A stretch of DNA of 64,000 bases, taken from NCBI GenBank assembly GCA_000165345.1, contig CM000430.1, positions 544,001 through 608,000 of the forward strand, read 5' to 3'. Within the stretch, counting starts at the first letter, position 1. Each line of letters opens with the position of its first letter. Shown here piece by piece: positions 1 through 64,000 of the stretch. The translations under genes and the position numbers were made by a program. The notes under the pieces are model-generated. The model did no database searches. It saw nothing but the letters and a program-made list of their open reading frames with translations, and had not been told where the DNA came from.

Positions 1-66
1 GCATACTGCTTTTCAGTGGAACTGTCTAGATGGGATTAGTTGTTAAAAAAAAAAGAAAACAAATAA

Positions 67-1359
67 ATGAGATCGAAAGGTAGTTCTATTAAAGAGAAAA
101 ATTCCGAATATACACCCAAGGATGATGGTGTATTGCTTCCAGAGAAAAGAAGCTTATTTAAAATATCTGATAATGGCGTTACAGTCCCTAGATTGGAGTT
201 GTTTTATGGGTATCTGAATATTCCATTGAGGTATATTTCACTTTTACTTCTTGCTTTGAAGGCAGTATGTGTAGTATTGTGTACAAGACTTAGTTTTAGA
301 TTTCCTGCAAAAGATGGACGTAATTATATTCCTTCAGTGGCAGTTGTTTGTTCAGAATTTATCAAACTAACAGTCTCGTTAGCCATGATTTTTATTACAA
401 CCGCAAAAAAAGATATTAGGGCTTTTCCAAAAGCACTATATTTGGAATTTGTGTCGGATAAGTTTGGTAACTTAATAGTTTTGATACCGGGGGTTCTATT
501 CCTTTTCCAAAATAACTTACTATATATTTCATTGAAAAGGCTTCCTGCAGCTCTTTATCAGGTCATGTATCAGCTGAAAATTCTTACAACTACATATTTT
601 AGCGTTCTAATTCTGAAGCGAAAACTTAGTTTAACTCGTTGGTTCGCATGTTTTTTGCTCATTTTTGGAGTTATAATGATCCCAAAGAAATCAAAACACT
701 CTTCTACAGAGCGTACTTCGGGGTTATCAGAGTTTATCATTGGTCTTTTTGCTGCTTTTACTTCTTCATTTACATCTGGGCTAGGGGCCGTAGTGCTTGA
801 AAAAGTACTTAAGGATACCGATGAACGCATTCACACAGGAAATGGTGAATTCCAGACTACAGTTTGGGGAAGAAATGTAATTCTTGCTTTAGTTGGAATA
901 ATTGGGGGAGTTCCATTAGCCTACTTTAGCTCCAAGGACCAAATAGCACAGTATGGAGTTTTTCAGGGTTTCTCTCCGTTCGTATTGTTGGTTATATGTT
1001 TGAATGCAGGAACAGGTTTCGTAGTAGTTGCAGTTTTAAAATACGCAGATGGAATCTTAAAGTGCTTCTGTAATGCACTTTCAATTGTATTAATTACGCT
1101 AATATCATGGCTATTTTTGGGAGACACAAAAATGACTCCTAGATTCGCGTTTGCAGCAACTATTGTTGTTTGCGCAGTGACAATTTACTCTTTAGACAAA
1201 GTAATTCCTCGGAAGTTTTATTCAACGGAATTGTTTAGTTCTAAACTTTCATCTAATAATACCGATACCTTTGATTCAGCTGAGAAAACTGAACAATTTA
1301 AAGGTCTAGAGAAAGATCCAGAAAATTCACTCTTAATTCAGCGAGATACGAAGACTTAA
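67..1359 (+). CDS. Nucleotide-sugar transporter (SLC35A / UDP-galactose-type transporter family), multi-pass membrane protein
   Basis: 430-aa ORF with ATG at 67. Multiple hydrophobic TM segments; conserved family block ...LFLFQNNLLYISLKRLPAALYQVMYQLKILTT...KRKLSLTRWFACFLLIFGV... recalled from nucleotide-sugar transporter family. Paralog of the next gene. Confidence 0.7.
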   Translation: MRSKGSSIKEKNSEYTPKDDGVLLPEKRSLFKISDNGVTVPRLELFYGYLNIPLRYISLLLLALKAVCVVLCTRLSFRFPAKDGRNYIPSVAVVCSEFIKLTVSLAMIFITTAKKDIRAFPKALYLEFVSDKFGNLIVLIPGVLFLFQNNLLYISLKRLPAALYQVMYQLKILTTTYFSVLILKRKLSLTRWFACFLLIFGVIMIPKKSKHSSTERTSGLSEFIIGLFAAFTSSFTSGLGAVVLEKVLKDTDERIHTGNGEFQTTVWGRNVILALVGIIGGVPLAYFSSKDQIAQYGVFQGFSPFVLLVICLNAGTGFVVVAVLKYADGILKCFCNALSIVLITLISWLFLGDTKMTPRFAFAATIVVCAVTIYSLDKVIPRKFYSTELFSSKLSSNNTDTFDSAEKTEQFKGLEKDPENSLLIQRDTKT

Positions 1360-1893
1360 ATATTTGACGGCCACTTACTTTCGTATATTTTTGACATTTT
1401 TCCAAGCCTAAATTATTAATATATGTATTTTTGTGAGATCGTAATGCCTAAAAACTACTTATTAGTAATTTGATAAGTTTCGTGATAATTTACGAATAAT
1501 TCATGCGTAATTAACATTGATGTTTGTAATTATTAAATAAGTCCTAGGCTCTACTGAAAGTATCTCTTATAAAAATTGATATATTTTCAAGTATTATTTT
1601 TCTCTTTAGAAAAATTCGATCTAGAATCCTGTGATTAATTGCTCAGATTCGTTTTGAATGCGCAATGATTTTAGTATAAACTATTTCGAAGAATATTTAA
1701 GTTGTAGTATTAAGATGTAACCTATCTACTTTATTAGCGCGTTAGTTGGAAATTCGAGTTGATTATTTTATGGTGCTTTAATTGGCGCAATAATGCGGCC
1801 TCGATGTGGGTAGTCTCATTTGAAGGTAACTAGATTTTACGTACAGGAATGGATAGAATTGGTGGACAAGTTGGGCCATCTTGAAGCTTTAGA

Positions 1894-3138
1894 ATGAAGG
1901 TTGAACAAAATGTGATAACAACTGAAGCAACCCGATTGCTAGAATGCGAAGCATTCAAAGAGAGAAAAATGTTTGAAATTTACTATTCCAACGGCCTTTA
2001 TTATTTGGCAATTTTCAAGGGAAGATATAACATTCAAATGAGATTTCTCACTCTAATTTTAATGTCGGTTCAGTGTATTTGCGTTGTATTATGCATGAAG
2101 TTGAGCGTTACTTATCCAGCAAGCGATGGAAAACAATACTTAACTCCAGTTGCTGTAGTTATGGTCGAAATTTTGAAATTACTTACTTCTCTGTTCATGA
2201 TTTTCCAGATTTCTGGTGGAAATTCGTTCAAGGAGTTTATTTATGCTTTAAAGTGCGAGTTTCTACATGATGTACGAGGAAATCTTCTAGTAGTTGTTCC
2301 AGGAATTTTATTCTTGTTCCAAAACAACCTTACATATATTGCAATTGAGAATCTCCCTGCTTCTATATACCAAGTAACTGCACAATTAAAGGTACTTACT
2401 ACTGCATTGTTCAGCGTTGTATTATTAAAAAGAAGTCTTAGCACTACTAGATGGTTTGCTTGTTTTTTGCTATTTGTTGGAGTATTATTGGTCCAAAAAA
2501 CCAATATTAGAAATAAAGGGAGTATTAATTCTTTCCAGCTCATGATTGGCTTTTTAGCATCAGTCACGTGCTCTATCACATCTGGTCTTGGATCTGTAAT
2601 TATCGAAAAGGTAGTAAAAGACCCGGATGACTCTAAGATTGTCTCTTCTGATATCGAAAACTCTACAAAACTAGATAATCTAATTGATGAAAGACCTAAC
2701 GATAGAGTTCAATATAAGTCTTCAGTTTGGGGTAGAAACGTCATTCTATCCCTTATTGGAATATTTGGAGGCACTCCTATCGCTTGGATTACATGTAAAG
2801 AAAAAATAATCAGAGATGGAGTTTTCCAGGGTTTCTCTTGGCTAACTATTTTAGTTATTTTTCTGAATGCGTACGGAGGTTTCATTGTAGTCGGCGTTCT
2901 TAAATACTCGGACAGTATTATGAAATGTTTTTTCAATGCTTTAACTATCGTTATCATTACCATATTGTCTTGGGCATTTATGGGTGATAATACGCCTTCG
3001 ATCAAGTTCTTCATTGCATCCACGATCGTAATTATAGCTATAAGCGTATACACTTTTAATAAAGTTTTCCCAGATTCGTTCTACACAAAGTTTTCAAGGC
3101 TCTTTAAATTCAAGAATAGAAATACAGAATCTCATTAA
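1894..3138 (+). CDS. Nucleotide-sugar transporter paralog (tandem duplicate of 67..1359)
   Basis: 414-aa ORF. Same conserved blocks as the upstream gene (GNLLVVVPGILFLFQNNLTYIAIENLPASIYQVTAQLKVLTT...TRWFACFLLFVGV). Same strand, 535-bp spacer. Confidence 0.7.
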   Translation: MKVEQNVITTEATRLLECEAFKERKMFEIYYSNGLYYLAIFKGRYNIQMRFLTLILMSVQCICVVLCMKLSVTYPASDGKQYLTPVAVVMVEILKLLTSLFMIFQISGGNSFKEFIYALKCEFLHDVRGNLLVVVPGILFLFQNNLTYIAIENLPASIYQVTAQLKVLTTALFSVVLLKRSLSTTRWFACFLLFVGVLLVQKTNIRNKGSINSFQLMIGFLASVTCSITSGLGSVIIEKVVKDPDDSKIVSSDIENSTKLDNLIDERPNDRVQYKSSVWGRNVILSLIGIFGGTPIAWITCKEKIIRDGVFQGFSWLTILVIFLNAYGGFIVVGVLKYSDSIMKCFFNALTIVIITILSWAFMGDNTPSIKFFIASTIVIIAISVYTFNKVFPDSFYTKFSRLFKFKNRNTESH

Positions 3139-3347
3139 CAGTTTTTCTTCGAATTTTCAATTATTCACATGTCTATTGCATTATTGCTAAAAGTGAAATA
3201 GTAAAACTTCTATCGAGACCTAGATGTTAATTTCATAAAACTTATAGTAATTGCCTATTTTTATGAATAATCTCACGTAAATATGAGAATAGACAACTTT
3301 TTTACAAAACAAATACGGAATTGATTAATTTAGTTTAACTAGGGCTT

Positions 3348-6300
3348 TTACGTCCCAACATTTTCGTTGAGAGAGGATTCGGTTCTATTGGATGTAGTCT
3401 TCGAGGGATTAGGAGCCTTAATTTGCTCAAAATCTCTAAATTTGAAAATCACGGTTCTCAATGCTATGGAAATGATGACATTAAGCATTAAGAAAAAAAC
3501 ACACCAAAAGGTAAGTTCAATTTTCCAAAATTTAGGGAAAATATTGTTATTGTATTGCCCGTAAAATGGTGAAGAAAGTTTAATCCAGTTATCTGGGAGC
3601 GATCTTGAAGTTTGATCGTCACAGTTAATTCTCAGAATACAACCTAATCGAGACGGCTCCATCCAGATGCAAAACAAAATGAAAAAATTCATAGTAATAT
3701 TCCATATAATTAGAAGAATATTGGTTTTCATTGGAATAAGAGAAGATGAACGTAGCCAAATTGGCCATACTTGGTTGACTAATTGGAAAGAAATGTAACA
3801 CCAGGACGAAGCGGCTTCAATATTATCTTGTCTAATGTGCCAAAGGTAAACCGGAATAGTTAAATTGTACCTGAAACAACGTTCGATTCCATGCTTTGGG
3901 AGAACGAAGTGAACTAGTCTGTTAGAAATGACAAAAAAACCTAGTAAAGAAATGAGCAGAGATAGAAAACTTGCAGTATAAAAAGTGTGGAATCCAACAT
4001 GGCTCTTAATGTTATATATCTGTTTATTAATCAGTGCTGATGGGCTTTCATTGTCAACCAATAACATATATTTATCGGAATTCACATCAATAGCATAAGT
4101 ATTTAGGTTTTTAATTCTTGTATTGACGCAATCTGAGTTACAAGTCTCAGGATAATGGCTGCTCGTAATATCATGCGAAGGATGATTTATAGTCGTATTC
4201 ACATTCTTTATTTTATATTCTTTTGGTCTGGAAAATGAAAACAACAATAGTGGAAGTAAAGTACAAAAAATATCAATGAAAAGCCATGCCATAGCAGGTA
4301 TCATTGCTTGAGATTGCCATAAGAGAAAGGTTTTGCATGTAACGAAGAATATTCCAAGCAAAACTATATGTTGATACATTGATACAAATGCAAAAACAAC
4401 GCCTCGAGACTCTATTACTAGTCTACAAACAGAATGTAAACCATATGGGAAAATCTCTGAAATAAATGGAGCAACAAGGCCATTACATTTAATTGTTTCT
4501 GTTATTAAAAGACCTGAGTTTGCTTTCTGTAGTGCAATAATGTCATTTGGACCATCACCAACCATAAGTACAGTCATTCCTAGCCTTTCAAGTAGTTCAA
4601 CCGCCATAGATTTCAGTTCAGGAGTAAATCTGGCAAAAATGGCAGTATTATAAATGATTTTTGAAAATATAGATAATTCAATTAGCTCATCTGGAGCTTT
4701 GCGTTTGTAGCCAGCATACGTTTCCAAATTAAGGATATTAATAAATAGTTTGAAAGCATCCGATGATAGTGCAATTTGAAATTTATCTTGAATAATTTGT
4801 TGAGGTATAATGCCCGATAATGCACGAATTTTGTTTTTATTTTTCAAAGAAAATTTGACTTTTCTTTTTGAATTTTCAATTTCCCAAACTAAATTATTCT
4901 CCAGGTCAATGTAACAGGAAGCAAATCTATTAAAAATCATACCAAGTTCTTTTGCAACAACGATTGCTGAATTAATATTGTCTCCCGTAATAATAGGGCA
5001 GTGAAAATTACCATTCTTCAGCAGCTTGAGAACTAATTTTGCTTCTGGCCTTATAGGAGAATGTAGCTGGGCTAACCCAAGAGGAATAAAAGATGAGCTT
5101 AAGTGCTTATAGGAAAGAGTATTATTGCTAGAATTAGCTTGATCATTTACCACTTTATAACAGTATCCAAGGATGTATGAACCTGCGACTTGGTTCTCGA
5201 GTATATCATTAGACCAGTCTCTGAAACTAGTTCCATCACTACAATCGTCATAATTGGTTGTTAATTCCACAATCTTCTCTGCTGCACCTTTCATAAAGAG
5301 CATAGATGTAGAGCGAATACAATACAAGTTTGAAGAAAGTTCAGATTCAATCGAATACTTCTTTATAGCTACACTTTGAGATCTTAGTGTTTCATCAAAC
5401 GGATATCTTTTCGTTATCTCGACTGCATCACAAACAGCAGAAATATATTCAAGTGAATTTTTTGGGTAAACATTGTCAAGCTGTTGAATGTCAAAGCTTG
5501 CCCCGTAGTCTAAAATTAGATGAGATTCAAGTTCTATAACCCTCTCAAGGAAAGTCTTTCTATTACATAAGGGAATAATAAAAAGCCTTTCAGAGCTAAA
5601 AGTAAATACTTTATAGCCACAAAAACCTGAGTAGTTATACAAACATTGTTCTAGTTTAGACCCAGAAGGGCAGCTGAAGGAGTTCTTTCTTGTTAACTGT
5701 AGTGGCCCTGCCTTTTCAAATATTAAATTATTACATGTAGCCATTGCCAAATGCATTAGATGGTCTCTTGTATTATTTCTAATTGGGTAGATATGTACAT
5801 TATTAATTGAAAACGTAGGGACAGTTAAAGTACCTGTCTTATCAAAACATATTGTATCTACAAGGAGCAGCTGATTTAATTTTTTGGGATTTGTTGTTAG
5901 AATATGTTCACTGTTTAGATACTTGATTGCATTGTTAAAGTACAAAGACATGGAAGAAGTAGACCAAAAAGGAATGATATAAATTATCGTCGAAACAATG
6001 AAAAATATCGAGCCGATCTCAAAAGATAAAGTATATGAATCGGTTAAAGCAATAAAAGTTCCGTATATGAAACACAAAATCCAAAGAGGTTCTGGAGTAA
6101 AATTCCAATTTCTTTTAATGCTTTTGTAAAGATCGCAATGCCTACCTAATGATGAGATTGATTCTGAAGTAAAGTCACGTCTTGAGTTCGATGTTAAGAG
6201 AGGAGGCAATCCTTCAGTAAATCCATGTTCGTCATTGGCGTTAGAATGGCCTGAGGTAAATGTTCCATGAAGTGTAGCTGATCCTGTTCTTGTTACCATA

Positions 6301-7652
6301 GCTAGCGTTATGCCAGTTGATGAAACTTCCAAAACTTGGCTGCCAGCATAAAGATGCCTAGAATTAGATAGCACGTCGCAGGCTAAGGAAAATTCAGAGG
6401 GAGCAATTTGAATTCCACCTGTCTTACATTGTGGAGTCGCTTCACCAGTAAGACATGATTCATCTACCACAACATTCCCATTAAGCAGTAATAAGTCAGC
6501 AGGGATCCGCATGGCCTTGTCTATGAAAATGACTGTACCAGGAAAAAGTTCTTTTGACAAAACAAAGGAGCTACCGGCATTTGAATATGAATGGGGCTTG
6601 TATGGCCCTGTAAGATATCTATAAATATCCCAGTCATGTTGAGTAAGCACTTTTTCTGTTTCAATATAATTACGTCTGGACTTAATAATTGACCAAGAAA
6701 TTGTATAAAATGTAATTATGGACCAACAAAGAGGCCAGACAATAAATGAATAAAAAAGCGCATCTAATAATGTCATAATACGAATAATGTTTAAAACTGA
6801 GGTAAACTCAGAAAAAATGAGTTTCCATAGTGAAAGAGGGTATGAGCCTAAGCTGTTAGTTCCAACAAATTCAAGAATTTTATCTTTATCATGGTTTCCA
6901 AAGGATTCAATAACTTGGTCCCTTACCTTTAGAAAGTCGGTATTTTCTACAGGAAAACTTTCAGCGGCTTTTCTGGACAAAATTTCTCTGGACCAAGTGA
7001 ATTCATTTTCATACCACCAGTATTTCTCTCTACGGTATTCAAAGTATCTATCAGTCTCTGTACCAAAAAAGTTGATTGGCTCGCTTCTTTTAATGATACG
7101 ACAGAGCTTAGTAACTGGAAATTTTTCCAAAACACGAATATAATAATTACCAAATAATTTGCACCATATGTTATTTTTTGAAAATCTACAAGATCCTGGG
7201 AAGCTGATAGAGATAAATTCGCAGTCAGAAAGATCCTCAGGTACTAGGAATATTTGTTCAAAAGATCCATATTTTGCTTTCAGTAATTTTAAAAAGACAA
7301 TACAAAATATAACAGTCAATAAACTTCTAGCATAAATTTTCACAGCTTCATGCCAATTAAACGAAGACTCAAATGTTTGTGTATACGATTTGTAAAACAT
7401 AATTGCTACTACAGAAACATGAAAAACGAATGGGTAAAAAATCAAAAAAAATATCTCAATTTGTCTGAGGAATTCTCCAAAAAAAGATTTTTTTAAACCA
7501 ACTATTTGGAATAACCCTGTTTTACCTTTGTTTACATGCTTTGTTCTAATTTGATAACAAATAGCCAACATTAAGTGAAACAACAAAACAGTTGAAATGA
7601 TAAAAAATCCACATTTTTGTAGATATAGTAACCACTCAAAGATATTATCCAT
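3348..7652 (-). CDS. P5-type cation-transporting P-type ATPase (Spf1/Ypk9/ATP13A-like), divergent
   Basis: 1434-aa ORF, ATG at 7652. Carries TGE (DESCLTGEATP), phosphorylation motif ICFDKTGTLT, TGDN, the hinge GDGPNDIIALQKANSGL and a downstream ...APF... segment recalled as typical of P5 ATPases. The long N-terminal extension also fits P5B. Confidence 0.7.
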   Translation of the reverse strand: MDNIFEWLLYLQKCGFFIISTVLLFHLMLAICYQIRTKHVNKGKTGLFQIVGLKKSFFGEFLRQIEIFFLIFYPFVFHVSVVAIMFYKSYTQTFESSFNWHEAVKIYARSLLTVIFCIVFLKLLKAKYGSFEQIFLVPEDLSDCEFISISFPGSCRFSKNNIWCKLFGNYYIRVLEKFPVTKLCRIIKRSEPINFFGTETDRYFEYRREKYWWYENEFTWSREILSRKAAESFPVENTDFLKVRDQVIESFGNHDKDKILEFVGTNSLGSYPLSLWKLIFSEFTSVLNIIRIMTLLDALFYSFIVWPLCWSIITFYTISWSIIKSRRNYIETEKVLTQHDWDIYRYLTGPYKPHSYSNAGSSFVLSKELFPGTVIFIDKAMRIPADLLLLNGNVVVDESCLTGEATPQCKTGGIQIAPSEFSLACDVLSNSRHLYAGSQVLEVSSTGITLAMVTRTGSATLHGTFTSGHSNANDEHGFTEGLPPLLTSNSRRDFTSESISSLGRHCDLYKSIKRNWNFTPEPLWILCFIYGTFIALTDSYTLSFEIGSIFFIVSTIIYIIPFWSTSSMSLYFNNAIKYLNSEHILTTNPKKLNQLLLVDTICFDKTGTLTVPTFSINNVHIYPIRNNTRDHLMHLAMATCNNLIFEKAGPLQLTRKNSFSCPSGSKLEQCLYNYSGFCGYKVFTFSSERLFIIPLCNRKTFLERVIELESHLILDYGASFDIQQLDNVYPKNSLEYISAVCDAVEITKRYPFDETLRSQSVAIKKYSIESELSSNLYCIRSTSMLFMKGAAEKIVELTTNYDDCSDGTSFRDWSNDILENQVAGSYILGYCYKVVNDQANSSNNTLSYKHLSSSFIPLGLAQLHSPIRPEAKLVLKLLKNGNFHCPIITGDNINSAIVVAKELGMIFNRFASCYIDLENNLVWEIENSKRKVKFSLKNKNKIRALSGIIPQQIIQDKFQIALSSDAFKLFINILNLETYAGYKRKAPDELIELSIFSKIIYNTAIFARFTPELKSMAVELLERLGMTVLMVGDGPNDIIALQKANSGLLITETIKCNGLVAPFISEIFPYGLHSVCRLVIESRGVVFAFVSMYQHIVLLGIFFVTCKTFLLWQSQAMIPAMAWLFIDIFCTLLPLLLFSFSRPKEYKIKNVNTTINHPSHDITSSHYPETCNSDCVNTRIKNLNTYAIDVNSDKYMLLVDNESPSALINKQIYNIKSHVGFHTFYTASFLSLLISLLGFFVISNRLVHFVLPKHGIERCFRYNLTIPVYLWHIRQDNIEAASSWCYISFQLVNQVWPIWLRSSSLIPMKTNILLIIWNITMNFFILFCIWMEPSRLGCILRINCDDQTSRSLPDNWIKLSSPFYGQYNNNIFPKFWKIELTFWCVFFLMLNVIISIALRTVIFKFRDFEQIKAPNPSKTTSNRTESSLNENVGT

Positions 7653-8240
7653 TTGTTATAAAACTACTCCCATAGTTAAAATATCTTGAAGGGGTTTTTG
7701 AACTTATACTATGTCTTAAGTAGTGTAAGCCGTTTCCAATAATTGAATAAAACTTGATATCGTTAAATAAAAAATAAGTATTCTTTAAAAATTATGGACA
7801 GAACTTTTTTTAAATAATAAAAGTATAATATTGAATATTAAAAAGTCAAAATTTCCATCTAATTTACTCTTAAGATGAATGATATTAATTAAAAGTTGTT
7901 CTAAATACAAGTATTTTCCAATTTGTATAAAAAATTGCGATTGCAACGATAATAAAGCTGGCGCCAAGCTGCTTATCCATAAAAAATTATTAAATGTAAA
8001 TATTGATACATAAGTTACCAGTTTAATGCTATTTTAAGTAAAACTTTTACATATTTGTAATTCTAAAGGTTTTTCTAAAAGAAAATTTGGTTTCAGAGAT
8101 TTGTCTGGACAGCTATTTATGTATTCTCATAGATATTTGCGCAGCTAAATACATATTACTTAATTTAGGTTAAGTAAATTAGAATACCATCATATTTAAG
8201 ATCTAACTAGAAAGTGGTTTTCGAGTCTTCTACACTGATT

Positions 8241-8852
8241 ATGGAGGACTATTCACGCGAATATAGTGAAGTTTTATTACAGTTGAAAGAATTACAAGAT
8301 TCAGAGGCATTTTTAGAACCAGTAAATTGGAAGAAGCTAGGACTTGATGATTATCCGGATATTGTAAAAAATCCAATGGATTTAAAAACTATTGGAAAGA
8401 AAATTAAGGCGAACTTTTATACAAAAGCTGAACAATTCTGGGCAGATATAGATTTAATTTGGCACAATTGTCAACTTTATAATCACGAATCTTCGGAAGT
8501 TTACCAACAGAGTATTAGGATGCAGGATGCGGCGAATAATCTAAGAGATATGTTATTTCCCTCAATTTCTAAGAAAATTAACAAGAGAAAGTACGAGTAC
8601 GATTCTCATACTGAATCAGAAGATGAAGACTCATCAAATATCTTAAAAAAAACATTATTATGCCAGAGGATGTCTAGACTTTCTCCAGAGCTTCTCGCTT
8701 TAGTAGTTAGGCATATTTATTCTCAAGATCAACAAATAATTCAGCATAGTGGCGAACATAAATTTTCGATAGACATAGATTTCATGAACAACCAGTTATT
8801 CTCTACTACTTCAGCGCTCACTAAGAGACTCTTAAGATTGCAATTATCCTAA
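8241..8852 (+). CDS. Small bromodomain-containing protein
   Basis: The ORF-track start at 8214 is GTG; the first ATG is at 8241 (MEDYSREY...). Bromodomain signature present: PVNWKKLGLDDYPDIVKNPMDLKTI...FWADIDLIWHNCQLYNHESSEVY, with the acetyl-lysine-binding Asn in YNHE. Confidence 0.6.
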   Translation: MEDYSREYSEVLLQLKELQDSEAFLEPVNWKKLGLDDYPDIVKNPMDLKTIGKKIKANFYTKAEQFWADIDLIWHNCQLYNHESSEVYQQSIRMQDAANNLRDMLFPSISKKINKRKYEYDSHTESEDEDSSNILKKTLLCQRMSRLSPELLALVVRHIYSQDQQIIQHSGEHKFSIDIDFMNNQLFSTTSALTKRLLRLQLS

Positions 8853-9405
8853 TATCTAAAGATGCAGAGTTCAAATGAAAATATATGCCAGAAACAATTA
8901 TTTATAGAATTTGAAAACAATTGTTTTGCATTTGCATTAAGGGATTGCACTTTATCCTGTTTGAAATTCCATATACACAAACCTAATTTAGAAAAGAAAC
9001 AATTAATTAAAATCTTAGACATTTTTTTTTTATTTTTAGTTCAAACTTGACAACTGAGCCTGCTGATATTGCATTTTCAACTTGAATCCCCATTTTTAGT
9101 CGATCGGTTTGTATGAGTTTTCTCTCTCGAAAGCGGTATTGAACTAGACAGTGGCGCAATACTTGTGTTATGTTTAGCAAATACCAGAATGTTGAAAAGT
9201 TAGACGGGAGTAAACGTACACTTTCACAGAAATTAGTGTCAAAGATATAGGCAAACAAAAGAAATTTATTTGCGAGGGGCAAATGGCTCCAAATCTTGGG
9301 TGGGGTAAGGCTGGCTAGGAATTCTCAAATTATATTTCTGTAAATTTAGAAAAAAAAGCTTCAAAAAGTACAAATATCAGTTTTATATTCAAGTAATAGC
9401 TAGAA

Positions 9406-10893
9406 ATGGTAGCTGTTGTATCAAGCGACTCTCACAAAGAGAGGCAGTCAAATCGTCCCAGGTTTATTACTCCTGTCTCAGCGGCTGAAAAAAGTATTCC
9501 TGTAGTTCCAGCTCCTGATGAAAAAACTTACAAAGAGACGACAGAGGCGATTCGACAAGTCCTCAATGAATGGAATATAAAGATAAGAGGACTAACAAAG
9601 ATGATAAATGATAGAAGCGTGGGGAGGGAAGCTTTCGATAGAAAAAAAAGTGAGTTCCAGGCAAAGCTAGATGAATATCAGAAATGTATTGAGAACCTTG
9701 AGGAGGAAAGGAAACTATGTATGGCTAAGATAAATGAAAAGTCTAAGGAGGGCCGTGAGATGAAGGCTAACCTTCAAAGCCTTAAAAAATCTGTAGGGTA
9801 TAAGTCAGAGGAGGAGATTGAGGCAAAAATTAAAGAGATTGAATATCAGTTGGTTACTTCCACGTTATCTCTCAAGGATGAGAAGAAGTTACTCTCACAA
9901 ATTTCTCAACTTAAACAAAGCCGTCCAATAGTTGGGAGGTTTGCACATATGGATGCAAGTGCCTCATCATTTGAGGAAAACTCAATCATCCCATTAAGAG
10001 CCAAGATTAGTTCAATTATAGAAGATCTCAACAAATTTCGCAAGCAAAAGAAGGAGGTATTTGATAAATTGCGTGCCCTTACAGCAGACAGACAAAAGGC
10101 TTTAGAACCACTTAGATCGCTTTATGATGAAAGGAGCGCAATGCAAAGTAAGGTAGAGGAACAACATACGAAACTTCGTCAATTGAGAGAGGAATACGAT
10201 CGTGAAATGAAGTTGTTTATGGAGTATCAAAGTAAATTGAGAGCTTTAAGATCAGAAAGAGTTAAAGAGGAAAAAATCTTAAGAGACCTCTATAGACAAC
10301 GTGATGATTTAAGGCTAGCATTAGAGCAAGAGGACGATCCTCCAATTTCTACTGAAATGCAACTTGTTCAACAGTCTCTAAGCTATATCCAGAAGCTTAT
10401 GGAATCCCATGGCGTTATTGACAAGACTTCACAATCCACAAAGGACAAAGCTACCTTAAGTGATGAGAGTAAGAATCTCTCTGCTTCTGCTATCAAAGGA
10501 CGTGACAAAGATGAGTCAGTACTCTTGCCAAAGAATCAGAGGAACGAAGAATATCTAATTCCTCCTAAGGGAAAGAAAAATAAGAGAAGACAGAACTCAT
10601 CTTCAAATAACTCTAGCTCAGCTCACAAGTCTCTAGTTGTAGACTTTGCCACAATTTCAACCTTTGAGAAAGTTGACTTGGATGTACCTATGACTACTGA
10701 TGACCTTCCTAAAGCTTATTCACTTTTATTGGAAAAACATCTTAAACTTAAAAGTGAATTTGACGAGAAATTTGCAAATCGCGAGAAGAGGAAGGAGGAG
10801 ATACTCAAGAAACTCGGTGATATAGAATTAAAAATCACTGAGGCTGGAGGGATTCTTGAAGACGCAGTTTCCTCTCCAAAGATTGAAGAATAA
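9406..10893 (+). CDS. BFR1: Bfr1-like coiled-coil protein (nuclear segregation / mRNP-associated protein family)
   Basis: 495 aa, K/E-rich coiled coil. Segmental similarity recalled to S. cerevisiae Bfr1, e.g. SLKDEKKLLSQISQLKQS and the C-terminal block VDFATISTFEKVDLDVPMTTDDL...LLLEKHLKLKSE. Confidence 0.5.
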   Translation: MVAVVSSDSHKERQSNRPRFITPVSAAEKSIPVVPAPDEKTYKETTEAIRQVLNEWNIKIRGLTKMINDRSVGREAFDRKKSEFQAKLDEYQKCIENLEEERKLCMAKINEKSKEGREMKANLQSLKKSVGYKSEEEIEAKIKEIEYQLVTSTLSLKDEKKLLSQISQLKQSRPIVGRFAHMDASASSFEENSIIPLRAKISSIIEDLNKFRKQKKEVFDKLRALTADRQKALEPLRSLYDERSAMQSKVEEQHTKLRQLREEYDREMKLFMEYQSKLRALRSERVKEEKILRDLYRQRDDLRLALEQEDDPPISTEMQLVQQSLSYIQKLMESHGVIDKTSQSTKDKATLSDESKNLSASAIKGRDKDESVLLPKNQRNEEYLIPPKGKKNKRRQNSSSNNSSSAHKSLVVDFATISTFEKVDLDVPMTTDDLPKAYSLLLEKHLKLKSEFDEKFANREKRKEEILKKLGDIELKITEAGGILEDAVSSPKIEE

Positions 10894-11032
10894 AGGGAGT
10901 GAGCTGTTTTCCATATTATGGAAAGACGGCCCTGTAGATGAGAAGACAAAACCTGCCAGTCCATAGTTTTAATTAAGGGTTTTGATATTCTCTAGCAGCA
11001 GTTTGATCTTAGGCAACTAATTTTAAGTATTT

Positions 11033-12673
11033 CTACCTAGCTAGTAGCGGGTTATTGCTAATGTTATCTGTTATTTTGCTTTTTGAAACTACTGATGAAT
11101 TGGGATTATTTACATATCTTTTTAAGTATAAGATAGTCTCAACGTGTTTCGTAAAAGGAAACATGTCTACGGGGACTGCGCATTCTGGAAAAAACACGGG
11201 AAAATATTCTTGCTGATCGGTATGTGGGTCATATGATGAGCATAATTCTATGCAATTCTTAACAAGCGACTCAACATTACAGCTTACATAAATTAAATAC
11301 TCTATTTTTGCCATCTTTCTCAGTGACTTAACAACGCTTGAATGTAGCCCACTTCTAGGAGGGTCAACAATAGCAATTACCAAATTATTGGATGGTAAAT
11401 TTTCTAAAAAGCCTGGTAATATGCTTTCTGCTGTACCTGTATAGTATTTTGCATTTTCAACTCCAATATTTTCAGCGTTTTTCTTAGCAGAATTTATTGC
11501 TTCTCTCGAACAATCTATTCCAATAAGTTCAACATCTTTAAAATTCCTTCCCAAATCACGAAAAATATCTAGTAACGTTAGCCCAATTGCTCCTACCCCA
11601 CAACAAATATCCAAAATGATTAATTTCTTTTTTTTAAGATTTTCATTTTTTTTAAGATTTTCCAAGAGCTTTATCTCGATAACTTTTCTTATCTCGTTGT
11701 ATAAGGTTTCACACCCTTTTGTGTTTGTTTGAAAAAAAGACAATGGGCCAATAAATAGTTCAGTATTTCTTATTTTAAACGAAATCTGGGGGCTTCCATG
11801 AAGCAAATCTAACTTTCCAATATCAAATGTATCTACAATAGAATCGGACTGATGAAGATACAAACTTTTTATTTTATATCCTATAAGGTCCATTTCAAAG
11901 CTTTTATCAATAAACTCTTCTATCAATAAATCAACTATTTTATTCTTAACTCCAATCCTTTCTACATTTGTGGTCTGAATAGTAACCATTATTTCTTTAT
12001 TTGTTTCTGACAACCTAATTAATAGTAATCGCCAAATTCCGCTCCTATTCCTCCTCGAATAAACCTTAAAATCACTCTCTCTAGAACTCATCTTAACCAT
12101 TTTTTCGGTTTTTTTAATAATTGGAATAATACAAGGATTTATGATTTCTAATGTTTTAGTATCTTGGATGTCATTCGAATTATCTACTTCATTTGAATTG
12201 TCTAAAACACCAATTGTAATAGGCTCAAACCTATCTATATAAGCTACAAATCCTACTGAAATATCAGAATCTGCATCCAAAATTTCGTTATTTGTATAGC
12301 CAATAGTGAATTCATATTTGTTTCTGTAAGAATACGGTATCGTTCCCTTATCCTCATCTTTTATACTAACTATTGGAAAAGCTTGAATTAATCCTTCAAA
12401 ATCTACAAGACTGAAACTATTCGTCATCCTCTCTTTCTTTTCAACCTTACACCATTTGGGTGGTATTAAGCCTTTGCTGGTTGCGCTCTTCCAAATGCTT
12501 TTAGAAAGTAAACCTAAATTTCTTCTCACTAGATTGTTTTTAAAGTCTAGTTGATTAATGTAGGAATCATTGTATAAAGGAGTAACTTTCTTTCTAAGAT
12601 ATTCAAAGCCACAATTTTTTGTACTACCTTCGTTCTTGTCAAGCTTAGCTCTTTTTTTTGCTGGGTTCTTCAT
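11033..12673 (-). CDS. TRM2: tRNA (uracil-5)-methyltransferase, TrmA/Trm2 family
   Basis: 546 aa, ATG at 12673. SAM methyltransferase motif I DICCGVGAIGLTL, motif VDPPRSGLH, catalytic YVSCN and the family-typical C-terminus VDMFPFTKHVETI. N-terminal basic/TRAM-like region. Confidence 0.7.
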   Translation of the reverse strand: MKNPAKKRAKLDKNEGSTKNCGFEYLRKKVTPLYNDSYINQLDFKNNLVRRNLGLLSKSIWKSATSKGLIPPKWCKVEKKERMTNSFSLVDFEGLIQAFPIVSIKDEDKGTIPYSYRNKYEFTIGYTNNEILDADSDISVGFVAYIDRFEPITIGVLDNSNEVDNSNDIQDTKTLEIINPCIIPIIKKTEKMVKMSSRESDFKVYSRRNRSGIWRLLLIRLSETNKEIMVTIQTTNVERIGVKNKIVDLLIEEFIDKSFEMDLIGYKIKSLYLHQSDSIVDTFDIGKLDLLHGSPQISFKIRNTELFIGPLSFFQTNTKGCETLYNEIRKVIEIKLLENLKKNENLKKKKLIILDICCGVGAIGLTLLDIFRDLGRNFKDVELIGIDCSREAINSAKKNAENIGVENAKYYTGTAESILPGFLENLPSNNLVIAIVDPPRSGLHSSVVKSLRKMAKIEYLIYVSCNVESLVKNCIELCSSYDPHTDQQEYFPVFFPECAVPVDMFPFTKHVETILYLKRYVNNPNSSVVSKSKITDNISNNPLLAR

Positions 12674-13112
12674 CTCAGTACGAATTTATTATTGGTAATA
12701 GTTGACAATATTTTAGCATAGTGATTTTGGCGGGAGCTATAAATTAATTTTGAAAAATGAAAAATCATTTTCTTCAGTAGTTTAAGCGTTTAGGTAAATG
12801 AGGAGGAGAAGAGAAAGAGCCTCAATTGAAGTTATTAAAAATTTAATAAATAATTACTTTAAGCTGGTATTAAGTCTCTTACAGCAATATCTAAGTTCAT
12901 ATTTTTGTAACTTTTGGTTAATTATATCTATAAATTACCGCCAGTATTATTAATACGATATTGAGATCAAGAAACACATTTTGATTATTAAATAAAAATA
13001 ACTATATCAATATTATTATTGTTTATTTATGGGAAAGACAAATTATATTAATTTATGAGCTATTTTTGGTTTACGAGTTTAAGGAACTCATTTAAATTAA
13101 AGAGTTTTCACA

Positions 13113-16100
13113 ATGTCAAACGTACTGACATGCAAAGCATTAAAGATATTATGCGGAGAAGATATACGTTACTTTGAGCTTGCAGAAGTTGCATACTTGG
13201 CTCGAATGAAGAAACTTTACGTATGCTTAGGAAGACATTCGATATATTTACTGAAAAGGAATTTAAGGAAAGTAATTACTGGAGGAAAGCTAAAGTATTC
13301 TCAAATTGAGGGGATTTATGAAGATATAAGCAAAGATACCCGGTTTTTAATTCTTCTTGATAATGAAAGGGATGAGAGATGGGTAGATGACAAACTTATT
13401 ATCAACTGTTTAAATAGGCACGTGCTTTGTAATTTTCTAGAGATGGCCTGGAAAGCTGATCATGCATTTAGAACAGGAAAGTATTATGACTTTCCTAGGT
13501 TCGGAATCAACTTGAATGAAATTAGAAATGAATTAAATATTTCTAAGAGTAAAAATTCGAGTATTGATAAAATTAAATCAATTGCAGTTTGGGGAATGAA
13601 TTCAAGACAAAAAAACATTAAGGGACGGTATGAAAAGTGCAAATTTACAGGGATATTGGACGAAAAAACACTGCTAGCAATTCAAAAACAATTAAATTTA
13701 TTAGAAGAAGGATACACGACTACAATATTTCCATTTGCTAAAATAGAAGAGTTTCAAGACTATAGAAAATATATCTTCGATGGCTATTACTTCTTTGCAA
13801 AGCAAGGTTTTGAAAATAAAGCAACTCAATCACACAACTCACAAACAGGTTCATATGTATCATATAACGGCGTTGAAATTAATATTAATGTACATCCACA
13901 GATATTTTTAAACCAAAAGAAACCAAATACTAATGATACTCAAACCAGAGAAAATAAAGGGGCAGAAACAAAAGGTTACTCAAATATTGGAAGCAACCTG
14001 TATAATGTTGCTCAAGAATATGTTAGGTTTCTCTCCAATATGTCAACCGATAAAACTTACTCTGTATATCTTAATGGCCAATACAACAAAAAAATGAACC
14101 TCTCTGATGACATTTCAACCTGGTCTTGTTGGGAGATTTTTATTAAAACATCAAGAATGAGCATTGTATGCATAATCATGAGGAGATGCTATATCCCTCC
14201 AACTTTAGACTCATATCAAGATATTTCAGTAACTTATACTTGCTCATATAAGGATATGAAGTATTTCAATTTAACTGATAGAGATTTGTTGAGAGAGTGT
14301 AGACTTTCGGCGGATTCGATTTCACCAATTTCTCAACATCACACTTTATACACAGAATTTATTCAGTCCCAATTGGATACTTTGCTATTCGACGAATTTT
14401 CATATAGTTGGATATCTACAAATATAAAGTTACATCCAGCATTCAAGGTAGGAGCAAGATCTTTTCTCAAGTCAATCCTTAAAATGTTGGATAAAGCAAA
14501 TATTCTAGCAGATAGTGAACTAATAGAAGAAATTGATCTATTGGAAAAAAGCGGTTCAAGTAGATACGACCAAGAGAACGAAACAAAAGTTGAAGTATTT
14601 GAAGATCCTATGGCATGCATTCATGAAATGCTTTCACAAATTTCAGGGGTAGACAAATTCTCTAGAAGTATTATTGAAAGACAAAAATTACATTTTTTTG
14701 AGCTTAGGCTTGCTAGGTATTTATCTTACTGCGTTGATGGAGGCCTACTTGGAGCAAAATTTATTATCGAAGACCTTGTATCCTCTGTTGGGATGGCAAA
14801 TAGGAATGTTGATAGTAAAATAAGGCAAGTTTTGGATTATTTGTTACATGTCAGATCGAAAGATATGTCTACGGATTATTGTCAATTAAAGCTTGTAAAT
14901 CTCCTTCAGAATCCGAGATTTGTAAGAGATTATTGCTTTGTGCCTTCTGTAATGGCAAGATTTGTAAATAGCGGATATTGTGCAAGACTTATCCCGGCTG
15001 GGAAGGAAACATTATATATAGAATTTCTAATGAATCTTTTAACGCTACCTATAAAAAATAACTTTGGGCAAAGATCGCAATTAAGAATATCTATTCTTCA
15101 ACAAGTGTTGCACGCAACAGGAGACTCTAAAAAAAGGGATTATTATATTCAGATGGTCCCTCTACTTGTTGAGATTTTTTCTGGAAATGAGTTGGACGGC
15201 GATAACACTGGTTCAAAGTATGCTGGGGCTGCTCTACTTAATCTATGCTTCTCAAACGATATATTAAAAAGTGAGCTTGTAAAAGCAGGGATATCTAGCG
15301 CAATAGTTAAGAAGCTTCAGAAAAGAGACGACCTTCAACTGACAAAAATATGCCTCTCCCTCGTGGTAAATATTTCTAAAGACCCTTCACATCGACAAAC
15401 CTTGATAGCGGAGGGGATATTACCAATCATTGCTGACTCTCTCCATGAGATTCTTGAAGATTTTAGGCCATATAATCAAGATTTAGTTTTGCAGAAGAAC
15501 AAAATCCATGGACAATTTGGAATTCATTCAAAACAAAATAGCGACTGGGATGTGCTACCTATTATTTTAGGCGTAATTGGCCAATTGAGCAATGAAAACG
15601 ATATAAAACACATGTTCATTTCTAATTGGTGCGTGCTTGACTATATTTTGTACCTTTTCCACAACCTTGAAGTTTATGTGGGAAGTAATAACGACATAAT
15701 TTGTAAAATAATTTTTTGTATAAAACAGCTTTGTAATTCGAGTTGGATTGTGCAACTTCGTGTTGGTAAACATTGTATTCCAACTCTTATTGAAATAATT
15801 TCCACACCATTAAATAAAAAAGAAAGGAGAGAGGCTTCAACTATGAAATTTATTCAGTACTATTCTTATTGGGTCCCTTTTCATACTATATCAGAAAATA
15901 GGGATTCTTCTATTTTTCTTAGCGGAATAAATGGAGATGTAATTTTTCATTCGTTATTATTGCTAGAGACTCTTTCTTATTATCATCCAAACTGTTTGGA
16001 AATGATTTCATTCGGTATTGAAAATGCACTTGATCTGTGCTTGGAGTCTTATTGCATAGACACTATAGTAATAAAACTAAACTACCTAAAAGACGTAGTA

Positions 16101-16124
16101 AAGAAAGTATCGCTCAGGATTTAG
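13113..16124 (+). CDS. Hypothetical protein with C-terminal armadillo/HEAT-like repeats
   Basis: 1003-aa uninterrupted ORF with ATG. Repetitive helical leucine-rich segments in the C-terminal half (e.g. ...GAALLNLCFSNDILKSELVKAGISSAIVKKLQ...LSLVVNISKDPSHRQTLIAEGILPIIADSL). No confident family assignment. Confidence 0.5.
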   Translation: MSNVLTCKALKILCGEDIRYFELAEVAYLARMKKLYVCLGRHSIYLLKRNLRKVITGGKLKYSQIEGIYEDISKDTRFLILLDNERDERWVDDKLIINCLNRHVLCNFLEMAWKADHAFRTGKYYDFPRFGINLNEIRNELNISKSKNSSIDKIKSIAVWGMNSRQKNIKGRYEKCKFTGILDEKTLLAIQKQLNLLEEGYTTTIFPFAKIEEFQDYRKYIFDGYYFFAKQGFENKATQSHNSQTGSYVSYNGVEININVHPQIFLNQKKPNTNDTQTRENKGAETKGYSNIGSNLYNVAQEYVRFLSNMSTDKTYSVYLNGQYNKKMNLSDDISTWSCWEIFIKTSRMSIVCIIMRRCYIPPTLDSYQDISVTYTCSYKDMKYFNLTDRDLLRECRLSADSISPISQHHTLYTEFIQSQLDTLLFDEFSYSWISTNIKLHPAFKVGARSFLKSILKMLDKANILADSELIEEIDLLEKSGSSRYDQENETKVEVFEDPMACIHEMLSQISGVDKFSRSIIERQKLHFFELRLARYLSYCVDGGLLGAKFIIEDLVSSVGMANRNVDSKIRQVLDYLLHVRSKDMSTDYCQLKLVNLLQNPRFVRDYCFVPSVMARFVNSGYCARLIPAGKETLYIEFLMNLLTLPIKNNFGQRSQLRISILQQVLHATGDSKKRDYYIQMVPLLVEIFSGNELDGDNTGSKYAGAALLNLCFSNDILKSELVKAGISSAIVKKLQKRDDLQLTKICLSLVVNISKDPSHRQTLIAEGILPIIADSLHEILEDFRPYNQDLVLQKNKIHGQFGIHSKQNSDWDVLPIILGVIGQLSNENDIKHMFISNWCVLDYILYLFHNLEVYVGSNNDIICKIIFCIKQLCNSSWIVQLRVGKHCIPTLIEIISTPLNKKERREASTMKFIQYYSYWVPFHTISENRDSSIFLSGINGDVIFHSLLLLETLSYYHPNCLEMISFGIENALDLCLESYCIDTIVIKLNYLKDVVKKVSLRI

Positions 16125-16921
16125 TCACTCCACAACGATTTTAGAACATAATTATAGTATTCTAATTGCGTATTAAAGACTTTGAACTACTAATTCTGAA
16201 TTAATTGAAACATTGTATTTAACTTTGAAATAATATAACATTTACTTATCAGGAAAATGTGAAATATTTGGTATGAAAATTAATTATCAGATAATCTGCG
16301 AGTGTTAATTATTGTAATCATTATTATTTAGAGATTAAATATCTATAGTACATTTAATTCCATACTTCAAATAGGAATATTCCGCTACTTGATATTACAA
16401 CGCTTTTAGTATAAATGAATAAGATATCCACCCCTGAAAATATATTCTAGTCTGACCCGCAACAACTATATATTAATTTGCAAATCCAAATCAAAAAGAT
16501 GACCTAAGTTTATCAAGTTAAACCAAACCTGTTAACTAATTGAATATTGTAACGAATCCAATTGTTATATGAAAACAAGAATAGAAGTATAAAATTTAAC
16601 GAAAATAAACCAGAATATTATTTAGAATAACACTCCATACGTACTTTCTCGTTGCTAATTACTTGTTCATTAGTTTAAACGGCATTCCAAATAGAAAACT
16701 AATTTCGTGAAAATTATAAAAAAAAGGTATCTTTCCAAATTCAAAAAAACTTAGTCTTGAAAAGTTTAGCATTAATCTTACAACTGGTTCCATATATCAA
16801 GACAATTTATATACAATTCTGATAATAAAGAATAGAATGATCTATACTCCTCAAAGTATCTTTAAGATATACTGATCTGAGATTTAAAATATTTATAATG
16901 ATCTTAATTTCCCAGTATTTA

Positions 16922-19900
16922 TTAAGTTGAGTTAGCGTGTTTGATACTTTCGAATGAATTTCCTCTAATTACCCCTAATATTGATGATGACTGCTTAATT
17001 TTTGGAGGAGGTGGTGGCGGTGGAGGAGGTATATGTAGGGGAGTAGAAACAGAAGGGAGTATCAAATGCGGCGGAGAGTCAGTGTATAAATTTGCAACTG
17101 GAACTTGGCCAGGAAATATAGTATTACTATTATTCTGGTCGCAGCCGCTAATAACTGGATTGTACCCAATAATATGTAAAGGAGGAGCTTCAAAGGGACC
17201 AAAGTACTGATTAGAGGGGATTCTCTGCTTCGCAGCATTAACATTAGAAGGAGATAGAGGTAATCCAAGGCCAACTCCTAATATACCGCTTCCTATTCCT
17301 GAAGTACCCGTAAAAGGTCCCTTTGAACATTCAGCAGATATATTGAGATACCCTCCACAAATACTAGAATAATCACCAAACGGGGATTGGATAATTTGAA
17401 TAGCTCTTTGAATTTCATTCCGAAGGTGCTTTTTATTATTCTCATCAAAAATAGGTCTACATGCAGGTGGGCCCGGAAAAGGATTTCTTATATCACAACA
17501 AATACCCGGAATAGTAGTATTAATAATGTCTGGAGAGCTGATATCAATGACTGTAGTCCAAAGATGAGTTTCAATAAATTTAAGAAACCTGTAAAATAAT
17601 GTGTGGCTTTGAGAAAACTTGAGGAACTTAGATTCTTCAAAAATTTTTACATTGTTAATTAATGTAGGAGGGTCGCTAAATAATTCATCAATATCAAAAA
17701 TATCTCTCACAGAATTTGGACCGCATTCCTCATTTTTTTCTTTATCGCTGGTTACTTTCCCGTTCGAGTGTGTATTATAACCCTTAATATCAGCTAAAAA
17801 GCAATTGCCATATTCTTTATTGGCATTTGACTCTGATTGCTTAGTACCATTCTTGTAGCCAGTATCAATGGAATATCCGACGCTTGCAACCGACGCCATA
17901 TTAGATTCAGAACAAGCACAAGAGTATTTTGAATCGGAACAGTTAATGCATATATTATCTGAACTTAATATTCCAGGAGAAAGAGAATACGTACATGCGG
18001 TGCTTCCTATTGAGGACCTGCTTGATTCACCAAACGCTTCATGTTCCTCTGGTGGCTTATCTAAATTTAAGTTCTTTACATTCAGAAGTGTTTTTTCGGA
18101 ATGAACATCCTTGCTGATAGAATACCTGTTTTTTACGGAAAGTTTGGCAGCGCGACCGCCCTTTACTTCATCTAAATCTGATTTATATTGAAATTTACTA
18201 CCCTTTACAACATCAAGGTATAGCATTTTATATCCAACACCATCTTTTTCAATTGAACCTTTATCCGGCTCAGAATCAAAACTTGAATCGCTTGAGCTGG
18301 CTTGTTCAGCTACTCCAGCGCTTCCAGATGCCGTTTCTGTGTCGTAACTAACATTAGTTACATCTTCTATATCATCTTTGTAATTCACTGTCTCCTCTTG
18401 ATCTAATTCAGAAACCAAAGAAGGAAAATTCCCATCTAAATAGCTTTCTTCTGGAATTCCCTCAATTTTTTCAATTCCATTTTGCAAATAAATGTCACCT
18501 TTCCCTTTTTTGTAATTGCCCTTAATTGAAGTAAGTGTCAAGTTGTTCTCACTGGATTTGCATCTGCTTTGGATGTGATCAGAATTTAAATCTTCTAGTA
18601 TATCCTTAAATATTATTTTTGATGCATTGTGTGACTTTATAAAGAACTCATTTGCATCAATAACTGGAAGAATGCCAATTTTTTGGAAAAAGTATATAAC
18701 ACAAATTGTCCAGGCGTATCCGCCAGGGAATCCATTTAAGGTATTCCTAAGCCCACGAAACCTTGTCCATACTTTCGTTAGCACAACAACGTGGACAACT
18801 CGAGGATCCATTCTTGCATACCATGTAAGGATTCCAAGTCTGCTTTGAATAATAGGTAATGAATTGGCCTTTTGAATCTTGCATAAAGAGCCCGAAGTTT
18901 GCCCATCCTTAACTTCTTCTTGGTTGTTAGTTGATGGTAGAGCAATTGAAATATCTAAAACTATATCTGTATGAATATGAAGCATTCTGATAATTGGTAT
19001 GTGAGCACTGGTTATATCCTGTATACACGTGAATGGATTACGAAGCTTTCGTACCTCTGCCGATTGGTCTAACGGTACAGCGCCCTTCCCTTTCAATTTA
19101 TTTTCATTATTCAATGAGTTCATGCAATCGAAAGAGTCAGTTGATTTATTCTTACTCAATGCATCTAAAACATCTAATGAGTCACTTTGTAGCAGGCCTA
19201 GAAGTTCCTGTAAAATTAGGCCAGGTGGCTTAGTAAAAATATCAGATATGGGCGCATCTCCATATTTAGCTTTGTCAAACGAATCCTTTTTTGGAATCAA
19301 TGCAATATCAACATCAGAAAATTGATCAGCGAACCCTGTACTCGTTGAACCGTATGGAAATACTAATAAAGGAATTTTAGATTGCTCAAGCCAATTTCTA
19401 AGGTCACTAACCACGCTTGAAACTTTCAGACGAAATTCTTTATTTGGGATAAGATAATTTATTACATTTAATGTAGAAATTTCATAGCTTCTTAATGAAT
19501 ATGGCTGGAAATAAGGGATCTGATAATTGAATATAGCCGGTGCGCATGCCCCTAAATTATTACCTATAATACCAGTTGAATTAACACTTTGTTGAGGATG
19601 AGAGGAAATATTCCCTGGTAAGATTAAATCTTGTTTTTGGGTATTTAAAGATATTTTTGAATCGGGAAAGTAGTCTGGAGGAGGGGGAACAATATGACCA
19701 AAGTTGCATTGAGGGATCAAATGATTGTACCAAAACTGGTGGGGTATTGGGGATATTAAAGGAATGTGTACTTGACCATATTGCTGAACTTCTGATATGG
19801 TATTATTTTGAGCAATTCCCTGTGAAAAGCTGCCTTTAGATTGCTGATTTGAATCGTTTAAACTATTACTTCCAATATTTAAATGGTTTGTAGTATTTTC

Positions 19901-20410
19901 GATTATTACGCTGTTTCTGTTCTTGTTATTATTATTAACACTTGCCTTTGATATTTTTGTACAATCGGAAGCTGATGTAGATAACGACTTTTGGGTAAAT
20001 GTTACAGCTGATACAGAGGTTGGGGAACACGATGTGGAAAGCGGAGGTAAGTTAGAAGCTAAATTTTGTATACTATTAAAATTGGAACGGATTTCCCCAC
20101 AGTTTGATTTATCTGGTTTCTTTTTCCGGTGTTGTGCATGATTTGGAGCCAAAGACGTATGACCAAGTTTGTTTGGAGATTGACCAGAAGAAATCTCAAT
20201 TCCGCATGAACTACCTATGTTGCTGCTATCCGTTTGCGTACTCTTAGCAGAATTTGAGTTGATTTTTTTGCTAGAGTGAGCTGTCCTACGCCCAGATTTT
20301 CCTGAAGCGTCTTTTTTTTCAGATATAGGGTCTAGAACTTTATCCACACTAACTAGAACAGAGCGTCTTCTCTGGTCAGCTTCTGCATTTCTTTTCCCCG
20401 TAGCTGTCAT
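16922..20410 (-). CDS. Cid1-family nucleotidyltransferase (non-canonical poly(A)/poly(U) polymerase) with PAP/25A-associated domain; low-complexity N- and C-termini
   Basis: 1162 aa, ATG at 20410. Pol-beta nucleotidyltransferase signature FPYGSTSTGFADQFSDVDIAL (GS..DxD) is followed by a PAP-associated region (...LGILTWYARMDPRVVHVVVLTKVWTRF...GYAWTICVIYFFQ). A poly-Pro run (PPPPPPPPPP) sits near the C-terminus and the N-terminus is Ser/Asn-rich. Confidence 0.65.
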   Translation of the reverse strand: MTATGKRNAEADQRRRSVLVSVDKVLDPISEKKDASGKSGRRTAHSSKKINSNSAKSTQTDSSNIGSSCGIEISSGQSPNKLGHTSLAPNHAQHRKKKPDKSNCGEIRSNFNSIQNLASNLPPLSTSCSPTSVSAVTFTQKSLSTSASDCTKISKASVNNNNKNRNSVIIENTTNHLNIGSNSLNDSNQQSKGSFSQGIAQNNTISEVQQYGQVHIPLISPIPHQFWYNHLIPQCNFGHIVPPPPDYFPDSKISLNTQKQDLILPGNISSHPQQSVNSTGIIGNNLGACAPAIFNYQIPYFQPYSLRSYEISTLNVINYLIPNKEFRLKVSSVVSDLRNWLEQSKIPLLVFPYGSTSTGFADQFSDVDIALIPKKDSFDKAKYGDAPISDIFTKPPGLILQELLGLLQSDSLDVLDALSKNKSTDSFDCMNSLNNENKLKGKGAVPLDQSAEVRKLRNPFTCIQDITSAHIPIIRMLHIHTDIVLDISIALPSTNNQEEVKDGQTSGSLCKIQKANSLPIIQSRLGILTWYARMDPRVVHVVVLTKVWTRFRGLRNTLNGFPGGYAWTICVIYFFQKIGILPVIDANEFFIKSHNASKIIFKDILEDLNSDHIQSRCKSSENNLTLTSIKGNYKKGKGDIYLQNGIEKIEGIPEESYLDGNFPSLVSELDQEETVNYKDDIEDVTNVSYDTETASGSAGVAEQASSSDSSFDSEPDKGSIEKDGVGYKMLYLDVVKGSKFQYKSDLDEVKGGRAAKLSVKNRYSISKDVHSEKTLLNVKNLNLDKPPEEHEAFGESSRSSIGSTACTYSLSPGILSSDNICINCSDSKYSCACSESNMASVASVGYSIDTGYKNGTKQSESNANKEYGNCFLADIKGYNTHSNGKVTSDKEKNEECGPNSVRDIFDIDELFSDPPTLINNVKIFEESKFLKFSQSHTLFYRFLKFIETHLWTTVIDISSPDIINTTIPGICCDIRNPFPGPPACRPIFDENNKKHLRNEIQRAIQIIQSPFGDYSSICGGYLNISAECSKGPFTGTSGIGSGILGVGLGLPLSPSNVNAAKQRIPSNQYFGPFEAPPLHIIGYNPVISGCDQNNSNTIFPGQVPVANLYTDSPPHLILPSVSTPLHIPPPPPPPPPKIKQSSSILGVIRGNSFESIKHANST

Positions 20411-21319
20411 TGACTCCCCGACCGACCGTCAAAGAATTAACAAAGGCTAAACTAGGGTATTAAAAGAGTTGAATACCTTTGTCAGTGCCCGTCTCTAGCC
20501 ACAACAGTTAGGAATCCAACTTACTCAATTTATATTGCTCCGTGTCTACGTTTTGAGAGACAAACACTCTCTCGAACTTTAGTCAACTCTAACTCTCAAG
20601 TAGCTTCTGACTGTTCTTTTCTTATTGCAACAGCCACTGCATTATTCGAGGGCCTATGCACTTCTTTTCGTGCTTAAAAATTTGAATATACTTGCAAATT
20701 TTAGTTCGCAAAATTAGACTCAAGGTTTACCGCCATCGACGCGCCTTCAGTGCCTAGACCCGCCTTGATTTGAATTAACACGTAAATGTTGATATTAATT
20801 TCAAATTGTTAATACCGCAATAGACGCAAATAGAAGATGGACATTAATTTCTCGAGAATAAATATGAGTCAACTTAGCTAGAATAATAGTACTTAAGCAC
20901 ACTAGGAGGTGAGGTATTCACAGCTTAATACGAGCTATTTTTCATTGCAATTATTTGGGAATTTTATTCTGGAAAGTATTGCATGCATACAATACCTTTA
21001 ATGGTGCAAGAATTTTTTTACTAGATGATATTCAATGTTTGGATTCTGTCGATATTTTTGTGAGAATAATTCTTGTTAAGCTATCCAAATTAATATATGC
21101 GAACATATTAATTCGTATTAATTACTTGCCTTGTTAGACGACTGAATATGCGTAAAATAGCTATTTTCAACCCTTCGAGATTCTTTGACTTGGAAAATAC
21201 AGTTTCTGTTTTTAAATATGGCTCTACTATACGCTCTAATGTTGTAAGTTTTGAACCTTTTATATCTTGATTTTGTCATTTATTGTAAAATCCACTCCAA
21301 TCAGGCTTTTAACACAAGA

Positions 21320-32400: not shown

Positions 32401-35400
32401 TGGGTAAAATTATCTAAAGCAGGCCTAAGATTGAAATCGATTTCAAAATCAAGATTAACCCACTTATCAGATATAATTCTAATATTTAAAAAAAATGGTG
32501 GATCTTCATCTGGAATTGGAATTAAGTCCGTGATTGAAATAGTACTATTCACACTTTTTTGTGTTACTTGGACCTGGTTAGTATAAAGAATTGCTCCATC
32601 GTTAGGATTTGTAACCCAAAGATAAAATTTTTCTCTTATTCCATGCCATCTTTGGCTCCATTTCCAATTAGGGTAAAGTTTAATCCCAAGTCTAACTATC
32701 TTCAATGTAACTGGAGATACAAGCGCTTCTTTGAAATCAATTTTCGGGATATATTTTATATACTCCGATATTTTTTCTGCATCAGAATAAACAATGTGTT
32801 TTAATTCACAAATTGCTAGATCTTTTATCATTTCCCATGATGCATAGTCTTCTAATTTTTTAATAGAGCCAATTTTTAGTGGGCCTTTAAACTTTGTATT
32901 TCTATTCGAACGCTCAGAAGCAAAAGTCTCATTAGGGTTTAAGGTTTTATCTAGAGAAGAAAAGTATACAAAATGTCTTAAGACTGATTGAGTATAAAAA
33001 ATTCGCATTTCCAGCATTTTAGACCATTCCAATACTCTTTGTGCTCTTTCTGAAACTCCAAAAGTGCTAAGTTGAATCAATTCAAAAATAAATCTCAAGA
33101 TTCTTGCTCCATTTTGAGAAATGTAAATGCTGTCCATTACAAGGGTCGGAGTAGTTATTTCGATTCGAAGTGAATATGCGATTAGAAGAAGCGCAACTTT
33201 GGAACTAACATTAGTAACATCTATTCTTTTCTTGACAATACTCGCAACTTGGCGGTTGCAAACTATATTCTCTAGTTCTTCAATTTCTTCCTCTCTTGGG
33301 GCCATACTTGAAAACTCTTTAGCCTTGCCAACAATTTCTAAGATATTGAAGTCACTTAAACAAGAGCCACTTTCAGAATTGCGTTCATCTTCTAATATAA
33401 GCTTCCTAAAAATATTTGCAGTATTGAAATCGATGTAGTATTTTGATGCTAATCTTCCATAGTGAGTGGGGCTGACTTCTTCATTGATTATATTGTAACG
33501 TATTAGCTTGGATTGATAGAGTAAATCTAAACATTTGCTTATATTGTTGTAACAAAACTGTGCTAAATTTGGGTCATTTATTATTTCTTCAGCTTTGAAC
33601 CCATATGCTATTGGAGATTTTTTAACTCTAGTTACAAGGAAAGTATATTTCAACCATCTGCTTGCATCTTTGGCATTTAAAATTGAACCCCTAGCTATTT
33701 CAGCATTAAGCAAATTACACAAATTAGATTCATTTGAAAGTTGCGATTCAATAGGAGCTTGAAATGTCAGCTTTTTGACATAACTTTGTACTTTATCGCT
33801 AGATGTTATCATATATGCAGATCCAAGCTTCTCAAATTGAGGTCTTCCTGCACGCCCGAATATTTGAAGTATATCTAAAATTCCAAGATCCTTAAAACTA
33901 CCTTTCTTGCTATCATATACATTAGTCCCCTTGATAATAACATGTCTTGCAGGTAAATTAACACCCCATGCTAATGTCGCTGTTGTAATCAGAACTCTAA
34001 TTAGACCTTGAGAAAATAGTGCTTCAGAAAGTTTTCTTTGGCTTGAAATTAGTCCTGCATGGTGAATCCCTAAGCCAAAATTGAATAGGTCTTTAATTGA
34101 TGAATTATCACAGTCTCTAAGTGCTTTTAGCAAGTAGTTACCACTAAATTCTTTTTTATTAACTTTATTCATTTCATCTGTTGAAAAATGATTTCCAATA
34201 GTTTTTTTTTTAATTAAGTTCTTAATGCTTCCATCAAATTCTTGATTATTATCTGAGCACGAAGTTCCTCGATTAAAACTACTTTTTATAGAGTGGATGT
34301 TTAACATTCTTTTAAAATAAAGTGCAGTAGAAAGAGTTTCATTTCTAGAATGTACAAAAACTAACGCTTGCTCATTTTTTTCCAAGCAATCTAAAACAAT
34401 TTTAAATGCAATGGAATTATACAAGTCTGAAATACTAGAAATATCTTCCTTTGAATTAATCTGCTTTGATATTTTATCTTTCTGTCTTTCTTCTCTTTGT
34501 TTTTCTTTATTTAGAGAGCTATCTTGATTTGAAGTTTTATCATTTTTTTTTCGTATTTCTCTTTTTTTTTCAATATCTACTCGCTTTTCATTGACTCCTA
34601 TAATTGTTTTCTCTAAAGGGGTAGGACGTAATGCTTGACTAAAGAAAAACGCGTCATTTTTGTTTACATTCAAGAAGGTTGCAAAATCTTCCCAATTTGG
34701 AAGAGTTGCAGAAAGACCTACTAGCCTTATTGGCCTTTGACTGATCTCAACATTATACAAAATTCTAGATACTATTGCTTCAACTGAAGGACCTCTTTCA
34801 TCTCCCAACATATGTATTTCATCTAAAATTACGCATTGGAGAGAATTAAATAAGTTAACTTGCCCTGTGTTATCATCAAAGGTATAAGTTCGTGTCATTA
34901 TGTCAAGTTTCTCGGGAACAGTCACAATAATGTGATTTCTATCTATCACTTCCTTTGGAACAGCTGCATCAGATGTAACTTCAACAACCTTAATCCTAAG
35001 TTCTTGTAAAGCTACAGAGTACTTTCGAGTTATTTCAGAAACTAATGATTTCATTGGTGCAATGAACACAATCTTGAACTTAATTGGGTCTGGCTCTTTA
35101 TAATGTTCAGAAACACTGTCCGAATCTAGTGTATTTATTCCGACAAAATCGGAAATTGATCTTAGAATGGCAAGTAAAGCGATATTAGTTTTCCCAGAAC
35201 CAGTTGGTGCAGCAACCAAAACATTTCTGTTTGATAGGTAAATTGAACTGAATACCTTTGACTGAACAAAGTTAAACATTTTTAAACCTTTAAATGCTGA
35301 TCTTAATTTCTTATTTAATTTTTCAGTTGATATTAGTTGGGATTCTAATTCTTTTGAAACTGATGCTGGAATGATTAATGGAGAAATGAAGACCTTTTCA

Positions 35401-35984
35401 AAAAGTTCGGTTTTTGTTGTAACAACTTTTGGTTCTTCCACCGAAAAGTCAATCTTATTTTGAAAATCATCCGATACAAATTTATATATGCTTGTATTGT
35501 TTTGGCTCGTATTTTTTATAGCTTCATTATATTCTAATCTGTGCTCATCTTGAAGACTATTAGAATTGGAAATATCTACATAACTAAAGATAATACCAAC
35601 CAGATTAATACATTCTTCCTTAGTGATATTTTCTTTATTTTGAAAAATTTGTTTATTATTATTGTTACATAATAATTGTTCTATTTCTAATATTAAATTT
35701 TCTAAATTTTCCAACACTATGCTAGTTAAAAATATTCCATCGTTTCCAAACAAATCCATAGTCTCAATCATAAAATTGTTCATGCTTTCTTCTAGAAAAA
35801 GGCGTGGCTTTGATAGGAGCCTTATCAGATCGGCCATTATATTGAACTTAATTTCTTCATTATTACAATTTGTCTCATCAATTAGGCTTTCTTGAGAAAG
35901 TTGAGCTGAAATTCTGCTAAGCTCCTTCCAAATAATACCAGTATATGGATATAACGAACAGATGTCATCGTGTTTAGCTGGCAT
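29430..35984 (-). CDS. Ski2-like RNA helicase with two tandem helicase cassettes (Brr2 / Slh1(ASCC3) family)
   Basis: 2184 aa. Two Walker A/DEIH pairs: VLVAAPTGSGKTNIALLAIL...ILDEIHMLGDERG (about aa 260-400) and FLGAPTGSGKTMVAEIAIF...IIFDEIHLIG (about aa 1200). Motif VI-like ...QIFGRAGRPQF / LQMVGRSGRPQYD follows each core. A K/E/R-rich insertion sits in cassette 1. The pre-helicase N-terminus is short (about 230 aa), so a Brr2 versus Slh1 assignment is unresolved. Confidence 0.8.
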   Translation of the reverse strand: MPAKHDDICSLYPYTGIIWKELSRISAQLSQESLIDETNCNNEEIKFNIMADLIRLLSKPRLFLEESMNNFMIETMDLFGNDGIFLTSIVLENLENLILEIEQLLCNNNNKQIFQNKENITKEECINLVGIIFSYVDISNSNSLQDEHRLEYNEAIKNTSQNNTSIYKFVSDDFQNKIDFSVEEPKVVTTKTELFEKVFISPLIIPASVSKELESQLISTEKLNKKLRSAFKGLKMFNFVQSKVFSSIYLSNRNVLVAAPTGSGKTNIALLAILRSISDFVGINTLDSDSVSEHYKEPDPIKFKIVFIAPMKSLVSEITRKYSVALQELRIKVVEVTSDAAVPKEVIDRNHIIVTVPEKLDIMTRTYTFDDNTGQVNLFNSLQCVILDEIHMLGDERGPSVEAIVSRILYNVEISQRPIRLVGLSATLPNWEDFATFLNVNKNDAFFFSQALRPTPLEKTIIGVNEKRVDIEKKREIRKKNDKTSNQDSSLNKEKQREERQKDKISKQINSKEDISSISDLYNSIAFKIVLDCLEKNEQALVFVHSRNETLSTALYFKRMLNIHSIKSSFNRGTSCSDNNQEFDGSIKNLIKKKTIGNHFSTDEMNKVNKKEFSGNYLLKALRDCDNSSIKDLFNFGLGIHHAGLISSQRKLSEALFSQGLIRVLITTATLAWGVNLPARHVIIKGTNVYDSKKGSFKDLGILDILQIFGRAGRPQFEKLGSAYMITSSDKVQSYVKKLTFQAPIESQLSNESNLCNLLNAEIARGSILNAKDASRWLKYTFLVTRVKKSPIAYGFKAEEIINDPNLAQFCYNNISKCLDLLYQSKLIRYNIINEEVSPTHYGRLASKYYIDFNTANIFRKLILEDERNSESGSCLSDFNILEIVGKAKEFSSMAPREEEIEELENIVCNRQVASIVKKRIDVTNVSSKVALLLIAYSLRIEITTPTLVMDSIYISQNGARILRFIFELIQLSTFGVSERAQRVLEWSKMLEMRIFYTQSVLRHFVYFSSLDKTLNPNETFASERSNRNTKFKGPLKIGSIKKLEDYASWEMIKDLAICELKHIVYSDAEKISEYIKYIPKIDFKEALVSPVTLKIVRLGIKLYPNWKWSQRWHGIREKFYLWVTNPNDGAILYTNQVQVTQKSVNSTISITDLIPIPDEDPPFFLNIRIISDKWVNLDFEIDFNLRPALDNFTQSSYIQKEFLQTNSEFNSISLNSIPDITELLNIPPIPIKSLKYPEIIDYYNNKKIFFLNPVQSQLFHILFYSDENIFLGAPTGSGKTMVAEIAIFRALFADLDSKISISKLKPESKKKSKIVYIAPLKSLANERFNDWKFLFSNTLGLNVVLITGSSQTSLLELEKASIIISTPEKWESFTRRWWAKSRSFVQDIKLIIFDEIHLIGQEPRGSVVETLVCKTRFISHFIEKYTVNKKIRSLSLSTSLSNAKELSSWLEVGASGYYNFPPEIRPVPCTVYISGFQEKNYCPRMATMNRPIYNKILTHSPKKPVIIFVASRRQTRITAMSLSHMCYCEGQPNRFINTEQKDSFGLSLAGSIRMAKDKSLKQTLESGIGIHHAGLSESDRNLVENLFLNGMIQIVVATSTLAWGVNFPAHFAIIKGTEYFDAKLGQYIDYPITDVLQMVGRSGRPQYDSHSVACIMTLEAKKPFYKRFLYDSLPLESCFGVSPLIEIFNAEVSSLSIKSIPDAICFLSNSFFFKRVVINPAFYDPNVFQVEIAQAEGQTSLLDVPRVRLIVYILEKLINDTLRALIELKCIRISFCRQDDHSTSSKYNLTSNSYFQNNLKDSRELYELEQEVDGLKPGKSEYSENQNCTWSKLFPNINKVTEIFSNNSPPISIFPTLLGQISSFFYIKCCTISKMNKFLNYKVLKNHFVSWVEILSLISQAQEFETYPVRHNEDKICTKMLKYLPFGKLPFEPMTSPHQKVFILLQANIFSIPVTVVDFINDINSILDQVPRILHAFIQLNKLGNYLSPSAFSSTVLLLESLQQKCHPFVSPFYQIPQTKNVSFDIFESKFKSKSLYEIAFKTVVSKEINIRKELNDANLNIEQILNFLYEIPLFQLKSTIVSVQANNLTILVEICIKDDRKVFPSYWFNLSWVYIEDRKANKLVFLERLSKSRFKLMENERHYLHYNFNVSLTLTNLSKIQNYKVSIVSEKYLGTQVSYIFE

Positions 35985-36495
35985 TCTATATATAAATTTT
36001 ATTTAGATATTTTCAACATTTATTTATAACGGGCGCAATGCAGTTGAAACATTTAAGACTTAAAAAAATAATAATTTAGGTATATATTTATTTTAGGAAT
36101 TAAATAATAGCTACCACATATCTAAAGGCTTTAAATAAATAGTGAAAGTATTCACACACTGGTTGTTTTAAAAATAACTGAATAATTAATAACTTTATTT
36201 TAAATTTGGTATAATTCACTTAAAGTGCGGGTTTTTAAAAATGGTATTGCACTATTTACCTTTGAATAATACTTGTATATTCTGAAAGTTATCTAGTTCT
36301 TTTATAATGCTACAGTTTAATCTGGAATACGTAAAATAGTAATTATGAGCTACTGATATATATATTAACGAATATTTGTTAATATTGACATTAGTGATAG
36401 TTATTTGTCTAATTTACACGCAAGAGTTTTATTAGCTTTGCAAAAATAACTGCGTGCGGGTAATAAAAACTCGGTGGGGTGAATTGCCATAGAAG

Positions 36496-37617
36496 ATGAT
36501 AATAGTAGGATTAATTGGATTTGATAACGTAGTTGCAGAATATGCATTCAGGTTCATTGTGGAAAGGTTTAGTTTCAAAGGAATAAGACTCGTAGATTGT
36601 GAGCGAAATTGCAATTTTGATAATGCAGCGAACAAGTTAAAATCAACTAATAAGTTAGAAAGCCATTTTAAAACTTTTGGGGAGGAATGTGGCAAAAAAG
36701 CAATAAGACAAATTTGCTTTTGCGGAAGCGATTCAGAGGAATCTTATGATGATTGTATTAGGTTCAGAGCAAAGAAAGCTTTCATGATATCAACTACAGA
36801 TTTGAACTCAAGTTATGTTATTTCAAAAATAACAAAAGAAAATGAATTTGATATCTTTTCAAATACATTTTTTGTTAGTTTGGCTATAGATCTACCTTTG
36901 ATTTCTAAGCTTTCTTTGCTAGAAACGAATTACGAGAATGCAAATTTTGAAGAAGTTGAAAAATCTATTGAGGTATTAAAAAATTCCCCAGGAAAGTTAA
37001 AAGAACTTGCCTCAATATTGGTTCAAGATTTTGAAGAGAAAAAAAGGGGTATTTGTAGACTGGTAAGAAGATCTGATTATTATATCAGCTATTTCACAGA
37101 TTTTTCCGATTTGGAGAAAAAGTTGATTAATCTCGGGCTATCTAAAATAGATTCACGCCCAAACTGGGATGAATATTTTATGAAAATTGCAAAACTAGCG
37201 TCTCAAAGGTCTAACTGTGTTTCAAGAAAAGTTGGATCGGTAATTGTTAAAGACAAAAAAATCATTAGTACAGGGTATAATGGGACTCCAAAGAATATGA
37301 AGAATTGTTTCGAAGGTGGGTGTACAAGATGCTCTAACCCAAATAGAGTAGAGGGAAAATCATTGGAAACTTGCTCATGCATGCATGCAGAGACAAATGC
37401 ATTACTGTTTGCTGGGATTGATAAGTGTATTGGAGCAACTATATACGTTACATTGATGCCCTGTATCTCTTGTACGAAAAATATCATTCAATGTGAAATT
37501 GAAAGGGTCGTATTTACTACTGAGTATGCAATTCCAGACGAGATTTCCACCATTAAATTACTTAGAGATTCAAATGTAAAGGTGGATAGATTAGTGGAAA
37601 AACAGTCATGTTTATGA
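36496..37617 (+). CDS. DCD1: Deoxycytidylate (dCMP) deaminase with N-terminal extension
   Basis: 373 aa. C-terminal CMP/dCMP deaminase zinc motifs NWDEYFMKIA...VGSVIV...GYNG...CMHAETNALLFAG...PCISCTKNI (HAE...PCxxC). About 200-aa N-terminal region of unknown function. Confidence 0.7.
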   Translation: MIIVGLIGFDNVVAEYAFRFIVERFSFKGIRLVDCERNCNFDNAANKLKSTNKLESHFKTFGEECGKKAIRQICFCGSDSEESYDDCIRFRAKKAFMISTTDLNSSYVISKITKENEFDIFSNTFFVSLAIDLPLISKLSLLETNYENANFEEVEKSIEVLKNSPGKLKELASILVQDFEEKKRGICRLVRRSDYYISYFTDFSDLEKKLINLGLSKIDSRPNWDEYFMKIAKLASQRSNCVSRKVGSVIVKDKKIISTGYNGTPKNMKNCFEGGCTRCSNPNRVEGKSLETCSCMHAETNALLFAGIDKCIGATIYVTLMPCISCTKNIIQCEIERVVFTTEYAIPDEISTIKLLRDSNVKVDRLVEKQSCL

Positions 37618-37691
37618 ACAGACAAAAGTCCTTTAGAACGTAGTATAAAAAAAGGAAATAATTAAATAAATAAAGAAACTATTAATTAATT

Positions 37692-38714
37692 TTATTCTTC
37701 TGGCAAATCTATTTCATTTTGGAAAATGGAATGATTTATTTTAACTTCAGGCGAATTTTTGTCCCTGTCTTTATGATCATTTTCGATACTTTCAACTTGA
37801 TTCTCTTCTTCCTCAATTATTTCGCTATAGGCATTCATTTCTGGAATATCATCATCTGAAAGGAATGCATCTTCATCAATTTCATATGTATCTCCTCCAG
37901 CAGCATCTTCATCATCAACGAAAAGTGATGGGTCGTAAACAAACAGGTCCCGTCCAGACATTTGTTTGCCTTGTTTTGCTGCATCAGCCTTAGCCTTCTC
38001 CTCTTCTTCCTTTTCTTTTTTTTTCTTCCATTCCATAAAAGTTTCAAATGTTACAGGCGTTCCTGGGCCTGGAAGCTCAAGCCTTTGCCTTTCAATTCTT
38101 TCCTCTAATGTTTCTTCTTCACCTTCTATGTCTCCACCGTCATCACTTTCTTGTTCTTTAATTACATAACCCACTGGCAAACAATGACGATATTTGCAAT
38201 TGTCGCCTCCTTCTGGACATACCCAAAACCATCCATATTGTTTCTTCTCAACAGCTGAAAGGAAGTGCTTGCATATAATTTCTGTGCTAAATGATGTTGG
38301 TTCTTGGCTCAAAGGAGCTTTTTTTGAGCCAGAATTTTGTTTTTGATCTCTTTGATCAATATAAAGGTCAATTTTTTGCTCTGCTTTAATTGTTGAGGGA
38401 TCAACTTTGCGTGCATCTTCTGCAGAAACTTTTTTGATATTTTCAGTACCTTTAAATAGAGCAGCTAAGAGAGCTTGCTGTTGTGCCTGCTTCTTTTTTT
38501 CTTCTTTTGCCTGCGCTGCTTTAAGCTCCTGGTTAACTTGCCCTCCTTTCGAGTTGTTTATTTGGGAAGTTACAGATTTTATGTATTTCTGTACGCTTTT
38601 ACTTTTGTTTTTATTCTTTAGTCCGAACGTTTTGTCCTCAATGATTTTTTGTTTCTGCTTTTCTAAGGCTCTTTGTTGCCCTCTCTCTTGCTTACTCTGG
38701 TTCTTTGGTGGCAT
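37692..38714 (-). CDS. TMA46: Tma46 / ZC3H15 (DFRP1)-like CCCH zinc-finger protein, DRG GTPase partner
   Basis: 340 aa, MPPKNQSKQ... basic N-terminus. Paired CCCH-type zinc-finger region CKHFLSAVEKKQYGWFWVCPEGGDNCKYRHCLP. Acidic C-terminal half with an E/D-rich tail. Confidence 0.65.
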   Translation of the reverse strand: MPPKNQSKQERGQQRALEKQKQKIIEDKTFGLKNKNKSKSVQKYIKSVTSQINNSKGGQVNQELKAAQAKEEKKKQAQQQALLAALFKGTENIKKVSAEDARKVDPSTIKAEQKIDLYIDQRDQKQNSGSKKAPLSQEPTSFSTEIICKHFLSAVEKKQYGWFWVCPEGGDNCKYRHCLPVGYVIKEQESDDGGDIEGEEETLEERIERQRLELPGPGTPVTFETFMEWKKKKEKEEEEKAKADAAKQGKQMSGRDLFVYDPSLFVDDEDAAGGDTYEIDEDAFLSDDDIPEMNAYSEIIEEEENQVESIENDHKDRDKNSPEVKINHSIFQNEIDLPEE

Positions 38715-39012
38715 TTTACTACTTAAATAAAGCTTCCTTTTATCCTCTCACTAAATTATATTCAAAAAGAAAATTGTCAAAACATTGGCGGGCAAAACTA
38801 GCAATAACCAGTCTAATTACACAATTTTACTAATTTTATTCATAAAAACATTAATTAATGACTAATTATTTTCCTACTTATTCAAGAGTAATTGAAGTTT
38901 AATTCAAGGTGACAAATCCTTATTTAGATGCTACTATAATATCTATGATATTTATTTTATACATTGTAACTTTAATAAAGAAGGAGTCGGCTATATATTT
39001 ATCTAGCAATAC

Positions 39013-39855
39013 TTAGTTACTAGAAATCCTATTTAGGTTAAACTTGCAATATTTATGATAGTTGCAAACGATAGAAATACCACAAAAAGACCTAGTAATT
39101 TCAACAAGAATAGACTTACTTGGATTTCCTAGATCGACTGGATAGAGTTTCTTGTATTCTTGGTATTTTGGGCCGTCTTCAGGACCCCAAATTAGCTCGG
39201 ATGCTAGATCATATATCTCTTGTCTCTTAATATCAGAGCCGCTGTATCTGGAATTATAGTAGCATGCCCAAGAAGCACAACTAGTTTCTTTTCCAAATTC
39301 AGACTCTGAGCAAAAGGCATTGTTGAAGCTTGACAATATCAAAGCTTTCATATTCTTATGAATTTCATCTAATTTTGCTGAGCAAATTATATCTAGTGGG
39401 ACTAATCTACTAATATATCTGGATGATAATAAGCAACCAGAATCAATTTCACTCTTTCCTCTATTTTCTTGAGTCCTATGTTCATATGCACTTTTCATAA
39501 GCTTTTCAACCAAAGCAGATGGCTTATCATTTGAATCGTTAAATTGAATTAATACCAGACATCTTGATATATTGTCTATAAGTTTGAATCTGGAATTATC
39601 CTTCTTAAACTTCTTTGTCTCTAGTTCAATGCTTTCTTCAATAGTTAAATCATCATTTGGGTAATTCGGGCTTTCCTGTTCATTATATTCGGAATTACTT
39701 AAAAGAATTCTAGATATATCTCTATAAGCTGCAATACTTTTATTATTCACTGTAATTGACATCAAAATTCCTTTATTCAAAATTCTTAGATCAGGAATTC
39801 CTGATCTTGAATTATTTGATTTCCCAACAGGGAAGTATTTTCTTTTCTTATTCAT
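39013..39855 (-). CDS. TAN1: THUMP-domain protein, Tan1/THUMPD1-like (tRNA ac4C formation partner)
   Basis: The ORF-track start at 39882 is TTG; the first ATG is at 39855 (MNKKRKYF...). Several blocks align by eye to yeast Tan1: DLTIEESIELETKKFK ~ DLSIEDQIKKELQELK; SRYISRLVPLDIICSAKLDEI ~ TRYVQKLTPITYSCNAKMEQL; PVDLGNPSKSILVEITRSFCGISIV ~ TVDLKNYDKLILVECFKSNIGMCVV. Confidence 0.6.
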   Translation of the reverse strand: MNKKRKYFPVGKSNNSRSGIPDLRILNKGILMSITVNNKSIAAYRDISRILLSNSEYNEQESPNYPNDDLTIEESIELETKKFKKDNSRFKLIDNISRCLVLIQFNDSNDKPSALVEKLMKSAYEHRTQENRGKSEIDSGCLLSSRYISRLVPLDIICSAKLDEIHKNMKALILSSFNNAFCSESEFGKETSCASWACYYNSRYSGSDIKRQEIYDLASELIWGPEDGPKYQEYKKLYPVDLGNPSKSILVEITRSFCGISIVCNYHKYCKFNLNRISSN

Positions 39856-39982
39856 TTGCAGTATATCCGCCAGCAATACCAAAAAGTGAAGTACCTCAAT
39901 TAAATTAGCTTTTTGTTTCTATCGATCGAATTTTAATTATTTTTATAGTGGCGGGTTTAAATCTAGAACTATAAACAGATTA

Positions 39983-40675
39983 TTAAAGTGCCGTGCCTCT
40001 TTCTAGATTTTGTTTAATTTCAGAAGTATATTCATGATAAGCCCTGTCTAATTTCTCATTGTACTTTTTATTCCCCTGATTTATATGATATATATCAGGC
40101 CTAATATAAATTGACTCTGATATGAATCTTTTTCTTTGGTTCTTTATATACTGATTTATTAGCAAATTCTTATCGTTGTCAGAGGGGACATGAGAAGTCC
40201 GAAGAAATTCGGACCTTTCTGGATTAGCTTTCAACTCGCTCATCTGTTGTTCATACTTTTCTCTATCGAAAATAATTTTTTTGTTTGTACTTGAAATAAG
40301 ACCTTTTTTTCTATTTTTTGTTCTAATTCTATTATTTTCCGTCACATTCTCAAATTTCTGTGAATTTCTTTGAATTCTCCAAAGCTCTGTACTTCCGAAA
40401 CGAATATCACACGTATATTCTACTTTCGAATCATTTTTTGCAGTTCTCAGCGCAGAGCTCTCGATAAATTCCTCATTCGAAAACTTTAAAAGTTTATCTA
40501 ATTCCTTCCTCCTTTCGTTTCTAAATATTTCCATATTGAAAATCATTGCAGAATGAACTTTTGTATTCAAACTGTTCAGTGTCTCTATCTTCTCATTATT
40601 TCGTAACTCATCTTCACTGCGGAATAAAAATTCAAGTAAGTGCCTCGAACTATTTGTTTTTTTTTCCGCTATCAT
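39983..40675 (-). CDS. Basic coiled-coil protein, possibly SYF2-family pre-mRNA splicing factor
   Basis: 230 aa, ATG at 40675, K/R/E-rich. C-terminal ...YNEKLDRAYHEYTSEIKQNLERGTAL resembles my recollection of the SYF2/p29 family C-terminus (...YTAEIKQNLERGTA.). The length fits; I could not verify it. Confidence 0.45.
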   Translation of the reverse strand: MIAEKKTNSSRHLLEFLFRSEDELRNNEKIETLNSLNTKVHSAMIFNMEIFRNERRKELDKLLKFSNEEFIESSALRTAKNDSKVEYTCDIRFGSTELWRIQRNSQKFENVTENNRIRTKNRKKGLISSTNKKIIFDREKYEQQMSELKANPERSEFLRTSHVPSDNDKNLLINQYIKNQRKRFISESIYIRPDIYHINQGNKKYNEKLDRAYHEYTSEIKQNLERGTAL

Positions 40676-41006
40676 AGCTTGAAAACTTTGTTCATTTCTT
40701 GAATTAAAATAGACTGCAATATTTAGAATATGGAGGGTTTGTATAAATGCAGTACACTTAAATAAATGTTTACTTCTAATAAAAGGGAGCCTACCAATGA
40801 TTTAGAAATTTATTTATAGCGCAACTTTTTATTATTCAAATTTTATTTAGAATGTTAATAAATTAAGATTAGTTCGGAATAGCAACCTTTTATTAATTGA
40901 TAATGCTTTACAAATTTCTTTAGGTTTATTTGTTATTCGCATTAGCTAAAATTCATGAATTTCTCGCGCGCAGGAATTCTTTTCAAAAATAAATCATTAT
41001 TTCTTA

Positions 41007-41560
41007 ATGAACGAAAAAGAAATTTCATTTGCAGTTCCAACGGGTAAGTTAATTGCAATGTTTTATTTCAAATATATATTTGAAAATATATAATTTTTTT
41101 AATGATTGATTAATTCTTAATTCATTTATTAGGGACTCGCAAAATTATACAAATTCGAGATTCAAAAACAAATAAATCAACTACTAAAGAAAATTACGTT
41201 TTGAGGTTAAGGGCTTGCTTATCATGTCGAATAATTCTAAGTGATCAACAATTTTACGAAGGTGGGTGTCCAAATTGTACCCATCTTGCAATGGAATTTG
41301 ATCGCCAGAAGGTTAACTCTTGTACTTCAATGTCGTTTAAAGGGTAAGTATGATAACTGTAGAATGTCTGTTATTACAGAATGCTCAATAATGATAAAAC
41401 TAATTTATTGGTTAGAATGATATCTATGCTAAAGCCAAATGAATCATGGGTTGCAAGATACAATAAACTTTTGCCTAACATTGTACCAGGGTGCTATGCA
41501 GTTTCAGTTAGTGGAGATATGGTTTCAGATGACGAAGGCAATTATAATGGAGAATACTAA
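41007..41560 (+). CDS. SPT4: Transcription elongation factor SPT4 (DSIF small subunit), 3 exons
   Basis: Not in the ORF track. Exons are 41007..41043, 41133..41343 and 41416..41560 (TAA), with GTAAGT donors, introns of 89 and 72 nt and split Gly codons at both junctions. The spliced product has the Spt4 C4 zinc finger LRACLSCRIILSDQQFYEGGCPNCTHL...SCTSMSFKG and the NGN-binding block MISMLKPNESWVARYNKL...PGCYAVSVSG. Confidence 0.75.
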
Positions 41561-41603
41561 TTAATAAATCTCAACTATTTCATTCTTGTGGAACAAATCG
41601 AGT

Positions 41604-42625
41604 TTATTGATCCTTTTTATAAATTGCTAAATAATTTAATTTATTCATATTTTCACATTCAATAAAAATATTAGGCCCGGGAATATATATTGTTCCTGTT
41701 TTAGCTACTTTATATAAGCCATTTTTTCTTGCAAAACCATCAAGTTCATTCGGTTTAATAAACTTTCTCCAGCTATGTGTCCCCTATGTTCGTGAATTGA
41801 TTCGAAATAGTCAATCGAACTTACTTTTGGTATCATTTCAAAAATTTTCTCTCCAAAGATAATTGAGTATATGTAGCAAAGAACAGTTCGATTAAGTGTT
41901 GTAAACAATACGATTCCATCCTTTTTAAGTAAATTACCTGACCGGGTTACAGAGATAATAAATCTTAGGTATTGGAACTTACTTATTAATTTAACAAAAA
42001 TGCCTGGATTATTTACATGTTCAATAACCTCTGAAGCTACAATAATATCAAATATCTCACTTTTTTGTATGTGTTCGATTCCGCCTTTGAAATATCTCAG
42101 ACTCCTAGGTTTTGGCATACTATTCATGAAATTATTAAGTTCATTTTCATTATTGAATTTAGAGATTTCTTTAAAGCTGGTGGAATTACAAAGTGCATTT
42201 TTGTAAGCTATGTCTATAGACTTATAGGATGCGTCGACTCCAAGTACATCCCCTCCTAATTCTGAGAGTCTTTCCGAAAAAATTCCTGCGCCAGAGCCAA
42301 TATCCAATATCTTTTTGCCACTTAATGGACCATTTAAACTAGCAGACTTATTAGAAATATGTTCAAGCAAGAAACTTGTTCTCAAATGGTTAAATTTTAA
42401 TAGAATACTATCATGAGTTTCTGGGAACCAACTATAACTTGAATACGCATCAAAATTATTTATTTGCTTAGCGTCTATTGTACTAAATTTGTATGATCCA
42501 TAAATCTTGTTTTTCTGCAAAATACGCAAATAGTTTCTAAAATCTATTCCAAAGAATCTGTTATTTTCTAATGTTGAATAACAACTTGAAAATAGAGATT
42601 TTTTGAAAGAAAAATTCCTAAACAT
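41604..42625 (-). CDS. COQ3: Ubiquinone biosynthesis O-methyltransferase COQ3/UbiG family, 2 exons
   Basis: ORF-track piece 41705..42625 reads through a 41-nt intron (donor CCAAAA|GTAAGT at 41824, acceptor ...catag at 41784). Splicing exon 1 (41825..42625) to exon 2 (41604..41783) restores the conserved ...IPK|GTHSWRKFIKPNELDGFARKNG... (COQ3 VPKGTH.W.KFI.P.EL). SAM motif KKILDIGSGAGIFSERLSELGGDVLGVDAS and post-II motif FDIIVASEVIEHVNNP are present. Confidence 0.7.
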
Positions 42626-42779
42626 GAATTAGTATAAAACTAAGGAAAATCATTTAAAATAATTTAACACGAATCAAATTAAGCGCATTATTCTGAAATA
42701 TTTGTTTGCATGTGATAAAAAATTACATGTATATAAAATTGTTAATTTTACTCTATTAGAAAAACAAATAAAATTATAT

Positions 42780-45700
42780 TCATGATTCGCTAGATTCAGA
42801 CAAAACAGTCCTTACATTGTGTATTTTTTCAACCCACTTATCTCTCATTTCGGAAGAATCTGAATGAAGTATTAGTGACGATGGTATACTGTTCTTTGTG
42901 AAATCTAGCGCAAAACAAGGGATGAATTCATTTTCCTTACTTGTTGCAAGATTGAAGACTCGAATTTGCCTTACAAATCGAATTGGAATAGTTTCACAGT
43001 AGACGGTGTCATTTGGGTGATGACACCAAATAAGCGCCCCATCTGACCTTAAGATAAAGAATCTTTCTTGCCAAAGTCTGCTTTCAGATGATTCATTCTC
43101 ACTGGATGCGATTAAATCGGACATTTGCTTCTTTTTTTGAGAAAGAGGGTTTTCAAGTGCTAAAGGCGGATTTATACAAATGCCTAAAAACCCAAAGTGA
43201 TATGTAGGAATCGAAACAAGTAGGCTTGTTTCTCTGTGTGGCAAGAGCATAAATGAACTCTTGTTTATAATGGCTAGAACAAGAGAATATTGATTTTCCG
43301 AATTAAATAATCCAATAAGATTGTCAGGTTCTGCGACAATCGGAGGGTTCTCGCCGTAAACTGAAATTAAATTTTGGAATGCACTAGCTCTTTCTGGAGA
43401 TAAAACATCTTGTTTTTGATCAGATGCACTATTAGAGGTGTTTTTATTACTCATAAATCCAAGCCAAAATGAATTCAATTTTTCAGGTTTGGTTTCAGTA
43501 GATCTGTTGATAGAAGTTTCTGCAGTTGCTTGAGAAAGAAGAATTTCTGATGGGGTAGTGAGCGTGCGATAAGAGGTAGTGAATTCATCAAGGAACTCAC
43601 TTCTACGGCTAACTTCAAGAAGAATATCATCCCAGCCATCAACCTTAAGCAAAAGAAGCACATTTGAGTTTTTTGGAACGATTATTTCTTCAAAGTCAAC
43701 TATTGGTGCAGCCTGAAGAAGTTTTAATGGAGAATACTGAAACAGTGCAAATCTTTCAGATGTTAAAACAAGAATTTGCCTAAATAAATTTATTGGGCAG
43801 TCAAGAGGGGGTGGAAAGCATGACTTTTCAAGCCCTCTTGCTGTGTAATTAATAACAATATCACTCCAAATTCCCTTTTTCCTTTCTGCAGAAGTTAAAC
43901 CCATTTCATCTAACCGATCCAAATTTTGTTCCATTGCAGCATGATCTCCATTTTTGCCTTTGTATATACTCGAAATGTTTCTGCTACTTGCAAACCCAAG
44001 CATATTCCAAACGGAATGTTCAACAACATCTGAATCTCGGCTTTCAAACTCCGGAGTTGAAAAAACACAAAAATCATCTCTACATGAAGAAACTGGTTCA
44101 TTTCCACTAATCCATGCTGACAACATGACCTTGTTTTCATCTTCTTGAGAATCAAAAGTTTGGCAGCAAAATGATATTTCTTTCAAAGTTTCGGAATGAT
44201 CCGGCTCATAATTACTTAAAGAGTTTGCATTTAATTGCTGAGCTTGAGGTTCCTTGTATTCTGCATCTGAAGGTTCATTATTATCAAATTTATCCAAATC
44301 AAACTTCAAAATTTGTGACTTGGCTTGGATCACGTTTGCAAGTTGGCCTGATGAATTTTTGATATTTAGTAATATGCGTCTTTTTATTAATACTTCTTGT
44401 ATATCTGCATTTACTGCAAAGTGAATTAATGTATTTCTGCGATTATCCTGTGCTTGCACATCACTTCCACATGTTAAAAATAACTCAGTCATAAGCAAAT
44501 TATCTTTAAGTATTGATATTGATATGGGTACGAACCCTGAAAAGCTTTTCCTATTAACAATATTTATTTGTTCTTCGAATGAAAAATGTTCAAGAAGTAG
44601 CTGGAGAGTCTCAATATGTTCTAAATAAGAAAATATATGTAATAAGTTCCAACCATACCCAAAACTAAGCTTCAATAAAGAATCAATGAATTTTTTAATA
44701 CTAAATTCATTCACGCAAGTTTCAGACTCCTCAAATTCAATTTTTTGAGGCTTAGATAATTCAGAATTAATTTCAGATATTATTTCATTGAGATTGGTGA
44801 TTAAAGGCTCAGGATCATTTTTTATTACCGATTTAATTATTAGCTTAAACAAATGTTTGGTTTTCAAATATTCTTCGCATTCTCTATTAATTGTGTGTTG
44901 ACTATTATTAAAATTATCTTCAACAAATTTAATTTGTGAATTGTTTATATCCAAAAATAAAATATCCAATAATATTTGGAACATATTTATGGATGGCTCT
45001 CTGACTGATTTTTCAGAATCAATCAAAATTCTATTCAAGAACTTCTCTATTACAGCATGCTCGGATTCTAAACAATTTAGAATATGATCTCTTTCTTTGC
45101 AAAGCGACTCTGTGTGATTTACTGAATTTAAAGGAAGTTGATTAATTATTAAATCAGAAAAGTGAGTGATTACCCAATTTTGTATTAAATTAATTGTTTT
45201 GTCACTTAGTTCATTTTCCTCCAAATTAGCATTTGGGTTAGGCAAATTAATTACACCGTCGATTAATACCTTGGAGAATGAAATAATTTTTTGACTCAAA
45301 TTATCATCGTAATTCAGATTATTTTTAATTAATTCTTTTAAATGATCTGATAATGATAGAGAATGAATAATCAAATCAGCGGCGTCACTTATTGATTCGG
45401 AATTCATTACTTTATTTGTAGTTTTTATCTGCAAAAGCGCAATCAATTTTAATAATTTTAAGCAATCAGATTTCAATAAATCAAGGTCACTTTCCAAGGA
45501 GTTAATTTTAGAGTCATAGATGCCTTTTTGAGCTTTCTCTTTCTCAGAAAAAAGTTGTTTCGTGCCTTTACTTTCGCTTAACAATAACTGAATTTCACTT
45601 TCCTTTTCAATCTCAAATTCTGAAAATCTTGTTCGTAAAGCAATATAGTCCTCTTCTTTATCCTGTAAATTGCTTTCAAGCTGGGAAATATGAAGTCTCA

Positions 45701-46094
45701 AATCTGCAATTTCTTTATATAAAGACTCTTTATCGGTAAGCAGGTCCTCAACAATACGAGGGGAAGAAGCTTCTATAATATGTTGTTGCTTTAGATTATT
45801 GATACTTTGTTGCTCAAGATAAGAAATCTTTTCATTCAATGTAGAGATCTCGTCATTCAGGGTTTTTATTATATTTTGAAGCTTGGAAATTTCAGTTCCA
45901 TCTTGTTTAATACGTTCCTTGAGAGTATTAATTTCATCATTTTTACCCTTTTCAAGTTCATAAAGTTCATTAAGAGCATCATCCCTCGACTTTACTAGTT
46001 TTTCTAGTCTAGAGATTTTTTGTTCAAGTATTTTGGTTTGTTCAAGGTTTTCTGATCTTGGAAGTTCTACTTCATCCTCGATTCCAATGTCCAT
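42780..46094 (-). CDS. Large coiled-coil protein with ankyrin-like repeats and C-terminal PH-like domain (hypothetical)
   Basis: 1104-aa uninterrupted ORF. N-terminal 250 aa heptad-rich (LEKLVKSRDDALNELYELEKGKNDEINTLKERIK...). Ankyrin-like block around ...GSDVQAQDNRRNTLIHFAVNADIQEVLIKRRI.... C-terminal PH-like segment ...RLWQERFFILRSDGALIWCHH...MRDKWVEKIHNV. Confidence 0.55.
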   Translation of the reverse strand: MDIGIEDEVELPRSENLEQTKILEQKISRLEKLVKSRDDALNELYELEKGKNDEINTLKERIKQDGTEISKLQNIIKTLNDEISTLNEKISYLEQQSINNLKQQHIIEASSPRIVEDLLTDKESLYKEIADLRLHISQLESNLQDKEEDYIALRTRFSEFEIEKESEIQLLLSESKGTKQLFSEKEKAQKGIYDSKINSLESDLDLLKSDCLKLLKLIALLQIKTTNKVMNSESISDAADLIIHSLSLSDHLKELIKNNLNYDDNLSQKIISFSKVLIDGVINLPNPNANLEENELSDKTINLIQNWVITHFSDLIINQLPLNSVNHTESLCKERDHILNCLESEHAVIEKFLNRILIDSEKSVREPSINMFQILLDILFLDINNSQIKFVEDNFNNSQHTINRECEEYLKTKHLFKLIIKSVIKNDPEPLITNLNEIISEINSELSKPQKIEFEESETCVNEFSIKKFIDSLLKLSFGYGWNLLHIFSYLEHIETLQLLLEHFSFEEQINIVNRKSFSGFVPISISILKDNLLMTELFLTCGSDVQAQDNRRNTLIHFAVNADIQEVLIKRRILLNIKNSSGQLANVIQAKSQILKFDLDKFDNNEPSDAEYKEPQAQQLNANSLSNYEPDHSETLKEISFCCQTFDSQEDENKVMLSAWISGNEPVSSCRDDFCVFSTPEFESRDSDVVEHSVWNMLGFASSRNISSIYKGKNGDHAAMEQNLDRLDEMGLTSAERKKGIWSDIVINYTARGLEKSCFPPPLDCPINLFRQILVLTSERFALFQYSPLKLLQAAPIVDFEEIIVPKNSNVLLLLKVDGWDDILLEVSRRSEFLDEFTTSYRTLTTPSEILLSQATAETSINRSTETKPEKLNSFWLGFMSNKNTSNSASDQKQDVLSPERASAFQNLISVYGENPPIVAEPDNLIGLFNSENQYSLVLAIINKSSFMLLPHRETSLLVSIPTYHFGFLGICINPPLALENPLSQKKKQMSDLIASSENESSESRLWQERFFILRSDGALIWCHHPNDTVYCETIPIRFVRQIRVFNLATSKENEFIPCFALDFTKNSIPSSLILHSDSSEMRDKWVEKIHNVRTVLSESSES

Positions 46095-46284
46095 CTTAAA
46101 ATTTAATTTGAGTCATAAAAAATCAAAAAACTGCCAAAAAATAAGTTAATAATTCAATAGCTTATTATTAAATTTTAAGTTTTCACTTTGAACACTTAAA
46201 ATTTCTCAATTTTTATGTTCATGTTATTGCTTTTTTTTTATTATTAATTTCACGTATGCAATACTCTGTAAGGCGGGGATGTGT

Positions 46285-46298
46285 GTCATGATCATGAC
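46285..46298. promoter_or_regulatory. Perfect 14-bp palindrome GTCATGATCATGAC upstream of the ankyrin/PH gene
   Basis: Read directly from the sequence. It lies about 190 bp upstream of the ATG at 46094 (minus strand). Candidate dimeric transcription-factor site. Confidence 0.3.
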
Positions 46299-46437
46299 TG
46301 TTTTTTAATACCGAACAATTATTCAAGGAAAAATTAATAAATTAAGGCATCAAATTGAATAAATAAATTATTTCCTTTTAGTTAATTATTTTAAGAAGCT
46401 TTTATAACTCTTTCAACTGCCGCTTTTCAATCTTATA

Positions 46438-46992
46438 TTATGAAATCCAAATCTGAGTAACGAGCATATCTTTTATTTGTTGATTCAGGGAGTTATACCA
46501 TTTTTCTAATTTGTAAGGCATTAATGCCCTTTTACAATTTTCTGACTCCTCGTTCCCATTGTTTATTGCAAATCCATAGGCTATTTCAGATGAAGGTTGT
46601 TTCAGTACCCAGCCTCCAGTTTTCCCAATATTAATGCATTCTAAAGTATAAGTTAGAAACGAGTTTGATTCATGGGAATAAAATATTTCCCCATCTTTTT
46701 TTCTATTTTTTATAAATATTAATTCTTCAATTCCAATTGAAGGAGCATTGACAACCAAAAATTCTGATTCAGAAAGTGGTGCTTTAGTTTCAACTTGCGT
46801 AGTAGCATCGAGTGACCAAAAATAATTAGGGTCAACAAGAAAGTATGCCTTAGAGGCTAATAAATCATTTAATTCATCTGAAATTTTTCTTGTTGATGAT
46901 CTGGCAGCTATTATATCTTTTTTCGAACATTTAATTATCGAAGTAAAAACTGATCCAATCAATATAAATATTAAAAATAAATTATTTTTCAT
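46438..46992 (-). CDS. Small secreted protein (predicted signal peptide), hypothetical
   Basis: 184 aa. N-terminal MKNNLFLIFILIGSVFTSIIKCS is signal-peptide-like. No recognisable domain. Confidence 0.45.
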   Translation of the reverse strand: MKNNLFLIFILIGSVFTSIIKCSKKDIIAARSSTRKISDELNDLLASKAYFLVDPNYFWSLDATTQVETKAPLSESEFLVVNAPSIGIEELIFIKNRKKDGEIFYSHESNSFLTYTLECINIGKTGGWVLKQPSSEIAYGFAINNGNEESENCKRALMPYKLEKWYNSLNQQIKDMLVTQIWIS

Positions 46993-47372
46993 GTTTGCTT
47001 CTTAGTCATCGAAAACACTAATTTTAAATTATGTATTAAAACAAGAATAAGTCTAAAGTTTCTTTATTTTTTTTTGTAAGGTTATCACAATTATTTTAAG
47101 ATTTAATCAAATATTGACGGGTTTGGGCTTATATAGACAATTTGGCACTATACTTTCTCTAAATAAAAAAAATATTGATTAATCTAAATTAATAATTTAA
47201 ACGTGTTAAAATTCAAAATTTGCATGAAATCACAAATTATTCCAATAAATTTTATTTCATATTTGCTCGACTTTTAAGTACACAATTTGTGTGTACTAAA
47301 TCAAAAATTTCGCTTAGGATATACACAAATAAATCAAGTGAATAATTTAAAGAAAAATATATTTTAGGAGAA

Positions 47373-47942
47373 ATGTCAACAATATTTCGATTTCCTCCAA
47401 CATCAAGTATTGCAATTAGTGCAATTTCTAAAATAAGCGAGTTGTCGAAAGAAAATATTCCTTCTACTCGTAGTTTACAACCAAACGACGAAATTCAATT
47501 AAATAGTAAGGTTAGCGAGAGAAGTAATTTTGAAGAACAAGCAAAGGCTGAGAAAACTCCAAATAACGCAATTATTAAGTTGTTGGAGGACAAGAAGAAC
47601 GAAATCAAGAAGAACATAGAAAATCTTGCAAATCAACTAAGAAGACATATCCGTCAAGTTGAATATATAGATTCAAGAATTTGTGAGCTGAGGGGAGAGA
47701 AAATAGATTTACAGAGCTCAAGGTTAATATCTAGTCTTAGATTAGATTCTGAACATTATCAAACCAGTCTTTCGAGGCTTAGTACGGCTATTAACACTGG
47801 AATTAACACTCCAAATTGCGAGCTTGCAAGTAGTAATGAGGCTGAAGTCAGAAGCAATATTCTCTCTTATAAAATGGAAGGCGATTGGTTAATTGTGCCA
47901 GAATTTAAAGAAGTCGTCTCTAGGACAGTAAATTCCTCATAA
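47373..47942 (+). CDS. Hypothetical coiled-coil protein
   Basis: 189-aa ORF with ATG, in an otherwise gene-free 1.2-kb gap, with a heptad-rich middle. No family recognised. Confidence 0.35.
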   Translation: MSTIFRFPPTSSIAISAISKISELSKENIPSTRSLQPNDEIQLNSKVSERSNFEEQAKAEKTPNNAIIKLLEDKKNEIKKNIENLANQLRRHIRQVEYIDSRICELRGEKIDLQSSRLISSLRLDSEHYQTSLSRLSTAINTGINTPNCELASSNEAEVRSNILSYKMEGDWLIVPEFKEVVSRTVNSS

Positions 47943-48219
47943 AAAGAAATGAATTAGTTGTGAATTTAATCATTTTAATTGATTTAGGATGCAGTTGTGC
48001 CAAATAAGTTTAATAACGACTCTGGCGCCATAACACTTAGGCGGTTAAGGACAATTTTACACGAGTTTTGCGGTATTTAATTTTAATCTGAAGGAAATTG
48101 TTTGTCGTCTTAAAATGAAGTCACGTCTAAACTAGAAGGAGGTAAAAGAAAAAACAGTTTTTAATCGTTTGCAAAGGTGATTGCTCTTTATTAGGTTGTA
48201 TTTTGCGTAACATATAAAG

Positions 48220-48486
48220 ATGGTAGGTTTATAAGATCTAATTTACTGGGAGTGAATTTAACTATTATTAATTCTGTAGGACTCTGCCCCAAAGCTTGCA
48301 AAAGTTGAGAAGATTTTAGGCCGTACAGGATCCCGTGGTGGTGTAATTCAAGTTAGAGTACAATTTATGTCTGGTGAATCTGAACTTGCAGGTCGTTCTC
48401 TGATCCGTAACGTCAGAGGCCCTGTCAGAGAAGGAGATATCTTAGCTTTATTAGAAACTGAAAGAGAAGCACGTCGTCTTCGTTAA
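48220..48486 (+). CDS. RPS28: 40S ribosomal protein S28 (eS28), 2 exons with ATG-only first exon
   Basis: Not in the ORF track. Exon 1 is the single codon ATG (48220..48222), followed by donor GTAGGT, a 57-nt intron and acceptor ctgtag. Exon 2 (48280..48486) encodes [68 protein letters not shown], a clear eS28 sequence. Local GC is about 45% with strong codon bias (six CGT Arg, GGT, TCT, GTT, ATC), typical of a highly expressed gene. Confidence 0.85.
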
Positions 48487-48704
48487 GGTCTAGTAGTAAA
48501 GTATTCTAAATGTTTTAATAACTTATTATTACACTAATTCGGTCGTTTTTTCACTCTTAATTTCATTTTTGTCTATTTTTTACTTGCGGAATAAGAAGAT
48601 TATTCTACCGAGCTTAAGGACTAGTATGCAATTAGATTTTGACATAAATTTACTAATTCCAATAGGGCATCTAATATGAATTTGCTACGTATCAAATCAT
48701 ACTT

Positions 48705-49826
48705 CTAACTATTAATTTCATTGAGCCTCCAGAGTACTATGGAAGGCTCTGGGAGACTTGATGTAGTCATAATCAAATTATTATTTAAATCCGGATGTTT
48801 GGATATAGATGTAACAATTGCATTGGAAGGAGAGATAGGAGTCAAAGAGTATAAATATTTTGCTGTGTGTAAGCAATATACAGACGCATCCCCCACAGGG
48901 GCTGTTGCAGGGTTAATCCTAGGAACAAATACTTGATCTCTCCAAACTACGGAAAATCCTGTAAGCATAGGCAAATGATTGTTGTCACATATATTGTTGT
49001 AATAATCCTTTTGAAGTTTTTTTGAATTTTCCCAACTAATATTCGACTTTTCTGTTTTCTCTTGCCCAAATTTCCAAATGCAAGATGAGGAGTCTCCAGT
49101 ACAGAGCAGATGTTCATCATTAAATGAGAATATAGAATGTAGAGAGTAATTAGATCCTTGCGGTCCAGATAGCGTTTTTAAAAGTTTCAAGTTTGAGGAC
49201 CTCCAAATTCGTATTTTTCCGTCAAATGATGTTGAAGATAAGACTCTTTTATCATTACTCTGCTCCAGGCTAGTAACGGGAGCTTCGTGAGATAGAACTT
49301 GAGAAACAAAACCCTTCTTCCTAAGATCCCAGCTTCTAATGTAACCATCATATCCACCTGAGAATATTTGTTGGTAAAGTAATTCATTTGGTACTGAAAT
49401 ACATGTACATGCTCCTTCATGTGTATTTTCTAAATTCATAACGGTTAAACCCAAAAGCGAACCACTTTTTTTAATTCCAGCTCTAAGATCATAAATACTT
49501 ATTGCCCCAGGAGAGAAACATGCAGCCAACAAGTTTCCTGATTGATCAGTTTTTATATCGTTTAATCCGCCATTACCAAGTTCGTAGTTTTTGATTCCAA
49601 CTTTCTCATGTGATAAAATCCTTTTTCCTGTTTCCAATGAATGTACATAAATTTCGCCTTTATCTGTCCCACATGCAGCAGCCTGCCCATTAATAGTAAT
49701 TACGCCTCTAACTATCGAACTTTCATTGTACTTTTCATTATTATGTTTAAAAGATATTCTCATTATTGGAATCCACGGTTTATAAAAAAAAATGCTATTG
49801 CCAATCTCATCGTTATTTTCTACCAT
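48705..49826 (-). CDS. WD40-repeat protein (hypothetical)
   Basis: 373 aa. Repeated WD-like units (...GGYDGYIRSWDLR..., ...SFDGKIRIWRSSN..., ...LLCTGDSSSCIWKF...). Subfamily not identified. Confidence 0.55.
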   Translation of the reverse strand: MVENNDEIGNSIFFYKPWIPIMRISFKHNNEKYNESSIVRGVITINGQAAACGTDKGEIYVHSLETGKRILSHEKVGIKNYELGNGGLNDIKTDQSGNLLAACFSPGAISIYDLRAGIKKSGSLLGLTVMNLENTHEGACTCISVPNELLYQQIFSGGYDGYIRSWDLRKKGFVSQVLSHEAPVTSLEQSNDKRVLSSTSFDGKIRIWRSSNLKLLKTLSGPQGSNYSLHSIFSFNDEHLLCTGDSSSCIWKFGQEKTEKSNISWENSKKLQKDYYNNICDNNHLPMLTGFSVVWRDQVFVPRINPATAPVGDASVYCLHTAKYLYSLTPISPSNAIVTSISKHPDLNNNLIMTTSSLPEPSIVLWRLNEINS

Positions 49827-49979
49827 AATTAATTTCTATATCGCCGTCCATATATATTTTCTCTGCAGGAAATAACACTTTTTGTGAAATTAGAGATTCA
49901 CTGCGCCAAAAAAAAAGCAAGTACCATAATAAAAAAATAAATTCATATCTATCAGAACAGCAAATTTAGAGAAATTTAA
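49827..49979. promoter_or_regulatory. 153-bp bidirectional promoter between the WD40 gene (-) and the BirA-like ligase gene (+)
   Basis: Both start codons (49826 minus, 49980 plus) are read from the sequence. The spacer is A/T-rich with A-runs. Confidence 0.5.
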
Positions 49980-50876
49980 ATGGAAGACCAAAAGTATAAA
50001 ATATATAGGCATAAAGAGCTACCTTTAAATATTTGCCACTTTTCAACTTTACCTTCAACGCAGATATGGGCTTATGAAAATATTGATTTTTTAATTAATA
50101 CAGAGAAGTTGTCACCAAATGTATGGACAGTAATTACCGCAGATAACATGACATCTGGCATCGGCTCTTATGATCATAAAACCCGTACTCCTCGCACATG
50201 GTATACGCTAGATGGCAAGAATTTAAATGCGACATATTTAACACTTAGACGAAGAGAAATCTCAGAAGAACCGGAAAAGAATATTTCAGATTTGAGTTTG
50301 TATACTCTTGGGATTGCTTTGTCAGTTTGCAAGATTTTAGGGGAGTTTGGTATTAAAGAACCAAAAATAAAATGGGTTAATGATATTTATGTTAATGGGA
50401 AGAAAATAGGAGGTATTTTATCTAAACAATTAGAAAAAAGATATGTATTTGAACAAGTTGAATATGAGCCTATTGTATTTGGAATAGGCTTGAATGTACT
50501 TCACGATAAGTGCAATCTTCCAGAAAATGTGGAGTCCCCTGCAACGTCAGTTAAAATAGAAAGCGAGTTAGATTCTTCACTTATTGGCATTAATGATATT
50601 TTGGAAAGCCTACATTTGGAAGTTATTAAATCAGTAACTAATATAAATTCATCGAGGCATAAAGGATTCCAAGACAATACTTTAGCAGAAGTTAACAAGA
50701 GGCTGCTTTATAAAGGCAAAGTTGTAAAAATAATCGACTATGAAAAGGAAGGAAATGAAATAGAAATGGGAGTACTTCAGGGAGTAGATAAGAATGGGTT
50801 TGCAATCATAAAATTACCAGAAATAAGTGGGGGAGAGCTCAAAATATCTCATGGAAGAATTAAATTCGATGGCTAA
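49980..50876 (+). CDS. Biotin--protein ligase-like (BirA/BPL catalytic domain only), divergent
   Basis: 298 aa. The strong BirA-family block KIKWVNDIYVNGKKIGGILSKQL...IVFGIGLNV parallels E. coli BirA KWPNDLY...KLAGILVE...GAGINM. The GRGRRGRxW loop position reads GIGSYDHKTRTPRTWYT instead. No C-terminal cap domain. Confidence 0.55.
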   Translation: MEDQKYKIYRHKELPLNICHFSTLPSTQIWAYENIDFLINTEKLSPNVWTVITADNMTSGIGSYDHKTRTPRTWYTLDGKNLNATYLTLRRREISEEPEKNISDLSLYTLGIALSVCKILGEFGIKEPKIKWVNDIYVNGKKIGGILSKQLEKRYVFEQVEYEPIVFGIGLNVLHDKCNLPENVESPATSVKIESELDSSLIGINDILESLHLEVIKSVTNINSSRHKGFQDNTLAEVNKRLLYKGKVVKIIDYEKEGNEIEMGVLQGVDKNGFAIIKLPEISGGELKISHGRIKFDG

Positions 50877-50995
50877 ATTTTCGTTTTCTTAACCAAAAGT
50901 TAATGGAGATTCTAAAATAGCAGTTAGGTCGCTATCATCTTTTATTTTAACTCCTGTTATTTCAGATGTTGAATATGGGCATTCTAATAATAAGT

Positions 50996-51780
50996 TTAAT
51001 TATTTATATTGTTATTGGTAATATTTGAATTAATTAACTTACCTAATTCAATAGAGAATCTTGAGAGATAATTACCTGAAGCTACTATTATATACGGCCA
51101 GAAAAAATCTCTAGTCACTCTTGTCCAAAGATCAAAGACAATTACAAGAGTGCCGCAAAATTCTCTTGAAGCTGAATATGCCATAAACCAATTTGTGGAA
51201 GCAATGTATCGTGTAATCACAGAAATTTTTGGTGCTAAAAACTTCTCCAAATAAATGACAATAATGTACATTTTTCCAAATGATTCATTTTCATCTGTTG
51301 TGAAAATATTCCTCATATCTTCATATTTTTCTTTTAAAGATTGTAGTATCTCTTTGTAGCAGTAAATACAATTTAATGATTGGGTTTTTGTTGACTCTGA
51401 AGCCTTGTATCCAAATTTAGCACATTTTTCTGAAATTTTTGTGTACTTTTCATGCAAGCTTGTAGATTCTATGCTTTTCTGTTCTATAATACATGTTAAG
51501 AATTTTCTCATGTAATCTGATGTTCTTTTTCTCACAGCAATATATTCACCTAAATAAATCTAATAACTACATATTTATTCGTATACCTTTAAAACTTACC
51601 GACTGCTTTACACCGTTCATCTACTGGAAAATTTATCTCAGCCTGCTCAACTTCAAGACTAAAATCTCCCTTTTTATTTTTCTTTAACTTCTTGATCACA
51701 CTTGTAGCTTCTATATTTAAATGTTCTCCATAGAAATATATGATTGTCAAAAATAATGTACACAACTTTCTTAATTTCAT
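50996..51780 (-). CDS. Secreted protein (signal peptide), hypothetical, 2 exons
   Basis: Exon 1 (51600..51780) starts MKLRKLCTLFLTIIYFYG (signal-like) and ends at donor GTC G|GTAAGT. A 50-nt intron (51550..51599) with acceptor tttatttag joins exon 2 (50996..51549) in frame through a split Gly codon, linking ORF-track pieces 51589..51780 and 50996..51535 (the latter shown with a GTG pseudo-start). About 244 aa; no domain recognised. Confidence 0.5.
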
Positions 51781-51932
51781 CTTATCCCTTAAACCAAGTA
51801 TTTTTTAAATATTTATAATATATATTTAAAAATTATAATTTATATAAATTTAAATAATTTAATAAATCTCCATTTACTTTTATCCTTCTTGATCTCAACA
51901 CAATCATAGCATGTCTATGTTGACCCACAGCA

Positions 51933-51987
51933 CCTGAAAGGCGCGCGCGCGCTTCAGGCGGTATTCTGAATTTCCTTTTGAATTCAG
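51933..51987. repeat. (GC)6 alternating tract flanked by a short inverted repeat, plus an adjacent 7-bp-stem hairpin, in a divergent promoter
   Basis: cctgaa-agg-GCGCGCGCGCGC-ttcagg at 51933..51958, then ctgaatt-tccttttg-aattcag at 51966..51987. Embedded in a 500-bp AT-rich region between the secreted-protein gene (-) and PWP2 (+). Confidence 0.6.
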
Positions 51988-52293
51988 TAGCTTGCTCTTA
52001 CATAAAGTCTTGATTTGACAAAAAAGGAGAAATAAAAAGCCATTCTGCTTGTAATATAAAAACTATAAAATTTTGGCTATACAAGGTATTATTTTTATAT
52101 TCTCCTACTGAACCATTTTGAGATAGCTGGGAGAAAACTTTAATTTTTAGGAGTATATAAATTTAAATTTAATAATAAATATTTCCAATTTAAATCATAT
52201 ATATGCCAAGTATTAGCCTATATTTTAATAGGCTGAAATATTGAAGTTTGAAGCAAAATTCTTATAACATTTAATTATTAATACTAATTCATC

Positions 52294-55200
52294 ATGTACA
52301 AATTCAATAATTTATTAGGAGTGCCATATAATGGAGGCGATATTCTTTTTTTCTCAGATTCGTCAAACTTGGTCTCTAATGTGGACAATAGGATTTGTGT
52401 TCATGATATAAAATTTAACAGAACCCATGTATTGGGATGTGAAGCAAGAAGTAATATAAGCAAGATGTGCCTTTCACCTGACGAGAGCATTCTAATTTGT
52501 GTAGACGAAGATAATTATGGCTCAATTGTCAACTTTTCAAAAGGGCTTATTCTTAATAGAATGCAATTTCCCGGTTCAGTTGGATTCATTTGCTATAGCC
52601 ACAATGGAAATTACGTTGCTGCAGCAATTGATTCTGGAATATATATATGGCATGCTCCATGTATATCAAAAGGTTGGCAATTGATATTAAAGAGAAAGCA
52701 TATTATCCACAACTCTAAGGTTAATTCTTTAGATTGGAGTAGGTGCGATCGTTTTTTACTTACGGCTAGCAATGACATGACTGTAAGGCTTATCAGCATT
52801 GAAAAGATTGACCATTTTGACACTGTAGCCTTTATTGCCCACAAAAATCCAGTTGTTGGCTCCTACTTCACGAAAAACATGCAATTCATATTTTCTGTAA
52901 GCTCTGAAGGCGTTATAATATTCTGGAAACCTTCATCCAAAAAGGAAAGTCAAGGTAAGAAAGTTTTTACCCCCCAAAAAATTCTCCCTAGACAAATTAA
53001 GAAATCTAGGGCAAATACTAAATTAGCCTTAGACATAGATTCAGACATTGAACCAGAATTTTATGATGGAATAAGAAGTAAATATTGGATTGAGGCCCTG
53101 AGAGCATATGTAAATCAATCAAAAGGAGCGATTATTACAGGCTGTGCATTTAATTATGAAAAGAACCTGGCTGCAATTTCAACATCTAATGGAGTATTTA
53201 CCTTATATGGAATTTCAGTTGGGCTGGATTCTGACTCTTTCGACCCAAGTAATGTCTTAATTAATTCAATCCATACGTTTTCACTTTCTAACTCCCCTTT
53301 AACTTCACTAAAATTTGGTGCAAAAGGCGAATGGCTGGCAGTTGGAGCTGCAAAAACTGGTCAGCTTATCATTTGGGAATGGCAATCAGAGTCGTATATA
53401 CTTAAGCAGCAAGGCCATTCTTTTGGTATACAATCTTCTGGTTTTAGCCCGGTAGGATTAACTCAAGGGAAATGGAATGGAAAAGCTTCTCATGACGATT
53501 ATCTTGGCATTGGATCAAGAACAATAATTGCAACAGGAGGGGTTGACGGCAAAGTAAAGCTTTGGGATATTAGTTCAGGATATAATTTTGCGACATTTTC
53601 AGATCACATCGCCCCAGTTTCTAAAGTTATTTTTAATCCCCAAGGTAATGCCATCCTATCCGCTTCCCTCGATGGTTCAATCAGAGCATATGATATTATG
53701 AGATACAGAAACTTCAGGACTTTAACAGCCGACGAAGATACAGGCGTTCAGTTCACATGTGTTGCAATTGATAGAGCTGGTGATTTAGTAGTAGCAGGCA
53801 GTCAGGGCGAAGAATGCAAAATTTATGTCTGGAGTTTCCAAACCGGTAAGCTAGTAGATAAATTGTCTGGGCATACATCCAACATAGTTGACATCGCGTT
53901 TTGTCCTTCGCTTTCTAGCCCTGGCATTTTAGCTTCTGCTTCATGGGACGGCACTGTTAGAATATGGGATCTTTATGCACGTGTTGGTAAAGGAGCAACA
54001 GGGGAAACCTTAGTACACTCTTCTTCCGTGCTTTCAATAGCATTTGACCCTAGAGGGAATAATATGCTTGCAACCAGTTCTTTGTCCGGGAGTATTACTT
54101 TCTGGGATATAAATAAGGGCACTGTTGAAGGTAGTATTGATGGTCTAAGAGATATTCATAGCGGAAGGAGCTCTTCAAGTGCATTTTCTGCAAATAACAG
54201 CAAAGGCGGTGGCGGAAGACTTGGAGCAAAAACAAACCAAAATATTAATAGAAACCAACACTTCTCATCTATCTGTTACAATAGCAATGGAAGATTTCTT
54301 CTTGCCTCCTCTAGAAATTCAGCTAGAGTATGCCTTTATGATACATTAACCTTTACTTTGGTTTCTACTGTTCAACTAACAAATTCTCGTTTCTTTTCGG
54401 GAATTAGAATGGAGCTTAATTCCAATTTAAATTCCAACAAAAAGAAAAAAAGAATCCCCGATTCTGAAAATCCTGATGAAATTTGGAGTTCTTCAAATAG
54501 ATTAAGCGAGAAAGAGAAGATTATTCATGAACATAATTCTTTACCAGGAACTATTGTTGGGGAGTTCTCAAGCCCTAGCAGGCAATCTCATTTTTCTGTA
54601 TATGAGGTGGCATTTTCCCAAAACTCATCGCATTGGATTGCTTCTACTAGCCATGGAGCATTCCTTTTCTGCATTGATACTCTAGGAAATTCATATTCAG
54701 GCTCTTCAACTCACTTAAACATGTTAGATACTTTTAAAAAGCAAATAATGACAAAAGAGGTAAATGTGAGCAATATTGATCATTTTCTCAAAGAAGGAGA
54801 TTTTTTAAGAGGCTTGATTCTTGCATTGGCAATGAATAATTTCAATATACTTGCAAAGGCGTATGTCCAAATTCCAATTACTTCGATTGACTACATTGTA
54901 CAGAATATTGTTTCATTTTTTCTTCCAAATATACTAAACTTTTTAAGAATTGTAACAAGCCCTAATAATAAACAATTTTTCAGATTAGAACGCCATCTTA
55001 TTTGGGTTGAATCTATTATCAGAATCCATGGGAATACATTCCTAAATGTAAATGAAACTATTAGTGAATCTCTAAATAACAGTAAAACTGTTTTTGAAAA
55101 TAATGCAGCGAACAAAAATAGTGAGGAGAGCGAAAAGCTTAAACAAAACAAACTCGCAATATTGTCTACAAATCTCAGTGACTGTGACACAAGAAGTATT

Positions 55201-55305
55201 TTTCTTGCAATTTTGATGAATATCTCTCAAATTTACTCATTTTCAAGGCAAATATATGACTCCAATTGCTCTATATTGCATTATATTTCATCTAAACTAA
55301 TATAG
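52294..55305 (+). CDS. PWP2: Periodic tryptophan protein 2 (PWP2/Utp1), SSU processome WD40 protein
   Basis: 1003 aa. N-terminus FNNLLGVPYNGGDILFFSDSSNLVSNVDNRICVHDIKFNRTH... parallels yeast Pwp2 FSNLLGTVYRRGNLNF...GNRVTVFDLKNN. Many WD40 repeats and a helical C-terminal Utp12-like region. Confidence 0.8.
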   Translation: MYKFNNLLGVPYNGGDILFFSDSSNLVSNVDNRICVHDIKFNRTHVLGCEARSNISKMCLSPDESILICVDEDNYGSIVNFSKGLILNRMQFPGSVGFICYSHNGNYVAAAIDSGIYIWHAPCISKGWQLILKRKHIIHNSKVNSLDWSRCDRFLLTASNDMTVRLISIEKIDHFDTVAFIAHKNPVVGSYFTKNMQFIFSVSSEGVIIFWKPSSKKESQGKKVFTPQKILPRQIKKSRANTKLALDIDSDIEPEFYDGIRSKYWIEALRAYVNQSKGAIITGCAFNYEKNLAAISTSNGVFTLYGISVGLDSDSFDPSNVLINSIHTFSLSNSPLTSLKFGAKGEWLAVGAAKTGQLIIWEWQSESYILKQQGHSFGIQSSGFSPVGLTQGKWNGKASHDDYLGIGSRTIIATGGVDGKVKLWDISSGYNFATFSDHIAPVSKVIFNPQGNAILSASLDGSIRAYDIMRYRNFRTLTADEDTGVQFTCVAIDRAGDLVVAGSQGEECKIYVWSFQTGKLVDKLSGHTSNIVDIAFCPSLSSPGILASASWDGTVRIWDLYARVGKGATGETLVHSSSVLSIAFDPRGNNMLATSSLSGSITFWDINKGTVEGSIDGLRDIHSGRSSSSAFSANNSKGGGGRLGAKTNQNINRNQHFSSICYNSNGRFLLASSRNSARVCLYDTLTFTLVSTVQLTNSRFFSGIRMELNSNLNSNKKKKRIPDSENPDEIWSSSNRLSEKEKIIHEHNSLPGTIVGEFSSPSRQSHFSVYEVAFSQNSSHWIASTSHGAFLFCIDTLGNSYSGSSTHLNMLDTFKKQIMTKEVNVSNIDHFLKEGDFLRGLILALAMNNFNILAKAYVQIPITSIDYIVQNIVSFFLPNILNFLRIVTSPNNKQFFRLERHLIWVESIIRIHGNTFLNVNETISESLNNSKTVFENNAANKNSEESEKLKQNKLAILSTNLSDCDTRSIFLAILMNISQIYSFSRQIYDSNCSILHYISSKLI

Positions 55306-55973
55306 AAATAATTATAGATTATATAAACCTTTCTAATTTTTTTAAATTAATTTGATTATGCTATCTTTATTTTTTATTTCAGAATCAATGAGCAATTTTC
55401 AATATTTTAAGTTTTTTTTAAATATTTCACAGTGTATTTTAATCCCCACAATGCATGCATAATTAACATGAATTGCAGGCATGACTATTATTTGCATGCA
55501 TGGATAACAAAATCATGCAAAAAAATGGTTATATATTTGAAACATTTGAAGACGAAAAATTTTCTTTCGTAATGCTTTTTGCTTTGATTTGAGTATTTAT
55601 TGTCTTTACAAGAGGAACAAAAAAATAAAACATCCGGCTACCAGTAATTGGAGTTAATTATTGAAAGCAAGTTTATTAATCAGACAAGAACAGTAAATTG
55701 GTAATTCTTTAAAACTTAAAAGTAATTTTTATAGATAGCCAAATTGGAATTGTTAAATTATAAGGTTTGTTAGACTTGAAGATGATGATGTATTCGGGGC
55801 ATATTTCAAGCAAGTTAGAAAATGACAAATTATCATATAGTTGCTACCAAGGCAGGGAAAAATTGGAATATAATGAAAGTTGGTTTAATAAAATCAAGAA
55901 TAGAAGTGAAGTTGGAGTATCATACCAAAGCCAACTTGAAATTTTATTCTGGATAGCATTTTGTCTATTATTA

Positions 55974-56708
55974 ATGGTTGGGTATAAGTACCTTTCGGAT
56001 GGAAGTTTTTCAGCAATATTGACACTTTCTTCAGCCTTTCAGTGCTTTGCATTTCTATTATTGGCATCAAAGGTAAATACTCAGTGCTCTCTTTCGGGAA
56101 TTTCACTAAGAAGCCAAATACTGTATTCAATAGCTTTAATTTCAAAACTATCTTCTACCTTATTTTTTAATGGATATTTACCAGTAGATAGATCTGGGGA
56201 CTGGGTATACCAAGTGGCTGATGTTGTTTCATTGGCTATTTCTTTATTATTAATTTACTGGGGGAATACAAAGCTCAAGTATCAATATAAATTTGATAAA
56301 GATTCAGTAAATATCGTGATTCCTATAGTATTTTCTGCTATTTTAGCCGCAATTATACACCCAGATTTGAATAGTTATTTCCCTGCCGACTTTGCTTGGA
56401 CATTTTCATTGTATTTGGAGACAACAGCTATGTTACCGCAGCTTGTTATGATGACGAAAATTGGAGGCGAAGTTGAAACTCTTACAAGTCATTATTTGGC
56501 ATCATTGGCAACATCAAAGATTCTTTCATTTGTATTTTGGCTTTTTTCTTATAGAGAGCTTGCTCCAGAACATGGAAAAAACGTTCCTGGTTGGACTGTA
56601 ATGGCTTCCTTTGCGATTCAAATTATTCTTTTTACAGACTTTTTGTATGCATACATTAAATCTGTTCGCTTAGGAAAAGCATTGATTATTCCTACAAGTA
56701 TTGTATAA
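55974..56708 (+). CDS. ERD2: ER lumen protein-retaining receptor (KDEL receptor, ERD2 family)
   Basis: The ORF-track start at 55767 is TTG. Homology to KDEL receptors begins at the in-frame ATG at 55974 (MVGYKYLSDGSFSAIL ~ MNLFRFLGDLSHLLAI). Strong C-terminal match FSLYLETTAMLPQLVMMTKIGGEVETLTSHYLASL ~ [34 protein letters not shown]. Seven predicted TM segments. Confidence 0.7.
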   Translation: MVGYKYLSDGSFSAILTLSSAFQCFAFLLLASKVNTQCSLSGISLRSQILYSIALISKLSSTLFFNGYLPVDRSGDWVYQVADVVSLAISLLLIYWGNTKLKYQYKFDKDSVNIVIPIVFSAILAAIIHPDLNSYFPADFAWTFSLYLETTAMLPQLVMMTKIGGEVETLTSHYLASLATSKILSFVFWLFSYRELAPEHGKNVPGWTVMASFAIQIILFTDFLYAYIKSVRLGKALIIPTSIV

Positions 56709-56907
56709 ATTAATGCTTTTGTTTCCACTCCCAGAAATTGATACAGTCTAATATAAGAAATTTATATTATAAATTGAAAAGAAACTTTAAAGTTTGAATT
56801 GCTTTAATGTAGCCAATAAGTCAAAAAGTTACATAAAGTACAGAAATGATTTATAGTACAAATATATAATATAGTATACAAAATAACAGTGCTTCTTATT
56901 TGGAATG

Positions 56908-58692
56908 CTAATTATTAATATGATAAGCATTCGGAGGAATTTTCTGATTTATTGAATTACTATTTTTTTCAACATTAAAATTTTGAAATTCAGTATTCTG
57001 ACTTTTTGCTGGACATTGGTTACTTTGCATAGAGAAAATGTGCGGACGAATATCAATCATTCCTTTAAATTCCTCACTTGATTCGTTGAAGTTCTCTTGA
57101 AGTTTTTGCTGGAAATTTGACACATTTATTCTATCAGTTATATTCTCATTTATTACTTCATACATAGATGAGAGTATTGTAATTGTTTGCATTCTAAAAT
57201 TCTTCAAGGAATTGGCAATTTCTATAAAATTCTCATCCGAATACTTTTCAAATTCTACACAACCGCTTTTTAGCTCTTCAATGATCTTCGAATTCCTTTT
57301 TATTTGCCTTTGCAGCTTCTCTTCATTCTTGAAAAGGTCATCACTAATGTAGCTAACCAGATCTTTGATACTTGATATCTTATCAGTTATAGTTTTTGAA
57401 AGCTCGTCCCCAAATAAGAAGCCACTTTCCTCTTCTTGCTTTTTTCTGAGAGAAAAATATTCATCATTTAGTTCTTTAATAGCTGACTGTATAAGCTCTG
57501 AACGGTTATTTAATTCCTTTTCCAACCTTTCAATTTGTTCTTTATTAAATAATTCATCGTTTTTAATGCTAATAAAGCTATCTTGTATACTATCAACTTC
57601 ATTTTTTACCCCTTGGATTCTATTCTCTAACTTTGCTATCATATCGCTCTCAGCTGACCTATTCATTAGCTCATCTTTAATCAAAAGATTAATATCTTCG
57701 AGTCTTTTTTCCGTGTTTTTTTCATCTTTAGCATTCTTATTACGAATTTCTCCAATACCTTTCTCAAGAGTTTCGATTCTACCTTGTGTAATAATTCTTA
57801 CAAAATCTTTGAATAGCTGCCTAATTAAACAAAGATTTTCAAGTTCTAATTCATCTAAATTATTCCCTATCCCGACTAAATTCTCATCTTCAACAAAAAC
57901 ATCTCTTAGAATTTCGTATATTAGCATCTTGCTCCCTTCAAGTTTTCCATTTTGATTACGCTCGTAACAACTACAACTTCCATTACTTGAGGACTTTTCC
58001 GTACAAGAGCATAGGCAGGAACAGGAACTTGAATCAGAACTTGATAATGTGTTCGAATTTAAATTCGAATCCAAATTTTCATCATCTTTTTGATTTTTTT
58101 GTGGCATTGTTAACATAGTATTTCCAACCACTCTGTTTCCAATGGAAGTCTTCAAATCTTTTAGTTCTAGAGCAATCTCCTGGATCTGTAATGCAATATC
58201 TCTAACAGTTGATTCCATTATTGACTGTTGTACTTTTAAATCTGTAATGTTTCTCTGCAGCTCGAGATGGTGATGAGCGCAATTCTTATCCAATTTATCC
58301 GCTAGTGTCCTTTCGAGATTCGATACTGATTTTTCTACCATATTATTTATATATTGCTCGTTTGCTATCCCAAGAATATTTTCAGCTAAGCCTTCCAGAG
58401 CTTCAACTTTACTGCTCTTGTATGCAGAATTGCCTTGGCAATTGTTGCAGCAGTTTCTAGAATTCTTTAAGTTTTCATTTCCTATTCTGGCATTATGGCT
58501 CCTTTTTGGAAATACTACTCTTTTGGAAATATAATTCCTGGGTCGATTTACTACCTGTAATTTTTCTACTAAACAACTCATCTCAGTTTGTATTATTCTA
58601 TAATTCCTTTGTAATTCTTCAATCACATCTTCTATATGCTCCGCCCATTCTGAAACATCCTCAACTGTTGACTGTGAATCGTAATCATCCAT
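56908..58692 (-). CDS. Coiled-coil protein with Cys/Ser cluster (hypothetical)
   Basis: 594 aa, ATG at 58692. Extensive heptad-rich helices. N-terminal CCNNCQGN and a mid-protein cluster SSSDSSSCSCLCSCTEKSSSNGSCSCY (about 57990..58035). No family recognised. Confidence 0.5.
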   Translation of the reverse strand: MDDYDSQSTVEDVSEWAEHIEDVIEELQRNYRIIQTEMSCLVEKLQVVNRPRNYISKRVVFPKRSHNARIGNENLKNSRNCCNNCQGNSAYKSSKVEALEGLAENILGIANEQYINNMVEKSVSNLERTLADKLDKNCAHHHLELQRNITDLKVQQSIMESTVRDIALQIQEIALELKDLKTSIGNRVVGNTMLTMPQKNQKDDENLDSNLNSNTLSSSDSSSCSCLCSCTEKSSSNGSCSCYERNQNGKLEGSKMLIYEILRDVFVEDENLVGIGNNLDELELENLCLIRQLFKDFVRIITQGRIETLEKGIGEIRNKNAKDEKNTEKRLEDINLLIKDELMNRSAESDMIAKLENRIQGVKNEVDSIQDSFISIKNDELFNKEQIERLEKELNNRSELIQSAIKELNDEYFSLRKKQEEESGFLFGDELSKTITDKISSIKDLVSYISDDLFKNEEKLQRQIKRNSKIIEELKSGCVEFEKYSDENFIEIANSLKNFRMQTITILSSMYEVINENITDRINVSNFQQKLQENFNESSEEFKGMIDIRPHIFSMQSNQCPAKSQNTEFQNFNVEKNSNSINQKIPPNAYHINN

Positions 58693-59609
58693 GTTGAAGA
58701 AATCTCAAGGAAAATTAGGCTTTAATATATTTTCAATAATATCTTTTATTAGCCTTTATTCAATCAATCCAATTTTATTTTTCCTCGGCTTGGTGCATTA
58801 TTTTTTTTATTGTGTGTATTGTTGAAATTTTGTTTCTTTGAAATAAAAAGAAATTGTGTGCCAAAGGTTTTAATAAAGCCAGAATTTTATATTTTATAAT
58901 ATTAAGGCTTTGAATCTAAAGCATTAATATTATCTTTGTTCTTTAATCATATATTTAAATTCATTATTCTTTTTAATTTATTCCCTAAAAACCTTAAAAA
59001 AATATATACTGTAAAAAAAAAGCATATTGAAATTTGTTTTCCCTTTATTAGTCGCTTTTAACCTCAGTAAAAGCAGCGTTTGCTCACAACCAATAAACCA
59101 CCCCAAGTGAGAGCAAATGAACCGAACTAGAACAGAATGCAACAGAGAGAGGCGCTAAAACATGAAGGGTTTGTAGAATGACATTAGAGCTACTATCAAA
59201 ACTAAATATTTTTTATGGAGTTAAAAACGAGAAGATAGACTCAGTAGAATGAACCATCTGTTCCCACTACATAGCCTATTCTCAATGAATTCGACTATAA
59301 TATACTTTGGGAATTAATGTAACTACTTGCATAAGCGTTCGAGCTACTTTTAAGATTCTTCTTAAATAAATGCTCAGAATTAACTTTTTTTTCAACATAA
59401 CAAAGGAATATCATATCAATAGCTATTTGCGACGAAAAATAGCATTGACCAATCCTAAATACAGAATCAGCTATAAAAAATCCCAAAGGCTAAATTAAAG
59501 GAGCGACTAGATATATATATTTATATATATAAGCAAATCCATCACTTGAAATAAACTATCAGTTTTTTTAATTGCCTGTTGAAATTATAATCACAAACCC
59601 GCGCAAATA

Positions 59610-62600
59610 TTAATTGTTTTTTGATTTATTTTTACGATCCCATCCGGACCTATTAGACACTACACCTGCATGGTTAGGCAGAGATAACATGATATTATTT
59701 CCATTATTATTTCCATTATTACCAATAGTTTGGTCCGAAGGAATCCCAACAGATTTAGAAAAGTGCGCACCGTTCATACTATGATTCTGAGAAGGTTGAA
59801 CAAACGCTGAATTTGTAGATTGAACTCCAAATGAATGATAATCATAATGACATGAGGCTGCCATACCATTTCCAATACCAGAAACGCCACCCCCGTTATA
59901 AGTAGAAAAGTGGGAATTTCCGTCCATGGAATGATGATAAAAATTATGAATATTGCTTTCACTTGCTTCCTGCATTCCAAATGTGTTTTGAGTAGGATTC
60001 ATATGATTTGGGTTGTGCTGGAGATTGACAAATTCAGTTGATGGATTACTACCTTGTTGGTCATACAATGGATATGGGCGTTGATCCTGCCCTACTAACT
60101 GTTTAGGACCCTTACTAGCCCCTGCACATTGATTTGAAAATACACGTTTTGATTGTCCACCATTAACTGATCTTCCTGTAGAAAGATTGCTATTGAGTAC
60201 TTGAGCATTAGTTTGATGGGGAGCATGAAGGTGAATATTATGCTGATTATGAGTAGACATAGGCTGCGCAGCTCCAATATCATATCTTATTTCATTTTTA
60301 GCATTATTCATACTGTTAAATCTGGATACACCAACTTGTGGAACAGTCAAAGAATGGTGATTCCCAGATCCTCCCAAAATAGATTTTTCATTTGCAAGGG
60401 AAATATGTGTGGAGGGGTAGGCTGTTGGTGGTTGTAGTGAGTGAGGTTGATGTTGAAATCCTCCAGACTTTGTCCCCTTCGCTAACCCATTCATAGAGCC
60501 TATACCATTCGTTCCTTTATATGCATTATCAAAACGGGATTTACTAACACTTCCACTAATTGACTTGTTGGGCAAGTTGGTACTAGTACTTGAGGCAGAA
60601 TTAGACGAATATTTAGGTAATAGGTTTGTAACTTTGGTTACCAGTTCATACAAAGAAGAACTTGTGTTATTATCTAGAGAATAAATACCCATTGTTACTC
60701 CATTTATTATCTCATTTATAGAATTGATTTCTAAGGAATTTGCAGGATATCCTGAAGCAATAGCTTCTGCCACAAAGTCCTGAGTTTGCTTCACAATTTT
60801 CTGAATATTATCTAAAGAACCTCCATTTTTGTGGATATTTGCCAGAGAAGAGCCTTGAGCAGACAAAGTAAAAGCGTTAGAATCGGGCTTCGAATCGTAA
60901 TGCTTCTCATTGTTGAGCTTTGTGATGCCCCTGGTCTTTGCAATCATTGAGAAGTCGGGATATGGTAATGGTATCAAAGTAAACTCGTCTGGGCCAACAT
61001 TCTCGACAGTCCAAACATCCGGGAACGCCTCTACAAAATGAAGTAAATTTGTCCAACCAAGTATTTCAATATTTAAAGGAATTTCATAAAATTGTGAAAA
61101 TTCACTTTCTAAAATATCCAAAGGAAGAAAATCTAATGAGCTTTTAGGGATGTAGTGAGGAGCCAATCGTTTGCTTATCCATCTTCGCAAAAGGAAGTGA
61201 ACCCCTTGTAAAACTATCATTAAAGATGTTTGAGGTATATTATCCTTGCCAACGTTTACTATGGATGTCACTCCTGAAGATGTAGTTGTAGTGGATGAAT
61301 GAGATGAAAGAGCTACTGAAGAAGTTCCATTAGTAATGACTCCATTTTTTGAGCTTGAATTATCAATTTCAAATGTATCATCATCATCAGATATTAAAGA
61401 AGAGCCCTTTGTTGGTTGATTGGAATTTGTATTTACGATACTATTTGCACCCTGATCTTTCTTAATTTTGTTTGTACCACCAGCTAACACATTTTCTCCA
61501 ATAGAGGAACCTGAGGAATCTTTGCCTTGATGCTGTCTTGGGAGTTGGTTCGGAGATACAACACTACTTGTATTATATACATGATCAGAAATAGTGCCTG
61601 TTGATCCTGTGACTGCTAATCCTGAAGGGCCACCGGTTCCATTTATATTTTGTGGAACTTGGGGTCCGAAGCCAGAGAACGTTGGTGGCAGTGCTCCCAT
61701 CTTCCAAAATGCTTCAGCAGCTAACTTGAAGTCCGCAAAAGAAACAGTTACCGATTGCGCCGGAAGCAATAGTGGGGTAACACCCGATGAAAGATTAACT
61801 TTGAAAATTGGAGACAGTTTTGGAATGTTCGAAGAATCTATTATAGTATGTGGGCCTTCTATAAAAATATGAGGTAAAGCCTGTACTAAGCCCAATAATC
61901 CATTTTGAATTATGCATGACTGGAAGAATGAAGTTGCATCATGCTCAAAACGGAAACTAGTAAAGGAGTCATATAACATCGGAATATGTATCATAGGAAC
62001 TCCATGGCTGACCATAGGACCTAGTTGGCTAAGAGCAGAATGAAGTACTAAATGCAAAAGCCATTCAAATTCTACCGGTGATGCTGGGGGAGTTTTTGGC
62101 CATTCTATTTGAATAGGGGCTACAATGCCTCCTCTAGGAATAAATCCCATTCCAATATTACCAGACATATTGTTGTATAGAGGTTGAGATGAAGAATAAT
62201 TTGGAGGTAGAGATGGCATTCCCCCCATGGCCACGCTACTTCCTATCATCTGCTTTTCAATTCCAGAGGTATGATCTTGGAGAGCTGCGGATACAATCAT
62301 ATTACCTTGTAGCCCAGTTAAAGTTGGGGAAACAGGCTTTCTATTTGGCAAAATATGGGAGATAAACCCTCCACCACCTTCAAAAGTTGCTCTTCCTATC
62401 TCTTCAATAATTGCTTCTACAATCTCTAGCTCGCGCGGCTCATTATATCGCACCAATATATGAAGACCTTCTGGGTCATTACCGGTTGTACCTAAAATCT
62501 GAACCTGAGCTCCGCTCTCCTGTTCCATCCATTTCTGATTCGAACCCGAGACACCAATAATTGCACCAGCCAGATTAGAAATACTCGGATGGAACTTTGA

Positions 62601-63008
62601 ACGATCTATTGGGATCTTTTTTGTGTTTCTATAAGATACAGTTTGACCCTGAGAAGGTTGATTAATAGGCGGAGCGACCACAATGTTCCCAGGAACTCCA
62701 ATTGAATTTAAAGAAGGAGAGTTTATACCACCTATTCCCAGAGAGTTTGAAGCCGACGCTGGAATGGGTATTGGCCCCACCGCAACTCCTGAAACTGGTG
62801 AAGGCTGAGTAGGTACATGAGATTGGGTCTGTAAATTTGGATTATTAGAAAATCTAGTACCTGCCCTCCTTTGGTTACTAGAATTGGTTGGACCAGATCT
62901 AACTTTACCCTTTTGCTTTTTCTCAGTCGGTCCAACCTTCGCCAACGGATTCATGGTAGAGATAGTTTCTAGCCCTTCATTGTGGCCCGTAACATTTGGA
63001 TGCCACAT
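59610..63008 (-). CDS. KH-domain-like RNA-binding protein with Asn/Gly/Ser-rich low-complexity regions (hypothetical)
   Basis: 1132 aa. KH-like segment ...ISNLAGAIIGVSGSNQKWMEQESGAQVQILG...GLHILVRYNEPRELEIVEAIIEEI. A central globular region (...LLRRWISKRLAPHYIPKSSLDFLPLDILESEFSQFYEIPLNIEILGWTNLLHFVEAFPDVW...) is followed by a prion-like N/G/S/Q-rich C-terminal third. Confidence 0.5.
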   Translation of the reverse strand: MWHPNVTGHNEGLETISTMNPLAKVGPTEKKQKGKVRSGPTNSSNQRRAGTRFSNNPNLQTQSHVPTQPSPVSGVAVGPIPIPASASNSLGIGGINSPSLNSIGVPGNIVVAPPINQPSQGQTVSYRNTKKIPIDRSKFHPSISNLAGAIIGVSGSNQKWMEQESGAQVQILGTTGNDPEGLHILVRYNEPRELEIVEAIIEEIGRATFEGGGGFISHILPNRKPVSPTLTGLQGNMIVSAALQDHTSGIEKQMIGSSVAMGGMPSLPPNYSSSQPLYNNMSGNIGMGFIPRGGIVAPIQIEWPKTPPASPVEFEWLLHLVLHSALSQLGPMVSHGVPMIHIPMLYDSFTSFRFEHDATSFFQSCIIQNGLLGLVQALPHIFIEGPHTIIDSSNIPKLSPIFKVNLSSGVTPLLLPAQSVTVSFADFKLAAEAFWKMGALPPTFSGFGPQVPQNINGTGGPSGLAVTGSTGTISDHVYNTSSVVSPNQLPRQHQGKDSSGSSIGENVLAGGTNKIKKDQGANSIVNTNSNQPTKGSSLISDDDDTFEIDNSSSKNGVITNGTSSVALSSHSSTTTTSSGVTSIVNVGKDNIPQTSLMIVLQGVHFLLRRWISKRLAPHYIPKSSLDFLPLDILESEFSQFYEIPLNIEILGWTNLLHFVEAFPDVWTVENVGPDEFTLIPLPYPDFSMIAKTRGITKLNNEKHYDSKPDSNAFTLSAQGSSLANIHKNGGSLDNIQKIVKQTQDFVAEAIASGYPANSLEINSINEIINGVTMGIYSLDNNTSSSLYELVTKVTNLLPKYSSNSASSTSTNLPNKSISGSVSKSRFDNAYKGTNGIGSMNGLAKGTKSGGFQHQPHSLQPPTAYPSTHISLANEKSILGGSGNHHSLTVPQVGVSRFNSMNNAKNEIRYDIGAAQPMSTHNQHNIHLHAPHQTNAQVLNSNLSTGRSVNGGQSKRVFSNQCAGASKGPKQLVGQDQRPYPLYDQQGSNPSTEFVNLQHNPNHMNPTQNTFGMQEASESNIHNFYHHSMDGNSHFSTYNGGGVSGIGNGMAASCHYDYHSFGVQSTNSAFVQPSQNHSMNGAHFSKSVGIPSDQTIGNNGNNNGNNIMLSLPNHAGVVSNRSGWDRKNKSKNN

Positions 63009-63130
63009 TCTTAATGTTCTTATTGAAAAAAAAACTATTCACTGATTTCTTCTGGTATAGTATAGGGGAACAATAGTTATTACAAGAAAACAAAAAGCAA
63101 AAGATACACGTGTCCCCAAGACAAACCTGC

Positions 63131-63145
63131 CCTAATGGTCTTTTT
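63131..63145. promoter_or_regulatory. Poly(dA:dT) tract (T15) about 120 bp upstream of the KH-protein gene start
   Basis: T15 run read directly. Poly(dA:dT) tracts are classic nucleosome-excluding promoter elements in fungi. Similar A10 and T10 runs occur at 45..54 and 9022..9031, each upstream of a + strand gene. Confidence 0.35.
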
Positions 63146-64000
63146 TTTTTTTTTTGAGACTATATTTAACTGATTCCTCGGCCTTTGTTAAACGATGTTG
63201 CAATCAATGCTACGGGTATGCAGAATGGTCAGTTCTCTTGTTTTAGGCCCAAAATAACAACACTTAAATTAGCAAAAATGGTCTAAGCTCGTGAATTCTG
63301 TTTCAATATCCTTGAAAATAAAATCCGACTATATAAATCAGACTTACCAGACTTTTCGTATTCTTGAGGCCTTTCTTAATTTATCTAGTTGTAAAGTTGA
63401 TTTAACCCAAGAAAAATCTAAGTCTAGACTAAAAGAGAAGGGTCTCAAAAAAATACAAATTTGTAAATTGGAGGTAATAACGGACAAATCCTTATTTTCA
63501 ATGTTTTCGATTCTTGGCCAATAGAACTGTCTGTTATTATCTCCGATGTATTCAATTTCGAGAAAAAGGTCAGGTACAAGACCAAATTATGTTATAGATC
63601 CCAATTGTGTATTACTTATTATTGAGTCTATATGCAGAAGGATTATTAAACATCCGAACGATCTGAATTTTTATGTATATCAATATTACACTTAAAAAAG
63701 CCTTCATGTCAGGGAAACAAACGATTACTGTTATTGCAATACATTCGGGATTGAAAAGGTAGTTAACAATGCAATCGCTTTAGTATATTAATTATTTTCT
63801 AATTACTTAACAATTGAAAATCAACTATCTCAACAAGCTTTGTTGAATGTACTTAACATTTACTCATATATTGATATACAAATATATAATGGTTACTTAA
63901 TAAGTAGATGGTTATAGTAATTTGTTACAGATATATAGCTTATTAGTTTAATAGATTTAATTTTCGTTAATTAAAGTTTGAACATGATCTTATTTACACT

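What the first reader, a model, noticed from the sequence alone, without database searches (positions are those of the whole stretch)
3348..7652. P5-type ATPase in which the TM4 PP(E/A)LP motif appears replaced (IIPFWST)
The P5 assignment rests on CFDKTGTLT, the GDGPNDIIALQKANSGL hinge and the downstream APF segment. Aligning back from DKTGTLT by eye places IIYIIPFWSTSSMSL where Spf1/Ypk9 have VVPPELP/PPALP. That motif helps define the substrate pocket in P5A/P5B pumps. A linker roughly 45 aa longer sits between TM4 and the phosphorylation site. Together these suggest an atypical P5 pump with altered substrate handling, or a non-transporting derivative.
Basis: inference. Interest (0 to 1): 0.55.

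Follow-up and report, generated by a model that had tools for sequence, protein, structure and literature searches.

The report
Cryptosporidium P5C-type pump, tryptophan M4 motif
This intact Cryptosporidium parvum gene encodes a P5-type membrane pump in which the usual PP(E/A)LP motif really is replaced by PFWST, but a tryptophan at that position is shared by a whole group of parasite pumps (the recently named P5C clade), so it is not a one-off oddity.

Summary
Window 3348-7652 (-) is one intact 1434-aa ORF, identical to C. parvum XP_626470.1, which databases label "possible MgtA".

- **P5 assignment:** it is a P5-type ATPase by profile, sequence and predicted fold.
- **M4 register:** HMMER and MAFFT both place PFWST (res 561-565) column-for-column on PPALP/PPELP. 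An AF2 model (pLDDT 82) breaks the M4 helix at I560-P561.
- **Linker claim:** the "45 aa longer linker" is wrong. P561 to D604 is 43 residues, as in P5A and P5B.
- **The motif is a clade signature:** the nearest relatives carry P-[IVLMF]-W-x-[PST]. They are three other Cryptosporidium paralogue groups plus Toxoplasma, Neospora, Plasmodium, piroplasms, gregarines and Chromera.
- **Other shared features:** the protein has luminal inserts (RQDNIEA; C..RINC..FP..WK) that P5A and P5B lack.
- **Family:** this matches the "P5C" clade of Arnold et al. 2025 (TgFLP12, an apicoplast fatty-acid exporter), for which Cryptosporidium-specific duplications were reported.
- **Activity:** catalytic motifs are intact and dN/dS against C. 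hominis is 0.21, so a dead derivative is unlikely.

The most likely reading is an active pump for a hydrophobic cargo, though the cargo is inferred. Interest is modest.

The parts
3348..7652 (-). Complete CDS, 1434 aa. It is a P5-type (P5C-like) P-type ATPase, identical to C. parvum XP_626470.1/EAK88734.1.
   Evidence: ORF list. Zero differences from P0241. Pfam, NCBIfam and PDB matches.
7266..7622 (-). N-terminal region with three hydrophobic segments (res 11-36, 61-88, 102-129), upstream of the core pump.
   Evidence: Kyte-Doolittle scan. This region was not in the AF2 model, which starts at residue 250.
6984..7049 (-). P5 N-terminal-domain motif RYFEYRREKYWWYENEFTWSRE (res 202-223).
   Evidence: Aligns with the R-Y-F-x-...-R-Y-x-Y...F segment of P5A, P5B and P5C sequences.
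6678..6821 (-). M1-M2 hairpin (res ~278-325).
   Evidence: Hydropathy. AF2 helices at model 26-92. Alignment.
6432..6452 (-). A-domain dephosphorylation loop LTGEATP, with TGEA in place of TGES.
   Evidence: Gastric-species orthologues have SGES. TGEA also occurs in P2 and P5A sequences of the same alignment, so it is not unusual.
6093..6257 (-). Poorly conserved insertion between the A domain and M3 (res ~466-520). This is the real source of extra length upstream of M4.
   Evidence: TGE-to-M4-Pro distance is 159 aa against about 128-154 in the P5B and P5A sequences examined. pLDDT is below 50 at model 222-247.
5910..6017 (-). Transmembrane helix M4 (res 546-581): M4a, an unwound point at I560-P561, then M4b.
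   Evidence: AF2 model has H297-310, a break, then H313-332. HMMER and MAFFT alignments.
5958..5972 (-). M4 motif PFWST (res 561-565), occupying the columns of PPELP (P5A) and PPALP (P5B). W563 sits where P5A has E/D and P5B has A/V.
   Evidence: PFW is invariant in 10 Cryptosporidium orthologues.
5823..5843 (-). Phosphorylation motif DKTGTLT (D604), 43 residues after P561.
5277..5294 (-). N-domain nucleotide-binding motif MKGAAE (K788).
5154..5186 (-). N-domain segment AGSYILGYCYK. It has Tyr where P5A and P5B consensus has Arg (G-x-R-V-L-A). The Tyr is invariant in the alveolate relatives.
   Evidence: Consensus of A4 against A5; Y1191 is invariant in A5.
4977..4991 (-). P-domain motif ITGDN.
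4458..4559 (-). Hinge GDGPNDIIALQKANSGL followed by the P5-typical VAPFIS.
4266..4343 (-). M5-M6 segment. It has the M5 Lys (K1107, shared with the alveolate P5C-like clade and absent in P5A and P5B) and the M6 WLFIDIF with D1127 kept. The second acidic residue used by P5B polyamine pumps (GD) is replaced by PA.
   Evidence: Alignment. Role of the M6 aspartates in ATP13A2 from PMC12655044.
4008..4220 (-). Low-complexity, poorly conserved loop between M6 and M7 (res ~1145-1215).
   Evidence: pLDDT below 50 at model 901-963. Variable in the orthologue alignment.
3813..3833 (-). M7-M8 luminal loop motif RQDNIEA, corresponding to the clade motif WW.R.DNYEA.
   Evidence: Shared with the alveolate and non-alveolate P5C-like sequences and absent in P5A and P5B.
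3522..3641 (-). M9-M10 luminal insert CILRINCDDQTSRS ... NNNIFPKFWK (two Cys, C-x4-C).
   Evidence: Present in this protein, the other Cryptosporidium paralogues, the alveolate relatives and some fungal, diatom and ichthyosporean sequences. P5A and P5B have a gap there.

Best explanation
The gene is Cryptosporidium parvum XP_626470.1. It encodes a catalytically competent P5-type ATPase that is neither P5A (ER helix dislocase) nor canonical P5B (polyamine pump). It is a fast-evolving, genus-restricted paralogue of the third P5 lineage, which Arnold et al. 2025 called P5C. That lineage includes the Toxoplasma apicoplast fatty-acid exporter TgFLP12 and Plasmodium ATPase3.

Shown here:
- The pump has the full Post-Albers machinery: D604 phosphorylation site, TGE loop, KGA, TGDN and GDGxND.
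- It has a P5 fold.
- M4 is unwound at the universally conserved P561.
- The gene is under purifying selection.
- The M4 motif P-Phi-W-x-(P/S/T) is the shared signature of the alveolate branch of this lineage. Non-alveolate relatives have (S/P)-P-L-L-P.
- At the position where P5A has Glu/Asp and P5B has Ala/Val, this lineage therefore has a large hydrophobic residue (Trp or Leu).

Inferred:
- M4 forms the gate and floor of the cargo site in all P-type pumps.
- The aromatic F562-W563 pair, together with the loss of one of the two M6 acidic residues that P5B pumps use for polyamines, points to a hydrophobic or amphipathic cargo. Fatty-acid-like or lipid-like cargo is the best guess, by analogy with TgFLP12.
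- That cargo would be moved across an endomembrane of a parasite that has no apicoplast.
- The intestinal Cryptosporidium species additionally lost the distal proline (PFWSP in C. muris and C. andersoni, PFWST in C. parvum). Piroplasms did the same (PVWTS).
For: Identity: 0 differences from C. parvum P0241.

P5 family:
- TIGR01657 scores 249 bits against 100 bits or less for other specific subfamilies.
- Best PDB sequence hits are P5B and P5A.
- The AF2 model (pLDDT 82) has its top 32 Foldseek hits all in P5A or P5B, with TM up to 0.76.

Nearest relatives:
- A profile search of 1.8 billion representatives finds Cryptosporidium orthologues at 840-2044 bits, then drops to 250 bits or less.
- Those next hits are Theileria, Babesia, Chromera, Neospora, Plasmodium, gregarines and three other Cryptosporidium paralogue groups.
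- All but one of these groups carry P-[IVLM]-W at the M4 columns; paralogue group CRYc has PLYLT, with Tyr in place of Trp.

Clade profiles:
- The query scores 374 bits (alveolate relatives) and 380 bits (xPLLP group).
- It scores 272 bits against P5B, 155 against P5A and 142 against P2.

NJ tree:
- This protein groups with two Cryptosporidium paralogue groups at 99% bootstrap.
- Adding the fourth group gives 93%, and adding the alveolate relatives gives 67%.
- P5A plus P5B group separately at 92%.

Shared inserts and link to TgFLP12:
- RQDNIEA, C..RINC and FP..WK are absent in P5A and P5B.
- The T. gondii relative P0257 is 2014 aa (219.7 kDa) with PVWTP and CLMRINC. This matches the ~220 kDa reported for TgFLP12.
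- The published P5C clade includes Cryptosporidium duplications.

Purifying selection:
- dN/dS against C. hominis is 0.21 overall, 0.045 over M3-M4-P and 0.10 over hinge-M5-M6.
- PFW and all catalytic motifs are invariant across orthologues down to ~37-40% identity, except GNGPND in C. felis.
Against: - No cargo, localisation or activity data exist for this protein. The hydrophobic-cargo step is an analogy plus residue chemistry.
- I could not obtain TgFLP12 or PF3D7_0504000 by locus tag. The link to 'P5C' rests on size, taxonomy and the paper's description.
- The tree is distance-based NJ, all Cryptosporidium branches are long and AT-biased, and support for joining the alveolate clade is only 67%.
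- The paper reports two Cryptosporidium-specific duplications (three copies) whereas I see four paralogue groups. I cannot say which of them are in their tree.
- TIGR01657's curated cutoff (618 bits) is not reached.
- The clade has Tyr instead of the N-domain Arg used for ATP binding in other pumps, so kinetics may be unusual.
- Cryptosporidium lacks the apicoplast and FASII that give TgFLP12 its role.
Confidence: 0.68

Rival explanations
1. It is a highly diverged P5B polyamine (or cation) transporter in which drift in a fast-evolving parasite genome altered M4 but the cargo class is unchanged.
For: - The best single PDB sequence and fold hits include the P5B structures ATP13A2 and CtYpk9.
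- The M6 Asp of the I-D-L/I motif is kept as D1127.
- Wiser classifies Plasmodium ATPase1 and ATPase3, which are relatives, as P5B.
- Some database records call this protein 'ATP13A4'.
Against: - The defining PPALP motif is absent, and this absence is conserved clade-wide rather than drifting.
- The second M6 acidic residue is lost.
- The P5B profile scores about 100 bits lower than the P5C-like profiles.
- P5B sequences lack the luminal inserts.
- Wiser himself concludes that the Plasmodium relatives are unlikely to be polyamine transporters.
Confidence: 0.12
2. It is a non-transporting derivative (pseudo-pump, regulator or scaffold) that kept the fold but lost coupled transport.
For: - M4 lacks two of the three prolines.
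- The N-domain Arg is replaced by Tyr.
- The C. felis orthologue has GNGPND instead of GDGPND.
- It sits on a long branch.
Against: - D604, TGE, KGA, TGDN, P..K and GDGxND are intact across the genus, apart from GNGPND in C. felis.
- The universally conserved M4 proline is kept and the helix is predicted to unwind there.
- dN/dS is 0.045 around M4 and the phosphorylation site.
- A P-Phi-W-type M4 (PVWTP) is found in the T. gondii relative P0257, which matches the ~220 kDa size reported for the functionally essential TgFLP12.
- P4 flippases also work with a single M4 proline (PISL; my own knowledge).
Confidence: 0.07
3. It is Cryptosporidium's diverged P5A orthologue, that is, the ER transmembrane-helix dislocase.
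For: - P5A is described as present in essentially all eukaryotes.
- No canonical Cryptosporidium P5A appeared among the 150 best hits.
- P5A structures are among the top fold hits.
- A hydrophobic M4 could suit a helix cargo.
Against: - The invariant P5A motif PPELP(M/I)E (PMC11541931) is absent.
- The hinge is GDGPNDIIALQ, not GDGTNDVGALK.
- The P5A profile scores only 155 bits, about the same as P2 outgroups.
- The tree separates it from P5A.
- The top-150 list is ranked by similarity to this protein, so a canonical P5A could simply rank lower. Its absence there is not evidence.
Confidence: 0.05
4. It is a Mg2+ importer of the MgtA/P3B type, as several database records name it.
For: Source names 'possible MgtA' and 'putative magnesium-transporting ATPase'.
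Against: - TIGR01524 (P3B Mg) scores 64 bits against a cutoff of 611, whereas the P5 model scores 249 bits.
- All nearest sequence and fold neighbours are P5.
Confidence: 0.02

Closest known systems
P5C-ATPases (Arnold et al., Nat Commun 2025, PMC12217143): TgFLP12 (TGGT1_289070), PF3D7_0504000/ATPase3, and Cryptosporidium copies
   Same: - It shares the P5 core.
- Its nearest relatives are the apicomplexan and chromerid members.
- It shares the M4 P-Phi-W signature, the M5 Lys, the G-x-Y N-domain variant, and the M7-M8 and M9-M10 luminal inserts.
- The paper itself reports Cryptosporidium-specific duplications.
   Different: - It is the most diverged branch, with a drop from 840 to 250 bits outside its own orthologues.
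- It has F instead of I/V/L/M before the Trp.
- The distal proline is lost in intestinal species (PFWST).
- The M4-to-DKTG spacing is 43 aa rather than 44.
- The acidic or polar residue before M6 (PE/SE/SQ in the other apicomplexan, chromerid and gregarine relatives) is Ala.
- The host organism has no apicoplast, so the TgFLP12 role cannot be transferred directly.
- The M4 signature is not discussed in the paper: the word 'motif' has no hit in its text.
P5B ATPases (ATP13A2-5, Ypk9, CtYpk9): lysosomal or vacuolar polyamine transporters
   Same: - Overall fold, with Foldseek TM up to 0.76.
- Best phmmer PDB hit is 7op1/7op5.
- The hinge GDGxND...PF(T/I)S, the M6 I-D motif and the identical M4-to-Asp spacing.
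   Different: - The conserved PPALP (PMC10654040) is replaced by PFWST.
- One M6 Asp is lost.
- Extra luminal inserts are present.
- The profile score is about 100 bits lower than for P5C-like profiles.
P5A ATPases (Spf1, ATP13A1, CtSpf1): ER transmembrane-helix dislocases
   Same: P5 fold and a cargo site that accommodates a hydrophobic cargo (the substrate-contacting residues listed for Spf1 are non-polar).
   Different: - It lacks the invariant PPELP(M/I)E, including both cleft glutamates.
- The hinge sequence differs.
- The profile score is low, at 155 bits.
P4 lipid flippases (M4 motif PISL)
   Same: This is a functional analogy only: a single conserved M4 proline followed by bulky hydrophobic residues, in pumps that move lipids (my own knowledge, not tested here).
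   Different: - There is no sequence affinity. No P4 model or structure appears among the best hits.
- The spacing to DKTGT is the canonical 43 aa.
- No Cdc50-type partner was examined.

Membership tests
P-type (E1-E2, HAD-IC) ATPase superfamily | DKTGT phosphorylation site, A-domain TGE loop, TGDN and GDGxND P-domain motifs | tested here: met
   D604 in CFDKTGTLT, LTGEATP, ITGDN and GDGPND are all present and conserved in orthologues. Pfam PF00122 and PF00702 score above cutoff.
P-type (E1-E2, HAD-IC) ATPase superfamily | M4 helix unwound at a conserved proline about 43 residues before the phosphorylated Asp | tested here: met
   P561 to D604 is 43 residues. The AF2 helix breaks at I560-P561.
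P5 (type V) ATPases | Best profile and structure matches are P5; P5-typical hinge extension ...(A/S)PF(T/I)S | tested here: met
   TIGR01657 is the best specific model at 249 bits. The top 32 PDB fold hits are all P5. VAPFIS lies at 1060-1065.
P5 (type V) ATPases | Reaches the curated NCBIfam cutoff of TIGR01657 (618 bits) | tested here: not met
   It scores 249 bits. That model is named for ATP13A2-type P5B pumps, so this shortfall says more about P5B membership than about P5 as a whole.
P5A (Spf1/ATP13A1) | Invariant M4 motif PPELP(M/I)E (PMC11541931) | tested here: not met
   PFWSTSS occupies those columns.
P5A (Spf1/ATP13A1) | Closer to P5A than to other P5 groups by profile or tree | tested here: not met
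   The P5A profile scores 155 bits against 374-380 bits for P5C-like profiles. The tree separates them.
P5B (ATP13A2/Ypk9) | Conserved PPALP in M4 (PMC10654040, PMC10082790) | tested here: not met
   PFWST.
P5B (ATP13A2/Ypk9) | Pair of M6 aspartates used for polyamine binding | tested here: not met
   Only the I-D Asp is kept (D1127). The G-D position is P-A. The role of these residues is taken from PMC12655044.
P5C (Arnold et al. 2025) | Phylogenetic clustering with TgFLP12 and PF3D7_0504000-type sequences, apart from P5A and P5B (the clade is defined by phylogeny only) | tested here: met
   - The NJ tree gives 93-99% bootstrap with the other Cryptosporidium paralogues and 67% with the alveolate relatives.
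- Profile scores agree.
- Shared inserts and the M4 signature agree.
- Caveat: the reference sequences were identified indirectly, by organism, size and the paper's description, not by locus tag.
P5C (Arnold et al. 2025) | Fatty-acid export activity, or apicoplast or rhoptry localisation as for the Toxoplasma members | not testable with these tools
   There are no functional data. The paper describes Cryptosporidium as devoid of an apicoplast.
MgtA / P3B Mg2+-ATPase (database label) | Match to TIGR01524 at its cutoff (611 bits) | tested here: not met
   64 bits.

The most novel reading that the evidence does not exclude
Alveolate P5C pumps use a Trp at the M4 kink (P-Phi-W-x-P) as a hydrophobic gate, making them primary-active transporters of fatty acids or lipids. 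This Cryptosporidium-only paralogue (PFWST, distal proline lost, M6 acidic residue lost) would then be a specialised lipid or fatty-acid pump of a parasite that lacks an apicoplast and depends heavily on host lipids. It might act at a secretory organelle or the host-parasite interface, and it has no human counterpart.
Probability: 0.25. Interest if true: 0.6.

Novelty: new member of a known kind. Interest (0 to 1): 0.36.

Why it matters
**Annotation.** C. parvum XP_626470.1 and its orthologues are variously labelled MgtA, Mg2+-ATPase, ATP13A4 or HAD hydrolase. They should be read as P5C-type pumps.

**A sequence-level diagnostic.** P5C was defined only by phylogeny. This work adds recognisable features:
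- M4 P-Phi-W-x-(P/S/T) in alveolates and (S/P)PLLP elsewhere.
- A C..RINC luminal insert, a DNYEA loop and an M5 Lys.

I did not find these stated in the searchable literature.

**Cargo logic.** P5A has an acidic residue at the key M4 position, P5B a small one, and P5C a large hydrophobic one. This fits the fatty-acid cargo proposed for TgFLP12 and suggests testable point mutants.

**Parasite biology.** Cryptosporidium has expanded this lineage to about four paralogues despite having no apicoplast. These parasite-specific pumps are plausible drug targets. No function has been demonstrated here.

Tried and rejected
- **First AlphaFold2 run.** A 5-sequence, Cryptosporidium-only alignment gave pLDDT 33 and was unusable.
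- **115-sequence alignment.** It was too large for the predictor. An 84-sequence alignment worked.
- **Ungapped dN/dS against chipmunk genotype I.** This is invalid beyond about residue 640, because compensating indels put the two sequences out of register. Only the C. hominis comparison, and the chipmunk segments before residue 620, are used.
- **Literature searches.** Searches for PVWTP, PIWAP, PFWST and PVWTS found nothing relevant. A search for a cgd2 locus tag with 'MgtA' found nothing.
- **Arnold et al. paper.** Its supplementary files are not held and the text gives no Cryptosporidium accessions. I could not confirm that this exact gene is in their tree.
- **TGEA instead of TGES as a sign of inactivity.** Rejected. 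Gastric-species orthologues have SGES, and TGEA occurs in other P2 and P5A sequences in the alignment.
- **Two Cryptosporidium papers mentioning P-type ATPases.** They concern other genes.
- **P4-flippase membership.** Considered because of the single-proline M4, and rejected for lack of any sequence or fold affinity.

Full report
**What is there.** Window 3348-7652 on the minus strand is a single uninterrupted ORF of 1434 codons. The window has about 30-38% G+C and is densely packed with long ORFs. The protein is identical, with 0 differences, to Cryptosporidium parvum XP_626470.1/EAK88734.1, which is named 'possible MgtA, cation transport ATPase, signal peptide, 12 transmembrane domains'. 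It is 97% identical to the C. hominis orthologue. The window is therefore C. parvum DNA. The same gene order is seen on other contigs: two nucleotide-sugar transporters, this gene, then a bromodomain gene.

**Checking the observation.**
- CFDKTGTLT, with D604.
- GDGPNDIIALQKANSGL, at residues 1032-1048.
- VAPFIS, at residues 1060-1065.

The by-eye register for M4 was correct.
- phmmer aligns residues 556-622 without gaps to residues 632-698 of the P5B structure CtYpk9. This puts IIPFWST on VVPPALP.
- A MAFFT alignment of 71 P5 and outgroup sequences puts P-F-W-S-T in exactly the five columns of PPALP and PPELP.
- An AlphaFold2 model built with an 84-sequence alignment (pLDDT 82, pTM 0.83) has the M4 helix interrupted at I560-P561.

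The claim of a linker about 45 aa longer between M4 and the phosphorylation site is wrong.
- The proline-to-aspartate distance is 43 residues, as in every P5A and P5B sequence I examined.
- The extra length lies upstream, between the A domain and M3 (res ~466-520), in a poorly conserved, low-confidence segment.

**Which family.** The P5 assignment is solid.
- TIGR01657 (P-ATPase-V) scores 249 bits, E = 8e-74. The next specific subfamily scores 100 bits and the Mg2+-ATPase model scores 64 bits.
- The best PDB sequence hits are P5B and P5A.
- The 32 best Foldseek hits of the model are all P5A or P5B structures.

It fails the defining M4 motifs of both classical subfamilies. These are the invariant PPELP(M/I)E of P5A (PMC11541931) and the conserved PPALP of P5B (PMC10654040; PMC10082790).

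**The nearest relatives explain the motif.** I searched 1.8 billion cluster representatives with a profile of the Cryptosporidium orthologues.
- Orthologues were found throughout the genus, including C. andersoni and C. muris at 840 bits.
- Scores then dropped sharply to 250 bits or less.
- Those next-best proteins come from Theileria, Babesia, Chromera, Neospora, Plasmodium cynomolgi, Cardiosporidium and the gregarine-like taxa Ancora and Digyalum.
- They also include three further Cryptosporidium paralogue groups, one of which is annotated 'P-type ATPase 3'.

All but one of these groups have P-[IVLM]-W-x-[PST] at the M4 columns: PIWAP, PMWAP, PLWAP, PVWTP, PIWVP, PVWTS and so on.
- The orthologues of this gene have PFWST (intestinal species), PFWAT (C. 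bovis) and PFWSP (C. muris, C. andersoni).
- One Cryptosporidium paralogue group has PLYLT.
- A further set of weaker relatives comes from a fungus (Smittium), a diatom, an oomycete (Lagenidium), Amoebidium and others. These have (S/P/N/H/T)-P-L-L-P.

The Trp is therefore a lineage signature and not a lesion of this gene. At the position where P5A has E/D and P5B has A/V, this lineage has W or L.

**Independent support for the grouping.**
- *Clade profiles.* The query scores 374 bits against the alveolate relatives and 380 bits against the xPLLP group. It scores 340 bits against two Cryptosporidium paralogue groups, 272 against P5B, 155 against P5A and 142 against P2.
- *NJ tree (956 columns, 100 bootstraps).* This family joins two Cryptosporidium paralogue groups at 99%. 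It joins the fourth group at 93% and the alveolate relatives at 67%. P5A and P5B group together at 92%.
- *Shared features that P5A and P5B lack.* These are an M7-M8 loop motif (WW.R.DNYEA, here RQDNIEA) and an M9-M10 luminal insert with two cysteines (C..RINC.D..SR ... NN.FP..WK). There is also a Lys in M5 (K1107) and Tyr in place of the N-domain Arg in G-x-R-V-L.

**Link to the literature.** Arnold et al. (Nat Commun 2025, PMC12217143) defined a third P5 clade, 'P5C'.
- It is present in some fungi, mosses, diatoms, oomycetes and alveolates.
- It contains TgFLP12, an apicoplast outer-membrane protein needed for export of short fatty acids, and PF3D7_0504000.
- Two duplications are described as specific to Cryptosporidium.

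The taxon range matches my xPLLP and alveolate groups. A T. gondii relative found here is 2014 aa (219.7 kDa), with PVWTP and CLMRINC. That agrees with the ~220 kDa given for TgFLP12. Wiser (PMC12655044) treats Plasmodium ATPase1 and ATPase3 as divergent P5B pumps that are unlikely to carry polyamines, and notes that ATPase3 orthologues occur throughout Apicomplexa.

I could not fetch the named reference genes by locus tag. The paper's supplements are not held. The identification with 'P5C' is therefore well supported but indirect. I also count four Cryptosporidium paralogue groups, whereas the paper's two duplications imply three.

**Is it functional?** The evidence says yes.
- Every catalytic motif is intact and invariant across orthologues down to ~37-40% identity. 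The one exception is the C. felis orthologue, which has GNGPND in the hinge.
- TGEA instead of TGES is not unusual. Gastric orthologues have SGES, and other pumps in the alignment have TGEA.
- Against C. hominis, dS is 0.063, dN is 0.013 and dN/dS is 0.21.
- dN/dS is 0.045 over M3-M4-P and 0.10 over hinge-M5-M6.

**Mechanism.** What is shown: a P5-fold pump with complete Post-Albers chemistry and an M4 unwound at the universal proline. The rest is inferred.
- In P5B the PPALP segment acts as the gate between the two sides of the membrane (PMC10082790).
- In P5A the PPELP(M/I)E glutamates charge the cargo cleft.
- Replacing these with Phe-Trp argues for a hydrophobic or amphipathic cargo, as does losing one of the two M6 acidic residues used for polyamines.
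- This fits the fatty-acid role proposed for TgFLP12.
- Cryptosporidium has no apicoplast, so the membrane and the physiological role remain open.

**Verdict.** The anomaly is explained by membership in a recently described P5 subfamily. What may be new is the explicit sequence signature of that subfamily, together with the derived state of this paralogue (loss of the distal proline and loss of an M6 acidic residue). Interest is modest.

Noticed in passing
window 67-1359 (+) and 1894-3138 (+): Two adjacent paralogous nucleotide-sugar transporter genes (PF04142, E = 1e-73 and 2e-69) lie in tandem immediately downstream of the ATPase gene (beyond its 3' end, on the opposite strand). The same arrangement is seen in C. 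hominis and chipmunk genotype I contigs.
   Followed up: partly
window 8214-8852 (+): A small bromodomain protein (PF00439, E = 2e-23) lies upstream of the ATPase. The ORF lister starts it at GTG, so the true start codon may differ.
   Followed up: no
P0007 (C. felis orthologue), hinge motif: The C. felis orthologue has GNGPND instead of GDGPND, so the first hinge Asp (Mg2+-coordinating in other pumps) is Asn. This could be a real lineage change or a sequencing or annotation error.
   Followed up: no
P0069/P0217 (C. andersoni, C. muris XP_002142438.1): A fourth Cryptosporidium P5C-like paralogue group has an even more derived M4 (VVYPLYLT, with Tyr instead of Trp). No intestinal-species member of this group appeared among the hits I looked at.
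   Followed up: partly
window 5154-5186 (-) and alignment A5: The alveolate P5C-like pumps, including this one, have an invariant Tyr (G-x-Y-V/I-L) where P5A, P5B and other P-type ATPases have the nucleotide-binding Arg (G-x-R-V-L-A). I found no explanation.
   Followed up: partly
cluster of P0001: Public records for this one gene carry conflicting names (MgtA, Mg2+-ATPase, ATP13A4, HAD-like hydrolase, hypothetical). Several gene models are truncated: 530 aa in C. tyzzeri, 1273 aa in C. hominis TU502, and 1350-1407 aa in others.
   Followed up: no
window 24001-26000: There is a strong local strand-composition dip (GC skew -0.21, AT skew -0.27) inside the 1349-aa SMC-family gene at 22716-26765 (-). 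It probably reflects coiled-coil codon composition.
   Followed up: no
window 9406-10893 (+) and 13113-16124 (+): Two long ORFs (495 and 1003 aa) have no Pfam match at E <= 0.001. The first carries DUF7121 in precomputed annotations of the same contig.
   Followed up: no

What the first reader, a model, noticed from the sequence alone, without database searches (positions are those of the whole stretch)
40960..41830. SPT4 (3 exons) and COQ3 (3' intron) converge with only about 43 bp between their stop codons
SPT4 is entirely absent from the ORF track because it is split into three small exons. The COQ3 track ORF is a read-through artefact: splicing its 41-nt intron restores the conserved GTHSWRKFIKP block. 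The two stops (41558-41560 plus strand, 41604-41606 minus strand) leave almost no room for non-overlapping 3' UTRs. The transcripts must overlap antisense at their 3' ends or use very tight terminators.
Basis: seen in the sequence. Interest (0 to 1): 0.5.

Follow-up and report, generated by a model that had tools for sequence, protein, structure and literature searches.

The report
Tail-to-tail SPT4 and COQ3 genes
Two ordinary, already annotated Cryptosporidium parvum genes (transcription factor SPT4 and ubiquinone methyltransferase COQ3) end 43 bases apart on opposite strands, which is normal crowding in this very compact parasite genome, not a new kind of feature.

Summary
SPT4 (+) has exons 41007-41043, 41133-41343 and 41416-41560. 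That leaves a 43-bp spacer (41561-41603).

The window is Cryptosporidium parvum. The 130-aa SPT4 model matches GenBank proteins exactly.

It is in frame and has no stop, so it is invisible in an ORF track. Only the doubly spliced 311-aa protein matches an annotated product.

Orthologue alignments, profile scores (111.7, 153.2 and 168.8 bits) and exon/intron conservation in other Cryptosporidium species support every junction.

The tail-to-tail pairing is conserved across the genus, with spacers of 16-72 bp. Other convergent pairs in the window sit 74-209 bp apart.

I found no hairpin or poly(A)-signal evidence for a special terminator. Published work already reports frequent UTR overlaps in this genome. 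Overlap of the two 3' ends is likely but could not be tested here.

Verdict: real, correctly read, ordinary and already known.

The parts
41007..41043 (+). SPT4 exon 1 (ATG plus 12 codons and 1 base, MNEKEISFAVPT-G)
   Evidence: 78% of columns are invariant across 4 Cryptosporidium sequences with no indels, and the ATG and GTAAGT donor are invariant. It supplies the only start codon upstream of the zinc finger. The model matches annotated proteins exactly.
41044..41132 (+). SPT4 intron 1, 89 nt, GTAAGT...TAG
   Evidence: Only 38% of columns are invariant and there are indels, while both splice sites are conserved.
41133..41343 (+). SPT4 exon 2 (zinc finger C41-x2-C44-x13-C58-x2-C61)
   Evidence: The Pfam Spt4 PF06093 match begins here. 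It aligns to human SPT4 without gaps. 73% of columns are invariant with no indels.
41344..41415 (+). SPT4 intron 2, 72 nt, GTAAGT...TAG
   Evidence: 40% of columns are invariant, with indels. The junction SFKG|MISML aligns without a gap to human SFDG|IIAMM. The alternative acceptor at 41379 gives a 142-aa protein that is in no database.
41416..41560 (+). SPT4 exon 3, including the TAA stop at 41558-41560
   Evidence: 82% of columns are invariant with no indels. It completes the Pfam domain to position 77 of 77.
41561..41603 (.). 43-bp spacer between the two stop codons
   Evidence: It is the least conserved segment, 16-37% invariant. It folds no better than shuffled sequence, z -1.05 and -0.83. 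It holds an AATAAA at 41563-41568 that is not conserved in other species and is no more than chance predicts.
41604..41783 (-). COQ3 exon 3, including the TAA stop at 41604-41606 (GTHSWRKFIKP...KKDQ)
   Evidence: It aligns to the C-terminal third of UbiG/COQ3. With it, the UbiG profile is covered to position 227 of 228.
41784..41824 (-).
   Evidence: The orthologous intron in L001 is 43 nt. Removing it adds 41.5 bits to the UbiG score.
41825..41937 (-). COQ3 exon 2
   Evidence: 76% of columns are invariant. It aligns to orthologues without gaps.
41938..41982 (-).
   Evidence: If retained it is a 15-aa insertion absent from every orthologue. In L001 it is 46 nt with an in-frame stop, so it must be spliced there. 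Removing it adds 15.6 bits. It shows no codon-position pattern.
41983..42625 (-). COQ3 exon 1 (ATG at 42625; SAM-binding motif ILDIGSGAG)
   Evidence: Matches Pfam methyltransferase domains and the UbiG profile. dN/dS is 0.148 against the L001 orthologue for the whole CDS.

Best explanation
This is a stretch of a Cryptosporidium parvum chromosome carrying two ordinary nuclear genes that converge.

**SPT4** (130 aa) is the zinc-finger partner of Spt5 in the DSIF transcription-elongation complex. It is encoded in three exons on the + strand.

**COQ3** (311 aa) is the ubiquinone-pathway O-methyltransferase. It is encoded in three exons on the - strand. Its two very short introns are 45 nt (41938-41982) and 41 nt (41784-41824).

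The two stop codons lie 43 bp apart. This reflects genome compaction, and the arrangement is ancestral to the genus.

The spacer is too short to hold two separate 3' UTRs with their cleavage and polyadenylation signals. The mRNA 3' end of at least one gene, probably both, most likely runs into the other gene's last exon. That would give a short convergent sense/antisense overlap with no dedicated terminator.

Shown here: the gene models, their identities and the conserved synteny. Inferred: the transcript overlap.
For: **Organism and annotation**
- Exact matches to C. parvum proteins: SPT4 130 aa = QOY42949.1/WRK31072.1, and COQ3 311 aa = QOY42947.1/WRK31073.1.
- The paper describing that annotation states that its introns are 100% supported by RNA-seq (PMC8744675).

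**Identity**
- Pfam Spt4 E=2.6e-29 over the full profile. Human and yeast SPT4 structures match at E about 4e-19, ungapped across the exon 2/3 junction.
- UbiG TIGR01983 scores 168.8 bits against a cut-off of 102.95. E. coli UbiG structure 4kdc matches across the MIPK|GTH junction.

**Splicing**
- Profile scores rise with each splice: 111.7 bits unspliced, 153.2 with the 41-nt intron removed, 168.8 with both removed.
- The 15 aa encoded by the 45-nt intron are an insertion absent from 11 orthologues.
- In a related species (L001) the same two introns are 46 and 43 nt, which breaks the frame. Removing them gives a clean 311-aa ORF.
- Exons are 62-82% invariant; the three SPT4 exons have no indels and the COQ3 exons only 1-3 gapped columns each. 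Third codon positions are 47-48% invariant against 70-94% at positions 1 and 2. Introns are 38-46% invariant and have indels.

**Function retained**
- dN/dS is 0.148 for COQ3 and 0.034 for SPT4, similar to or below the neighbouring genes.

**Synteny**
- SPT4 and COQ3 converge in C. muris (72-bp spacer), C. serpentis (66), C. meleagridis (45), L001 (44) and L002 (16).

**Ordinariness**
- Other convergent gaps in this window are 74-209 bp.
- The literature reports frequent UTR overlaps (PMC12179316) and a mean intergenic distance of 504 bp (PMC7840661).

**No special terminator**
- No hairpin: z -1.05 and -0.83.
- AATAAA lies within 50 nt of a stop in only 3 of 27 genes, which is the chance rate.
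- On the COQ3 strand the first AATAAA or ATTAAA is 195 nt past the stop, inside SPT4 intron 2.
Against: - No transcript 3' ends were examined. All public contigs I could retrieve for this locus were genomic.
- An AATAAA sits 3 nt after the SPT4 stop (41563-41568). If it were used, SPT4 mRNA could end inside the spacer without reaching the COQ3 coding sequence.
- Some compact eukaryotes have 3' UTRs of only 10-30 nt (my own knowledge), so two non-overlapping UTRs within 43 bp are not physically impossible.
- GenBank also lists the unspliced 306-aa product for the same locus (QOY42948.1), so intron retention may occur at some level.
Confidence: 0.8

Rival explanations
1. Tight, non-overlapping 3' ends. 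Both mRNAs are cleaved and polyadenylated inside the 43-bp spacer, with 3' UTRs of about 20 nt each, so no sense/antisense overlap exists.
For: An AATAAA lies 3 nt after the SPT4 stop. Very short 3' UTRs are known in other compact eukaryotes (my own knowledge). The spacer is always greater than zero in the seven species examined, at 16-72 bp, so the coding regions themselves never overlap.
Against: - The AATAAA is not conserved in other Cryptosporidium species.
- The hexamer is not enriched after stop codons in this window: 3 of 27 genes, the chance rate.
- The COQ3 strand has no AATAAA or ATTAAA for 195 nt.
- One related species has only 16 bp between the stops, which cannot hold two UTRs.
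- The spacer is the least conserved segment, 16-37% invariant, and has no structure.
- The literature reports frequent UTR overlaps in C. parvum (PMC12179316).
Confidence: 0.12
2. The unspliced 306-aa ORF is a genuine protein isoform, produced by regulated intron retention, and not merely a mis-annotation.
For: [quoted passage not shown] GenBank lists both the 311-aa and 306-aa products for locus CPATCC_000639.
Against: - The read-through tail replaces the C-terminal quarter of the UbiG fold, ending at profile position 178 of 228, and costs 57 bits.
- The 15-aa insert is absent from all orthologues and shows no codon-position pattern.
- In L001 and L002 the same intron contains a stop just after the donor, so those ORFs end there.
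- The intron-encoded stretch differs more between parvum, hominis and tyzzeri than the flanking protein does.
Confidence: 0.07
3. The 3' overlap is functional. The conserved tail-to-tail juxtaposition lets each transcript regulate the other, through antisense pairing or transcriptional interference, or places each gene's 3'-end signals inside the partner's last exon.
For: - The pairing is conserved from gastric to intestinal Cryptosporidium species.
- There is a weak excess of identical synonymous codons in the two facing terminal exons: 41/70 against 88/213, Fisher p=0.013. For COQ3 pairwise, the last 59 codons score 0.72 against 0.54, p=0.048.
- Two neighbouring genes in tandem context show no such excess.
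Against: - The synonymous-site test was post hoc. It uses 3-4 sequences that are not independent, and dS is near saturation at 1.1-1.7. The individual p values are marginal.
- Synteny is conserved across the whole neighbourhood (SYF2, the PH-domain gene, DFRP_C), so the pairing need not be selected for itself.
- SPT4 is unchanged in species where COQ3 has decayed or been deleted.
Confidence: 0.08

Closest known systems
Annotated C. parvum SPT4 (Spt4/RpoE2 zinc finger; QOY42949.1, WKS76580.1, WRK31072.1)
   Same: Identical 130-aa sequence and the same three-exon structure.
   Different: Nothing differs. The older Iowa II record XP_001388224.1 is a 124-aa 'partial' protein that starts inside intron 1 and lacks exon 1.
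Annotated C. parvum COQ3 / 3-demethylubiquinol 3-O-methyltransferase (QOY42947.1, WRK31073.1, 311 aa)
   Same: Identical to the product obtained here by removing both introns.
   Different: The legacy record EAZ51398.1 and the C. hominis and C. tyzzeri records still give the unspliced 306-aa ORF.
E. coli UbiG / eukaryotic COQ3 (TIGR01983; structure 4kdc)
   Same: It has the SAM-dependent Rossmann-fold methyltransferase features: motif I, the EHV motif and the C-terminal PKGTHxxxKFIxPxEL block. It scores 168.8 bits, above the equivalog cut-off.
   Different: Relative to other COQ3/UbiG it has a Cryptosporidium-specific insertion of about 25 aa, roughly residues 146-175. Motif I reads GSGAG where the consensus is GCGGG. 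It also has an N-terminal extension of about 45 aa.
Convergent gene pairs with overlapping 3' UTRs in compact eukaryotic genomes (cis-natural antisense, tail-to-tail type)
   Same: Two Pol II genes converge with an intergenic spacer shorter than a normal pair of 3' UTRs. This is reported as frequent in C. parvum (PMC12179316, PMC7840661) and is well known in yeasts (my own knowledge).
   Different: The overlap itself was not observed here. At 43 bp this pair is at the short end for this window, where the other gaps are 74-209 bp.

Membership tests
Spt4 (Pfam PF06093, Spt4/RpoE2 zinc finger) | Profile match above the curated gathering score over the whole domain | tested here: met
   101.6 bits against a cut-off of 25, E=2.6e-29, profile positions 1-77 of 77, residues 38-115.
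Spt4 (Pfam PF06093, Spt4/RpoE2 zinc finger) | Four-cysteine zinc-binding motif C-x2-C...C-x2-C | tested here: met
   C41, C44, C58 and C61 in RACLSC...GGCPNC. They align with the cysteines of human SPT4, LRACLLC...DGCDNC.
Spt4 (Pfam PF06093, Spt4/RpoE2 zinc finger) | Heterodimer with the Spt5 NGN domain (DSIF) | not testable with these tools
   No interaction data. Inferred from homology to chains in solved Pol II-DSIF complexes.
COQ3/UbiG O-methyltransferase (NCBIfam TIGR01983) | Equivalog profile score above the curated cut-off over the full profile length | tested here: met
   168.8 bits against 102.95, profile 2-227 of 228, for the doubly spliced protein. The unspliced ORF reaches only profile position 178, at 111.7 bits.
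COQ3/UbiG O-methyltransferase (NCBIfam TIGR01983) | SAM-binding motif I (LDxGxGxG) and the conserved acidic and EHV residues | tested here: met
   ILDIGSGAG. The residues D108, G110, G112, G114, D131, E199, E202, H203 and V204 are invariant in a 13-sequence alignment.
COQ3/UbiG O-methyltransferase (NCBIfam TIGR01983) | C-terminal PKGTHxxxKF block | tested here: met
   Present only after the 41-nt intron is removed: MIPKGTHSWRKFIKP against E. coli MVPKGTHDVKKFIKP.
COQ3/UbiG O-methyltransferase (NCBIfam TIGR01983) | O-methylation of ubiquinone intermediates | not testable with these tools
   No enzymatic data. The literature lists C. parvum as having the ubiquinone pathway (PMC5146892).
Spliceosomal GT-AG introns | Canonical donor and acceptor at positions conserved in orthologous genes, with a diverged interior | tested here: met
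   All four introns begin with GTAAGT and end with AG. The splice sites are conserved in L001 and L002, and for SPT4 also in C. ubiquitum. The interiors are 38-46% invariant and have indels.
Spliceosomal GT-AG introns | Spliced junctions seen in RNA | not testable with these tools
   No RNA reads were accessible. The paper describing the matching annotation says its introns are 100% RNA-seq supported (PMC8744675).
Convergent cis-natural antisense transcript pair | Convergent orientation with a spacer shorter than two 3' UTRs | tested here: met
   The stops are at 41558-41560 (+) and 41604-41606 (-), leaving a 43-bp spacer.
Convergent cis-natural antisense transcript pair | Mature transcripts that actually overlap | not testable with these tools
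   Only genomic contigs were retrievable. The overlap is inferred.

The most novel reading that the evidence does not exclude
The genus-wide SPT4/COQ3 tail-to-tail pairing, with spacers of 16-72 bp, forces each gene's cleavage and polyadenylation signals into the partner's last coding exon. Those exons would then be under double constraint, hinted at by a weak excess of synonymous-codon identity (p about 0.01-0.05). The two mRNAs could also be coupled through a 3' antisense overlap. Where COQ3 has decayed (C. ubiquitum, C. felis, and possibly C. meleagridis), its remnant would persist because it still serves as the SPT4 3' flank.
Probability: 0.08. Interest if true: 0.35.

Novelty: already known. 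Interest (0 to 1): 0.1.

Why it matters
It matters little beyond quality control.

- It shows that a sequence-only reader can recover a small multi-exon gene and a frame-restoring intron in a compact apicomplexan genome.
- It also shows the limit of that approach. An in-frame, stop-free 45-nt intron cannot be seen without orthologue alignment.
- For annotation, the C. hominis, C. tyzzeri and legacy C. parvum COQ3 records still give the unspliced 306-aa protein. That protein lacks the conserved C-terminal quarter and should be corrected.
- The close convergence is one more example of the known crowding that makes UTR boundaries hard to call in Cryptosporidium.

Tried and rejected
- **Alternative SPT4 models.** Starting at the ATG at 40955 breaks the frame. 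The acceptor at 41379 gives a 142-aa protein that is in no database and would insert 12 residues relative to human SPT4.
- **Terminator-like structure in the spacer.** Folding of 41540-41625 on either strand is no better than shuffled sequence.
- **Poly(A) signal.** AATAAA and ATTAAA after the stops of 27 window genes are not enriched, so the AATAAA at 41563 cannot be called functional.
- **Transcript contigs in public assemblies.** All retrievable contigs carrying the COQ3 ORF were genomic. Neither spliced protein has a Logan source.
- **Literature on this locus.** Searches for gene identifiers found nothing. Searches for Cryptosporidium 3' UTR lengths or poly(A) signals found no locus-specific or numerical data.
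- **Non-coding RNA.** A scan of the whole window against Rfam gave no hits.
- **COQ3 as a decaying gene in C. parvum.** Rejected. dN/dS is 0.148, like its neighbours, and all invariant residues are kept.

Full report
**What is in the sequence**

The region is AT-rich; the window as a whole is 32.6% G+C.

On the + strand an ATG at 41007 opens a 37-nt exon ending at a GTAAGT donor (41044). An acceptor ending at 41132 opens a 211-nt exon, which ends at a second GTAAGT (41344). An acceptor ending at 41415 opens a final exon that runs to a TAA at 41558-41560. The spliced product is 130 aa.

On the - strand the ORF from the ATG at 42625 reads through a GTAAGT...ATAG element of 41 nt (41824..41784). 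Removing it changes the tail from ...MIPKVSSIDYFES... to ...MIPKGTHSWRKFIKP... and moves the stop to TAA at 41606..41604.

The two stops are therefore separated by 41561-41603, which is 43 bp. Every coordinate in the finding is correct. SPT4 is indeed invisible in a 60-aa ORF list, since its largest open pieces are 48 and 59 aa.

**Identity of the two genes and of the organism**

The 130-aa product matches Pfam Spt4 over the whole profile (E=2.6e-29). It aligns to human SPT4 from solved Pol II-DSIF complexes without a gap across the exon 2/3 junction: SFKG|MISML against SFDG|IIAMM. It has the four zinc-binding cysteines.

The - strand product matches E. coli UbiG (structure 4kdc). The alignment runs straight across the spliced junction: MIPKGTHSWRKFIKP against MVPKGTHDVKKFIKP.

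An exact-sequence look-up identifies the organism as Cryptosporidium parvum. The 130-aa SPT4 is identical to QOY42949.1, WKS76580.1, WRK31072.1 and KAL5370077.1. The older Iowa II record is a 124-aa 'partial' protein that starts inside intron 1. No in-frame ATG lies in exon 2 ahead of the zinc finger, so exon 1 is needed to supply the start codon.

The UbiG alignment broke around residues 215-230. The - strand there carries a second GTAAGT...CAG element of 45 nt (41982..41938). It is in frame and contains no stop.

The exact look-up settles the matter:
- The protein with both introns removed (311 aa) is identical to QOY42947.1 and WRK31073.1.
- The unspliced 306-aa ORF is the legacy product (EAZ51398.1), a second product of the same locus (QOY42948.1), and the form annotated in C. 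hominis and C. tyzzeri.

In an alignment with animal and bacterial COQ3/UbiG, the 15 residues encoded by the 45-nt element are an insertion found in no orthologue. Once they are removed, EHVNNPGIFVKLISNLLKKDG aligns without gaps.

The NCBIfam UbiG profile measures each step:

| Model | Score | Profile covered |
|---|---|---|
| Unspliced, 306 aa | 111.7 bits | 2-178 of 228 |
| 41-nt intron removed, 326 aa | 153.2 bits | 2-227 |
| Both introns removed, 311 aa | 168.8 bits | 2-227 |

**Comparative support**

I retrieved the locus from other Cryptosporidium genomes. DNA alignments give the pattern expected of real exons and introns:
- The three SPT4 exons are 73-82% invariant, with no indels.
- The SPT4 introns are 38-40% invariant, with indels.
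- The COQ3 exons are 62-76% invariant and the COQ3 introns 44-46%.
- Third codon positions are 47-48% invariant, against 70-94% for positions 1 and 2.
- The 45-nt element shows no codon-position pattern.

All GTAAGT donors and AG acceptors are conserved. In one related species (L001) the two COQ3 introns are 46 and 43 nt. Both lengths break the frame and the first intron carries a stop. Removing them gives a clean 311-aa ORF. C. muris has exon breaks at the same two protein positions.

The paper describing the matching C. parvum annotation states that its introns are 100% supported by RNA-seq (PMC8744675).

COQ3 is under purifying selection. Its dN/dS is 0.148, close to the neighbouring genes at 0.120 and 0.145. 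SPT4 is at 0.034.

**How unusual is the 43-bp spacer?**

The tail-to-tail pairing is ancestral to the genus:

| Species or locus | Spacer |
|---|---|
| C. muris | 72 bp |
| C. serpentis | 66 bp |
| C. meleagridis | 45 bp |
| L001 | 44 bp |
| C. parvum | 43 bp |
| L002 | 16 bp |

Within this window the other convergent ORF pairs are 74, 119, 139, 169, 199 and 209 bp apart. Two larger gaps may hide small genes. So 43 bp is the shortest here but belongs to the same distribution.

The literature gives a mean intergenic distance of 504 bp (PMC7840661). [quoted passage not shown]

**Do the transcripts overlap?**

I could not test this. All public contigs I could retrieve for the locus are genomic.

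The sequence gives no support for a special terminator:
- The spacer and its flanks fold no better than shuffled sequence, z -1.05 and -0.83.
- The spacer is the least conserved segment.
- The AATAAA 3 nt after the SPT4 stop is not conserved in other species.
- That hexamer lies within 50 nt of a stop in only 3 of 27 genes, which is the chance rate.
- On the COQ3 strand the first AATAAA or ATTAAA is 195 nt downstream, inside SPT4 intron 2.

My inference is that at least one 3' UTR, probably both, extends into the partner's last exon. I put this at about 0.8. The rival, two UTRs of about 20 nt that do not overlap, stays possible at about 0.12.

**A weak lead**

Among codons whose amino acid is conserved, identical codons are somewhat more frequent in the two facing terminal exons: 41/70 against 88/213, Fisher p=0.013. 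For COQ3 pairwise the figures are 0.72 against 0.54, p=0.048. Two neighbouring genes in tandem context show no such excess.

The test was post hoc. It uses few sequences that are not independent, and dS is near saturation. I treat it as a hint of double constraint, not a result.

**Verdict**

Both gene models are already in GenBank, and crowding with overlapping UTRs is a documented property of this genome. This is an ordinary, already known feature.

Noticed in passing
window 41938-41982 (- strand): A second COQ3 intron of 45 nt. [quoted passage not shown] The C. hominis and C. tyzzeri records still carry the unspliced 306-aa protein.
   Followed up: yes
L003 4605-5269 (C. ubiquitum); L007 3620-4449 (C. 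felis); L006 3576-4123 (C. ryanae): COQ3 is a pseudogene remnant next to an intact SPT4 in C. ubiquitum, with many stops and 1-, 2- and 4-nt gaps. Only weak fragments remain in C. felis. It is absent from the 548-bp gap in C. ryanae. For C. ubiquitum this fits the published loss of ubiquinone synthesis (PMC5146892).
   Followed up: partly
L013 2006-3020 (C. meleagridis, GCA_039657295.1): COQ3 has an in-frame stop at the otherwise invariant W66, and the invariant D131 is replaced by E. The record annotates only a 145-aa 3' fragment. This could be early pseudogenisation or an assembly error. Only one assembly was examined.
   Followed up: partly
window 40964-40971 (+ strand): The GC-rich motif TCGCGCGC lies 36 nt upstream of the SPT4 ATG. 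It occurs only once in the 64-kb window. Its CGCGCG core is invariant in the four aligned Cryptosporidium sequences, while the flanks are poorly conserved. It may be an E2F-like promoter element, which is my recollection and was not tested.
   Followed up: partly
L002 1121-1179: In one unidentified Cryptosporidium species (Logan SRR31861040) the COQ3 reading frame runs past the position of the parvum stop. Only 16 bp are left between the two stop codons.
   Followed up: partly
window about 42100-42190 (- strand; COQ3 residues about 146-175): A Cryptosporidium-specific insertion of about 25 aa (CNSTSFKEISKFNNENELNNFMNSMPKPRS) relative to animal and bacterial COQ3/UbiG. It is conserved as coding sequence in L001 and L002.
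   Followed up: no
L003 4001-4558 (C. ubiquitum SPT4); proteins P0005 and P0006: The C. ubiquitum SPT4 record and one C. canis record use a different intron-1 acceptor, giving 123 and 122 aa where other species have 130. In the C. ubiquitum locus, the only one of the two whose DNA was examined, the TAG|GA acceptor of the 130-aa model is conserved. This is probably an annotation inconsistency.
   Followed up: partly
window 41416-41557 and 41607-41783: A weak excess of identical synonymous codons in the two facing terminal exons: combined 41/70 against 88/213, p=0.013. Two neighbouring genes do not show it. The test was post hoc and the sample is small.
   Followed up: partly
window 20411-22715: A 2.3-kb stretch between two large - strand ORFs has no ORF longer than 90 aa and no Rfam match. 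It could hold a multi-exon gene, long UTRs or a lncRNA.
   Followed up: no
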